From Pseudogymnoascus verrucosus (lineage: Eukaryota): 64,000 nt of DNA. The position numbers were made by a program, and so were the translations under genes. The notes beneath the pieces were generated by a model. That model ran no database searches. It was not told the origin of the DNA and saw only the letters and a list, made by a program, of their open reading frames with translations. Below are positions 1 to 64,000 of this stretch, one piece after another (positions within the stretch are counted from its first letter, which is position 1; each line of letters begins with the position of its first letter). The stretch lies in assembly GCA_001662655.1 (NCBI GenBank), contig KV460236.1. The stretch is one strand, 5' to 3'.

Positions 1-94
1 TCGTAGGATGCCTCCTCAACCCACGCTGCCTCGCGGGGTTCAACAAAGCTCTAGACAGCGGCGCCGCCGAAATCGAGGGTATCCTGACAGGCAT
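1..94 (-). CDS. 5' end of a gene running off the left edge (mitochondrial presequence-like N-terminus)
   Basis: ATG at 94 opens MPVRIPSISAAPLSRALLNPARQRGLRRHPT to the window edge; R/S/L-rich with no acidic residues; divergent from ATP10. Confidence 0.45.
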   Translation of the reverse strand, partial: MPVRIPSISAAPLSRALLNPARQRGLRRHPT

Positions 95-400
95 ATTTAC
101 TCAAGAAGACGATAGTAATCCCAATAAAAAAAACTATGCAGAAGCCCTCATTGTGCGGCATACGCTCTTTAAACCAGCAGTCCCCGCGTTCGACCTCAAC
201 AACCCGCCCGGCCGATTCTAGCCGTCGTCTTAGACCGAGCCGCTGGTGACGTCCCACCTTCCAATCGACGGCGTATCGGTGGGGACGTGCGCGGCGCGGC
301 GGCCGGTGGTGGTGTTTCTCCGGTCGCCGAGATTTTTGTTCCTGTAGCCTCTACAACGAGGCTGAACCTCACTTTCTGTAAAGCTACTACGTACTTCAAG

Positions 401-1537
401 ATGAATGTCACCAAAGCGCCATTGGCGCGCGCCCTCCTCCATCCCGAGCGCTTCACATCCATAGCCTATCCCATTCGCTCCCAACCTCTCAGCACAACAC
501 TCCGCCGCTATGCCGACAAACCCACCCCCCCGACATCAGCACCGGCACCGGCACCAACCCCCGAAGAGCCAAAGCCGGTATCAGCAGCCGACCTTCCCTC
601 GCCTCTCGCCGATGCGCCGCGAGCAACAGGAAAGGCGGTAGAACAATTCACACCAAAGCCGCTGCCGCGACCGATTGGGCTTCCGAGGCCGCCGCGTATG
701 GGCGAGAATGCCGGGGTTGATACAAGGTCGTGGAAGCAGAGGCGTGATGACTTTGTGGATTATGATAAACATATTGTTAAGAGGAAGATTCTGTATGTTG
801 TCCCCCCATATTCCTCCCATTGGAACTACGCTCTCCCATTTGTTCCCAGATGACTGTCCTCCAACTATCACATGAAAGTAGCTAACATCCAACGCAGTAC
901 GCAGAAGATGGCCACACCCTACTTCCGCGAATGGTCCAACATGCGTCACCACAAAGGAAAAACCTTCGTCGCACCCCCTCGCCTCTTCAGAGCAGACCGC
1001 GCCCTCTACTTCCCCAACCTACAGGGCCAGACCCTCCTCAAAGACGCTGAGGTGCTAGACACTACACCCGTGCTGAGCGACAGAATCTCCGTCGTCTCCG
1101 TCTTCTCCAGCGCCTGGGCCGAGCACCAAGCTACATCCTTCGTAGGCAAGAAGGAGAACGCGGAACTGCATGAGGTAGTGGCTGCGAGTGGAGGACGGGC
1201 GCAGATGGTGCAGATTAACGTTGAGGAGAACCCGCTCAAATCAGCGTTGATTAAGCTGTTCAAGCCGAGTTTGCGGGCGAAGCTGGGGCGGGACGCGTGG
1301 GGGAAGTATTTTGTGGTCACAAAGGGGTTGACGGGGGAGATGAGGGATGCGATGGGGTTGCTGAATAGTAAGGTTGGATATACGTATCTGCTTGATGGGG
1401 CGTGTAGGATTCGGTGGGCGGGGAGTGGAATTGCGGAGGGGGATGAGAGGGAGGGGTTGGTTAGGGGGGTGAAGAAGTTGATTGAGGAGGCGAAGGGGAA
1501 GAAGAGTTCACCTGGGGGGACGAAAAGTTCGATCTGA
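401..1537 (+). CDS. ATP10: Mitochondrial ATPase assembly factor Atp10
   Basis: Exons 401-792 and 898-1537 (GTATGT..GCTAAC..CAG); motifs LYFPNL, NSKVGYTYLLD, RIRWAGSG. Confidence 0.92.
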
Positions 1538-1916
1538 GGATTTGATTGAAGGTGGAAAGCCAGTGGCTGCCGCTGTTGTATGATATTGTCAAATAATACC
1601 CTCGTGTACAATTACAAACCCGCTTCTAACTCCTGCTCCACAAAGATACATAAGCGCTTGCGTGTCCCGGCCTTTAAGCAGCACGGTATAACGACAGTAA
1701 TTAACAAAGTTCCGCTTCCCATGTCTATCTGACACAGCCATCCGTCTTGTGACCCATCACATACACTGCCTCCGCCAATGTCTATCTCCGACCTCGCCAC
1801 CATGTACAACCTAGCCTCACCTCTCAGCCCACTTGAGTAGGGTATACCAGTTCATGCCTTCAAACCGTTGACAGCCGCCAGCAACTGACTCCCCATCCCA
1901 TCCCAAATTCGCTGGC

Positions 1917-2699
1917 TCACAGGAAGTACAAAAACAACAAGCACACCACTCCAATAAACGTCCCCAAAATCATCATATCCCTCCGCTTCTTCGCACTAAT
2001 TCGATTAATCAAGCTATTCAGCCCCGGCACCTGCGCCGCCGCTCCCTGAATCCTGCGCTGAATCCCCGCCAACGTCTCGCGCTGCAACCCAAACTGCTCA
2101 TTAACAGCATACGCCTGGCTCAAAACGCTATCCGCCATATTATGCGAGTTCTCGATGCGGTTGCGCTCGCCGAGCATGTAGTCCGCCTCCGCGGAAGGAG
2201 AGGAGGCATGGTAAGCGTCGATGTCTGAGCGGACGTTTGTGAGGAGGTTGGCGCGCTGGCGGGCGGACTGGAGCGTGGATTTTAGGGAGTTGAATTCGCG
2301 GCGGTCGTTCTGGAGGACTTCGCGGTGGCGGGAGAGGTTGTTTTGCTTGAGGGCTGAGGCGGTGAGGGTGCTTTCGGAATCGAGGAGGCGGGTGAGTTGG
2401 TTTATGAGGGTTTCGCGCTGGAGGGGGACGGGTTAGAAAAGGGATGGCTCGGGGAGGGGCGGGGGACGAACCTTTTCGAAGAGCTCGTTGATTTTGGATT
2501 CGGTTTGCTTTTGTTCTTCGGTTGGTGAGGGAGGAATGTTGCTGATTTGTGCAAATTGTGAGTAGGTGTGGAAGAGAGATTCGGTCTAGGGGTCCGGTTA
2601 GTTTGGTCAACCTTGGGGAGTAGGAGGATTTACTTGGGTCTCTAGTGTTCTTGCTTGTTGGCGTAGTTGCGCCCAGCCCGTCCCTGTTGAGGAAGACAT
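1917..2699 (-). CDS. GOS1: Golgi SNARE Gos1
   Basis: Introns 2586-2633 and 2418-2471; WAQLRQQARTLE N-terminus, SNARE helix, KKRRD followed by a C-terminal TM anchor. Confidence 0.92.
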
Positions 2700-2842
2700 G
2701 ATAGGTACTTGATATTGTTGTAAAAGTGAAGTTGAAGAGCGGATCTTTCCTATGCCATCATTGTCTCAGTGGTTGACATCCTGGCCAACTCGGCCGGCCT
2801 TGCCTTGCGCGCGGCCCTGACATGGGATGCCAAGATATTGAC

Positions 2843-2952
2843 ATCACATGACTTATTTTCAGCCTTGCGCTAACTGAGTTGTCCCTGCTCTGTCCCCAGC
2901 TTCCACGCTAAGCCAATCACACGCTTAGGGCATAAAATACGAAAACCCTACT
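2843..2952. promoter_or_regulatory. Candidate Cbf1 site plus inverted Tbf1/Homol-E-like pair upstream of RPL35
   Basis: ATCACATG at 2843-2850 (RTCACRTG); TTAGGGC at 2925-2931 and ACCCTA at 2945-2950 in inverted orientation. Confidence 0.45.
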
Positions 2953-3055
2953 ACGAAAAACAACCCAGCGATCCGCGCCCAGAACGAAGACGACGACGAC
3001 GCCCATACCGACCACCACTCCATCTCAATCACGACAACCTCGACAATCACTCACA

Positions 3056-3671
3056 ATGGTACGGAACCTCTCACACACTCGATTCTCGATGCGACGCGCG
3101 CGCTCAAGAAACGATTTACAACTGGATTGAAGGGGACAAAAAGCTAACGTCGCGATAGTCGTCCGGAAAAGTTAAGACTGGTGCCCTCTGGACCAAGAAC
3201 AAGGAGGACCTCCAGAAGCAGCTCGGCGAGTTGAAGACTGAGCTCGGTCAACTCCGCACCCAGAAGATCGCTGGTGGATCCGCATCCAAGCTCACCAAGA
3301 TGTGCGTCTTCAAATCCCCCGTCTCAATGCCCCCGAGTCTATAAGCCCATCAACCCCCCTTTGTCTCCAACGAGACTTCCGATGGCAAGGCTCGGTGCTT
3401 GTAAGTGGCACGGCATCACTGACATTTCTCGCTCTACAGCCACGACATCCGCAAGTCGATCGCCAAGGTCCTCACCGTCATCAACGCCAACCAGCGCTCC
3501 CAGCTTCGCCTGTTCTACAAGAACAAGAAGTACCTTCCCCTCGACCTCCGCCCCAAGCAGACCCGTGCCATCCGTCGCCGCCTGTCCAAGGAGGATTCCG
3601 CCCGTGTCCTCGAGAAGACCACCAAGCGCAACACCCACTTCCCCCAGCGCAAGTACGCCGTCAAGGCTTAA
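3056..3671 (+). CDS. RPL35: 60S ribosomal protein L35 (uL29)
   Basis: ATG-only exon 3056-3058, introns 3059-3158 and 3302-3439; [45 protein letters not shown]. Confidence 0.96.
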
Positions 3672-4221
3672 ATGGCCGGGCAATGAGATGTGGAGTGTTT
3701 GGGTTGGAAAATTGGGAATGGGGGAGTCATTGATAGGTGTATATCCAGATGAATTAGCATATTGCTTGCTTTCCCGAATACCATGACTTGAAGCATTTCA
3801 CCCTCAGGAGAGTGACGAAATCGTGCCTTTTTTCGTGATATGTGAACCTCTGTCCCTACGTTTTTGAACATGTTATTAATCGCAGAAAACCCTCGAACGT
3901 AGCTGCAAAAAAAACTACTATTGACCTGCACAAGACCATCCGCAGCTGGTACTGTAGTTCACAACAGTTCACTGGGTTGAGTATAACCCTGCTCATTCGG
4001 CGAACTTGTAACATATCATTTACACTGTCTACGACGATTTCCCTATATTGAAACCCAGACATCATCGCCTCAGTGTTATTTTTTACAAGAACCTGGTATA
4101 TTCCTCCTAGTTTCTCCCTCTCTAGCTCCTTCCTCCCTTTCGCTCCATCTGTACCTTAACTCCCATTTGAACGCCATTCGTATCATACACAGAACCCGCT
4201 CGCAGCTGCCCTACAACTCCC

Positions 4222-7200
4222 TTAATCCTCATCCATATCCACATCCCTTTCCTCTCCTCCAACAAAGCTAAACCTCCCTCTGAGGATCCCTTCAACCCGA
4301 TCCATCTCATCCTGCAACCCGCGCCTGGCATCCTCCAGCGTAATCACTCTTCGCTTCTCGACAACACCATTCTTCCTTCCCACCGGCTCTGCCAGAATCC
4401 ACGCCTGCCCTGGTTCCACGCAGCTCAACGCATTGATAAGTTGCAGATACTGTCTCGTGACCGGGGTGTCCAGCTCGTCATTCCCTGCACCGGTGCTCTT
4501 CTTTCCACTCCACAGCGCGAGATCCTTGCCATGCCCACCATTGGCAAGCTGCTGCAGCTTCTGGAGTTGCTGGTATGCCACCGCTGCCGCGCCACGGAAG
4601 TCGCCCCTGCGTATCCTCCATGCGTAAAGAATTTTATGCCATGGCACACCGATGTTGACGTCAACGATACTCGCGCACTTTTGACTTAATGCCTCGTCGA
4701 CCAAGGCATGCATTCCCAAGAATGGCAGCTCGATGAGCTCAGCTGCAGCAGAGTTCTCGCAGAGGGAGTAAACTAGGCTGCGAAGATTGGATTTCTGGAT
4801 TGCAGCGTCGGGCATTAAGTGTAGAGTTGAGTGCGCGAGCTCGTAGCGGGCTGTGTGGAGGGCGGACGAGAAGAGGCGGGAAAGGAGGTCTGCGCGGAGT
4901 GCGGTGTCCTTTTTCGACTGTGCAGGAGATACCTTGGAGTGAGTGGGAAGGAACTGGAGAGCAAGGCGCGCGAAGTCGATGACGTATGAATGCGATTTGG
5001 AAGAGTCGAAGAGGGAGGCAATGTGTGCATAGTATGATGGGAGGCCACCACAGAGAGAGTTCCAGTCAGTTTCATTAAGTAACCCAGACGAGTGGCGATC
5101 GGTCGCCTGTAATTCGGAATGCGCTGCCATTACGTTAGAGATTGAGATATGAGACGATGGTAGAAACTTACCAAGACCAAATGCAGCTTTCTTGAAGTAA
5201 GTTGCTGCTACGGACAGATCCTTGACTGCGAGAGCGCTGCGGCCCTGCATATACACCGAGAAAGGATCTTGGGAGCAGAATCGGGAAAACGAGACTGCTA
5301 GATCCGCGTGTTCGGTTTTCAGAAGAAACGCTTGAATAAGCGCGGGTTGCAGCTCAATCTCACTGTTTGGATCGCAGACACGGCCGAGCAGTTTGGTCAG
5401 TGCAGTTAAATTGGACACGTCGGAATCCTTGGCGAGTCCTAGTAGGTGGTTAACAGTGCCTTCAAACACAGTTACTATTTTGAACTCCTCGGGCTTCTGA
5501 GCGTCGCTTATACTGGCGATTGACTCTGATCTCTCGGTCTTCAGAGGTGAAATGGAGATTTGCGTCTTCAGCAGCCATTCTAATATTTCAAGATGCTTCA
5601 GCACGGCGATAAGCTGTCGATGAACAGCGGCCGTATCAAGCTGCATTCCTTCTTCCTGTTGGTCGATCTCGCCCTCAATGAAGGCTAAAAGGACCAGTTG
5701 ATCAAAACAGACCGACTGATGAAGCTCGACTATCTCTTGGACACCTTTAACCGCAACCTTTCTGCCAAGGGAAGCCAACGGATACCGCTCAAGATGTGCT
5801 GCCATATCTTCTGTGCCGGCCATTGCTCTGAACAAATCTTCATAGCTCCCAAGCGTAATATTTTTGAAACTGCCACCAAAGTATGCTAGCAGCTGCTCGA
5901 AATCATCGTCACCGATCTGGCCAGCGAAATTGCATCTGTCGTAGAATGATTGGAGATGTTCGGAATCTGTTTGCGAGGGATCTTGGAAGAGTTGCACCGC
6001 AAGCTGTGCCTTGCAGGAGTGCTGTAACATGTCGTTGAAGTTCTCGCGAAACGTTGCCGCAGCTGAAATAAGGTTGCTGAGCCCCTCAGACTTCCCACCA
6101 AAAGCATTATCTGGGTTAAAATAGAGTTCCTCGATGGGGCTACACTCCCGGATTACTGATAAACCGTTCGCTGTAGCAACAACGTGCAATTGGTTATCTG
6201 CATCAAAACTCAGAGCCAAAGCCTCTCCGCGCTGCTTGTCTAGCTCAACAATAAGTCGGTAGAATCGCCGCCATTGAGCATCTATCGCTGTTTTGAAGTG
6301 CTCATAATCTATTTGCCCAGTCGACGAACTGCTTAATGGTATAGAAGATCCGATTATAGCACAAATTCTCTCGGATAGATTTTTGTTGCCACGCGCCGAT
6401 ATCTTCTGCGGGCGTCCAAGACTCCTTTCATAAATAGAAAGTGCTGTCTCCACGGTCGCTATTGTGTATTTGCCGGGATACAGTATATAATTGAGCCACT
6501 TCTCTGTAGCATCTTCTGGATCCGATGGAAGAATAACAGGTAGAGGCGCCTGTGACACCGTATCTGTTGCCACAGCAGACCAGCCATTTTTCCAATAGCT
6601 ACTGGTGTTATTGGCTGACAGAAGCGTGATGTCAACGGTCTGGACCCGGTATGTAATATTGTTCTTCCATAGCACCCACAATGATAGCTTGCCACGCTCA
6701 TCGTTATGTACGGTAGCAGAGAAATCGGCCACGGTCCAAACATCCGTCATGGGATCCCCAGCCATCGGATGCGATGGCTTCAAAACAATCTCCGGAAACA
6801 TGTCAATTAACTCCGCAGTGCCGTCTCCATTCAAAGTCATTGTCCAAAATTTGAATTCCCCAGCACCAATAGGAGAAAAAGTGACAATAGTGGTTCTCTC
6901 GTCGTCTTGGAATACTCTGATGAGCTGGGCTTGGGACGGATGTAATACCCATTTGCCCAGGTCGTTTGGCTCCCTCTCTGCGCCTAAGAGGTCCCCTGTA
7001 AACGCGATCTTGCCTGAATCCAGATTCCATACTCGGATTCGATGGTCCAAAGACACGGTAAAAGCGTAATTATCACCATCGATATCTGCTTTTGGTACAG
7101 CAATCGCAGTAACCGCTGAGAGTTCGATGTTAATCTTCCCGTGCTTGATGGTATTGCCCCCTTGAAAGGGGATCAAGCTTCTCAGCCCATGCGCCCAGCC

Positions 7201-7884
7201 ACCTTCATTATAAAACGTCTCCTTCCATGATGAAGCATCTTCGCCAGGTAGTCGGTTTAACCTTAATAGGCCTCCATCGTGGAGAGATATGAGAACTTCT
7301 CCTGGGTTTCGTGCAACGAGGCGGTGGGGGTGCTTAAAGCTGAACGCTGTCGACAGGTAGATCTTGCACCAGTCATCTACATTGTTTTCCGTGCTTGCGC
7401 GTCGTCTGAAGGAGTCGGGTCTCAGCGTGAGTGTATACAAGTGATTCGATTCTGTCAGAGCCAACACGCTCAATGTATCGTGCTCTTCGTGGTCGGCAAA
7501 TGCAATGCAGCCAGGTCGAATTGGGCTCGAAAAGTATAGTCGGAGTGTGAGAGGGTTCTCGGGGCCGTTCTCTCGTTTGCATACATCCACAGCGGTTATG
7601 GACAATGCTTTCCCATCTTCCAAGACGCGCCAGTGGAAACTTCGAGGTGAGGTATGGTACAGGCGGTGGTATATCGAGGAGGCTGACGCTAGATGCTTCG
7701 ATTTAAATGCATTTTCATCCTCAGTGAGTGCGATTTCAGTCGCCAGAGGCCTCTTTTGCGTCCGCGCTAATCTGGTAGAGGCGCCTGGTACAGGAAGGCG
7801 TAGGATAACTGTAGAATTGGAAAGTGGTGAGTCGAGATTTATACGCGTCTCCTTGAAGAGATACGGTGGTGCTTGGGCTTGCAT
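4222..7884 (-). CDS. NUP120: Nucleoporin Nup120/Nup160
   Basis: ~1200 aa; beta-propeller-like N-half (TVSLDHRIRVWNL) and helical C-half (ILYAWRIRRGDFRGAA); probable 48-nt in-frame intron 5124-5171. Confidence 0.85.
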   Translation of the reverse strand: MQAQAPPYLFKETRINLDSPLSNSTVILRLPVPGASTRLARTQKRPLATEIALTEDENAFKSKHLASASSIYHRLYHTSPRSFHWRVLEDGKALSITAVDVCKRENGPENPLTLRLYFSSPIRPGCIAFADHEEHDTLSVLALTESNHLYTLTLRPDSFRRRASTENNVDDWCKIYLSTAFSFKHPHRLVARNPGEVLISLHDGGLLRLNRLPGEDASSWKETFYNEGGWAHGLRSLIPFQGGNTIKHGKINIELSAVTAIAVPKADIDGDNYAFTVSLDHRIRVWNLDSGKIAFTGDLLGAEREPNDLGKWVLHPSQAQLIRVFQDDERTTIVTFSPIGAGEFKFWTMTLNGDGTAELIDMFPEIVLKPSHPMAGDPMTDVWTVADFSATVHNDERGKLSLWVLWKNNITYRVQTVDITLLSANNTSSYWKNGWSAVATDTVSQAPLPVILPSDPEDATEKWLNYILYPGKYTIATVETALSIYERSLGRPQKISARGNKNLSERICAIIGSSIPLSSSSTGQIDYEHFKTAIDAQWRRFYRLIVELDKQRGEALALSFDADNQLHVVATANGLSVIRECSPIEELYFNPDNAFGGKSEGLSNLISAAATFRENFNDMLQHSCKAQLAVQLFQDPSQTDSEHLQSFYDRCNFAGQIGDDDFEQLLAYFGGSFKNITLGSYEDLFRAMAGTEDMAAHLERYPLASLGRKVAVKGVQEIVELHQSVCFDQLVLLAFIEGEIDQQEEGMQLDTAAVHRQLIAVLKHLEILEWLLKTQISISPLKTERSESIASISDAQKPEEFKIVTVFEGTVNHLLGLAKDSDVSNLTALTKLLGRVCDPNSEIELQPALIQAFLLKTEHADLAVSFSRFCSQDPFSVYMQGRSALAVKDLSVAATYFKKAAFGLGKFLPSSHISISNVMAAHSELQATDRHSSGLLNETDWNSLCGGLPSYYAHIASLFDSSKSHSYVIDFARLALQFLPTHSKVSPAQSKKDTALRADLLSRLFSSALHTARYELAHSTLHLMPDAAIQKSNLRSLVYSLCENSAAAELIELPFLGMHALVDEALSQKCASIVDVNIGVPWHKILYAWRIRRGDFRGAAAVAYQQLQKLQQLANGGHGKDLALWSGKKSTGAGNDELDTPVTRQYLQLINALSCVEPGQAWILAEPVGRKNGVVEKRRVITLEDARRGLQDEMDRVEGILRGRFSFVGGEERDVDMDED

Positions 7885-8307
7885 CTTTCCTCCATCAAGA
7901 AGCAATCATAGAACTCATGAAGAAGGAGCTAGGAGCTGGGCGCAGGCGCTGATATTCCGTATGGCTTCACGTCAACTTTGTTTGGTAGCAGCTTTTGAAG
8001 ATACGCGCTAGTCCCAAAATAGAGTTTAGCTCATCACTCCAGTTCCACTTCACATTTCCACATCACCATGGATAGCACTACGCCTTCAAATAATATGATA
8101 TAGCTACAAATGCAAATAGGCAGTTTATTGTTCCCAAGTTCATAATGCTAGGCCAATTAAATGTACAATTCGCGGCATGCTAAAGCACACAATATCTATA
8201 ACGCCAAGCTCTTTCTCTAACAAAGTTTCTCATAGCCTCGTAACTCAACAATGCACATTCTCCATACCCATACGATTGTGAACCCATTCCTCGTGTCCCC
8301 TAAAGAT

Positions 8308-9471
8308 CTAGTCTTTTTCGAGATCCTTTGGACTTGGGTCACCAATGCCATCCTCGTTGATGGCGAACAGGCAGTCGCTCTCCGGAAGACAAGGGCTGTC
8401 GTAAATCTTGCATATTCTCGTCTCTCCCCTTCCCTTTTTCAGACTGAGCCGGGTTGTACTCGCGTGAGCAATAACATGTCCACCTATTGGCTTCTTAGGA
8501 TCTGGGTTAAACATCGCACTGGGTCCTCCATCAACTTGGGCCACGACCTGGTTGGTAATGACAACTGCAATGCCGAACTCGTCTGCAAGACGCTGTAAGG
8601 CTCTCATAAACTTCCCCAGATGGGTTTGCCTTGATGCCAATTCCCCTCTTCCAACAAAATCCGTGCGATATAGAGATGTGGCGCTGTCAACAATGAGTAG
8701 TGAAAAGCGGGTTTCGCACATCATCTGCGAGGCCAGTTGTAGAAGCTGGAGCTGATGATCGGAATTGTAAGCACGCGCATACGCTACATTATCGAGGACT
8801 TCTTCTCCTGATAGTCCATATCGATTTGCCACAGCCAATAGACGAACTGGTCTGAATGTTCCTTCTGTGTCGATGTACAAACATTTCCCCTCGCCGCCAC
8901 CCATATCAAAAGGAAGTTGGCAAGTAACCGCCAATGTATGGCAGATCTGACTCTTTCCAGTCCTGAATTCGCCGAATATTTCTGTGACAGAACCTGTTTC
9001 GATACCACCAGCTAATAAGGTGTCGAGCTGCTTGGAGCCAGTGGTGATAGAAATCAGTTCGCTGCGGCGTTGGTGCATCTCTGTTGCTGTGGTGAAGCCC
9101 ATGGGGACAAGCTTGGAAGCTATTTCTGAATTAGTACTCGAACAATTACTTCCTGTATACGGTACTGACCTTCTGTTAATATCTTCGTTGCCTTTTGCTC
9201 CGAGATTCCCTTGATCTGTTCCAGGACTCTGCGGGGAGTGTAGGCAACAGCCTCGACGGTATTAAAGCCGCCATCAACAACAAGTTGAATATCGCGCTTT
9301 GTAAGTCCAGCAACGCCCTGATGGTTTCAATTTTAGTGCTCGTCCCGATGTGTTCTATGCTGCAGGTAGGAATAATCATACCTCGAGTGACCACAAAGGC
9401 GTAGGGGCACCAGGACCTCCAACTCCGCCCTCATCAATGCCTTGTGATCCCTCCATATCCTCGGCCACCAT
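8308..9471 (-). CDS. RAD51: Recombinase Rad51
   Basis: Introns 9318-9381 and 9120-9169; Walker [34 protein letters not shown]. Confidence 0.97.
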
Positions 9472-9582
9472 TGTTATTGTTACCGTAAGCCAAGCACGAC
9501 AAACTTTCTTACGTGATTAGACCAGTTTGGCCAGCTCTTCCGAATCGATAAATTCGTGTTAGTTGTTGTTTCTGTTGGGTGG

Positions 9583-9622
9583 ACGCGTCCCTTGTCGGCT
9601 CGCGTTTGTAATCAGTACGCGG
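9583..9622. promoter_or_regulatory. Cluster of MCB-like (ACGCG) elements upstream of RAD51
   Basis: ACGCGT 9583-9588, TCGCGT 9600-9605, ACGCGG 9617-9622, about 110-150 bp upstream of the ATG. Confidence 0.5.
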
Positions 9623-10210
9623 TGTCACATGACATATTTGGCCCCTCCCCCTCCTGGAACGTACTTGCTGCTCTACGCCCAGCCCAAACCTGGTCATAAG
9701 GAAGCGATGGCAAGATATTCCTTGTGTGACAGCCCAAAGACCCGATGAAGGGGCTGTGCACAACTCACTATGAGCTTAATAATAGCCAGGAGAATTTATT
9801 GCCATTTACAAGTGTTATAACCACTATAAAAATAAGGGTCTAAACAATTAAAACTATAATTACCGTATTATAGCCTTTGCTAAGAGAATTACTTGGAGAT
9901 CAAGCAACGAGAGGAATCCCATCAGGTTCGATTTTCGTATCAGTTCAAATGTATTTCCCCGGACTTTGGAGCCACACGGATTCCAATAGCCTAAATAACA
10001 CAGAATCGAACCAACCAACGTCCAGGAACAGGTCGCGGTCCGAGGTCAAACCCGCCATTTCCGCAGCTAACGACGTCAGAAGGGAGGCCGCCCTGGCGCT
10101 TGGACAACCATAACCAACTTCCTGTTTCCCATAGGCGCAACACAACTCTCCAAATTCTTCGACGACTCAATAATTGTTAATTGTATACATACAACTATAC
10201 TGTTATCAAT

Positions 10211-11137
10211 ATGCCTATTCGGAATCCATTTGCAAAGCGTACTGGCCTCGAGGGTCTGCCGGACGAAAATGCGAGGCCCGAGTCTCCCGGCGGCCACGGC
10301 TTGGCAGTTGACAATGCGGATATAAAGGCGTCTAAAACGTCCTCCGCATTGAGTATAAATAGCAAGAAGGTTGAACAGCCTCCGGAATATAAAATGAGCG
10401 GTAAATTATACCCTAGACTATGATATTTGAGTAGTAGTTTCCCTCCAGAACCTTGCTCATATCCAAACAGTCGTCAATGATAGCGGGGTATATTTACCAG
10501 TAAGCAAATATCAAAACCTAGATGTGTAGAGCAACTCTGACTATTATGGTAGCCATCACCACCCGAAAAGAAAAGCTTCTGGCCTCGTCGCTCCAACCCA
10601 TCGAATGCATCCTCCAGTACAACCCGAAGTTTCGCGGAAATTGAGCCATTCTCCATCTCCAGGGAATCCTTTGATTCGTACAGACGCTCATTTGTCAGTC
10701 TCGACAGTCCATTAAATCCAGAAAACATAGACTAATGCCTTTAACAGGATATTTCTGCTAGGTCTCCGGTTATGGAGAGTTCATCATCTGTGAATGGGCG
10801 CCAATCTCTCGATGCGCGTCTACCCCGCTTACCCCGCTCATCACTTCACGAAGGGCGCTTTCAAGGGGGCCCACCGACAGAAGAAGAAGAAGGCGAAGGA
10901 TTCGAAGACGTGGGCCTGAATGACAACCCGATCAAAGACAAACTTGCGCCGAAGAAAAAGGGTTTCTTTTCGAGACTGGGCGACCAGGGGTCCGATGAGC
11001 CCGCCTTAGCAACACCTTTGACGTCCAGATTCCACTTCACAAATAGGAAGAGGGGCCTTAGTGGGCAGGGTGCAGAGCTAGGCAACATGGAAAGGCCAGT
11101 GACAGCTAATTCTCAGCAAGGGACTGAAGTGCGGTAG
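10211..11137 (+). CDS. Hypothetical fungal protein, disordered and Ser/Arg-rich
   Basis: Four exons join in frame: 10211-10400, 10471-10499, 10553-10693, 10748-11137; motifs VVNDSGVYLPPSP, EPFSISRESFDSYRRSFDISARSP, FEDVGL. Confidence 0.8.
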
Positions 11138-11399
11138 ATACCCGTGTGAGAAGTTGCCCGGGCGGGCGTTGTACTTTATATTGACACGTGAGGGAGCTGG
11201 TCGGCGTTTGGCAACGTTTGGGTATTGATTTTTGTCGATAGAGCACACATATTATGGTGACTGAATGGAAATACACGTCACAGGGGACGATGTGATGGTT
11301 GCCTGTTCCGATAGAGACATCCCTCGTTAGGCATAATATGAGACCACAAACTATGAGATTTATTTTCCCGTCCAGTAATAAACACAAATAGTAATTCAT

Positions 11400-11693
11400 A
11401 GTTTAAACAAGCATATGTCAAAAGGCTTAAATAATTTATCCATGTTTACGTAGTATCTGCCAAATTTATCGGAGTGATACTTCATCGTGTTATTTATTTC
11501 AATAATAAATCCATAAAACAGTGTCAAAACCACTCATACCAAGTGACTTAACCAATTTATCCCATATTTACGAATTCTGGTTTACTGTGATACTATATTT
11601 CAATAATTAATGCATCAAATACAGTCAAATAGGCTTATTCCAAATGACTCAACTACACTACGTATTTACGTATACTGGTTTACTATTCATACT
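11400..11693. repeat. Degenerate AT-rich ~100-bp tandem repeat (2 copies plus a decayed third)
   Basis: TATTTCAATAA at 11495 and 11596; CTGGTTTACT at 11577 and 11675; TTTACG at 11445, 11567, 11666. Confidence 0.65.
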
Positions 11694-11874
11694 CTACAAT
11701 ACTTTTGGGTGTTGAATCTGTTCCAAAAGCGGTAAGCGCTTGCCGTCATCGACAGACCAAGCCCCGCCTCGAAAAATAATTCTGCCGCCCCGCGAAGTTC
11801 TTCGTGGCCAGGAATAAACTATTTCAGTCAACAGACATCGCCCTTTCATTTCAAAAATCTCATACATTGCAACA

Positions 11875-13050
11875 ATGGCGAAAACAAAGCCCCCGCAGTC
11901 GAAGGCCAACCGGGATTCCAAAAATATTTTGAACCGCACAATAGCCACTCCCAGCAAGGCTTCTTCACCGCCCGCATCTTCGTCGTCTCTCCTCGACCAG
12001 GCCACTTCTAAGCTTCTGGAAGGCGATATCGAGAGCGCTGTTCCATTAGCACAACGCGCCTTGGGCCTTGTTGATGTCGACTCCGTCGAGGCGCTTCCGG
12101 CGTTGAATTTACTGGGTGAAATCCACATTGAGCTCGGCGATATCGAGGCCGCGAGGGCCTATTTCACACAAGCTGTCGAAATCGACGAGGAGGGAGAGCT
12201 TGCTGAGGAGGTTGGAGGTGGGGCTGAGAAGTTCCTCTGGCTGGCGCAGCTGAGTGAAGAGGGAGGCCGGGACAGTGTCGAGTGGTTCGAGCAGGGCGCC
12301 AAGGTGTTGCGGGCTCAGATACAGAAGCTTGTCGAGACAGCGGATGCAAACAAAGCGGCAGAGGTGGAGGCTCTGGTTGCAGAGAAGAGGAGAAAGCTAG
12401 CAACTGCGCTATGCGGAGTTGTGGAGGTGTACATGACGGATTTGAGCTGGGAGGAAGATGCGGAACAGAGGTGTGAGGCACTTGTCACTGAAGCCACGCT
12501 TGTCGGACCAGGCTTCGCAGAGCCATGGCAGACGTTGGCTAGTGTTCGCATTTCACAGCAGAGACTCGAAGACGCCCAAGCTGCTTTAAAGCGCAGCATT
12601 GAAGTCTGGAAGGACGAGGATCCAGAGAGTGAACTGGTGCCAGACTTCCCAACGAGGGTGAGCTTGGCGAGATTGTTGATGGAAAGTGGGATGGAAGAGG
12701 AAGCAATTGAGGTATTGGAGAGACTGGTGGGAGAGGATGATAGCAGTGTTGAGGTATGGTACCTTGGTGGCTGGGGACTTTATATCTTGGGCGAGAAGGA
12801 GAAGGAGAAGGATGTTAGTGGAGAGGGACACAAGGTTTACTGGATCTCCAGTCGACAATGGCTGAATCACAGCTTAAAGCTGTTCCAACAACAAGATTAC
12901 GAGGATGTGCGCCTCGGAGAACACGCAAAGGAACTTATTTCCAATTTGGAGAAAGACCTCGGGGTACTGGCGGAAGGTGAAGAGGAGGAGGATGACGAGT
13001 CCGATAGTGGCGATGAAGATGAAGAAGATGAGGAGATGGGTGGCATTTGA
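11875..13050 (+). CDS. ACL4: TPR protein, assembly chaperone of Rpl4 (Acl4-like)
   Basis: TPR-like helices, EKFLWLAQL, VEVYMTDL, EPWQTLASVRISQQR, VEVWYLGGW, acidic tail. Confidence 0.85.
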   Translation: MAKTKPPQSKANRDSKNILNRTIATPSKASSPPASSSSLLDQATSKLLEGDIESAVPLAQRALGLVDVDSVEALPALNLLGEIHIELGDIEAARAYFTQAVEIDEEGELAEEVGGGAEKFLWLAQLSEEGGRDSVEWFEQGAKVLRAQIQKLVETADANKAAEVEALVAEKRRKLATALCGVVEVYMTDLSWEEDAEQRCEALVTEATLVGPGFAEPWQTLASVRISQQRLEDAQAALKRSIEVWKDEDPESELVPDFPTRVSLARLLMESGMEEEAIEVLERLVGEDDSSVEVWYLGGWGLYILGEKEKEKDVSGEGHKVYWISSRQWLNHSLKLFQQQDYEDVRLGEHAKELISNLEKDLGVLAEGEEEEDDESDSGDEDEEDEEMGGI

Positions 13051-13535
13051 TCAGTTTATCAGGATTGATACTGGCCAACATGTATAGAATTGAACCCGGG
13101 GAGCCTGCTAGGCTGAATATCAGTGTATGGGGCTCTCTAGAAAGCTATAAAAGTTTAGATCTAGCCGTGATTCGTTAGGATTATGAAATCACTGTTTCGG
13201 GTTTAATGCCAAGTGCATCGCCAAAAGAATCAAGAAAACTATGTAGTCAATAAACTACAAAATCCCACACCCGGAGATAGATCCGGAGATTCATTGCGAT
13301 TTGAGTTCATATACACAAGTTCATGTTGATACACTTGCCTATTCATTGTTGAAAAAGGGGAGCTGTCAGCTGCGTTTTGTGCTCATGATTGCAACTATAG
13401 ATACCTAACAGAGCCTATGGCCCTGATGGTCCGCGTATTTTCCGGCTCTACCCAAAACGCCTCCAATGCAACGCCTCATATATCATGGAGATCGGTTGTT
13501 CCGACCCAAGCAATAAAAACCTCGAACGTATCTCG

Positions 13536-14319
13536 TCAAACCTTGACCTTCTCCATAGCCGCTACAGCAGCATCCTCCAAATCGTCATCCTCATCCGCCT
13601 TACCAGCCATGCCGCTCTCCCAAAGCTGTCTTCCTGTAAGCTTAACTTCCGTTTCCTTCCCTCTGTTTCTCTTCTTCTCGGCAGCTTCCTCTACTTCACG
13701 CTCTGCTTGCTCGATATCGTCCATCTCTTTCCTGAAAGCGTCCCTCCACTTCGCAAACGTCTCGATATTCACCGGCGTTCCATGGAATTTCTTGTTCTCC
13801 TCGGCCTCGATAGCCATCACGCGCTTGACGTGCTCTTGCATCAGCACTGCTTGGCGCTCTTGTATTATCTGCTCAGCTTCATCCTTGACAGTCGAAACGA
13901 GGGTGAAAACCATGGCCATGCCCATGTTCTCCTCAATGGAATCATTCAGGGCATCGATCAACCGCTCTCTGTCCTCTTCGATGTCGAAAAGTTCGTGTGC
14001 TACCACATCATCTGGTGCGCAAATCTCGACAAGCGGGGCTTCATCTGGGTAGTTTTCCGGGTATTCGATCTTCAGGATGATGGTTGGAGGTTCGGCCTCA
14101 TTGCCGGCTTCGTTGGTGACATCGAGAAGGATTGATATCGTGTAAGATGTTTCCGAAATATCTGTGACGTCGCATTAGCAATGTGCTCTCATCTCTTCGC
14201 TCCGAAATTGTGTGTTCTAGGACGTTAGACAGAAAGGTAAGATGCTACATACCAGTTATTTCGTCCGGGAAAATAGAGTCCAGGACTTCCCGCTCCTCCA
14301 CTTGATCTTCGCGACCCAT
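13536..14319 (-). CDS. GIR2: RWD-domain protein (Gir2/RWDD1-like)
   Basis: Intron 14162-14252; EEREVLDSIFPDE, YPENYPDEAP, KFHGTPV, KLTGRQLWE. Confidence 0.88.
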
Positions 14320-14655
14320 TGTAAGAGGATTTGCCTTGTGAGACAGGCTTATTGACGTAGAAGTATGAGAATCATTGGTGATAGTGGGGGGTTGACAATC
14401 GACGAATCACGTGGAAAACTTCCACAGCCTCGCCAGGACAACGCGAGTACTATAGAAGACTAGTGGGAGTAGTACCCCTGCAAAAAAAGCCTCGCGATTG
14501 AAGGTAAGAAAAAGTTCTTGATAAGATTGTGGCAGAACAGTTACAACGTGAACGTTGCGACTCGACCGGGTTGCTTGTATTCTTAATTTGGACAGTTAAT
14601 TCCACAGCCGCGACAATCATAGCATATTGCTAACGGAATTTTATCTCTGTTCGCC

Positions 14656-16967
14656 ATGGCTGCCCCGGCAACAACCAAGAAAAGCAGTACTTCGGGCATC
14701 AAGCGGAAGGCTGAGCCGTCGAAGGAAGCACACGTTAAGGGAACCAAAAAATCAAAGGTAGAGGCAGAATCTACGAAACCTGAGAAGAAGAAGTCCTCCA
14801 AGAAAGAGGATAAACCAGAGAAGAAATCAAAGGAAGATAAGCCAGAGAAGAAGTCAAAGAAGCCAAAGATGGTGGAGTCTAACGATGAGGACTCTGATGA
14901 CATGGATGTCGATGGCGGTGTGCCATTGAACGGAGCCGAGGAAGAAGATACTCCAATGGAAGAGGCAAATGATGGAATACACCCTGAGAGAAGGCAGTTT
15001 GCTGCTGGCCAGGGACCCAATGGTATGTATACCGTTATGATCAACATTTCTCATCTAATTCGTTTATAGGTACCAACTCCAGAGAGGCACACGCAAAGCA
15101 GAAGGCGACAATTGCAGAGAGAAAGGCAGCTAAGCCGCTCGCCGACCCTCTTTTACGAACAAAGAAGATTTGGGAGAGACTTAGAAGGAAGTCTCATGTT
15201 CCAAAGGAGGAGAGAAAGCAGCTTGTCGAGGAGCTGTTCCAGATTATTACCGGCAAGGTCAAGGACTTCGTCCTGAAGCATGACTCTGTACGTGTGATCC
15301 AGACTGCCATCAAATACTCTACACCTGAGCAGAAGAGAATGATCGCAAAGGAGCTGAAGGGAACATACCGCCAACTCGCAGAGTCGAAATATGCCAAGTT
15401 CCTCATCGGAAAGCTGCTTATTCAAGGAGACGACGAGATCAGAGATCTGATTGTCCCAGAATTCTTCGGCCATGTGCGCAAGATGATCAAGCACGCCGAG
15501 GCTTCTTGGATTTTGGACGATGTTTACCGTGGGGTTGCCAACAGGCAACAGAAGGCTACAATTATCAGGGAGTGGTATGGTGCGGAGTTCTCTCTGTTCC
15601 GCGACGGCGAGAAGGTTTCCGGCGACCTCGCAGATGTGCTCGAGAAGGAGCCTGGAAAGCGTGCTCCTATCATGCGCGAGCTGAAGGAGTTGATCAACCA
15701 TCTCGTCCAAAAGAAAATGACTGGTTTCACGTTATTACACGATGCGATGCTTCAGTACTACTTGAACGTTAAGACCGGCACCGAAGAAGAGACTGAGTTC
15801 ATGGAGCTGCTAAAGAGTGACGAGGAGAGTGATCTTCTGAAGAACTTGGCATTCACAACTTCTGGAGCTCGCGTAGTCTGCCTTGCGTTCGCACATGGTG
15901 TTGCCAAGGATAGAAAGCACATCTTAAAGGCCTACAAAGATACCATTCATCTTATGGCAGGCGACCCAAATGGCCACAAGATTATTCTCGCAGCTTATGA
16001 GACAGTCGATGATACTGTTCTCACTGCCAAATCGATATTCCCAGAACTTCTCACCAAGGATGCCGACAAACAAGCTGAGATGGTTGTCACTGCCGCCAAC
16101 GACTTAAATGCTCGCACGACCTTACTCTACCTTTTCCAAGGCCGTTCAAGCTCTCTCTTCCCCGCCAGCCTCGCCGCCGACATCGAAGTCCTCAACGAGG
16201 TTGACGTCGCTCGCGCCACTACTTCTAAGAAAGACCCCGAAATCAGGCGCGCTGAACTCGCGAAGGCACTCTCACCTCTTCTTCTCAATGCCATTGCTTC
16301 CGCCGCTGTCGAACTCGCCACTACTTCCTTCGGCTGCCAGTTCATCACCGAGGTTCTCTTCGCATCTGTGGGCGATAAGACTGCTGCCTTGGAGGCTGTC
16401 GCATCTGTAGCTGGAGGAGACCCAACGGCTGTTGTTGTTGAGGCAGATGCCATGGATGTGGATACTGCTGCTCCGGCTGAGGACGCAATGGAAGTTGATA
16501 TTCCGTTTAACGATCACTCGGGTGGCCCAAGCTTGCACATTGCAAATACCGCATTCGGCGGCAAGATGCTACGCTCCCTCATCGCTGGTGGTCGCTTTGA
16601 CAACAAGTTGAAGAAGATTATCCCAGTGTCGCCACCTCTTAACTTCGCAGACATACTTTACCCTGTGATTGAGGAACACATCATTGAGTGGGCTACTGGC
16701 TCGAGCTCTTTCGTTGTTCTTTCTCTGTTAGAAACCGAGAACTTCTCCTCGAAAGCGGAGGTGTTGGAGAAGCTGAAGAAGGGAAAGAAGGCCTTGCAGA
16801 AGGCAGCTACCGAGGAGACGGCAGAGCAGAAGGCGAAGGCAGCGGAGATCGCAGGAGCTGGAAAGGAGAATGGTGATGTCAAGGCAAAGAAGGGAAAGAA
16901 GAAGGCTGCACCCACCCAGAAAGCAGTTGGGAATGCGGGTTCGAGGATGCTGTTATCCATGCTGTGA
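14656..16967 (+). CDS. PUF6: Pumilio-family ribosome biogenesis protein Puf6
   Basis: Intron 15023-15069; K/E-rich N-terminus, KHDSVRVIQTAIKY, CPL-like TSKKDPEIRRAEL. Confidence 0.92.
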
Positions 16968-17340
16968 ACGTATTATAGAAAAATGTATGGAGTTATTAAG
17001 GATATTAAGGATACCCGAGTATCATGATTTGTTTCATTCATCTGACTGGACTTGAGCTACCAATTTCCTCCACCTGAATTCATAATTTATAAATTCATAA
17101 CTCATAATTCAATAGCACAAAAATCACGTGCCATCGAGAGTTTTGGTGGCGAAGTTGTGAAGTGTGGCTGAGGGACCCACCCTATTGACCGCTAGCGCCT
17201 GGCATGACTATATAATGTGGCTGAAATCCTGTCCTTTTGATAGCTCTTTATAAACTCCAACCAAATCATAAGCCGATTCTCCTCAATATCACGCTCTTCC
17301 TCAAACATACAACTTCAGCTGAAGAACAAAACCGACCAAA

Positions 17341-17538
17341 ATGCCAATTGCAGACAACAGATCCTCGGCGCCGAAGGCAGAGCAGCCAAGCCAAGGAAAT
17401 AACACCACAACGACCCAAGGGCAGCCTGGGACTACTTCAAACAAGACCGAGGCAGAGAAAGCTGCAGAAGACAAGGCATCGAAAGAGTACTTGGAACGGA
17501 TGGAGCTGGAGTATGAGAAAAGAGAAGGTGGAGCTTAA
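17341..17538 (+). CDS. Small 65-aa hydrophilic protein ending YEKREGGA
   Basis: TATA-like TATAA at 17211 and 17249, good ATG context (AAAATG); C-terminus EYLERMELEYEKREGGA resembles a small conserved ascomycete family (from recall, not searched). Confidence 0.7.
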   Translation: MPIADNRSSAPKAEQPSQGNNTTTTQGQPGTTSNKTEAEKAAEDKASKEYLERMELEYEKREGGA

Positions 17539-17949
17539 ATGTGTTATCTTCTATCAGACCAAGGCGAAGGGACACAGGCAGGGAATACTAGACACTCTCC
17601 AATAATATCTACTGTAATTAATTTAAGATGTAATGACCTATAAATTCACATGTTCACCTGACATTGTAATTCTCACGCATCACTGTTGCTGGCTTCCTTA
17701 TAACCCACCGATAACTTCTCACAAGAGTCACAAAGTGGAAATTGAGGGGGGGAAAGGCTGACGAAGCCGTCTATGACGTAGCTGTCGATCTTCAGCCTTG
17801 CCATAATTTTGGATATAATCGCATCATAGATAGCCACTCCTCCATGTCCAGAACCAGAGATAAACTATTATCTCTGTGCTCCTCAGTATTTATTCGGCTG
17901 CGATTTAAACAGCACCCTTAGTTATTTTTTAATACCACTTTTTATAACG

Positions 17950-19569
17950 ATGAAATCCATCATCGACCATGCGAAAAGGCGCATCTCAAACGTCACGGAC
18001 TCCAACCCTGCCCCCTCCCAATCTCCTCAAGCTACTACCACCAGTACTCCCCATGCTTCATCTATTCGTCCCGTAACTCGCCAAGATATTTTCCGTTACC
18101 GATACCATCACGGAACCAACCTTGGCTCCATATTCGTCCTGGAACGCTGGCTTTTCCCGTCCCTGTTCTCCGCTCCAGGAGACTCAGAGCTTGCTGCCGT
18201 AACATCCTCTCTGTCCGAAATCGGACTTGATAAAACCAAAGAACGCTGGGAAAATCATTGGAACTCAGCGTTGTCAGACGATGATATCCGGTTTCTTGTC
18301 CACGAGGCGAGGTGCACCAGCATTCGCCTTCCCATTGGGTATTTCACCCTCGGTCCTGCATTTTGCCAGGAGACGCCGTTTGAGGCCGCCGCGGATGTAT
18401 ACGTCTCTGCATGGGCGGCTGTGTGCAAACTCGTACGAAGAGTAAACGATGCTGGCATAGGAGTTCTCCTCGATCTCCACGCGCTCCCTGGGGGGGCAAA
18501 TAAAGATATGCACTCAGGGACCGATAGTGGGAAAGCTGAGCTCTGGGACCATTGGAACACAGGGAAGAAGAACCGAGAAATGGCCAAGAAAGTGGTATTG
18601 CAAGTCGTCAGCCAAGCTGGGAACATGGAAGGTATTGTAGGAGTGCAGATCGTCAACGAGGCCGCTGCAGGCGCACATAAGTTGCATGAATGGTACGACG
18701 ACGTATTGAGGGAGATACTGGACATTGATCCGACGATGCCGATTTATGTGAGCGATGCGTGGGACTTGGAGAGTTCACTGAGATGGGTTGAAAACAAAAA
18801 GCATCGGGGTGGAAACCCGGTCGTCGTGGACACGCACAAGTACTACACCTTCAGCGAAGCCGATCGCGCAAAGGCACCGCAGCATATTATCTCGCAAGTG
18901 CCCCATGAGCTAGGAGAGATGGACAAATATGTTGGTAGCGTCCATGATCGAGGGGCAGCGCAAATAATTATTGGGGAGTACAGTTGCGTACTAGACGGCA
19001 GGACTTGGTCTCGATCTGACCCATCTCAGAAAGACGAACTCGTTCGTCAATTTGGGAATGTTCAGAGTGAAAGATGGCGAGAGAAATCCGGAGGCACTTA
19101 TTTTTGGACTGCAAAGATGGAGTGGATGGACGGCGGCGAATGGGGTTTCTTCGAGCAGGTTAAAAAGCGCACGATTGTAGCGCCTCCGTGGCTGTTCTTG
19201 AATCCGAGTGACGTACAGCACCGTGCGGACGAGGCAACGAGATCCAAAGAATTTACCTTTAGTCGAGCATTGGGGAGCCATGTTGAGTATTGGAGTCAAA
19301 CAGCGCCTGGCAAGAAGTTTGAACATCACTGGTACGGTGATGGGTGGGATGTAGGTTGGGAGGATGCAAAGTGCTTCTGGTTTGCGAGGGCTGACGGCCA
19401 CATGGGAGAGGTTGCGAGTAGTTCTGGCGGCGCAGAGAAGATTGGGTGCTTGGAAATATGGGTTCAAAAACGTCTCCGGGAAAGTGGGAAGGAAGGGGGA
19501 TCAGTATGGGAGTGGGAACATGGGTTTCGGGCTGGAGTCAAAGCATTCGAAGGGATGGTCGGGGTCTGA
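17950..19569 (+). CDS. Glycoside hydrolase family 5 (glucan 1,3-beta-glucosidase-like), no signal peptide
   Basis: GTNLGSIFVLERWL, IRLPIGYF, LLDLHALPGGAN, acid/base NE (IVNEA), DTHKYY, nucleophile IIGEYS. Confidence 0.9.
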   Translation: MKSIIDHAKRRISNVTDSNPAPSQSPQATTTSTPHASSIRPVTRQDIFRYRYHHGTNLGSIFVLERWLFPSLFSAPGDSELAAVTSSLSEIGLDKTKERWENHWNSALSDDDIRFLVHEARCTSIRLPIGYFTLGPAFCQETPFEAAADVYVSAWAAVCKLVRRVNDAGIGVLLDLHALPGGANKDMHSGTDSGKAELWDHWNTGKKNREMAKKVVLQVVSQAGNMEGIVGVQIVNEAAAGAHKLHEWYDDVLREILDIDPTMPIYVSDAWDLESSLRWVENKKHRGGNPVVVDTHKYYTFSEADRAKAPQHIISQVPHELGEMDKYVGSVHDRGAAQIIIGEYSCVLDGRTWSRSDPSQKDELVRQFGNVQSERWREKSGGTYFWTAKMEWMDGGEWGFFEQVKKRTIVAPPWLFLNPSDVQHRADEATRSKEFTFSRALGSHVEYWSQTAPGKKFEHHWYGDGWDVGWEDAKCFWFARADGHMGEVASSSGGAEKIGCLEIWVQKRLRESGKEGGSVWEWEHGFRAGVKAFEGMVGV

Positions 19570-19933
19570 AGTCAATATACTCATGCCCGAGACACCCACC
19601 GCTCAAGGCAAATGCTAATGAGCCTAGGGGTCTTTGGAAATGCATATAAAACCTTTGGGTATTGATAAGAACTGATGTTCTCCTAGTGAACTTGTTCTAA
19701 CGGTGTTTCCCTAATGCTCCCTTGATTATGGAGCCTGTCGTCTCGAGGTAGGATATGGGTCCAAGTCGGTATTATAATGCTGTGTCGCCAGGCATTTAGA
19801 TAGGCGTAGCCCGTTCATTGACCGTCGTCCTTAATATTTGGCGCAGCTGCTTCCGTTCCCATTACCCATTACCGTTTGCGTATAGTTCAAATCGTCAACG
19901 CCATCCATTGCGTTGTACCATGCTCTTTGGAGA

Positions 19934-20689
19934 TCATAGATACAAGCTTCCATCATCTTCAGTGGTCAGCCTCTCTTCCAATCTCCTCCTAAGCTCCTCG
20001 TCTGACAACGTGCCCCCTCGACCTGTATTTGCGCCACCTGCACCCTCCGCACCATTCGCGCCATTTGTTCCATTCGTGGCTGTACCAGTCGTGTTGTTTC
20101 CCGCGCTTTGTATAGCTCCTTGCACACTGGTGATGTCGTCGTCCATTGCCAGAACACCATTGGTAATCCGACCTGTTTGAAACGTACCATCCGTCCATGC
20201 CGAGTGTGCCCTAGTAGAATCATTACTCACACGCTCCGTGGAACCGCTCTCACGTCTTGCAAGCATCCCTTGCAGGGTCCTCAATTCTTCGCTTTCCCGC
20301 GCTGTTAATTCCTCCGGCGAAGAGCCCGTCGCAGCTGCCCGTCCAGCTCCAGATTCTCCATTCTCTCCGCCCAACAGGTCAATCTCGTCTTCTCCGACAA
20401 ACTCTCCCCATCCCAGGCCCCTTTTCTCCGCTTCCTGTCGTAGCAGCGCCAACCGCTCCCTGATACGTTCCATCACGATGGCATTTTCCGCGATTGCTTC
20501 GACGCATACGATATCCGGCTCCTGACCTGTTGGTGGACGTGCATAGGGCTCCAGCTGTGCGTTTGAGTATTCGAGGTGGGCGAGGGAGTTGCGCAGCTCT
20601 GCTGCCTTGAGGTGGAGGGTTGAGAGTGGAAGTGCTTCAAGTGCCGCCGCAAACGCTGCGGTGCCGATGGGAAGTGCGTCAGACGACAT
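19934..20689 (-). CDS. Hypothetical fungal protein with N-terminal coiled coil
   Basis: 251-aa intronless ORF; LHLKAAELRNSLAHLEYSNAQL, EAIAENAIVMERIRER; ends DDGSLYL. Confidence 0.75.
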   Translation of the reverse strand: MSSDALPIGTAAFAAALEALPLSTLHLKAAELRNSLAHLEYSNAQLEPYARPPTGQEPDIVCVEAIAENAIVMERIRERLALLRQEAEKRGLGWGEFVGEDEIDLLGGENGESGAGRAAATGSSPEELTARESEELRTLQGMLARRESGSTERVSNDSTRAHSAWTDGTFQTGRITNGVLAMDDDITSVQGAIQSAGNNTTGTATNGTNGANGAEGAGGANTGRGGTLSDEELRRRLEERLTTEDDGSLYL

Positions 20690-21226
20690 GGCGAGAAGTA
20701 TCGAGTAGGACGGTTAAGAAAAGATTTGACTCTATAGGTCCGTAAGGTGGTGAAGGTATGGTGGGTCGATCCTGCGAAGCTCTGCAGTGGAGGAGCTGTA
20801 TGAGGTTGGTAATTGTTTACTTGGATAGTGTGGGGGTTGATGTGTGGTGTTCTAGAGCTACGTCGTTCGGTTCGGTATCAATAAGCTTCAGCCACAAGTG
20901 CCGAATACAGCAATCGCTACCAATCTATCGTCCCTTGCAAAGGCACTTTCACGCATTAAATATTAGGCTATATTGCTTCTGACCGAGGATTTATAATTAG
21001 GTCCCAAAATCTCCAAAATCTCCACAATCTCAGGCGATTTTCAGACTATGCTCCATATGGGGCGGGGTTTGGTGCGGAGGTATCTCAGTCCTTAGCGGCA
21101 TGTTAGACAAAGTGGGGGTTATGGCGGGGTATAAAGAGGTGTAACCCTTTGGTTTACTGACATTGCTGACACCCGATGATTACCGGAAATAAACCCATCA
21201 ATATCAATAGCAACTAAACCGAAACC

Positions 21227-22159
21227 ATGGCGATGATACAGGCAAACAGACTGAAGAAGGTCTTGGACAACGGAGATAAGGCCTGGGGCATCTGGCAGAC
21301 CATTCCAGGAACCAATGTCTCGAGGGCTTGTGCGAATAGCGGAGTAGACTGGGTTCTTGTTGACTGTGAGCATGGTAACATCGCTGGTATGGCACAATTC
21401 TCATCACTTATACTGCATTTATAAGGCTAAACAATGATATCTGCAGATGCTGCTATGCATGAGTCTGTTGCAGCCATTGCCGCAACTGGCGTGAGTCCGA
21501 TTGTCAGGATACCTGACAACCAGGGCTGGCTTGTAAAGCGTGAGTGGGATTGAACAAGTCTCTTTGATAGCAAATATTAAAATTGTCTAGGTGCGCTGGA
21601 CTGTGGAGCCCACGGAGTACTAGTCCCTCTTTTGAACACAGTTGAGGATGCTGAGAGACTCGTCAAATCTGCCAAGTTCCCACCTCAAGGTATCAGAGGC
21701 TTTGGCTCTCCATTCTCCCAGGGAGCCTTTTCTGCAACGATGACAGCTGGGGAGTATCTTGTCCAGGCCAACTCCTCTCTCCTCACAGTCGTCCAAATCG
21801 AGACTGCCGAGGCCCTGGCAAACGTTGACGGGATCGCGGCAGTTCCGGGCGTGGATGTCCTCTTCGTGGGGCCATTCGACCTTGGCAATGCACTGGGTTA
21901 TCCGATTACGGGCCCAACAATGCACCCGGAGCTGGAGGCTGCTATTGCAAAGGTTCTTGCTGCTGCGCAAAAGGCGGGTAAAAAATCGGGAATTTACACC
22001 CCAAGCGGTGAACAGGCGAATAAGATGGCAGCGCTGGGCTTTGACATGGTCAATGTCACGGCAGACGCGATTGCGCTGGCGGTGTTTTTGGGTTCAGAAG
22101 TAGCCAAGGCTAAAGGTGGCCAGTCAACTGAGAAGATGACCGGACCATATGGAAAATAG
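21227..22159 (+). CDS. HpcH/HpaI aldolase-family protein
   Basis: Two introns; DWVLVDCEHG, ALDCGAHG, KFPPQGIRGFG, VQIET, VLFVGPFDL. Confidence 0.92.
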
Positions 22160-22188
22160 ACGATATAGTCGAATAGAATATGTATTCC

Positions 22189-22557
22189 TTAAGGCGGGGC
22201 CTCCGCGTCGTTCATCTTCTTTTGGACTTCTTCGGCAGTGAATCGGTGCATAAGCTTTTTTGCTTTTCCAGATAGCTCAGGGTCTTCCTCAGGGGACGAC
22301 GCGTTGGTGACGTGGATCTGACTAAAATTAGCTATTGAATTGATCGATATTGAAATCCTAACCACTGGGGTGTCAAATTCATATAGGTTCCTCCATACTG
22401 TCTGATCTGGCTTCATGACATTGATCTCTCTGTATACAAATGGCCGGACATCCCACACGTCCGAGAGAGTTTGTTTCGCATCGGTGCAAAGCTTACAACC
22501 GTCTCGCGTGAAGAAAGTTATACGACAGGCTTGGAAAAGCCGTGTAGCTGCACGCAT
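22189..22557 (-). CDS. Glutaredoxin-like protein (DUF836 type)
   Basis: ITFFTRDGCKLC (CxxC), YEFDTPV, KLMHRF; probable 45-nt intron 22318-22362. Confidence 0.82.
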   Translation of the reverse strand: MRAATRLFQACRITFFTRDGCKLCTDAKQTLSDVWDVRPFVYREINVMKPDQTVWRNLYEFDTPVVRISISINSIANFSQIHVTNASSPEEDPELSGKAKKLMHRFTAEEVQKKMNDAEAPP

Positions 22558-22829
22558 CTTGAGTGAACAATGCGAGAAGTCTGAATGGTGGTAATGTAAG
22601 GTTCATAGCTTTGTTTGAGGAAGCATGTGCTTATCGTGGATACCTCTCGGAGCTACGTAATAATTATCCGGGTATACACCCACATGCCAACCCAACCACA
22701 ACGATTATGGCTTGCCCACTCTTCTGAGCTTAACTCGATAGAACATTCCGCATGGCTGCCAATTTGCTGCGTAGACCAAAGTCTCTACTTGCTTTTTGAT
22801 TGAACGATGAGGGGTGCGTCTAAGGACAA

Positions 22830-24708
22830 ATGGCTACCGTTCTCGCCGCTCTCTGGGGAATGATCGTGAAAGTCGTCTTGTTCTGGAAGAGTGTAAGAAG
22901 ACCAATTCGACAATACATACTGTGGATATCGCTGACATGGTCTCTAGAGGTTTTGGAGTTGGTTGACATGGAAGAAGCCAACAGATGTTTGGGTCAACAT
23001 TCTCCAGAATGCACAATCATATGAGGAGTGGGAAGAGGCGGCCTTTCAATTAGACGTGTTGCTTGGGAATGACTTATGGTATGGCACGATTCCGCTGCCT
23101 GTGTAGCACTACAAGCTTCAAAGAAACTAACAATTACATAGGCGCCAGAATCCAATCTCAAAATACTATGATTACCGCCTCATCCACGAGCGACTCCAAT
23201 CCATAATCGTTGCCCGCGAAGAGAACGATGTTTTTACCCTCGTCAATCTACTCCGATCTGGCCTCGTCAGGAACCTCGGCAACATCACTGCTCCACGACT
23301 CTTCAACCGCGCCTTTGCTGGCACAAAATTACTTATCGAAGATTATATCACGCAGGTTGCCATTGCCATCTCTTTTGTGGCAGCTTTGCCAGGCACAGCA
23401 GGCACAGATGGAAATGTAACGGCAGCAGGGCTTAGTAACCAAGCAAAACTAGACCTACTTCATGATACGAGGCAAGCGTTTGGAAGGAGTACTTTGGTGC
23501 TGCAGGGAGGAGAGATATTTGGCATGTGTCACCTGGGCGTTGTAAAAGCGCTGTATCTGAGGGGACTGCTACCTAGGATCATTACAGGAACTGCTACCGG
23601 GGCGCTAATTGCTGCGTTGGTGGGGGTGCACACTGAGGACGAGCTCTTAGAATTCCTAACGGGCGACGGGATTGACCTGACTGCGTTTGGAGGTGGAAAC
23701 GATGGAGACCTAAAGAAGAGGCCACCGAAAGATGGCGGGTGGTGGGCGACGCTAGGAAGGAGAACAAAGAGGTTCTACCGGGAGGGATATTTCCTGGATA
23801 TCTCCGTTTTAGAAGATTGCGTGAGGGCCAATGTTGGAGATTTGACATTCGAAGAGGCCTACAATCGCACGAAACGAGTCCTCAATATTACAGTGGCTAC
23901 ATCAGGTCATGGTAGTGTGCCGACACTTTTGAACTACCTCACGGCACCCAACGTTCTTATTTGGTCTGCAGCTCTCGCGTCAAATGTGTCAAACCCGACG
24001 CTATATGGCCGCTCTGTCAACCTCTTATCGAAGTCCCTCGATGGCACCATCGTGCCTTGGTTCCCCTCCGAATCCGCCACCTTCCGTCCTTGGACGCATG
24101 CCACCTATTCGGACCGGGAGTCGCCTCTAACGCGAGTTGCTGAGTTATTCAACGTAAACCACTTCATCATCTCGCAAGCGCGCCCATACCTCGTACCGTT
24201 TCTGCAAAGCGATATGCATGGCCCATCAGGCAGCTATGCACGACGGGGCCGGACGAGTTTTACAAGCCACCTATTGAGGCTAATAACCATGGAAATACAT
24301 CATCGCCTCTCGCAGCTTGACTCTCTTGGCGTTCTTCCGGCGAGCACCAGACGCTTTCTCATTGACGAAACAGTTCCCGGCGCAAGTGTGACGCTTGTCC
24401 CGGAATTAAGCACCGGCGATTTCCTTCGCCTCCTAGAGACCCCCACCCGCGGGAGTCTTGATCATTGGATCCTCTGCGGCGAGAAAAGCGTGTGGCCCGC
24501 TGTTTCGGCGTTGAAGATTCGGTGTGCTGTGGAAAGTGAATTGGACCGAGGATACCAGTTCGTTAGGAGGAGAAAGGCCGGGGGACTGAGGAGGAGAGCG
24601 AGTACGTTAGATACGAGCCATGCGCCCCACGAGACGAGAGAAAAGACGAGTAGTTCTGGTGGAAATTGGAAATCCGATGTAAGAAGCACGGGGGAGATGC
24701 AAAGCTAG
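22830..24708 (+). CDS. TGL3/4/5-family patatin-like protein with degenerate catalytic motifs
   Basis: Two 5' introns; DUF3336-like N-terminus, LQGGEIFG, GTATG in place of GxSxG, DLTFEEAY, ELFNVNHFIISQ. Confidence 0.88.
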
Positions 24709-26858
24709 AGTTAGTGTTTCGGCATCCTTACAGGGAACAAGGTGAGCCAAAACGGAAGCATAGCGAAAATCTTCGATGGATATTCAATCTAAGTAATGAG
24801 AATATATTGCCACATCAACTGCATCATCCCTGATCGGTCATCCATTCACCTCAGCGCCACTACACGCTAAATTGCGGCTGCACACTCTCTTTATCCCCTC
24901 ATTACTATCCCCCTTGCCAGGTCCTAAGCCCCTGTCTCCGCTTTCGCAATCTAGGAGTCCTCAAGGCTGCAGTCCTGACAACTGTGCATGAGGTGCCACG
25001 ATGACGGTATTCGGAAGCCGCAAGGCTAACTTGGGCGCTTGCGCACCATGCAGCCACGATTTACAGACCCCGGAAGGGCTCGATTTCGTTCGGAAATTTG
25101 AGGATTCGGGGAAATGTACACGTGGTACGGTACATGACATCACATTTCGACTCCGAATAAATAATCTGGGGTGAGTGGGAGACTGAAGATCCAAAACGTG
25201 CTCCGAGTATTTGAGAAGGATGTGGGCGGCAAGTTGGGTTCATGCACGGTGACATAGTTGACGATGCTTGGCTTCCCTGCAGGCCACGCTACTACTCTAC
25301 ACTACACTGAACATAACCAAATCGTTGTTGGGCAAGCGATCCGTGCTCGAAGAGGAAGCTCTGGTGGCGCTAAATTATGCGTCCCATAATGCTCCTGGTC
25401 CGTTGGATAGCAAATCTCATGTCTATCCATGAGAATGCAGACGTGCAGGGGTTCGATAAGCGTCATCCATGCCATGCGGTGCATTCTTACGGCGGCGACA
25501 GTTGTGATTTTGTGTTTGAGCGCGCTTCTATGTAAGACCTAAGCATGCGAGGGTGAGGCTACAATCCTAGCATAAACTATCCATTGGACGGCTCACTCAA
25601 TGGCCTGGCTTTGGAAATATGATGGGTGCCTAGGACCTGGTTGAACCTGCGGAATATGAGAGCCTTGCCGGCTATCTACGGTCTGTGTGCCGACATGCAC
25701 CGTCGATGCTCAGTAGCTGTTGGTCGGGGGGAACGGAACACAACCCGATTTACCAATGCTCTCCTGTGGAATTTCCCGAGCTACACTATTCAACGGGATA
25801 ATAAGGTAGTAGAACCTTAGGCGGGCGTCAACTATTTTACAGCCCTTACCCCGCTACTGACTTTGATGGAGTACAAGATTCTTGGCGATTGAAAAGATAT
25901 GTCCTAACTTGCAGGCCTGTTGGATTGAGTTGTGATCCATGACGTCTTAACGCACAATCCCTGGGCTTGCATTCGAAGTCCCGTTTCCCCGAACCCTTGA
26001 AATATGAGCTATAGCGTTGACGCGGTGCAGATCTGGGGACGCAATACGCCTGACGACGACTCGCTATCCGCCAGCCTGGGCCGTGTGATCATGCGCGGCC
26101 CATACGGCTTCCACATGCATGGAATGTCACATCCATGTCAGATTTTGACATTTCTTCCCAAATAAGTGAGGCGGCAATAACAAGCGTTATCGGAGGCCGA
26201 TTTCTGGAAAATTTGTGCCCAGGAATCAATACCGTGCTAATACCTGTCGTAAATGATATGATAAATTTCGGGGAAGTCACATCAACCTCCTACCCTTAGC
26301 TCACCGGTGCCGTTTTAAAGGCCGTCAACGTGTCTGCTAACCTATGGCACGCCGGTCCCCGCGTCAAGGTAAGCACACATGACCTTTCGGTCCCGATGGA
26401 TATTTGCAACGCTAAAATATTCCCCAGATGGCTCCCGCCAAGGCTGAAAGTGAAGCCGTCTTTCTGGTACACCCATTTAGCATTTTGCTAAAAGTATAAG
26501 AGGTGGCCACAACTGCGATCGGGTTGCCTTTCGTTCAGAGATGAACTACTGCCGCTCGTTCGCCTTCACTCGGAACTTTTGAAGTCCACCGAAGGGATTT
26601 CAATTATCTTCTTGCTTCTTCTTCAACTCTCCCATTGTTGCGAGACATAACTGCTGCAACAAGTTTAGCCTTGTTGGTATCATTGCGCTTATATGCTGCA
26701 AGGCAATCGAACCGTCAAATTTATACCAATCGAGGTCGGTTCTCAGTGCGGATGAGCTTGGCCACTGATTCTAACTTCCTCCCAGGGTCTTCAACTTCCT
26801 CAACGGCTATTACTCTCAAATTCTCGCGCCAGCTCACTCATATTTGCACCATTCCGTA

Positions 26859-27635
26859 ATGGCCTGTGCATGCAACACCAGGAATCTCCCCAATGGAAAC
26901 AACACATGCCCATACGGAGTGCACACCGGACCATTGACAGCAGAAAGAGCTCCTGCCTATAATGAAAGCAACTGCTCATGTGCCCAAGCCGGGACCTCTT
27001 TTGCAAATGGCCATATACGTGTACCCATCGTACCGTTATGCACCCATAACTTGCAGCACCTCCAGCAGACAATGCTAGCAACAAATGACAACAGCAGCCA
27101 GTACCCGCTGTCGTGGGCTTCAGCTGGTACTGAAGCAACTGCAATCAACGTTGACGAAGGCTGTCATGATATCAACTATGTTCATAACAATAGTTCAAAC
27201 AACACATACCTGCAGATGGTACCACAGGATGGACTCAACGAGGCATCGAACTTGCTTCGAGCCTCACAAGCCCAGGATGTGCTTAGATTTCCCATCGCTA
27301 TCCAACGGATGATATCTGAGATGGAGCAGGAATACTGCCCCATCTTTGATGAATACCAGGGATACGAATCCAGTGATATAGTTCCAGTGAGCTTTGACAC
27401 GAACCGTGGAGCCTTCATTGCAGTGGGCCCGACCCATATAATTCCGCCGTCGGATTCCGAGAGAGTTACCAGAGGATGTCCATCGACTAGAGGCGAGAGT
27501 AGCGTCGTCAGCGGCCCGGGAAGCGGCAGTGGCGGCGGCTCTGGGCTTTGGAACAGAGGCGAACTCTATTTTGATCACATCGGTGCCCAGTACGAGTATG
27601 CCGGATACGACTATGACGATGCGGATGAAGCTTGA
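26859..27635 (+). CDS. Unassigned protein, Cys/His-rich N-terminus, acidic/Tyr-rich C-terminus
   Basis: 258-aa intronless ORF from ATG 26859; TATA-like GTATAAG ~26494; no recognisable domain. Confidence 0.55.
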   Translation: MACACNTRNLPNGNNTCPYGVHTGPLTAERAPAYNESNCSCAQAGTSFANGHIRVPIVPLCTHNLQHLQQTMLATNDNSSQYPLSWASAGTEATAINVDEGCHDINYVHNNSSNNTYLQMVPQDGLNEASNLLRASQAQDVLRFPIAIQRMISEMEQEYCPIFDEYQGYESSDIVPVSFDTNRGAFIAVGPTHIIPPSDSERVTRGCPSTRGESSVVSGPGSGSGGGSGLWNRGELYFDHIGAQYEYAGYDYDDADEA

Positions 27636-28397
27636 TGAAACAAAGCATGTGACGATTTTGGAAAAGCCAGCGACGTCTTGGATGAGTCTCTGTTTTCCCG
27701 CCCCGGGATTCCTATTTGGTACCAGCCAAGTCGAAGATGGGATATGAATATGAGAGTATCGAGTGTATTATTAGGGAGGTGATGAATGGGTGTACGATGT
27801 TATGAAGTTTACGATGTCAGGATAGTTCCTTTGGCGCCGGGTTATGTCGACATTGCTTTATTCCCGAGGGTTTTTTTTTGCTGAGGTTTGTTTTCATATT
27901 ATTGTTTGCCGACTGCACTTGGGGCAATTTTCAGCGTGCTTTGGTTATTTGCATGGTGGCTTTTGTCTTTTGGTATAATGTCTTACAGTGGCGATGCCGT
28001 GTTTCTCAAACACTGTTGTGGGGATGTATGTAGTTGGGACACCAACAAATACAATGAAATATAATAAACATACAGTCAAGTAATCGCAATGCGATCATAT
28101 GGTCTAACTATAGTAGCTTGCTATCCTCTATTTTGTATTCCCGTTTTCAACTCCCGCTCTGGTACTTTTCGTATACGCGTATAGCTCCCCCCACCCCGCA
28201 TTTTAGAATACGCGTATAGGGTCCTTGTGCTGTTAATGTCAAGATCTACTATAGACTCCACATAACACTCTTAGAACTACTGTAAACCATATACGGACAA
28301 GGCTTCTATAGCACAATATAAAATTACGCGTAATGCTGATGATGCGAATAAGATAAATAAGGAGGAGAGTTAATCTCTCCAATTTCTACAGTTTCCC

Positions 28398-30081
28398 ATG
28401 CGTCTCTCACAAGCTCCTATTATTCCCAAAGTTATCACTATGGCGTCCTACCTAAATGCAACAGCGCCTTTGTGTGCACCATCAACCTTCACATTCCCGG
28501 ATCTCTTTGGTGCTCAGATCCTTTCAATCAATGCCAATTTAGTCACCAACTTCAGCACATCTGTCAAAGATATCTACTTTGCTAACCACCCTTCTATCAC
28601 CGTCGAAAATGCTACTTTCTGTAACGTCACCGTCTCATATACGCATCCAGGCCAAGGGGACCACATAAACGTTGGGGCATATCTGCCCGTTGGGACCTGG
28701 AACGAGCGCATGCAGGCTGTTGGAGGTGGAGGATGGGTTGCGGGAGGACATAACTTCTTCCTGTCCACGACAGCTATGGCCGGCGCCATGGCATCGGGAT
28801 ATGCGACTATCACAACGGATGCTGGCCTTGGGGCCGCCAATGACGCCAGCCCCTGGGCGCTTCTGAGCCCTGGCAACGTCAACCTCTACAATCTCCAGAA
28901 TTTGGCATCCGTTTCACTTAATGACGAGGCTATTATCGGCAAGAGTCTCATCAACGACTTTTATGGCAAGCCACCGAAGTACTCCTACTGGAGTGGATGT
29001 TCTCAGGGAGGTCGCCAGGGGCTTATGCTAGCACAACGGTATCCCGGGGTCTACGATGGCATTGCCGCTGCTGCTCCCGCAATCAACTGGAACTCCCTCT
29101 TCCTTACTATGCTCTGGTCCCAGCTCGTTATGAACCTAGCTGGGGAATACCCACAGGGATGCGAGTTGGATGAACTCTCGGCGGCCGCGATCTCTGCATG
29201 CGATGGACTGGATGGTGTTGTCGATGGTCTCGTATCAAACATCAAAGCGTGTGATTTTGACCCTTTTACCCTCATAGGCACCGAATTTAACTGCTCCACC
29301 ACGGGAAAGAATATCAAAATCAGCAAGATCGCGGCAGAGGTGGCAAATGCTACGTGGACAGGTCCGCGGGGTGCTGACGGTCGTTTCCTGTGGTACGGCC
29401 CCAACATCGGCGCTGATCTCTCTGGCACCCTCACCACCCAGGCTCTTGCTATGACGACCTGCAACGCCAATGGAACCTGCGTGGGCGCTCCCAGTCCTCT
29501 CGGTGCCCAGTGGGTCGCGCTCTTCATCAAGAAAAATCCTGATTTCAATCTTACAAATATGACACACGAGCAGTTTGACGAGCTTTTGCATGCTGGATCG
29601 CAGCAATACCACAGTATGATTGACACAAGCGATGCCGATCTTTCTGGGTTCAAAGCCGCAGGAGGGAAAATGTTGACTTTCCACGGTTTAGTAAGAGACC
29701 CCCCTTTTTCCCCCCCATCAAAGTTTATAAGTTAACTAACACTTCCTCCCTCTCTAGAGCGACCAGATAATTCCCGCAAGTGGTACGGAACATTACTACA
29801 ACGAGGTCACAAAACTGGATTCCAATGTCCATGACTTCTATCGCTACTTTGAGGTTCCAGGCTTACAGCACTGCGCACTGGGGAATGGGGGCCAGCCTAC
29901 TGCTGTTTTTGACGCCTTAGTTGCCTGGGTGGAGGATGGCATCGCCCCGGATACGTTACCAGTGAGCCCGACAGGCCTCGACGGCACTACTATTGAGAGG
30001 ATCCTATGCCCGTATCCTTCGGTGGTCACGTATGATGGAGTTAGCGACCCAGCAACTGCGGATGGTTTTAGCTGCGTTTAA
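28398..30081 (+). CDS. Tannase/feruloyl esterase family
   Basis: Intron 29691-29757; WSGCSQGGRQG nucleophile, HGLSDQII, PGLQHC (CS-D-HC triad), LCPYP; alternative start 28440. Confidence 0.92.
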
Positions 30082-30496
30082 CTTGAATGCGGAAAAGAGT
30101 TGCTGTAACATGTGGTAGTATAGGGCAGAACATTTTGGCTAGGTGGATTGCTGTAAGACGGGATTTTGATATTGAATAGTTTACTTATATATACGGTTTC
30201 ACTTCACGGCATTATGTCCATGATTGGCCATAATCCGAATAATAAAATGTACTAGAATCATATTATTGGTAGCGCTCAAGATATACAGAACGAACGTGCA
30301 TATATATGTCTAGCTTCTCTCTTTGAGCGTGCAATCTCTCTTTGAAACAGGTCACACAACGAATGCACATTTACGACGAGATAGAATAGCACAACAAGTA
30401 ACAGCGAAGTATATTTTATTGATTCCTACAAAGACATAACCAAGCCAAACGCCCATGCTATGGATTGCACAACAGATAAGGTCACAATAAGTGGAT

Positions 30497-32886
30497 TTAC
30501 ATCCAGAGACGACAAGTGCCGTCCGCACCAGCACTAACACACCATGGCTCCTTTGGATGCCAGTCGATATCCATGACACCCAGCGCACTTTTAACCTTGT
30601 GGCCCTTTAGGACCTTAACAGGGACAATTGTAGCGTTCTCCATAAGGTCGCTAACAACCTTGCCGTGGAAGATTTGAAGAGAGCCATCGTCACTTGCGTC
30701 AGCGAAGAGAGGGTATCCACCCTTGTGGTATTTGACAGCACGGATAGCTTTGTCGTGGAATCGCAGGGTTTTGTAAGGGCGGCTAGAAAGGTCAAGATCG
30801 TGCCACAGGAGGCGACGATCATATGAACCAACGATAAGATTGTCTCCACCTGGGTGGATATCGAAGGAAGAGATCCAGCGGGCTCCGGGCTGGATGATCT
30901 TAACAAGCTCCTGCTTCTGGAGATCATAACTGCGGATTGTGCGCTGAGTAGCGACGAAGAAAAGAGGGCGAGATGGGTGGAACTGGACAAATTGAGGGAG
31001 TCCGGGAAGGCGGCGGAAAGGAATTTGAGTAAGGTGCTTGGAGAGGGTGTGGATGGCGACAGCACTCTTTTGGGCGGTTGGTGAGACTGTCGAGAAGAAG
31101 TCTCCACGTCTGTGCCAGCTGATAACCTTGACGTTGGCGCGAACGGTAATTTTGATGAGAACACCTTCGTCTTCAAGCTTGGCTCCCGGACGGGTCCATC
31201 TTGCCGGCGGCTCCTTCTTCAAGCCATTTGCCGTCAGGGTTTGGGACTGGCCAGTGGCATAACCGAACCCGGCATCGAGGATGGCTCTGCTTGCTAGCTC
31301 GACTTCAGGGCTCAAGATGGGAGGAACAAGGAGGTAGATATCCTCGCCCGCTGCGGCAGATAGGATAACTCCGTCTCTCGCTGGTCGCCACCTTACAACA
31401 TTAACAGCCTCGTCCTCTCCAATCTTAGCACTCCAGATCTGTCTACCACTCAGAAGCTCCCACACGCGAACGGTTCCATCGTCACCTCCACTTGCAAGCC
31501 AGATTCCGGATGGGTCAACTGCTAAGCTTCTGACGCGGCCGTCGTGGCCTCTGAACAGAGTGGCGCAAACCGTTGGGAAAGGCCTGAGTTCCTCTGGGCG
31601 TGGCAGCTTCGGAAGAAGAGAGGCAGGATCGATGTTCAACCTGTTCTTGCGAACTCTGGGCGCAAGGTAAAGATCCAAAGACCTCTCAAAGCGCTCATTA
31701 ATGAGTTTTTCGTAAGCAGGAACCTTGCGCAGTGCATCGTGTGCTGTTGGCAAGTACTCCTTAGTTCTATCTTCCGGATCCATTGCCTCATATGCTTGTC
31801 TCTCAGCCTTTGTAGGGAGGTACTCAGGCGGTGGGTTGTAGCTCATATCGTATCCTGGAGGTGCGGCCTTCGGTGCTGGGATATTCATGATGTGGTCTGG
31901 TCGAGGCTGCTCGTCTTGCCAGATATCGTAGTGCACTTCCTCATCCTCCTCCTTCTCCTCTTCCTCTGGCTTATGCGGCAAAATACGTCCTTCACGAATA
32001 GCACGAACAATTTTCATGACGCGCTTTGCTTCGTGCTTGGAAGGCAGGAATCGCCGTTTGGGCTCAGGTGCGGCACTCAGAGGCATAACCTCTTGAATGC
32101 TCGTGAAATACTCGACAGTATCCTGTGTATATGTTAGACTCATTCGAAATATAAGTGAAAAGGGCACCATACCGGGTAAGGATCGTAGCCATCTTCGGGC
32201 ATCTCATTCATTTGGATTCTCTTCAAGACCTCCAATTCTTCCTGGCTGAGGTTCAAAGGCTTTCCGGTTGCTGGGTCAGTGAGACCAGTCCATCCCTTGG
32301 GCACGTCAATGCTATCCAGGAGAGCATCCAACGCTTCGCCCTTCGCAGGGCGCATAATCCTCTTGCCATTGATGTTGTAACCGATGTGAGGGTACGAATC
32401 GTAAAACGAGAGTGGAATATCTCCAATAGTATTCTCGTGATCTGCGGCATCCGAGTCGTCGGAGTCGTAGCCAGGCTCAATCTCCTCATATTCGTATCTC
32501 TCATTGCCATTGGCATCTGTGGTTACCGTATAGTTTGGCGTGTCGTCGTCCTCGACGTGATGGGGAAGGCCCAGAACCCTGCGGTTCGCAGTCTGCCTGG
32601 CGACAATATTTGTATTGATTGGCCTTTTCGGCAGTGCTGCTCCATTCGACTTAGCTGCCTCACTTTCAGACGGGATTTCGTCGCTGTCCAGCGCCTCTAG
32701 CTCCCCATCCTCGAGGTCGCTGTCGTCGTCCTCTTCGCCCTCACTCTCATCCGAGCCAGTTTCGCTTTGCGACAGGACTCCATCAAGGATGCCATCTCCA
32801 AAATCGCTATCGCTCTCCACGTCAGAAGTGATTATTTCCGCCTCTTTCACAGACTTCCGTTTTCTTGAGTTTGTAGAAGGCGCCAT
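30497..32886 (-). CDS. ERB1: Ribosome biogenesis protein Erb1/BOP1
   Basis: Intron 32123-32172; BOP1NT ([36 protein letters not shown]) and WD40 C-terminus. Confidence 0.96.
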
Positions 32887-33457
32887 GGTTAGTTATGCCT
32901 CTTGCCGTGTTTTCTTCAAGGCTGTGAAATTTATTTTGCAATTCCAATGCTCTATCGTTATCAGAAATCTTGGCGCAAAAAATCTACTAGCCGTTTTGAG
33001 ATAAGCCGATAAGTCACTGGTCACAACCCAGATGCCCATGAAGAGTCAAGCTCGAGATATAAAATAAAAACATGAAGTTAAATTGTGAGGCTGCTCTAAT
33101 TAGTTCTTTCGGATGCGCAACTTGTAAAATATTTTCTAGATCTTTGACAATAGTAATGAGAGCATTCATGCAACATGGTTGATATCACTCATGTAAAAAT
33201 ACAAAGTTATTATCTGCTTGATGATAGGGAATTCCTTGGCCACGCATGCTTGAAATTGTGGAGCCTTCTATATACAGTTTATAAAATACAGATTTATAAA
33301 ATACAGATGCGCTGGTAACTCCTTGCGCCAAATGCTACCACCCTACTATTGGGTCTGCGGATATTATGACAGTCGTACTTATACATGTTTGCCAGTGGAA
33401 ATCCGGATCTGTGAGACTCGATGGAGACCTAGATGAGGACGAGAGACGTTCGTTGCT

Positions 33458-34729
33458 TCATTCCATGCCTTCCATCAACTCACTCCTATCAAGGACCATT
33501 CCTCTCCTGGCAACCCACTCCCTCAGTGCCTCCCACTCCTCGCCCTCTTCTTCTCCTCTACGCCAGACCTGGCGGAAGCCCCAAGCGCCCGCTATTTTGT
33601 CAATGGCGGCACGCTCGTCTTCTCGGATCCACCTCTCCCTCAGCGGCATACCCGTGGCCCAGGTGATGCGCTCCATTTGGTCATTTGCTGTTGTCACGGC
33701 CACGACACCAACAACTGTTGTAAACCCGATATATCCCAAGATACCAACGAAAGCAACGTTGGTAGCAACAGTGGGATCCATGGTCGTTTGATAGAGTGAG
33801 AGCTGGGTTGCAACAGCATAGGCAGCTGCTGGCGCCAATGCGAGACCCGTGACGGGTAAAAGCGCCCTTCGAATGAATCTGGTACGGCGAAACGCTTTCG
33901 TGTTATACGTTGTGTCCACAATATCCATCGCTGTGACTAGGTCCTTGGATTCGATAGCAGTTTGCAGAGCAAGATCCGCCATCTTTGCTTCAATTGAATT
34001 GGCGCTCTTATTTGGATTGACCTTCTTGTATTTCACAGGCGACGAGCCGTCCACAGGGGCTGGCTTCGTAGAATATAGGTGGAATGCCGTAGGCAGCGTC
34101 TCCGGGCGCTTTAATGTCGACTGCAACTTCACGTAGCGGCGAAGTATGCTGGGAGTAATGAAGATTGGCGGGTGCTGTAATACCGACAGCGCGAGGTCTG
34201 ACAGCTTTCTGGAAGCTCCGTCCACAATTGGGGAGTGTGCATGGACAGTCGGGCGGGGCTTCGCAGCCGTTTTAATCGAAAGTAGCGCAGAGGTTGCCGA
34301 TGCATCTTTTGGCAATGCTGCGGGATCGGGGGGATTCATTAGGTTGTCGGCTATTTGCTGATATGCGTCAAGTACGGCCTCCGTCTCATTGTCAGAAGGA
34401 ATGCCATCCTTCGTTATCAGATCATCTCGGAGCGATGCGGCTTTGTCCAAGTCGCTTTCAACCACTCTTGCATCAATGGCTCCAGATAGTTTCGCGCCAT
34501 CATACTGAGCTGGTATGGTAGATTTGACGTAAATCGGGTGAGCTTTAAAGTCTGAATTGGTGGGGGTTCGTTGGTTATTTGCGAACGTCCTTTGGCTAGA
34601 AGAGAATGGTCGGAGCTTCTGGGACGACGTTGGAAGTCGTAAAGGCCGTGCTCGTATCGACGGGCCAGTCGAAATAAAGGAGCTTAGTTGACAGACTGGG
34701 GCCTCAGTCCTCAGAATTCGAGATCGCAT
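33458..34729 (-). CDS. Hypothetical protein, probably mitochondrial membrane
   Basis: Intronless ORF from ATG 34729; R/S-rich presequence-like start, two hydrophobic segments, WATGMPLRERWIRE. Confidence 0.75.
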   Translation of the reverse strand: MRSRILRTEAPVCQLSSFISTGPSIRARPLRLPTSSQKLRPFSSSQRTFANNQRTPTNSDFKAHPIYVKSTIPAQYDGAKLSGAIDARVVESDLDKAASLRDDLITKDGIPSDNETEAVLDAYQQIADNLMNPPDPAALPKDASATSALLSIKTAAKPRPTVHAHSPIVDGASRKLSDLALSVLQHPPIFITPSILRRYVKLQSTLKRPETLPTAFHLYSTKPAPVDGSSPVKYKKVNPNKSANSIEAKMADLALQTAIESKDLVTAMDIVDTTYNTKAFRRTRFIRRALLPVTGLALAPAAAYAVATQLSLYQTTMDPTVATNVAFVGILGYIGFTTVVGVVAVTTANDQMERITWATGMPLRERWIREDERAAIDKIAGAWGFRQVWRRGEEEGEEWEALREWVARRGMVLDRSELMEGME

Positions 34730-35094
34730 TGTCGCGGATTTAGTCCTGGGCCCTTTATTTCCTGGGAAGCAATTGGAGGCTCGATAGGCTAGAAGAGAAT
34801 CATCGCGGATAGGAACCGATAAAATCGCCGACCCTGGTCCCTTGGCCCAGTTTAAACGCGTGGCTGACACCGCGCCACACCTAGCCGCCCTACCTCAGTG
34901 ACGTCCACGAAACATCCCAGGCGGTCATCAATCTTTCAACGCTCATCTCCCATGCGAGCTGTTGAACTCTTGCATACGTCTCTGTGCACACATCAACGCG
35001 GCACACCACTATCCTCATGCTCTCAACAACCGTGAGGGAATCCTAAACGTACGGTCTATCGCAGGCAAACCTCCCGCATACCACAGCATCCATC

Positions 35095-36593
35095 ATGCCT
35101 CCTCCACCACCACCTCCGCCGCCGCCGCCAATGATGGGTGGCCCTCCTCCTCCTCCACCTCCTCCGCCCGGGGGAGCTCTACCTGCCCGCCCTCCTGCTG
35201 GCGCGGCAAAGACCAGGGTAAGTCTACCGCCCGTCATAACTTTCCCTAGCGCTTTTAGAGCTTGTTCCTAGGCAAATGCTGATGCCATGTTTCAGGGTGC
35301 CCTTTTAAGCGATATTGGGAAAGGAAAGCAGTTAAGAAAGGCTGTTACGAATGACCGTTCTGCGCCTATAGTAGGAAAGACCGCTGGCGATTCGTCAGGT
35401 CCACCAGCTGGAGCTCCAGCAATCCCGGGAATGGGAAGACCTAGTGGATTGGCACCGCCTGTTCCAGGAAATCGTATGCGAAGCAACAGCGATCAGGGGC
35501 GTGATAGTGGGAGTTCGGGAGTAGAGGCTCCGCCGCAACTAGGCGGTCTCTTCGCCGGTGGAATGCCGAAACTGAAGAAGAGGGGGGGTGGGGTTGATAC
35601 AGGAGGTGAGTTTTGAAGAAGATTATCCAACAGCGACTTGACTGTACTAATGATGTTACAGCAAATAAGGATTCCACATACGCATCAGATCCAGAATCCT
35701 CACGAACATCCGCACTGAGGCCTCCTGTAGCAGCAGCCCCGAAAATACCTACAGGGGCCGCTCCACCACTGCCAAATAATCGACCCCCCGCTACGAGCGC
35801 GGGGACCGCACCTGGAGTTGTTCCTTCCGTAGCGAATCTTCGCAAGACTCTCGGCCACGCGGGCCCTAGACCTGCTTCTTCTGCATCTCTTCGTGGACCG
35901 CCCCCACCAATAGGCAAGAAGCCGCCGCCCCCGCCTGGATCACGAAAACCATCCTCAAACGTCACCTCTGGGCCACCTCCTCTTCCGCCTTCGGCAGCTC
36001 CTTCAGTACCCTCAGCTCCAGCTCCTCCTCCCCCGCCGTCCGTATCTGCGCCACGGCCACCTATGAACGGAAGGCCGCGTTCAGAAGCTCCGCAGCCGCC
36101 CCATCCACCAGCTCCTCCATCTTTGCCTCCATCCAATGGGGTCAATCCTTCTCTTGCTGTCCAAGCCGCCATACGCGCAGCCGGACAGGCCTCTCCATCA
36201 TCTGCCCCCCCACCACCACCCCCAAGCAGTCCTCCTTCAGCACCGTCGTTTTCACGACCTGCGCCACAACCGCCGCATATCGAAGCCCCCCCACAATTAC
36301 CATCAGCGCCGCCTCCCCCAGTGTCCAGACAGCGGAGTAGCCAACCTATGAGCACAATGCTAGACGCAAGTGCATATACACTGGCTCCTAATGGCTCAAC
36401 AGCGAGACCGGGGGGTGCTCAACGATCACCACTATCTCAAGAGTCAGGAGGAAGAGTTAACATACAAGATATCCGGTGGAGGTTCCAAGACGAAAGCATG
36501 CTCCCTAAGCCTCGAGAATACACAGGGACGCAGAAGCGCTATCGAGCTGGAAGAGGGAGCAGTGTGCCGTTAGATTTGAGGTCTTTCGAATAA
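35095..36593 (+). CDS. VRP1: Verprolin / WIP-family actin regulator
   Basis: Poly-Pro start; introns 35218-35295 and 35606-35661; WH2 ALLSDIGKGKQLRKAVTNDRSAP; GGLFAGGMPKLKK; C-terminal YRAGRGSSVPLDL. Confidence 0.9.
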
Positions 36594-37289
36594 CCCGCAA
36601 GCTACTAGATGGCTACCCGGGTTACAGTTGTAAGCTTGTTTGACATAACTACTGGTTACTCCTTATAATGAATAGGCTGAGTCAGCCGAGGTTTGGGGGG
36701 AGTTTTCACGCGGGTAGGAAATGGTGTAGCGAGGCGCGGGGTAGATCCGTGCTTGGTGCCAAGATCGGGATTGATATCTGGGCAATGTCACAATAATGGA
36801 GTTAAATATGTCGAATCTGCTCCAGTACGTCGTGAAATAGTGTAAAGCTGCGCGTCATGCATAAGACGTTTTGACCTTCCTATTATAATTCCCATTCTAT
36901 CAATTGAAATCTGTCCAGTGGCGATTCTGTCATTTATGCAGGAGGCTCGAATATGACGATGTTTCACTTGTACCGAACAAATTAGGCTAGGTGCCGCCAA
37001 GCCCCCATCGTGTCGCAGTACAATCGTCTGACAAGCCTGGAAAGGCCACGGTTGACCAAAGTTTAAAGACAGCCACTAGTATTTCAACTTCTGCTCTTCA
37101 GGCACACAAAAACAGGGCAACGTTGACCAGGTTATTGTCTTCAGCTTCATCTTTGCAAATTTACCCATATTTCGTGGGTGATCAACTGTTCGGTGCCGTA
37201 GTACTTCACTGTTACCAACACCCCGTCAGTCCGAGAAGCTTCGTCGCGACACAGCTGTTTTGCGAGCTCAACAACCGCGCTCCAGTACT

Positions 37290-38358
<1,069 letters not shown>

Positions 38359-39220
38359 GTTCATTATACGGAGGCGTAAGGTGCCTGAATCTCGAAATCA
38401 CGATTGGAAAAAAGACCGGCGAGAGTCTACATTATGAGGAGTTATCTTGGCAATAAATATCAGAGCTGATTTACGGCTGAGACGGCAGCTCATACATAGG
38501 GTGGCAGAGAGAAGAAATTGCCACAGTGAATCCCACGCGTGTGTTGTGTTTTCCACAGCACTTATGTTTGCTTTAGTACTGGCTTCGGAGTAAAGCACCG
38601 ATTTACCAGGGCCCATGAGCGATACATGATTTCGGAATACCTCGTGCGCGGGTTGAATTTGAGGCGGGACTATTAGCTATGTGTCGTCTTTATAGATTTT
38701 TTTTTCTCAGCTCATTATTTGGATTCGACAAGACGAACCGGCCCAATAGTAAAAGTCGTTACGCGACAAATACAGTTGTAAATACGTTTTAAGAAACTTC
38801 CTCACAGAATTACAATTATGTGCACTCTCTCCACGAGTTTTTGTCTTTGCATTGCAATATTAGCTACGACCATCAGCAAATGAAGCTTCTTGTTCTAAAT
38901 CAAGGTTTTACCCAGTCCATCGGTGTCCGAATAAGCTGCATGAACATACCCTTGTAAGCGTGGCCTCAAGCGCCATACCATAATCCCATTTCAAATTTCG
39001 CGGCGCAAAGTACCCACCTCTCCCCCTCTCCCCTTCCTAATAACCCTAGGAGATTGCGTTCTTTTACTCTCGGCACTCGATACAGTTTCCACCTGCCATT
39101 CAAGCTTTTCTTAGGCGCTCTCTTCGGCGGCGCGCAATATCTGACACCCCGCAATTTCCCCGCCATTGATCCCCAGGAAATTCTGTCGCATATCTTGGCT
39201 TCGATCCACGTTCGCTCAAG

Positions 39221-40945
39221 ATGGCCGAGCTTGCACTCTCCTTGGTGGGCACCGTTGGAGTGCTCGGCCAGATCTTTCAGGGGTGCATTAACGCTTATCA
39301 GATATTCACAACGGCGTCGAATTTGGGTCGAGACTCGGAGCGACTGGTATGCAAGATTAGGATAGAAGAGATGCGCCTGCTGGTGTGGGGGAGGGAGTGG
39401 GGAGTTGAAGAGGGAAAACTCGAAAAATATCTAGGGGAGGAGAGCAAAGCTGGGAATGAGCGCCTGCGAGGACTGGCGATACAGGTGCTGAGCGAACTGT
39501 ATAAAACGATTACGGACCTCGATAAGCTAAAGGGGCGTTACGGGCTCCGAGATGTCGATAACGTTGCACCACAGCAAGAAAAGGGGGCGCTGGAGGGGAA
39601 GGGCGGTAATGGCAATGGGAATGGAAACAACAAAAAGGACAAGCCCGCGCCGGGCGAAGCCTGGAAAGAGAACTTCAAAGATAAATCATTCGCAGAGCGT
39701 TTCAAGTCGGAACTACACTTGCGCGCCAAATGGGTCATCGCCGACAAAGATAAATTCCACTTCTTCCTGCAAGATTTGAAAGACTACAACGATGGGCTTG
39801 AACAGCTCTTCCCGCCCTCCCGCCTCGCGACGCTTCACCGCACATGGCAGAACGAACTCCTCCAAGGAGCACAGCGGGACCTTGCGAAGTTAGGTCTGCT
39901 TGAGAGCGCTAGCAACGGCGTCTACCCGCAGCTAACCACCTCTGCCAATCTGAAGCAACTGCGCATAAATCTAGATTCCAAGCCTACGGCGAATTTCAAG
40001 CCGACGTTCGCCTTAAAGATCCAATGGCCGTTGCTCGAAGTCACAGACAAGGAGACTCGGCGCAGCCTAGCTGCTTATAACAGCCCCTCGGGCGAGAGGG
40101 GAAAAAATGTAGTCATTGAATGGGTTGATTATGACAAAGAGGATCTTGAAGGTCGCTTCCAACATATCAGGCGCATTGACGACTTAGCTCGCATGGTGCA
40201 CTCGGCCTCAGCGCGGCACCCGGATCTCCATACAATTGACTGCCTAGGGTATACCGATGATACGAGCCACTCACGTTTCGGAGTCGTGTATGACTCTCCG
40301 GCTTCCTCATTCTCAACGCTGTATTCGATCATCTCCTCCAACGACTACCGCACCCCTGATTTAGGGGATCGCTTCAAACTCGCCCATAGTCTTGCTGTTG
40401 GCCTGTGGTCCTTCCACTCCCTTGACTGGCTGCACAAGTCGGTTTGCAGCCACAATATCCTCTTCTTTCCGTCTGCCATCTCGGATTCAGCAAGCAAACC
40501 AACAGTAAATGCCGCTCTAGTGCCGGACATATCGTCGCCGTTCCTACTCGGATTTGACTCCTCTCGCCCCGAACAAGTAGTCGAGATGAGCGTGGCTAGC
40601 CGCAACCCGTCGTCGTTGGATCTCCACCGGCATCCGAGCAGTCTGGAGGGGATCGATAGGAAGCCGTATTGCAAGGGGTTCGACATATACAGTCTTGGTC
40701 TCGTGATGCTTGAAATTGGACTATGGAAGATATTGCAAGCTTATTACAAGCCGCACTATACAGCTCAACGGTTCAGGGATCGGGTGGTTGTGGGGCTGCT
40801 GGTCCCAGGACTAGGAAGTAAGACGGGATCCGCATATAGACAGGTCGTGGAGAGATGTTTGGACGTCAAGGACGATATGAGTGGGCTTGAGTGCCACCAA
40901 CTTATGGAATGGGTGGTAGACACCTTGGAGAGCCTGAGGGTTTAA
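39221..40945 (+). CDS. HeLo (prion-inhibition/propagation) domain plus kinase-like (pseudokinase) domain
   Basis: HeLo hallmarks (hydrophobic N-helix, IEEMRLLVWGREWG, KWVIADKDKF..DLKDYNDGL); kinase-like WLHKSVCSHNILFF, LGFD, DIYSLGLVMLEIGLW. Confidence 0.85.
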   Translation: MAELALSLVGTVGVLGQIFQGCINAYQIFTTASNLGRDSERLVCKIRIEEMRLLVWGREWGVEEGKLEKYLGEESKAGNERLRGLAIQVLSELYKTITDLDKLKGRYGLRDVDNVAPQQEKGALEGKGGNGNGNGNNKKDKPAPGEAWKENFKDKSFAERFKSELHLRAKWVIADKDKFHFFLQDLKDYNDGLEQLFPPSRLATLHRTWQNELLQGAQRDLAKLGLLESASNGVYPQLTTSANLKQLRINLDSKPTANFKPTFALKIQWPLLEVTDKETRRSLAAYNSPSGERGKNVVIEWVDYDKEDLEGRFQHIRRIDDLARMVHSASARHPDLHTIDCLGYTDDTSHSRFGVVYDSPASSFSTLYSIISSNDYRTPDLGDRFKLAHSLAVGLWSFHSLDWLHKSVCSHNILFFPSAISDSASKPTVNAALVPDISSPFLLGFDSSRPEQVVEMSVASRNPSSLDLHRHPSSLEGIDRKPYCKGFDIYSLGLVMLEIGLWKILQAYYKPHYTAQRFRDRVVVGLLVPGLGSKTGSAYRQVVERCLDVKDDMSGLECHQLMEWVVDTLESLRV

Positions 40946-41111
40946 GACAGGATATACTGGTGTATATACGCAAGCCATATATGATACATGAGAGATGACA
41001 AATGAGGGATGATACCACATATATATATAGATAACAAGTAGAATATGAAGCAGTTATTTCATTTCATATCTATCCTTTTATCGTTCTATTCGTTTGTATA
41101 TCAGGTTGGAA

Positions 41112-42225
41112 CTACGCCATACCTGCCCGCCCAACCTGGAAAATCTCTCCCGTCCTCTTCTCATCGGCCCTAAGCACAGGCCAAGCCTGCCCATCGCCCT
41201 TCACGAGCGTAAGTTCCAGCTTGGTGCCCATGATCTTGAAGCTGCTCGCCTCAGGATCAATGGGCCCAAAAAGCTCCACAGTCTTCGCGTACCTTTTTGG
41301 CAGAGCGTCTGAGGTCTTGAGGTTCAGTTCTACAGCCTGGGGTGTGAACTTAACAGTCGACTCCTCCTTCACAATCTTCTTCAGGAAGAAACTTGCGATA
41401 ACGGTGGCGCCCGTTTGGTAGTAATCATGCCTCACGGTCTCGACCTTCTCCTCTCCTCCACTAAGCTCGTCCTTCTTATCCTTCTTCCCACTGCCAATAA
41501 ACAGATGTCTACCCTTCGTCTTGCACCCCTCAATCCTCATAAACTCGTCAAACTCAAGAACGCGTCGCTTGCAACAGCTGTAACCCTTGCTGCCCTCATG
41601 GAAGATGGGCGCCCCGGGATGGTGGGTGCACTTCTCGCCCTCTCTGCTCTGTCCCTTTTTATACGTCGCGCCGCAAGCCTTTCGGCGGCAGGTCCTGCCC
41701 TCGGGGATCTCGAGGCTCTGGTCGTCGGACTCGGACGGCGGCTCTGGTGGTGGTGGGGTAGGTGCATTTTGCGGGGTAACGACGGGCTTCCGCGTAGGGC
41801 CCTTGTCCGCATCGAGGGACGCAGAAGGTTGCGGTGCCTCTTCGGGGGCCTCTTTCTTCTCAATCGCAGGTGGGACATCGGTGGCGCTGTGCGTGCCAGT
41901 TGTGCAGGGTGGGATTGTCATGAATTCGTCGAAGGTGAGCACGCGGGGCTTGCAACACTTCCAGCCTGGTAGAGTTTCGTCAGCAGGGGAATTTCGGGGC
42001 ACATATTCGCAAGGGCCATAGTATTATCATAATTCTACAAGCCAAATGGGTTCATAAACCGTTTGGAGACCAGATATCTCTCTTGCTGAGCTCTAATCGG
42101 CGTTCAGTTGTTGACGTACCTTTCTGCCCCTCATGGAATACAGGCGGTCCAGGGTGATATGTGCAAATCGCCGCGGGTTCAGTGAACATCAGCCCACAGC
42201 CCTGGTGAACACATTTTTGAGCCAT
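41112..42225 (-). CDS. CHORD-CHORD-CS Hsp90 co-chaperone (Chp-1/Rar1-like)
   Basis: Intron 41966-42119; two CHORD motifs (YHPGPPVFHEGQKGWKCC; HHPGAPIFHEGSKGYSCC) and C-terminal CS domain (RHDYYQT, TKLELTLVK). Confidence 0.93.
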
Positions 42226-42658
42226 TGTTTTTGTCTAATGGGTCCCAACTTTAGAGGCGTTTGGATATTCCCAATATGTGTGTTGAATGAGAGTCTGTCT
42301 TGAAGCTCGCCCAACCTCTCTGGAATATTCCACGTCCAGTGCTATCTAATCGGGTTTGGTGGGTGGGTTAAGCCGTAGGCGGTGGCAGAATTTCACGGAA
42401 ACGAAAATAGTAATGGGAATCCAAAATGTCGAGACCAAAATGCCAAATATCGCGTCAACTTTTTACTTAAACTGCATTATCTTGGCGAGACGCCTGCTTA
42501 TATTTCATTGGAAGGCATTAAAAGATGCAGTAAAATAATACAAATACAAGTTTAAATTCACTAGCCTGCATTGTAGAAACTAGCCGCTGGTTTCTCACTC
42601 GCAGTAGCCAATGCCGCCTGAATACGTCGCTATATTAACTCCCGGATATGCAAACACC

Positions 42659-43954
42659 TTACTCGTCGTCCTCATCGTCTTGAATAACCTGCCTTTTCCT
42701 TCTCCCACCACCTTCACCCCCAGCCTGGGCTGAGCCGCTTGGTGCGGCACCAACGTCCTCCTCCTCTCCCTCCGCATCCTCCTCTGATCCTGCATCGGTT
42801 TTCTGTTTCTTCGTCCTGTGGCTCTCAGCTTCATACTCTTCTTCCTCGCTTTCATCCCCGGTCTCCGGCTCCTGTTCCTCATCACTCGGCGCCAAAAAGT
42901 CATCCTCCAGGTCGTATTCATCGTCCCTACTACCCCTTGGCAAATCATCATCGGAATCATAATCTGCCCTGCGCGCTTTACGCCCTCCTTTCGGCGCAGG
43001 TCTCTTCTTCTTCGAGATGCCACGTGCTCGGCCCTCAAGATCGTCAAGAGATAGCCCACTACCAATAGCTCCGCGAACGCGTCCCACTGCTTGGTCGGCG
43101 CGTGCATTGGCTGCCTCGCGACGCTTCTGGGACTTGAGACGCTCACGTTCAGCTTGCTCGGCTTGCCTCTTCTGCAAGTCTGGATCATGGGTGACAGAGA
43201 TAAGTGCAGTTCCGTCTTTATGGTCATTATGGCGGCCGGACTTCTCCATTGCAGCCCTTAGCTTCATGATTGCGGTGTCTTGGAGGTTGTCGTTGAGCGC
43301 TACAGTATACTGGTTGGTGACATGGCCAACGACCTGCATCACCTGAGACGCGATGTATGGGGTCGCAAGATAAGTGTGTGAATCTAGGACATCGTTGTAC
43401 TCCTTTGAGCCTGTCGGTGCGAGGGGTTTAGACGTCAGTTCGTAGGTAACGTCTCCGATGCTGATCGTAACTGATCCATCGCTCCATTTGTTGAAAAGGG
43501 TGTTGCTTTCAAGGAGGCCAGTTGATTCATTCTTTCGGTATCGGATTGTAGAAGTAGCTGTTGCATATGCCGATTGGGATTGCGAGTCTGGGATTGGCGT
43601 AACAAAGCTGTCTTTGTGGAAGGCATCCGCCTCTATTTTCACGAATTCGGGAACGCGCATGGTATGAAGCTTCAGCATGGTTAGTCAACGGTTGCGCCAC
43701 AGAGAATTCAAACTCACTTCGCCATCTGTGGGAGTTGGGACTGGATGCGGCACCGCATAGACGTCCATAAGGCGCGCCTCTCGTTGTTCTGGCAGTACAG
43801 GCTCCTCTCGATCGATTCTGTCGTCGCGTCCTTCATCGTCACCCGAGTCGAGTTCCCTATCACTCAAGTCGCGAGCGACCGGTGATTCAGCAACATCTTC
43901 ATCATCACCAAACAAGTTATCTTCATCAATGAGATCTTCGGGCTCGGAAGACAT
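42659..43954 (-). CDS. LEO1: Paf1 complex subunit Leo1
   Basis: Intron 43670-43717; ESNTLFNKWSDGSVTISIG; acidic N- and C-termini. Confidence 0.9.
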
Positions 43955-44511
43955 GTCGCCAATGTCTGTAGGGTGTTGATTGCTTGGAGCCTTGCAGCGT
44001 TCTTTGTGAGTGATAATGTATCAGAAGCGTATTTGCGCTTTGAAATTCAGAGAAGCGCTGGTAGGAATTGACACGGGTCCAGACAGGTGGAAGTGTTGAA
44101 GGACGGTAGTGTCGGAATTTGTTACTCGATGATTGATTTCGGACCTGTGCTCGCCTTTCAATTCAGCAAGGCTGATATGAGCGGCTGCGACTATGTACAA
44201 GGGTACCCCGTAGGCCCGGACCTAGTCCAATACACCCAATAAAATGATTGGCTAATAAGCGAGCGCGTAACTTGGACGTATCGCTGTCTCAGCCTTTGGA
44301 ACTCCTATATTGGGCGCCGGTTCAAGCATCAGTACCAAAGTGACTTGTCCATATTCACGTCTATAAAGAGGATTGAGAACTTAAGCACCATTTACCTTTT
44401 AAGGGCAGACCTCGTTCAATACTATTCTGCTCTCTCAGGGCTCTATCTGTGGCACAACAACAACCACCCCCGATTGTTTGACCGAGTTTCAGACTCGTGA
44501 CCAGGCTCAAG

Positions 44512-46220
44512 ATGTCCAACCTATTCAGTGGCATGTAAGTTCCCAACCGTTTCTTTTCTTTTAGGGAGACCGGAGAAGAGGGCTGGCTATGTGCCGGAGA
44601 CTGTAACTATTGGGCTTCTATAGCAGCAAGATTCTGTGTTTGACGTTGGTGTCGGTTTTATCGCCCCTCCTTCATGGGAGCTAGGTCAAAAGCATACGAG
44701 TGATATATTGATATATACCGCCCTCAAGTGAGGGTTTTCAGCTGCATACAGATTACGTTGTCGTTGGCGGGATTTCCATCTTCACTTTCATGGGCAAGCT
44801 GCCTCCAGGCCAGAAGTGGTATGGATGTTGACCCAGAATTGCATGGTCACGTTCCTCGTTTCAGACCTACACTCTTTGTCCATTCTCCATTAGAAGATGT
44901 TTTGAATATTATGGAGAGGGATCAGTATTAGGAAGCATATCAAGCAGCGCAGACTTGCCCTTGTGTCACTGTCATGATCGTCGAACTCGAGGATCTATGC
45001 TGACATTCCTGCTACTATAGCAGCGGCCGCTTTCGCGGAGCCCAGAGTAAGACTGGCCAATCTAAGACTCCAGCTGGATCTAACGATGGTCAAGGGCCCC
45101 CTCCGGTCCCCAACCTTCAAAACAGCAACCCCGCACCAAACCTGGCACCGCGCATGCCACCTCTCCCAGCTTCGCCGTCCCTTTCATCGTCTATGTCACT
45201 AGGTGAATCGGCTGCTCCTCCGGCCACGAACAGCTCTGACCCGTTGTCTGGATACAACCTACCCAGGCCAAAGCCATTATGGCTGAACGCAATGCACGCC
45301 AAGCATATTGTCAAGGGTAACTTTATGACCTTGTCGGCCAAGCCAAAGACTTTGGAACAGGGTGAATGGGTGGCACATCAAGGTGAGCTACTCGATACTA
45401 GTTCGAATTGTTTTGGATGCTAAATGTTATAGTGGTTGAGCACTATCGCAACCTTTGGCTGTTTGTTCGTGTCATCCATGAGAAGGATGAAGATGGAACC
45501 ACCATCTGCAACCCAAAGACCTGCCCCCGCATGTCAGCTGGAGCGTAAGAATTCCTCTACCCCTTTCCCCATCTCTTATCCCATATTCTAACACGCACAA
45601 GGAACCACTCCTTCACCTGGCTTAACTCCCGCCGCGAACCTGTCGAGGTCCCTGCCCACGAGTATATCTCCCTGATGCAACGCTGGATCTCCGGCAAGGT
45701 CGAGAACACCGATATCTTCCCCACGGACCCTGCCTCGGTGTCCTTCGCCTATAACACTGCCGCTCCCGGCCCGGCCTCCGCCAGCACCTACCCCTCAGGT
45801 TCGGGTTCCTCAAATGCCGGAGCTCCCATCCCCGCCCCACCGACCTCCTCGACCCTCCCAATCTCCGCCCTGTCTGGTTCCGACTGGGTCGGCAAGTCAT
45901 CCGGATTCCCTCCCGAGTTCGTCGAAGTTTGCCAAGCCATCTTCCGCCAGATGTTCCGTGTCTACGCTCATTTGTACTGGGCCCATTTCACCGAGCCCTT
46001 CTATGACCTAAGCCTGGAGAAGCAACTCAACAGCTGTTTCTCGCACTTTATCCTCACCGCCATGGCGCTGGAGATGCTGAAGCCGCATGAGCTGGACCCA
46101 ATGCAGCCTCTGGTTGATCTCTGGGCTGCAAACGGCACATTCCCCCCCGAGAGCCGCGCATATGCTTGTGCCAACGTCGAGGCGGGAAAGAGATTGTTAG
46201 AGATCAGCGGCGCTGCCTAG
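44512..46220 (+). CDS. MOB2: Mob1/phocein family kinase activator, Mob2 type
   Basis: Introns 44535-45020, 45383-45432, 45545-45601; IVKGNFMTL, EWVAHQ, CPRMSAG, QMFRVYAHLYWAHF, LNSCFSHF. Confidence 0.88.
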
Positions 46221-46562
46221 ATTGGCGGTTAGACCAGGGACCTCCGCGATTGTTGTGCAGAAAGTTGGGTAGTGTCGCAGCATAACAAAGCGTGATTGCC
46301 TTGGGCAATGACATGATCGAGGGATACACATCGCACTCGGAATGAGAAATGAAAGGAAGGGAAGGGATGGGATGAGATGCGTGCGTCTCACTCATTGGCC
46401 TAGTTGTTTACATGCATGCGTACTTCATCACAACATCAACATGTTCACTCAAGCCAGCACTACATGAGCGCATTTAAGAATGGATAAAAACATCAACGAC
46501 GGAAATGAAATTCATATTTGATTCAACATCGTTCTATTTGCTTGACACTTTCATGTGATCTC

Positions 46563-46600
46563 TGACGCTTGCTAACTACGATGACGCTTGCTAACTACGA
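46563..46600. repeat. Perfect 19-bp tandem duplication
   Basis: TGACGCTTGCTAACTACGA x2 just downstream of the DUF3237 stop. Confidence 0.85.
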
Positions 46601-46608
46601 AGACGTGA

Positions 46609-47544
46609 TTAGGCCTGCACCTGACTGATTTTGTACTCGACGGTCAGGCCTCCGTCCTCGACAATGAAGCGACCATTGCCGACGTAGACCTTCTGCTCAA
46701 GAAGACGGAGATCTTCGGAGCCAGTTTCAAAGGTTAGGTGGGTTGCTGGAAATAGTATTAGACAAGTATTATGGGCGGCACAGGAGGCGAGAGGGACAGA
46801 GAGTTGGATACGTGGAAGAGGCAGTGAAAGTGTTTGAGGACCTATTCGAAGGTAGGATATAAGGAGGTGTGGTACTCACAAATATTCCCGAACTCGGTAG
46901 TCTTGGCATCTGGAGCCCCGCCCAGGACCTTGAAAATAGCCTCGGTCGTCTGGATGTGGCCTGTGTAGTTGAGGGTGATCAAGGCGCCAGACTCGTCTTT
47001 GAGGAGAGACTTCACGTCGAGGCGAAAGAAGTCCCCGGACGTATCAGGCTTGATGTAGTCGCTGCCACTAAGGAAGGAGGCATTGACCTTGACGGGGTAG
47101 CCGGGCTCAGAGATTAGGGTACCAGATGTGATATCGACAACTGAGATGCCTCCTGGGTGTTGGCTAGTAGCACCTGTAATTGGGTGAGCCTTGATATTGG
47201 CCTGTGGGATGTTAGCGGTGGGCATATGAGAAAGTGAACTAGGATGTGATTTGACGCATCGGAGTTGAGAGGGGAAGAAAGAAGCTCGGCTGACAGGAAG
47301 ACATTGGACGAAGGTGAAGTAAAAACCAAAAGTGACAGATGAAAGATGACAGGTATAGAACCGACAACAAATATTGCAGGATAAGTGTCCTCGTGATTTT
47401 GCGCCACGAGCAGAGAAAGCAAGGTGAAGCATCCTAAACCGGAGCCGTCGCTGCTGAAGCGATACCCCGCAGACCAAAGGAAGGGGACAGGTAGCATACC
47501 TTCAGAGTAAACGCAGGGACTAAGGTGGAAAATCCGTCCGACAT
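46609..47544 (-). CDS. DUF3237 (UPF0311) family protein
   Basis: Exons 47544-47500 (MSDGFSTLVPAFTLK), 47201-46880, 46745-46609; GSDYI, RLDVK, TFETG..L..LE..VYVGNGRF. Confidence 0.82.
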
Positions 47545-48758
47545 GATGGCGACTTTTGTTGGGGATTCGGAATAACCTGGAAAAATAGAGTCTTAAAAGT
47601 TAACGCGTTAATAGGAATGTTGGGCTGATTGAGGTTTATGAAGCAGTGGCAGTGTTGCACTTCCCCGCCACGGTGCTGCATTGTGGTACTCTCGCTAAGT
47701 GCGATTTGATGGTTTTGCTCTGGTACTGGCATTTTGCACGGGAAATTATGGCACAAGAGGTCATGGAATGGAATGGAAAGTGCTTCAAGAGGAATAATAA
47801 ATTTTAGAAGGAGAAATCAATCTTGCTGCTCTCTTTGCGCATTAATAATGATATTAATATTCAAAGAGCCTATTTACTTTGTTTTCCATTACCTTGATCT
47901 TCATAGTTTTGCCCCACTCCAGTTAACTTCCCGAAACAGAATTTATCCTTCTACTGTCGGAGTTAGCGTCATCGCTTGACAGCTCCACTCCTATTAACTT
48001 CCTAAAACAGTAACCACTAAACTTATTTCCCGAGGGATGTTATCATTAGCACCCCCGTCAAGTGCGACTCTGCTTCTCTAGAATAGAGAATCCTTGTGAG
48101 ACATTTCCAACGACAAGCCTTAATCGCTGATAATATGCTATACCTAAAGTTATTTCCAGGTCAAGACTGACAGATTTGAGGCCTCATCATATCCCTTATA
48201 ATGGATCATGGACTGCTTTTCTAATGGGGGATCACGTGATGTAATATTGAGGCCTGGTGGGAATGGCGTGGGTAGGAAGGGGGAGCAATGGGTTAATGTA
48301 AGGTCAGATCTCTACTATTTTGCTGTGAGTCTTAATGAAGACGCAAATTCACAGCTTTGCGGCTTTCACGGCTTTCACTCGAACCCATGCGCGGTTATTT
48401 GTCGTGCTTCTTGGCATGGTTATTTAATCCTGACACAACCAATCCGCCGTCCCTTCCGTTCCTAAGTCGTCAATAGCGGATTTGCCGCCATGCCAATGTG
48501 GCACCCTATCCACTCACCCCGGTTTGTTGTCTTCGACGCCCCAAAAGCGTCGCTATTAGTTAAAAAATTTCGCCCCCCCCGGATTGACATAGATATATAA
48601 TATCTGGTATTGTTCGTCGTATTTTCTAAGATCTCAGTTCAGTTTATGATTTGTTCTATAATGGCTTTTACTTGTCGCCGCATATAATCGCCACTTTGGG
48701 CGAAAACTTCACCGCCCCTAGCTACATATACATGCTGCAGTCTGCGGCAGTACGTGGC

Positions 48759-50711
48759 ATGGCTACACAATCTCCCCCTACGGGAGACCAGGTTTTGGTA
48801 AAACCAGAGAGTATCCCTGTTTCAGAGCTAAAAGAAGCTTCTCCAGCTGCAAAACCAACAGACATGGACGACACGGAGAAGAAAAGCCCACTGGATGCCA
48901 ATCCTGGACCATTATACCTCAATTATGACATTCCCACCACTAGCGGAAGGGGCGACGATGATGGTATTGGGCGAGAGCAGCCAATAGGTGCTGATATCCA
49001 GGATGGCAAGGAAGGCGACTTGGGTGATGAAGCTCTCGAAGAGGAGTCGTTGGAAGCCAGAATCGAGCGGCTCGGTCGTGAGCGACCCCAAGAGTTCAAA
49101 TCCCTCTGGGCTGAAATCGTTTTTGTTTTCTCAATTTCCATGTCCCAGGTGCTCAGTGTAAGTCAGGTCCCAAAAAAAAAATTGTCGGATATGAAATTAA
49201 CAGTTGCAGGAATACTTCGTCTCGGGATTCACTGTCGTTCTTCCGACCGTGGTTGTTGAGCTAAACATCCCCACAGCATCCAGCATCTGGCCTGCATCAG
49301 CCTTTTCTCTAGCCATTGCGGCGTTCCTGTTGGTGTTTGGCCGTCTCGGGGACATGTATGGCGGCTACCCATTATACGTCGGTGGCATGGCTTGGCTGGC
49401 CCTTTGGAGCTTGGTCTGTGGATTCTCCCAGAATGCGATAATGTTAGACGTTTGCCGTGCTTTGCAAGGCTTAGGATCGGCAGCATTTTTACCAAGCAGT
49501 ATGATGTTGATAGGAAGCATTTACAGACCAGGGCCAAGGAAAAACCTTGTATTTTCTATTTATGGAGCTTGCGCGCCGATAGGATTCTTGTAAGTCATTT
49601 TTCGCCCACACATCGTGATATTGGTACTAACAACACTAGTACTGGCATATTTTTTGCAGGTATTGCTGGACAATATACCACATGGGGCTGGTTTTTCTGG
49701 ATTGGCATGTTCCTCACGCTCATCACCACGGCCACCTCATATTTTTATATTCCCTCCGACATCAAAGAGCGCCGAGCGCTAGGTATCAAAATGGACTGGC
49801 TGGGCGCTATTTTGATAGTTACCGGCCTAACTCTATTTACCTTCGCCATAATAGATTCCTCGCATGCACCCCAGGGGTGGAAAACGCCTTACATCTATGC
49901 TCTCTTCATCGTCGGCTGTCTCCTACTCCTCGCCGCAGTCTATGTCGAAGGCTACGTCGCTGCTGATCCTCTAATACCAGCATCCATATTCAAAGTGCCC
50001 TGCATGACACCTCTCTTCTGCGCGCTTTTCTTCACTTACGGCTCCCTGGGTATGCTTCTACTCTTCGCAACATTTTACATGCAAACTATCATGGGCGCCT
50101 CTCCTCTCCTCGTCGTCGCCTGGTACACACCAATGGCTGTTGGCGGTATCTGCATCTCCACATTCGGCGGTTTCATCCTACATCTCCTATCCGGAACGGT
50201 GCTCATCTACGTGGCCGGCGTCGCCTGGATCCTTGCGCCGCTAATGTTTGCCATCGCACCTGATGGCGCCAGTTACTGGGCCTACGTCTTCCCCAGCATG
50301 ATATTTGCTACCATGGGCATCGACATCACCTTCAATGTTGCGAACATCTTCATTACCACCAGTTTGCCCAAGAAAGAGCAAGGCCTGGCTGGTGCTCTGA
50401 TTATGCTGGTTCTACATCTCGGCATCTCAGTTTGTCTCGGGTTGGCGGATATCGTTAATATCTCGACTCTCGCAAAACTTGGACAAAAGAAGAGCTACCA
50501 AGCAGTATTCTGGTTCGAAGTCGCCTGTGCGTCGACTGCGCTGCTGATTTTGGTACTGTTCGTACGTGTGAAGAAGGCCGCGAGTTCTCTGACTGTCGAT
50601 GAGATGGCAGAGATGGAGGAGGTAGCACAGCGAGAAGCTGAGGCACGAGGCGAGACCGTGAAGCTGAGTGCGACGAGGTCAGCTACGGCGAACCCTGCTG
50701 GACATACTTGA
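48759..50711 (+). CDS. MFS drug:H+ antiporter (DHA2/Atr1-like)
   Basis: Introns 49158-49209 and 49590-49639; FGRLGDMYG, RALQGLGSA, PGPRKN, MDWLGA; many TM helices; start could be 48732. Confidence 0.9.
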
Positions 50712-50766
50712 GGCTCTATAAGGCGCCTTCAATCTACAGAAGCTATCAGGCCTCTCGCGTAAGGAG

Positions 50767-50876
50767 TTGGATACGCCACGACGAAACCTCATCGTCTCAA
50801 ATATTATTATATATTATCTCATTGGATATGTCATGATGGAACCTCACCATCTCAAATATTATTATATACCATCCCA
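50767..50876. repeat. 55-bp tandem duplication, 45/55 identical
   Basis: 50767-50821 vs 50822-50876 align without gaps. Confidence 0.85.
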
Positions 50877-51151
50877 TCGATTTCATTTATTAGACAATAC
50901 AATATATATACTATACTTTCAATCTCTATGCTTCGTTATATTACCACACCTGCCTATTTAAAATACCTTTGTGGTAAAATTGTATTGTAGCGGTTCTTTT
51001 ATTTATTTCAAATATTACTGTACCAAAAATGTTATCTTTTCATGCTGCTTTCCGAAGGTATATTTGTATTGCTGTAAGTTTAATACAATTTCTAATATGT
51101 TCACCTGACAAAAAAAATTGGTACACTGGTGAGGACACGAGGGTGAGATTT

Positions 51152-51438
51152 GGAAGGCACGAGATGTGATACCGTCGTTCCTTCCTTTTCGCAGTTTTCT
51201 TGGGGGAGCATGAGTTTGATACCAGGAAGGCACGAATGTCTTTGTTCCTTCCTTCCCATAGATTGCTTGACAAAAGTTCACACGGAAGCTGCGAAGGATG
51301 TAGGCGTGATGTAAGGAAGGCACAGGATGCCGCCGTCGCTCCTTCCTTCCTGTAGCTTCCTTGGAAGAAGGTTCGTGGGGAAGGCGCAAAGGACGCAAGA
51401 ACGACAGAAGGAAGGTGCATGATTCCGTCATTCCTTCC
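51152..51438. repeat. Array of four GGAAGG-N(16-22)-CCTTCC inverted-repeat units
   Basis: Arms at 51152/51180, 51225/51247, 51315/51341, 51410/51433. Confidence 0.8.
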
Positions 51439-51550
51439 CTTCTAAATCTTCAAAAGCATCAGGGCAACCTACTTCATCCAGCCTGTCTACTTTTCCCCTC
51501 TGCAATGCTCTAACTATTGGGCATCATAGCTATTATTATCCACGAGGCAA

Positions 51551-54190
51551 ATGGCTCCCCGACCCCGTCACCGCGTATTATATTGGGGAAAATTGGAGTC
51601 GGCTGAAAAGCGCAGAGCCGATTCCGAGAAACTCGCTCATTTTCATGTCACGAATCTTATTAATTTGAGCATACCGCAGTATAGATCGCAGGGCACGCAG
51701 ACTGATGCTGGATGGGAGATACATGTCCCCCACATTCAAGGTGAGTGATAATGCAGTGCCATTGGTTTGCAATACTGATATTGGATAAGCTGAAGTCAAG
51801 CCTGTCGTTAAAAGTAAAGAGAAACCCAAAGAGGCGGAACAGCCCGAGCGTCCGGAAGTCATTGGCACATCCGTTATACGATTACCGAAATTCACCAAGG
51901 GACTGGGAAGGGTAGTTGAACCAGTGAAGCCTTCGGCGGAGACCAAAGGCAAAGGTAAAGCAGTTGAATCATCAAAGCCATCGGATGCCAAAGGTAAAGG
52001 GAAAGCAGTTGAACCATCAGAGCCGCTAGATGCGAGAGGCAAAGGAAAAGCAGTTGAATTATCAGATGCACTGAATACCAAAGGCAAAGGGAAAGAAGTT
52101 GAACCATCACAGCCATCAGAGCCAGCAGATGCGAAAGGCAAAGGAAAGGCAGTTGAACCACTAGAGCCAGCAGATGACAAAGTTAAATACAAGGCGGTCC
52201 AGATGACGGTGCTGCCAGATGATACAGAAGAAAGCAAAGTGGCTGAACCATCAAAACCACTAGATGGCAAAGGCAAAGGGAAGCTACTTGAACCATTAGA
52301 GCCACTAGATGCCAAAGGCAAAGAGAAAGCAGATGAACTACCAAAGCCAGTGGATGCCAAGGGCAAAGGGAAAGCCGACGAACCACCAGAGCCACTGGAT
52401 GCCAAAGGCAAAGACAAAGCCGTCCAAACGACGATGATACACGATGTTAAAGGCAAAAGCAAAGTGATCAAACCATCAAAAACACCAGATGCCAAAGGCG
52501 AAGTGGAACCAGTTGAGCCACCGAATGCAAAAGGCAAAGAGAAAGAGGTGCAGACGACAGAGCTGCCGGATTCTAAGGGCAAAAGAAAAGTAGTCGAACT
52601 ACCAACTCCGCTAGATAGCAAAAGCAAGGACAAAGCGGTCCAAACAACAGAGCTGCCATATCACAAGTATACAGACAAAACAGTTCAAACGCTGGATACA
52701 AAAACCGAAGACAAGGCGGTCCAAACGATGGTGCTGCCAGATACTGAGAACAAAGACAAACCAGTTCAGACGCCAGATAACATAAGCGAGGACATATCAC
52801 CTGAACCACCAGGGTTGCCGGTTAACAAAGATAAAGGCAAAGCTGTTGAACCACTAGGGCCTCCTGATGAAAATGGGAAAGGCAAATCTGCTGAATCGCT
52901 AGGGTCGCCTGATGACAAAGGGGAAAGCTTAGCTGTTGAATCACTAGGCTCGCCCGATGAAAAAGGGGAAGACAAAACGTCTGAACCATCAGAATTGCCA
53001 GTTGACAAGGGAAAAGGTAAAGCAGTCGAACAACCTGAGCCACTAGATGGAAAGGGCAAGGACGAAGCAGTTGAACAACCAGAGTCCCCAGATAGAAAGG
53101 GCAAGGGCAAAGCCAAGAACGAGGAACATGTATCGGAACAAGATGAGATTAAGGAGGCGATAAAGTTGCTCAATGATGAGCACAAGGCTACTGTCTCAGC
53201 ACTGAGACTCTCTTACCAGGAAGCGTTGGATAAGGGAGCTACCGATTCTAGCACGTCACATTGGGAGGAACTTAAGGCAATCGCTCATAACTACCACAAG
53301 GCGGGAGCAAATATGCAGAAGGCGCTTAATGCTGCAGCCAAAAAAACACAGTCTCTAGATGGTAAAGGAAAAGGAAAAGCTGTTGAGGGACAGGAGTTAC
53401 AACAAGGTACGATAACTGACCCACACAGTGATATTTTATTGACCTAGAAAGCTGCATTAGCACCTGAAAATCAGACACCCCGTCAGCAAAGCAAAACTGC
53501 CCCCCATAGAGGCATTGGCAAAAGAACACGACAAGAAGAAGAAGCCTTTCCGCGAACATTTCCACGAGCGCGCCCACGTGGCTTCCCCGGCCCATGGCGA
53601 CCAGATCTGTCACACCCAAGCTGGGACAGGATAGAAAGAATAAATTTTACGGTCATATTCGGTATGGGACCCTAATATAATATGTACGCATATGCTTATG
53701 CTGACAAAATCCAGCCGCAGAGGCATACATGCCACCATTCTGGGAACTCACTGTCCCTACACCATGTGAGCCGCTCGAGAGATATCGCTGCCTATGGAAC
53801 GCGGGACTCAGGCGCTACACCAAATTCTACGAAACCATATTTAAGGAGGAAAAGACGACGGCAGTAGGGCTACCGGGAATGACGCACTTTATTGAGCTGT
53901 TCGAGGGGTTTGTCAAAACTGGCATTTTACAGAGGATGATCCATGCTTCTATGAACATAATGACCCAGCTGATGGACCCAAAACAGAAGGGCAAGTTTCC
54001 CATAAAGAATCTTTGGGACGTGGGAAACCGAGTGGAACAGAACATCAACTACTGGTTCAAAATAAACGTAATATTCCACACACGAATGGTTTGGTATCAG
54101 AGGTTTTATGGCTTGTTATCAGTCCATGGCGAAACCACTCTACCAATTCCACTTTCAATGATTGCGCCATCGAGGGCTTTGCCAAATTAA
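51551..54190 (+). CDS. Unassigned 827-aa protein with ~26 x 15-aa KGKGKAVEP/DKAVQT repeats, helical segment and globular C-terminal domain
   Basis: Exons 51551-51740, 51790-53406, 53461-53661, 53715-54190 join in frame via three phase-1 GT-AG introns (2484 nt). Confidence 0.72.
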
Positions 54191-54240
54191 CAGATAGACA
54201 ATCTCAGTTGGCCATTGGACACTGAAGCTGAGCGAATAGG

Positions 54241-54421
54241 TTGCTTGCAGGGAGAGTGGCTGTCAAAAGGGGTGGACTGTATTGTCTCTAGCGTTTGATA
54301 TATATTGTATAGGGGTTAGGCAAGGAGATAGTTGCCTGGAGGGGCATTGACTGTCAAAAGGGGGCACTGTATTGTCTCTAGCGTTTGTTATATCTTGTAT
54401 AGGGGCTAGGCAAGGAGATAG
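54241..54421. repeat. ~90-bp tandem duplication
   Basis: CTGTCAAAAGGG..ACTGTATTGTCTCTAGCGTTTG..TTGTATAGGGG.TAGGCAAGGAGATAG twice. Confidence 0.9.
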
Positions 54422-54536
54422 CGGCCTCGGCGGCCTCGATGGACTCGGTGGACTCGACGGCCTGAGGCCGTCGAGGCCGTCGTCGTCGCCATAGCGAATA
54501 ATAGTATTGTTCCAATTGTACCATAAATAAACTGGA

Positions 54537-55335
54537 GCCACAAACAACCTCGTGATACAACAATGCCGCTTCCAGTTTGACGATATGCTGCTAAGACAAA
54601 ATCCTTCGCCGAGCCAGTAACGTTTCCTTCCATTTCCGTTTATATCTATAAAGATATCCAGCACCGGCACATAGCAGATGAAGGAGTGCGTTTGGAGCAC
54701 TAGCTGAAGAGAAAGACAAAGACACCGGCTACAAACAATGTGATGCAACACAGCTAACACAGCTGGTTTCAACTTGATGATATGCCGCCAGAACGAAATG
54801 CTTCGCCGAACACACAACACTTTGTTCTATCCCCGTTTATATCTGTAAAGATATCCAGCACCGGAGCATAACACATAAAGGAGTGTGTTTCGAGCACCAG
54901 CTAAGGAGAAAGACAACACCATCGGCCACAAACAACTTTCGTGATGCAACACTCGGCCACAAACAACCTCCGTGATCGTGATGCAACACTGCTGGTTTCA
55001 ATTTGATGGCGCCAAAACAGAACCCTTCCGGAGCACATAACGCTTCTTCCATCTCGGTTTATATCTATAATATTAGCCATCAGTGCATAGCACATAGAGG
55101 AGTGTTTGAACAATCTGCTAAAAAGAAAGACAAAGACATTGGTCACAAACAAGACTCCAACGGAAAGGAGGTTCGAGCTGTGGGAAGAAGATTCCAGTAG
55201 TAGAAAGGAGACAAACAATGAAAAAGCTCAGGGAAGAAAGATGCTATAGCACATAAAGGGGTGTGTTTAGACCACCAGCCAAAGAGAGACACAAACAAAG
55301 CTCCAACGACAAGGAGGTTTCAGCTGTGAAAAGAG
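54537..55335. repeat. Degenerate ~200-bp tandem repeat (3 copies plus a partial fourth)
   Basis: GTTTATATCT(A/G)TAA at 54638, 54835, 55057; ATAGCACATAAAGGAGTGTGTTT-like at 54671, 54868, 55087, 55246. Confidence 0.85.
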
Positions 55336-55680
55336 GTTATAGCCATGAGAATAAGACAAGGAGAAGACTCTGACTGTGAGAAAGAAACTCTTACAACAAT
55401 GGAGATCATGTTAAAATGGTACTTCATCTGTGGTGTGGCTCATACCACAATGAGTCTTTGGCCATGATTGGGCTCAAGCTGGAGTGAGTGTCCAGCTGTA
55501 AGAGGGAGGCTCTGGCTGTGAGGAGGAGACTACAGCCATGAGAATAAAGTGAATACTCTAGCTGTGATAAAGAGTCTCTTACAGCAATGGAGTTCATTTT
55601 CAAATGATACTCCAGCTGTGGTGAGGCTCACACTGAGTCCCCAACTGTGATGGGGCTCAACTAGAATGAGCCTCCAGCCA
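55311..55680. repeat. Degenerate 193-bp tandem duplication
   Basis: AGCCATGAGAATAA at 55341 and 55534; CTCTTACA.CAATGGAG, CTGTGGTG.GGCTCA and GGGCTCAA in both copies. Confidence 0.85.
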
Positions 55681-55895
55681 CGACAAGCGGCGGCCATCCC
55701 ACAACCTGGGCGGCAAAAAAGCACGCCGACACACCAGCCGCCGCGCGGGTCACATTTCCATGACCCCCCAGCCGCAGAAAGACAACAGCCACGGCAACGG
55801 GGGTCACGCCAAAGCCCAAACTTCGACTTTGGCGTTTGAGTGTTATTGTAACAACACAACAACACTCAAAAGACAACTTCACAGCCTTCACAGCC

Positions 55896-56690
55896 ATGCC
55901 TAGGTTGTCCCCGGCCGACAAGGCCGCTGCCAAAAAGCGTGCCAAGCAGATCCAAGAGGCTGTCTACCTCTGTGGAACTGCTCCATTCTCCCGTGAGAGA
56001 AGCCCCGTTGCTGCTGCCAACTGACACCATGCTGACATCAACCCACAGGCGTCATGATGATGACTCAGGAGGAATTGAGAACACTCATGCTCGATCTTGG
56101 TGATCAACGCCCAACTCGTATGTTTGATTGTTTGATGATGAACCCTGTGAAGTCCTATCACTGACATGATCACAGGCGAGCCTGGCAATACTATGCGCAA
56201 GGAGGTCATGAAGCTCCAAGGCGCTAAATTCCAAGCCTTCTGCAAATATGGCAGCATCTGGGACAATATGTCACAGCATTACGAGGCCATTAATGATGCT
56301 GAAGACCGCCTCCGCAATAGTAAGGGTGCCACCCCGCAGCAGTTGGAGTCAGCTATCGCTGTGCTGCAATTCTACCTGGATAACTCCACCAAGATCCTCA
56401 ACCACGGCTATGATCTCATTCGCATGCTTAATGAGAACGAGGCCTTTTCTCTCCGCCAGCTTGTTGCCGCCCAAGGAGACGCTACGATTCATCGCCAAGA
56501 TCGCGTTTACTACCAAATCACGGCCAGCCGCGCGACACTACTCTGCTGCAAAATCCGCGCCAAGATGACGAAGCCTTTCAAGTGCTGCACTGCTACGGCT
56601 AAGAAGGCGGCTAAGAAATTTTGCCGTAAGATCAGAAGGGCGAAGAAGAAGATGGGGAAGAAACCAGCGGGTGCACTTGTTGTGTTCTAA
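55896..56690 (+). CDS. Unassigned 226-aa helical protein with K/R/C-rich basic tail
   Basis: Exons 55896-55992, 56049-56117, 56176-56690 (681 nt); both introns have CTGAC branch and CAG acceptor and keep frame. Confidence 0.75.
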
Positions 56691-58571
56691 ATCTTTTCCA
56701 GGAAACTCTTGGGGGCAATTTTTTGAGTCCAGGATCTGTTTGACAGAGGGGACCAAGCTGAGAGTTTAGGACACTCTGATACGACTAGATATCAGGTGTA
56801 GATATAGGCCTTGTGTACGATGCAATAATACTAGAGAGAAGACAGCAGACAGTATGAACTGAGATACAAACCACTCCCAAGGAGTCTTTCTTTTGATTTG
56901 TGAAGTCATAGGTAAGATGCCGTGACTCTACTGATTATAATGTCCTTGTAAAGCACTTTTGAATGATGTTCTGGCACCCGTAAGAAACCTCTTAAATTAT
57001 AGATGCAGTTGAAGTGCCATTCATGCCGGCAATCGCTTTGGGATCAAGTGGTTCCACCCCCCATGCAAACCCCGCAGACGCCAGAATACGAGCGTTGTAC
57101 GAGTAGCGCGCCGTGGCGGAGCAATATTGTATGGAGGGTCGTCGTGCGGAGAAGTCACATATGCCACATCATCCAGAGCACCAATAGCGGTCTATACCAA
57201 CATTCCTTTTGCTCGGGCCGACGATGCACCCGAGAAACCAGAGGCGGTCTGAGAGCGAGAGCGAGCGGCTCGTCGTGACATTATCCCGCGCGTGAGACTT
57301 TGTTTCACTCCCTTACTCTCTATACTATACATCCTTTTTTTCATTTGTGGTGAAGCGGTGAAGTGGAAACATATCAATGGATAGGATGGGATTCTCAAAT
57401 TGGCCATGTCGAGAGTATATTTATTTATTTATACCTACATACTCTATAGAGCACTCTATACTCTAAGTTACCCTGTGTCCATCGCGTACTCTACACATAT
57501 ACCCATGGTTGCAAGGGTCAGAACTTGATCACAGACTCCTTTGCGGTGCAGTCCGCACTCTGCTGCATCTTTATCCCGACTGGGCGAAGTATTTATCCGG
57601 AGGGTCAGCTCCATGATGCTAGGCCTTATAGAGCAATTCGGCAACTCACCTTTGATGCTTGGCATCGCATGCCCATTATCCAGAATGAAAATCTGGGGTG
57701 CCGAGCCGATGTACTTGGACGTACATTTACAGTGTAAACTGCAGGTGCAAGTCCACTCCAGTGTGCCCTTCTCCTTGGGACGCCAACGTTGACACTTTCC
57801 CAGTATAGCCCCCGCATTTACTTCGAAATGAAGCAGCCACCACTCTCAACACACTCATCCCGCTGGCGTACTTCGCACAAGTCGCCCCGGAATTTGGCAG
57901 GCGACCTTCCAACAGCGCAGATCAAAGTGCAGATCAACCCCTTCGCGCAAAATGTGCCGACTGTTCGACTAACGCACAGATGCCCACTGACCCAATGAGC
58001 ATGGTAGGCACATACCACTAAGTGCTGATCACTGAAATTGTTACCGCCATGAACCGAGTGAGAATGCACAACTGTGATGCTAGGTTTAGTCGGTGTTGGT
58101 CTGTCTCATCTGCCAAAAGCGTGCTGCTTTGGACATAATAAGACTCGTGTGGATGCCCTGAGCCAACCACAGGCCAATCCTGCTGTGGCTTACTCCAGAG
58201 ACCTCCATCCAACCCCCAGCGGAATCCACGCCTCCGCCCAGGTTTACAATATTGTACTATCTTTGGGTACGTACATCTACATGCATTAAAATGCGCTTGG
58301 GGTGGAGAAGGGTGAAACTTGGGGAAAGGCAGCTCTCTTCGCGTGGCCGAAGTGTGGTGAGCGAGCACACGGCCCGCCACCCTTGAAGCTGTTAACATCC
58401 CGTTAGTGAGTGTTGGTTGGGAAGTATGTATGTACACCATCCCCTCTCTCTCCCCGGAGAAACTTTTCTCTCTGCTTGCTTGCCATGCCGACTTCGAAAA
58501 AATCGAGATATTCGTCTCTAGCATCTCCGGATTGTGCCAACAGAGCGGTTCTGTTGTAGGGGGGAAGCTGC

Positions 58572-60362
58572 ATGTTTACAAACCGACGGGGCTCCTCGTC
58601 CAGCGGCGCCAACCTCAATATGGAGATGACCGACTACTACGACAAGAGCCGAGGCGACCCCATCACCCGATCTACCACCAACGAAGACCAGGTGAGCCAG
58701 GGAACTCGCAATATTCAAGAGCCGGTACTAACATCACAGGATAACCCAAAGGGTGTAGTTGAGGAAAAGGTCATCAACGGAAATGAAGCATTCAACCAAG
58801 CCGTCATCCTCGAGCCGCCACGTGCGTTTTCGCGGGTTTCGGTGGTGCTCTACCTATGCTGTTTGCTGGGATTCCTCTGTTCGACTATGAACGGATATGA
58901 TGCTTCCCTATTTAACGCGCTCACAATTAATCAGCAATTCCTCGATTATTTCCATGGAAAAGCGACAGGTCCATGGCAAGCGCTTGTGTCTGCCATGTAT
59001 CAGATTGGTGGTGTGGTGTCGCTACCATTTGTTGGACCGGCGCTGGATAGCTATGGGCGTAGGGTCGGCATGTTTATCGGTGCTATAATTGTTGTTTGCG
59101 GTACGATCATTCAGGGATTGACAACGGGGAATGCAAATGTTGCTCAGTTTATGGCTGGTCGCGTATTGCTCGGGTTCGGTGTTAATATTGCGTCTGCGGC
59201 TGGGCCTATGTATGTTGTCGAAGTTTCTCACCCGGCCCACCGTGGTGTTGTGACGGCCTTGTATAACACGTTTTGGTAAGTCCTTTGGAACAATTGGTAT
59301 GGCTGCATTCTAATAATGCTCAGGTTTACCGGCGCCATTGTCGCCAGCTCAGCTGCTCGCGGTGCAGACAATCTCACAGGGGTGATTTCATGGTCTATAC
59401 CGGTGTGGTTACAACTCCTGTTCTCTGGAATAATAGTCATCCTAGTGTTCTTCCTCCCGGAATCTCCCAGGTGGCTCTACGTCAATCGCAGGTTCGACGC
59501 AGCCAAAAGAATGCTGACCAAATATCACGGCGAAGGCAATCCGGATAGTATATGGGTCACGCTTCAGCTACGCGAGTACGAAGAGTATCTCGAGATGGAC
59601 GGTTCCGACAAGCGCTGGTGGGATTACAGCGCTCTTTTCCGATCTCGCTCGTCGCGCTATCGTCTTCTATGCAACGTGATGATATCGGTCTTTGGGCAGT
59701 GGGCTGGCAATTCCGTGTTATCATATTTCCTTTCCGCCGTACTCGACACCGCGGGTGTCACTGAAACCATCCCCAAAGCGAACCTCAACCTCGCCAACAA
59801 TTTCCAGCAATTCTTTTTCGCCATTGTAGGCGCCGTCCTCGTTGATCGCGTCGGGCGACGCCCGCTTCTCTTATTCGGCAACATTGCGTGCTGTCTTGTC
59901 TGGGCGGGAATGTGCATTTCTTCCGGCATCTACCAAGGGTCAGGAGAAAAGAACAAGGCCGCTGCAGATGTCATGCTCTTCTTCATCTTCCTCTTCGGCT
60001 CAGTCTACTCCATCGGTTTCACCCCTCTTCAGGCCCTGTTCCCCGTCGAAGTCCTATCCTTCGAGATGCGCGCAAAGGGCATGGCATTCTCGGGCCTGGC
60101 AGTCAACGTAGCGAACCTGCTCAACCAATTTGCGTGGCCGATCGCCCTGGAGAACATCGGCTGGAAGACGTACATTGTGTTTTGCATCTGGTGCGCCGTG
60201 CAGGCCACGTGCGTCTATGTTTTCATTCCGGAGACGAAGAACAGGACGCTCGAGGAGCTGGATGAGATCTTCAGCTCGCCGACGCCGGTTAGGACGTCGT
60301 TAGAGAAGAAGAAGGTGGCACTGGCGGCGAATGGCGAAATTGTTAATGTTGAGCGTGTCTAG
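58572..60362 (+). CDS. Sugar porter MFS, lactose permease/cellodextrin transporter-like
   Basis: Intron 59276-59323; MNGYDASL, DSYGRR, EVSHPAHRG, PESPRWL, GQWAGN, DRVGRR, PETKNRTLEELD. Confidence 0.92.
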
Positions 60363-62248
60363 AATGTCTATCTAGCTATATAATTACTTATTAACGAAAA
60401 TTGATACCCTCTCCATTGAACTCTGTGTTTGATATGTTACTTCAATTGATTGATCACGATACTCCTTTCTTTTCTTCGTCTTGATCACCCCTTTGAAATG
60501 CACCAAACTTGCCCCCAGCCTTGAACCTGCAACTGCTACACACCTACCGCACACGCGTTGTTTCGAACGCATCCCTCCCCCAACAGCCTCCACAAAATCC
60601 TTCAGCACCCCCATCCCCACCAGGCACCCTATCGGAGAAATTCTTCACACCACTACCGCCCCATTCCAGGGACTAATCCCCAATCCCACAAGTTCCAGAA
60701 CGCACAGTAGCCCCTCTTCTAGCCCGTCGCATCCCCCGCACATCAAAACCCACCCATTCCGCAACTCAAGGCTCGCAATTGGGTGTTGGGTTGACGACTC
60801 GCACGGACCGCCCCGACACTACTGCTGGTGCTGATCCACTCCTTTCCAATGCAAAGGGCAGAAGCTTGAAGCACTGCGGTTCAGGTCATCACAGCTCGGC
60901 AGGGTTAGGGATACGGCGCCCGCTCTCTGACACCGGGCAGTATTTTTTGGTCTTTAATGACGAGGCCCTGGTCTCTGGCGATCGACGGGCCCCGCTCGCT
61001 CTCGCGTGCGTGGTGTAATTGTTTCCTGATTTAGGTGGTTGTTAAGATTGCCCCTGGACCCGTTTGGGGAATGGACGGCGAGGGGATAAACTGGCTAAAG
61101 GCGTTTTTTAATGATGGCGTGGGATCGGGTCGCCAGGGCGCGCGGGATGGGATTCTTGGGGACGATGTTGCTTTTACCCGTCCGTGCCGATTTTATGCGA
61201 GTGTTTTCGTCGGATGGCGAATTCAGGGTCGCATTCGGCATTTAGGGGTATAACACAGCGGTGGCTTGAACTTACGCTAGACACTGCGCTCTGAATGTCT
61301 CGTAGAATAAGCAGGCCGCGCGGAGCGAGTCCGTCCGCCGCCCATGAAACTGTTCCAGCACACTGGGAGGATTCATTCAGGCTGTGCGGGAGGGATCAGC
61401 TCCGAGAATGTCTGTGTGTTTGCTGGAGAACACGGACTCACTGTTAATTTGCAATTTCGGAAGTAATTCTCGGATGCCTGTTGTAAATCATTCTCCTGTA
61501 GCCTTACAGAGGAGGCTCGTGCCTGAAAGCCCTGCCGTCGATAGATTAAGGCACGGATCTCGTCAATATTGAAGTCGAGCCGTGCACTATGGATCAGATA
61601 GGAGGGCAAAACTAGGGCTCTGATGCTCTTCGGCGGCCTATCGAGACCTGAGGCAGTGTGCAAAAATACACTGTCGAAAACAATCCAAATGTCATCCTTT
61701 TTAACAATCCCAGAATCGGGTCCCATTTGTTAGTAACAGGCCCAGAAGGGTTTACGGCGCTCACCGACGATCAATGCGGTGTCTGGCAAGCGGCATATCA
61801 CTTAGGACAATGGCCGATACACCGATAAGCTGGATCACATATTCTTCATAGATGAGGTTTTTTTGTGATACTGTAGTACTCGGTCGTTCTCGAACCTTAT
61901 GTGATGGCGGGCACTACCAGGCGCTATCTGCCGCCGAGGCTAGATAAGCTAGCCGAGATGCTTTATCGGCGGCATGAAAGTAAGACATGAAGGCAAGACA
62001 ATATGTCAAGACAACGCACACATATCAACCCCTTGAATTGTCCACTACCCTCGAAGTAAATTTTACCATGGCAGGAGCCCAAACTCTCCAATAACATTTG
62101 TGACGAATATCCACTTGTTACTTTGGCTGTAAGGTGGATATCTTCGAAGACAAAACCCTTGCCTCCATGAAATCGGGCATCTACCTGTTTGCTGGCCGAC
62201 TGGCTGAACGCAGCCTCTCAGCACCACCGGCGTAACGCGCCTGCTGCG

Positions 62249-64000
62249 ATGATCTGGTACTTCCTATACCCGTTCAGAGGGTGAGCACTACATCCCAAGC
62301 AAACTGCATGCTATTGTTTGGAACCTAACACTTATATCAGGACGACTGAACCTCCGAGTCTTAGCCCCGCACATCCCCTTCGGCGCAGTTTCACACGATA
62401 TGGACGAGAAGCTTCTCGACACCCAGTCATTACGATATTGATATCAGTAGCATTAGCGACATGTTTAATATACCCATTTCCATTTCTCTACACGAACAAC
62501 TTCACAAATGGCGCCTCGAACTTACCCCACCATGTTTGGACCGCTGCGCAACCAGTACAGGAGAACATGGGCACCGAACCAGATGTTGTCATGAGATCTA
62601 TATGGGTCCACGGGAGCTATATGAAAGCGCTGGGACGGGATGTGCTACTAGCTGGACTGGAGATCCAGGATGCATTGCTGGGGCAAACGATCAACTTCAA
62701 TCCCAAGCTATCCGCTGGGCTCGGAAAGCCTGTGGGCCATGATACGCCCCTCAGCTTAGAAATGCGAGACTCCTTTCATGCTATCAATGGTCTCAGTGAG
62801 CAGTCGTGGTTCTTTCACTCCCCGCTTCTGTACTGGTCCTGCTCTCCAGAAGCCATCGCCGAAGATGATGACATCGTTTCTACAATTAATGAAAGTTCAC
62901 AGCGCTCCACGTCAGTCAATGTGACTCTCAGACACTCGATTGTGTTTAGTGGCAAGCGCTTCGAAGACCACCGCCTGGTAGCTGCTGATGCTCTGGTCAT
63001 AACCTTGGTCCACAAGCTAGACTCTCCTGTTGGCCGGCAATGGGAGAGGCAGGCCCAAGCATTGGCACAGTCATCGACAAGCCCGTGGCGCATGTATCCA
63101 CGCGATGGACGCGTAAACAATAGCCAAGTTTATGAGTTCAAGTTCCAACCACTGTCGGTTCAAGATGATATATTCCTTGCAATCGCGTATAGCATTACAG
63201 TAATCTACTTCTTGCTAAGCCTGACGAAGCTGCGAGCGCTCAAGTCCCGCTTCGGTTTGATGCTCACTGTCGTCGCGCAAACGGTCATATCTATCATGGG
63301 AAGCTTCACAATTTGCGCCATCCTGAAGATTGATGTCTCAAGAATCCCTCGAGAGGTATATCCCTTCGTTGTCGTGGCGGTTGGGTTGGAGAACATGTTC
63401 CGTCTCGTAAACGCTGTTATTATAACTCCGTCCCAGAGCAAGACATCATCAAGAATCGCCGAGGCCCTTGGCCAGGCAGGCCCTATTGCGTTGGCTGGCG
63501 TCGGCCAGGATTTGCTGATCCTATACCTCCTGTCTAAAGTCGTCGCGCCTGGTGTTGCCGCCTTCTGCATCTTTGCAGCAGTTGCCTTGATCTTTGATTT
63601 TGTCCTGCTACTTACCTTCTTCGTGGCCGTCCTGAGCGTCGATGTCCGAAGGACGGAGCTGAGCGACTCCTTGGAAACCGTGAAATCCCAACGCAAAAAA
63701 CTCGGTGCTGCAAAGCCGAAGAGGCACAATGCATGGGTGAATGCCGTTCTCAGCGGCAAGACTCCGATTTCTACACGCATCGCTGGAACCATTGTAATGG
63801 TCTGCTTCATCTTGGTTTTACAAGGTCACTTCTTCGACAACGAATCCCCGCTTCGGACGCTATCACGAGCGTTGCAATTCGTTCGCCCAGATCATCAATT
63901 ATCATCACCTCCTCCTGTCTCGCAGCTATCTGTCGATATCAACCAAGCGAGGTCTCCAACGGCCTGGCTTCGAATGCAGGATCATGAGACCGCCCGGGAA
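62249..64000 (+). CDS. SCP1: SREBP cleavage-activating protein (SCAP/Scp1), 5' part
   Basis: MIWYFLYPFRG, intron 62281-62340, open to the window end; sterol-sensing domain (KSRFGL, PFVVVAVGLENMFRLVNAV, TFFVAVLSVDVRR). Confidence 0.88.

Follow-up and report, generated by a model that had tools for sequence, protein, structure and literature searches.

A four-exon gene coding for a protein of 827 amino acids is predicted by an ORF and splice model on the plus strand at positions 51551-54190 of the window, i.e. of the whole 64-kb stretch of Pseudogymnoascus verrucosus DNA that was analysed. All three introns have GT and AG boundaries and a CTRAY-like branch site, the joined exons are in frame, and the predicted exon structure matches the protein models of orthologues. 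The frame, the short introns, the orthologue models and the in-frame indels indicate a real gene rather than a chance ORF. From its N-terminus on, the protein comprises a segment with a TQT site, a polyampholyte array of 27 units, a hairpin of helices, and finally a helical domain. The features are as follows.

51551-51740, plus strand: exon 1 (ORF and splice model; 63 codons and 1 nt), conserved N-terminal segment
51683-51706, plus strand: TQT-type 8-mer RSQGTQTD in exon 1, residues 45-52, canonical
51741-51789, plus strand: intron 1, 49 nt, GT..AG
51790-53406, plus strand: exon 2 (splice model; 552-codon open frame), repeat array and helical hairpin
51861-51959, plus strand: best-conserved stretch of the disordered region, residues 88-120, ...IRLPKFTKGLGRVVEP...KGKGK, near-invariant in six orthologues
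51894-53141, plus strand: tandem array, 27 units of ca. 15 residues each, residues 99-514 (coordinate parsing)
52185-52208, plus strand: Q-type unit A, KYKAVQMT, degenerate, with Y at -4 and M at +1
52410-52433, plus strand: Q-type unit B, KDKAVQTT (EDKAVQTT in P0012)
52536-52559, plus strand: Q-type unit C, KEKEVQTT (EEKAVQTT in P0012)
52626-52649, plus strand: Q-type unit D, KDKAVQTT, slot retained in every orthologue
52671-52694, plus strand: Q-type unit E, TDKTVQTL, D and K identical in 6/6 aligned sequences, VQT in 5/6
52707-52730, plus strand: Q-type unit F, EDKAVQTM (alignment of orthologues)
52752-52775, plus strand: Q-type unit G, KDKPVQTP, with a Pro at -2 that is a derived state of the P. 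verrucosus strain
52833-52971, plus strand: sub-array of ...GSPD.KGE... units, copy number variable among close relatives
53139-53351, plus strand: helical hairpin, about residues 514-584
53407-53460, plus strand: intron 2, 54 nt, GT..AG
53461-53661, plus strand: exon 3, disordered linker including the conserved KRTRQEEEAFPRTFPR (nt 53520-53567)
53662-53714, plus strand: intron 3, 53 nt, GT..AG
53715-54190, plus strand: exon 4, C-terminal all-helical domain with four long helices, tail ending ...LPN, stop codon at 54188-54190

Exon 1 aligns with the N-termini of the orthologues P0002, P0011, and P0012. The acceptor AG of intron 1 is altered in two relatives, X1 and X2, and the next AG, located 6 nt downstream, preserves the frame, as read from the sequence by eye. 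The model deposited for P. destructans begins within intron 1. Orthologue models are present in five named Pseudogymnoascus strains, in addition to fragments, and the gene appears to be restricted to Pseudogymnoascus. With the C-terminal domain, an exhaustive phmmer search and a profile search recovered only this narrow family. P0006-P0008 were rejected as relatives; they are repetitive proteins with spurious matches over short stretches. Among metagenome contigs, 591 pattern matches were obtained, none of which was confirmed, and a literature search retrieved no paper on the family member GMDG_01155 or on Pseudogymnoascus together with dynein light chain.

About 26 tandem units of 15 residues had been described for this protein in an earlier note made from the sequence; coordinate parsing bears this out with 27 units and a period of 45 nt, a solitary extra unit being located beyond the helical hairpin. 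Tandem Repeats Finder reports a 45-nt period with 10.4 copies at 51943-52420 and more 45/90-nt arrays at 52801-53113. The array is rich in lysine (17.5%), glutamate (11.8%), and proline (11.3%) and contains 77 basic and 86 acidic residues. Most of the protein is predicted to be disordered: an AF2 model of P0001, an orthologue, shows no secondary structure and a pLDDT of 30-40 for residues 26-409, which cover its repeat region. For the KGKGK units, suggested in the earlier note as a second docking or modification array, the analysis found nothing that points to such a role. The sub-array of ...GSPD.KGE... units is longer than that of P. verrucosus in P0001 and likewise in the contig of X1, where 174 nt are added in frame (a 139-nt step back plus 35 letters); the indels relative to this close relative (+174 nt, +3 nt) stay in frame. 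At nt 51884-51959, ten synonymous and no non-synonymous differences from X1 were found among the 40 of 82 differences listed.

Seven of the 27 units, here termed Q-type units, carry K-x-V-Q-T/M in place of the K-A-V-E-P of ordinary units. The six K-x-V-Q-T units of the earlier note were recovered at nt 52410-52775, as was the RSQGTQTD of exon 1 at nt 51683-51706, and a seventh, degenerate unit absent from its list (KYKAVQMT, nt 52185-52208) was added. The anchor [TV]-Q-T is present in exon 1 and in six copies of the array, and V-Q-M in the array's seventh. The protein has five matches to [DS]K.[TVI]Q[TV] compared with a mean of 0.008 in residue shuffles, 0 of 5000 of which reached five, the copies being repeat units and hence not independent events. 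The motifs are spaced by 12-15 residues within predicted disorder; in the tight cluster, the Q-to-Q distances are 15, 12, and 15 residues, corresponding to linkers of 4-7 residues.

The Q-type units resemble the recognition motif of the dynein light chain LC8, a strand of eight residues with Gln at position 0. The natural LC8 motif is [D/S]-4 K-3 X-2 [T/V/I]-1 Q0 [T/V]+1 [D/E]+2 and sits in disordered segments, often with flanking dimerisation domains; the RSQGTQTD of exon 1 resembles the phage-selected VSRGTQTE (PMC3078936). For yeast Dyn2, the consensus is charged-X-G/S-(V/L/I)-Q-T-D/E, with G, A, or S at -2 in the yeast intermediate chains (PMC3727929). The core D-K-A-V-Q-T fits the natural motif from -4 to +1, as do five copies in the P. 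verrucosus protein; at +2, where the yeast and natural consensus sequences have D or E, the copies carry T, L, M, or P. In hand counts over the 79 binders and 32 non-binders of a published peptide table, D at -4 occurs in 31, K at -3 in 21, A at -2 in seven, and E at -4 in four of the 79 binders, and Pro at +2 appears harmless, being present in 12 (Table S4, PMC6607443). The statement that V or I is tolerated before Q holds in these counts (V in 6/79 and I in 7/79 binders), and VQT anchors are validated in 3/79 binders including SDKGVQTP (Table S4, PMC6607443). Favourable flanks, i.e. D or S at -4, K or R at -3, a small or polar residue at -2, and no preceding Pro, are found in both copies of KDKAVQTT, in TDKTVQTL, and in EDKAVQTM, whereas KDKPVQTP (P at -2), KYKAVQMT (Y at -4), and KEKEVQTT (E at -4) depart from this rule. 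The Pro-flanked copy, suspected earlier to be inactive, is indeed the weakest, as P at -2 occurs in 0/79 binders and 2/32 non-binders (hand counts, Table S4, PMC6607443) and near relatives have Ala. Linkers of three, six, and nine residues support binding in ASCIZ (PMC10046861). A motif match is nevertheless a weak predictor of LC8 binding: some peptides do not bind in spite of good flanks, among them VDRSIQTV, EAKSIQTS, and LDTSIQTE (Table S4, PMC6607443), and the motif predictor of that paper has a stated accuracy of about 78%. Among 113 ORFs of at least 110 codons in the 64-kb window, no match to Dynein_light (PF01221) was found, and a small intron-containing gene could escape such a scan. 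We regard LC8 binding by the repeat protein as plausible, with an even chance of being correct.

For an assessment of conservation, six full-length proteins were aligned (P. verrucosus, P0001, P0002, P0009, P0011, and P0012). Slots D-F are retained in five of the six, P. verrucosus included, while the linkers vary. The mean pairwise identity of the motif core (-4 to +1) in slots D, E, and F is 0.76 compared with 0.52 in the rest of the array and 0.46 in the inter-slot linkers, and a value of 0.76 was reached by 115 of 20000 randomly drawn triplets of 6-column windows, in a test that comprises only six sequences, of which P0011 aligns poorly at slots E and F. In slot D, V and Q are identical in 6/6 aligned sequences, and P0001 reads VQM. 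The QT positions, whose loss from orthologues had been named beforehand as refuting LC8 docking, were found to be conserved. No other part of the central array is kept as well as the Q-type units; since K-A-V is common to Q-type and ordinary units, part of this conservation belongs to the repeat itself. At least one motif copy occurs in each of six orthologue proteins with a repeat region, and the exon-1 site reads RSQGTQTD, VSQGTQTD, or ITQSTQTD in the three orthologue models that include exon 1. The number of array copies ranges from one (P0011, P0010) to seven (P0012), and multivalency is not kept in all species.

The view that the repeat unit had drifted into the motif is not supported in that wording. 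The Q-type units form a distinct sub-family, each of them being nearest to another Q-type unit (5/5), and DNA identity is 0.71 among Q-type units vs 0.55 between Q-type and E-P-type units, a gap which persists outside the Q and T codons. Since Q-type units are present in every orthologue, the sub-family is old, with a single origin before the split of the sampled species followed by duplication. Comparison of D-K-A-V-Q-T with G-K-A-V-E-P shows that the changes from E to Q and from P to T require one base change each.

P. verrucosus carries two derived residues that break the motif rules, Y197 (-4) in unit A and P388 (-2) in unit G. The corresponding residues of X1 and X2 are D and A, respectively; P0012 and P0001 read KDKAVQTT in unit A and KDKAVQTP in unit G. 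In X1, V replaces E316 at position -2 of unit C. Among the 40 of 82 differences from X1 listed, the motif block (52410-52775) contains four non-synonymous and no synonymous ones, none of them at -4, -3, -1, 0, or +1, and its four differences in 366 nt compare with 26 in the 620 nt that precede it (Fisher p 0.006). This low divergence was not counted as protein constraint, since all four differences change the amino acid, and the comparison gives no sign of purifying selection over so short a distance.

Both the helical segment and the Trp/Phe-rich C-terminal domain of the earlier description are present, the last 164 residues containing 5 W, 12 F, and 7 Y. In the P0001 model, the hairpin consists of two helices (residues 410-480, pLDDT 65-74). 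It follows the array in three of the six full-length proteins (P. verrucosus, P0001, and P0012) and is absent from P0002, P0009, and P0011, so that this candidate dimerisation domain is missing in 3/5 full-length orthologues. In multivalent LC8 clients, a self-association domain of the client usually helps to keep the two chains in register. The C-terminal domain, which is 52-86% identical between species, is all-helical in the AF2 model (pLDDT 74.4). A Pfam search of all exons matched no family. For the C-terminal domain, a sequence-profile search of the PDB gave nothing (best E 0.98), Foldseek no match at E ≤ 0.001, and ESM Atlas no usable match; the best VIA-align wide hits (Z 9.4) were generic or designed helical bundles, under the meaningful level for helical models. 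A secreted or cell-wall repeat protein was rejected, as the N-terminus has no hydrophobic signal-like stretch, and a KFERQ-like motif was rejected as that pattern allows no A.

The arrangement resembles the dynein-interaction domain (DID) of Saccharomyces cerevisiae Nup159, a Dyn2 client, in its closely spaced QT motifs within a disordered stretch, followed by a linker and α-helical segments. Proteins of the Nup159/Nup214 type possess an N-terminal β-propeller, FG repeats, and a C-terminal coiled-coil that binds Nup82/Nsp1. The repeat protein, in contrast, has no detected sequence relation to Nup159 and no FG repeats, β-propeller, or Pfam match, and a Nup159/Nup214 identity was rejected on the absence of a Pfam family, FG repeats, and a PDB match of the C-terminal domain. 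It further differs in having up to seven array motifs and one N-terminal motif, within 15-residue repeats, and in that LC8 binding is only predicted. Two Nup159 chains are zipped together by five Dyn2 dimers, and the resulting rod measures about 20 nm in length (PMC4315244; PMC5963919). Peptides of Pac11, the yeast dynein intermediate chain, contain ...SVQTD and DKGIQTD, and DKAVQT is nearly the same motif, with a small residue (G/A/S) at -2 (PMC3727929). Unlike Pac11, which has two sites and a WD40 domain, the repeat protein is confined to one genus and lacks an acidic residue at +2. Pac11 is, to our knowledge, universal in fungi. ASCIZ/ATMIN, with seven LC8 motifs in fly and 11 in human (PMC5963919; PMC10046861), likewise strings many motifs along a disordered domain, on linkers both short and long; ASCIZ, however, is an animal zinc-finger transcription factor with mostly TQT anchors, and no DNA-binding domain was detected here. 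Of the validated VQT-anchored peptides, ZFPM1 SDKGVQTP shares the D-K-small-V-Q-T core and SON RCVSVQTD and MAST1 RHQSVQTE share the anchor (Table S4, PMC6607443), but each of the three is a lone site in an animal protein and was assayed with animal LC8.

It is very improbable that the frame is no expressed gene but an ORF that arose by chance or is decaying within repeat-rich intergenic DNA. The locus does have non-coding tandem repeats to either side, but the four-part architecture and the exon structure are shared by at least five named strains, the C-terminal domain is conserved between species (52-86% identity), the indels are in frame, and one segment has ten synonymous and no non-synonymous differences (among the 40 of 82 listed). 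A possible, though rather unlikely, explanation is that the array serves as a flexible, charge-balanced spacer similar to a PEVK-like entropic linker, with Q-type units that are neutral, spread by duplication, and do not bind LC8. Its composition, rich in K, E, P, G, D, and V with 77 basic and 86 acidic residues, agrees with such a role, as do the freely changing copy numbers of both unit types between species and close relatives, the two degraded motifs of P. verrucosus, the exclusively non-synonymous differences of the motif block from X1 (among the 40 of 82 listed), and the K-A-V common to both unit types. What a neutral spacer leaves unexplained is that V-Q-T is fixed in slots D-F although the repeat regions are only 39-58% identical to that of P. 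verrucosus and the linkers change, that Q and T could each revert by a single base change, and that the independent TQT site of exon 1 is also retained.

Conservation of D-K-A-V-Q-T shows constraint and not which partner causes it, and the Q-type units might therefore be functional for another purpose, e.g. docking of a different partner or modification of the Thr. We consider this improbable, as no other documented motif class was found to fit and the match to the LC8/Dyn2 consensus spans six consecutive positions. With regard to LC8 docking, the sequence observation of the earlier note is confirmed and its interpretation is partly supported. If LC8 does not bind, the locus encodes a fast-evolving disordered repeat protein, ordinary of its sort.

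In the mechanism we propose, the Q-type units and the N-terminal TQT site would act as putative docking strands for the LC8 (DYNLL/Dyn2/NudG) dimer. By analogy to Dyn2 on Nup159, several LC8 dimers could hold two adjacent chains together, so that the disordered centre becomes a zipped ladder by which the two C-terminal domains would be paired and spaced. LC8 docking, the ladder, and any downstream role are inferred from sequence, and we hold them as likely to be right as wrong. If LC8 binds, the locus would be a clean natural example of the birth of a multivalent short-linear-motif array, by two point changes in one repeat unit and subsequent duplication, with the one to seven copies as a natural titration series, and it would offer the first handle on a family of no known function, one member of which is GMDG_01155 from the bat white-nose fungus Pseudogymnoascus destructans. 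More speculatively, and with considerable doubt, this might be the largest fungal LC8 array noted (up to eight putative sites vs five in Nup159), amplified from one mutated unit of a coding minisatellite, with LC8 stiffening the centre into a two-chain rod whose length would be adjusted from species to species as units are gained and lost, and with pairing via a coiled-coil-like helix in the single-site lineage. In the single-site proteins P0011 and P0010, where such an element would take over the pairing role, a short coiled-coil-like helix is inserted directly behind that site.

The ORFs of the window are ordinary eukaryotic genes (Nup120, Rad51, BOP1, SURF4, a HeLo-domain protein, MFS and sugar transporters), and the window is fungal chromosomal DNA. 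An ORF at 39170-40942 (+) encodes a HeLo domain (E 4.4e-42) and, after it, DUF7580, which is a domain architecture of the fungal cell-death/prion type. At 51551-54190 (+), where all best protein matches come from Pseudogymnoascus, a gene of four exons and 827 codons in total is predicted by the splice model:

51551-51740, + strand, exon 1
51790-53406, + strand, exon 2
53461-53661, + strand, exon 3
53715-54190, + strand, exon 4

The introns (49, 54, and 53 nt) all have GT..AG ends and a CTRAY-like branch site, and the model matches the deposited proteins of P. destructans (GMDG_01155, P0001) and of the strains sp. VKM F-4246 (P0002), sp. 23342-1-I1 (P0009), sp. VKM F-3808 (P0011), and sp. WSF 3629 (P0012). 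This gene is real, as is the repeat and motif observation made on it. Three bases of the intron 1 acceptor (51787-51789), including the AG, are altered in both close relatives, X1 (a contig about 2.6% different) and X2 (pieces of a second relative); the next AG, 6 nt downstream, would leave the frame intact with the loss of two residues, which suggests that the acceptor has moved between close relatives. The deposited start of P0001 lies inside the window's intron 1 in another frame and is probably an annotation error; that model is without the exon-1 segment bearing the TQT site.

The repeat array, with a period of 45 nt (Tandem Repeats Finder), comprises 27 units when parsed by coordinates (residues 99-514, nt 51894-53141), and one further solitary unit is located after a helical hairpin. 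Its composition is that of a polyampholyte (K 17.5%, E 11.8%, P 11.3%; 77 basic vs 86 acidic residues). Compared with the window, X1 carries 174 additional nt, in frame, at 52833-52971, equivalent to about four extra units, as well as a 3-nt insertion at 51822, and P0001 is also longer in this sub-array. Coding repeat length differs between near-identical genomes (window vs X1), and in its behaviour the array is a coding minisatellite. The six K-x-V-Q-T units described in the earlier note were found at 52410-52775, with small corrections such as the addition of a degenerate seventh (KYKAVQMT, 52185-52208), so that K-x-V-Q-T/M replaces K-A-V-E-P in seven units (Q-type units), K-A-V being common to these and the ordinary E-P-type units. 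The RSQGTQTD of exon 1 was likewise confirmed, at nt 51683-51706.

Among the outcomes that would refute its reading of these motifs as docking sites for the dynein light chain LC8, the earlier note named a lack of conservation of the QT positions; these are conserved across orthologues, and the reading survives this test. Every orthologue protein that spans the repeat region, six in all, carries Q-type units. Matches to the strict pattern [DS]K.[TVI]Q[TV] number six in P0012, four in P0009, three in P0001, one each in P0002, P0011, and the fragment P0010, and five in the window; residue shuffles give means of <=0.008. The units at 52626-52649, 52671-52694, and 52707-52730 (slots D, E, and F) align across the window, P0012, P0001, P0002, and P0009, slot D in every sequence. 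In a six-sequence alignment, the mean pairwise identity of their motif cores (positions -4 to +1, with Q as 0) was 0.76, compared with 0.52 for other array columns and 0.46 for the linkers between slots; 115 of 20000 randomly drawn triplets of 6-column windows reached 0.76. The N-terminal TQT site is retained in all three orthologue models containing exon 1 (P0012, P0002, P0011), those of P0001, P0009, and P0010 starting elsewhere. Copy number of Q-type units ranges from 1 to 7: P0011 and P0010 have one (KDKAVQTT), and in place of the additional Q-type units of the other species they carry, directly after it, a charged segment of ~30 residues (...KLAKELKAENRRLQEALKFLLKGAEERMR...) that looks helix-like by eye.

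Natural LC8 motifs, according to PMC3078936, follow [D/S]-4 K-3 X-2 [T/V/I]-1 Q0 [T/V]+1 [D/E]+2 and lie in disordered segments, often alongside dimerisation domains. For yeast, PMC3727929 gives the Dyn2 consensus charged-X-G/S-(V/L/I)-Q-T-D/E, intermediate chains having G, A, or S at -2, and Pac11 peptides including ...SVQTD and DKGIQTD; V before Q, described earlier as tolerated, is therefore the rule in fungi. We counted residues by hand among the 79 binders and 32 non-binders of PMC6607443 Table S4. Binders have V (6/79) or I (7/79) at -1, exact VQT in three (MAST1, SON, and ZFPM1 SDKGVQTP), D at -4 in 31, K at -3 in 21, A at -2 in 7, and T or P at +2 in 4 and 12, respectively. P at -2, M at +1, and Y at -4 are absent from all 79; P at -2 occurs in 2/32 non-binders, and prolines before the anchor reduce the chance of binding (PMC6607443). 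On these residues KDKAVQTT (twice), TDKTVQTL, and EDKAVQTM appear good candidate sites, KEKEVQTT a fair one, and KDKPVQTP and KYKAVQMT poor ones. An acidic +2 residue is found in none of the array copies, and VDRSIQTV, EAKSIQTS, and LDTSIQTE are non-binders despite good flanks (PMC6607443 Table S4). The exon-1 RSQGTQTD closely resembles the phage-selected VSRGTQTE (PMC3078936). The motif region is unstructured in the AlphaFold2 model of P0001 (pLDDT 30-40), and Q-to-Q spacings of 15, 12, and 15 residues in the tight cluster leave linkers of 4-7 residues, inside the working 3-9 of ASCIZ (PMC10046861). The predicted layout of a row of motifs, a linker, and helices, in that order, resembles Nup159, where a 20-nm rod forms from two chains held together by five Dyn2 dimers, with an adjoining self-pairing helix (PMC4315244). 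LC8 docking, a reading based on motif logic, is the best one available, with roughly even chances of being correct; if true, the protein joins the multivalent LC8 clients, a known class, and its mode of origin is clear.

As to this origin, the drift of units described in the earlier note is not supported as worded: the DNA identities mark the Q-type units as an old sub-family and not as recent drift. The nearest unit of each of the five Q-type units tested is another Q-type unit, and mean identity is 0.71 among Q-type units vs 0.55 to E-P-type units (0.76 vs 0.65 over the 7 codons before the Q and T codons, 0.64 vs 0.48 over the 6 codons after them). One base change suffices for E-to-Q (GAA to CAA) and for P-to-T (CCA to ACA or ACG), and the simplest history would be a single mutated unit, duplicated later.

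Y197 (-4 of KYKAVQMT) and P388 (-2 of KDKPVQTP, 52752-52775) are D and A in the relatives X1/X2, which shows both to be derived in the window; since the relatives keep the favourable residues, these two peripheral copies were weakened in the window strain. Among the 40 of 82 differences from X1 that were listed, four fall in the motif block (52410-52775), two of them at -2 and none at -4, -3, -1, 0, or +1; all four are non-synonymous and, with no synonymous change to compare with, do not show protein-level constraint. Among the same 40, nt 51884-51959 (residues 95-120; ...IRLPKFTKGLGRVVEP...) hold 10 synonymous and 0 non-synonymous differences. Residues 88-120 (51861-51959; ...GTSVIRLPKFTKGLGRVVEPVKPSAETKGKGK) are almost invariant in six orthologues and are the most, and most clearly, constrained stretch of the disordered region.

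Two helices (pLDDT 65-74 in the P0001 model) make up the helical hairpin, which occurs only in the window, P0001, and P0012. A basic-acidic patch of exon 3, KRTRQEEEAFPRTFPR (53520-53567), is retained in all full-length orthologues; it might act as a nuclear-localisation signal or mark where the C-terminal domain begins. This domain (157 residues) is predicted with moderate confidence to form four long helices (pLDDT 74.4) and is an orphan: Pfam, PDB profile search, Foldseek, VIA-align, and ESM Atlas gave no specific match, and a profile search added only same-family fragments. A phmmer search run exhaustively over 1.84 billion representatives yielded four credible relatives (P0003, P0002, P0004, P0005); three repetitive proteins among its matches were dropped.

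Non-coding tandem repeats lie on both sides of the gene, with units of ~67-94 nt just 5' (51136-51440; pieces GGAAGGCAC... and ...CCTTCCTTCC) and, within 54240-55350 on the 3' side, a 90-nt unit present twice (54240-54430), with one extra copy in X1, and about four decaying copies of a ~197-nt unit (54559-55350).
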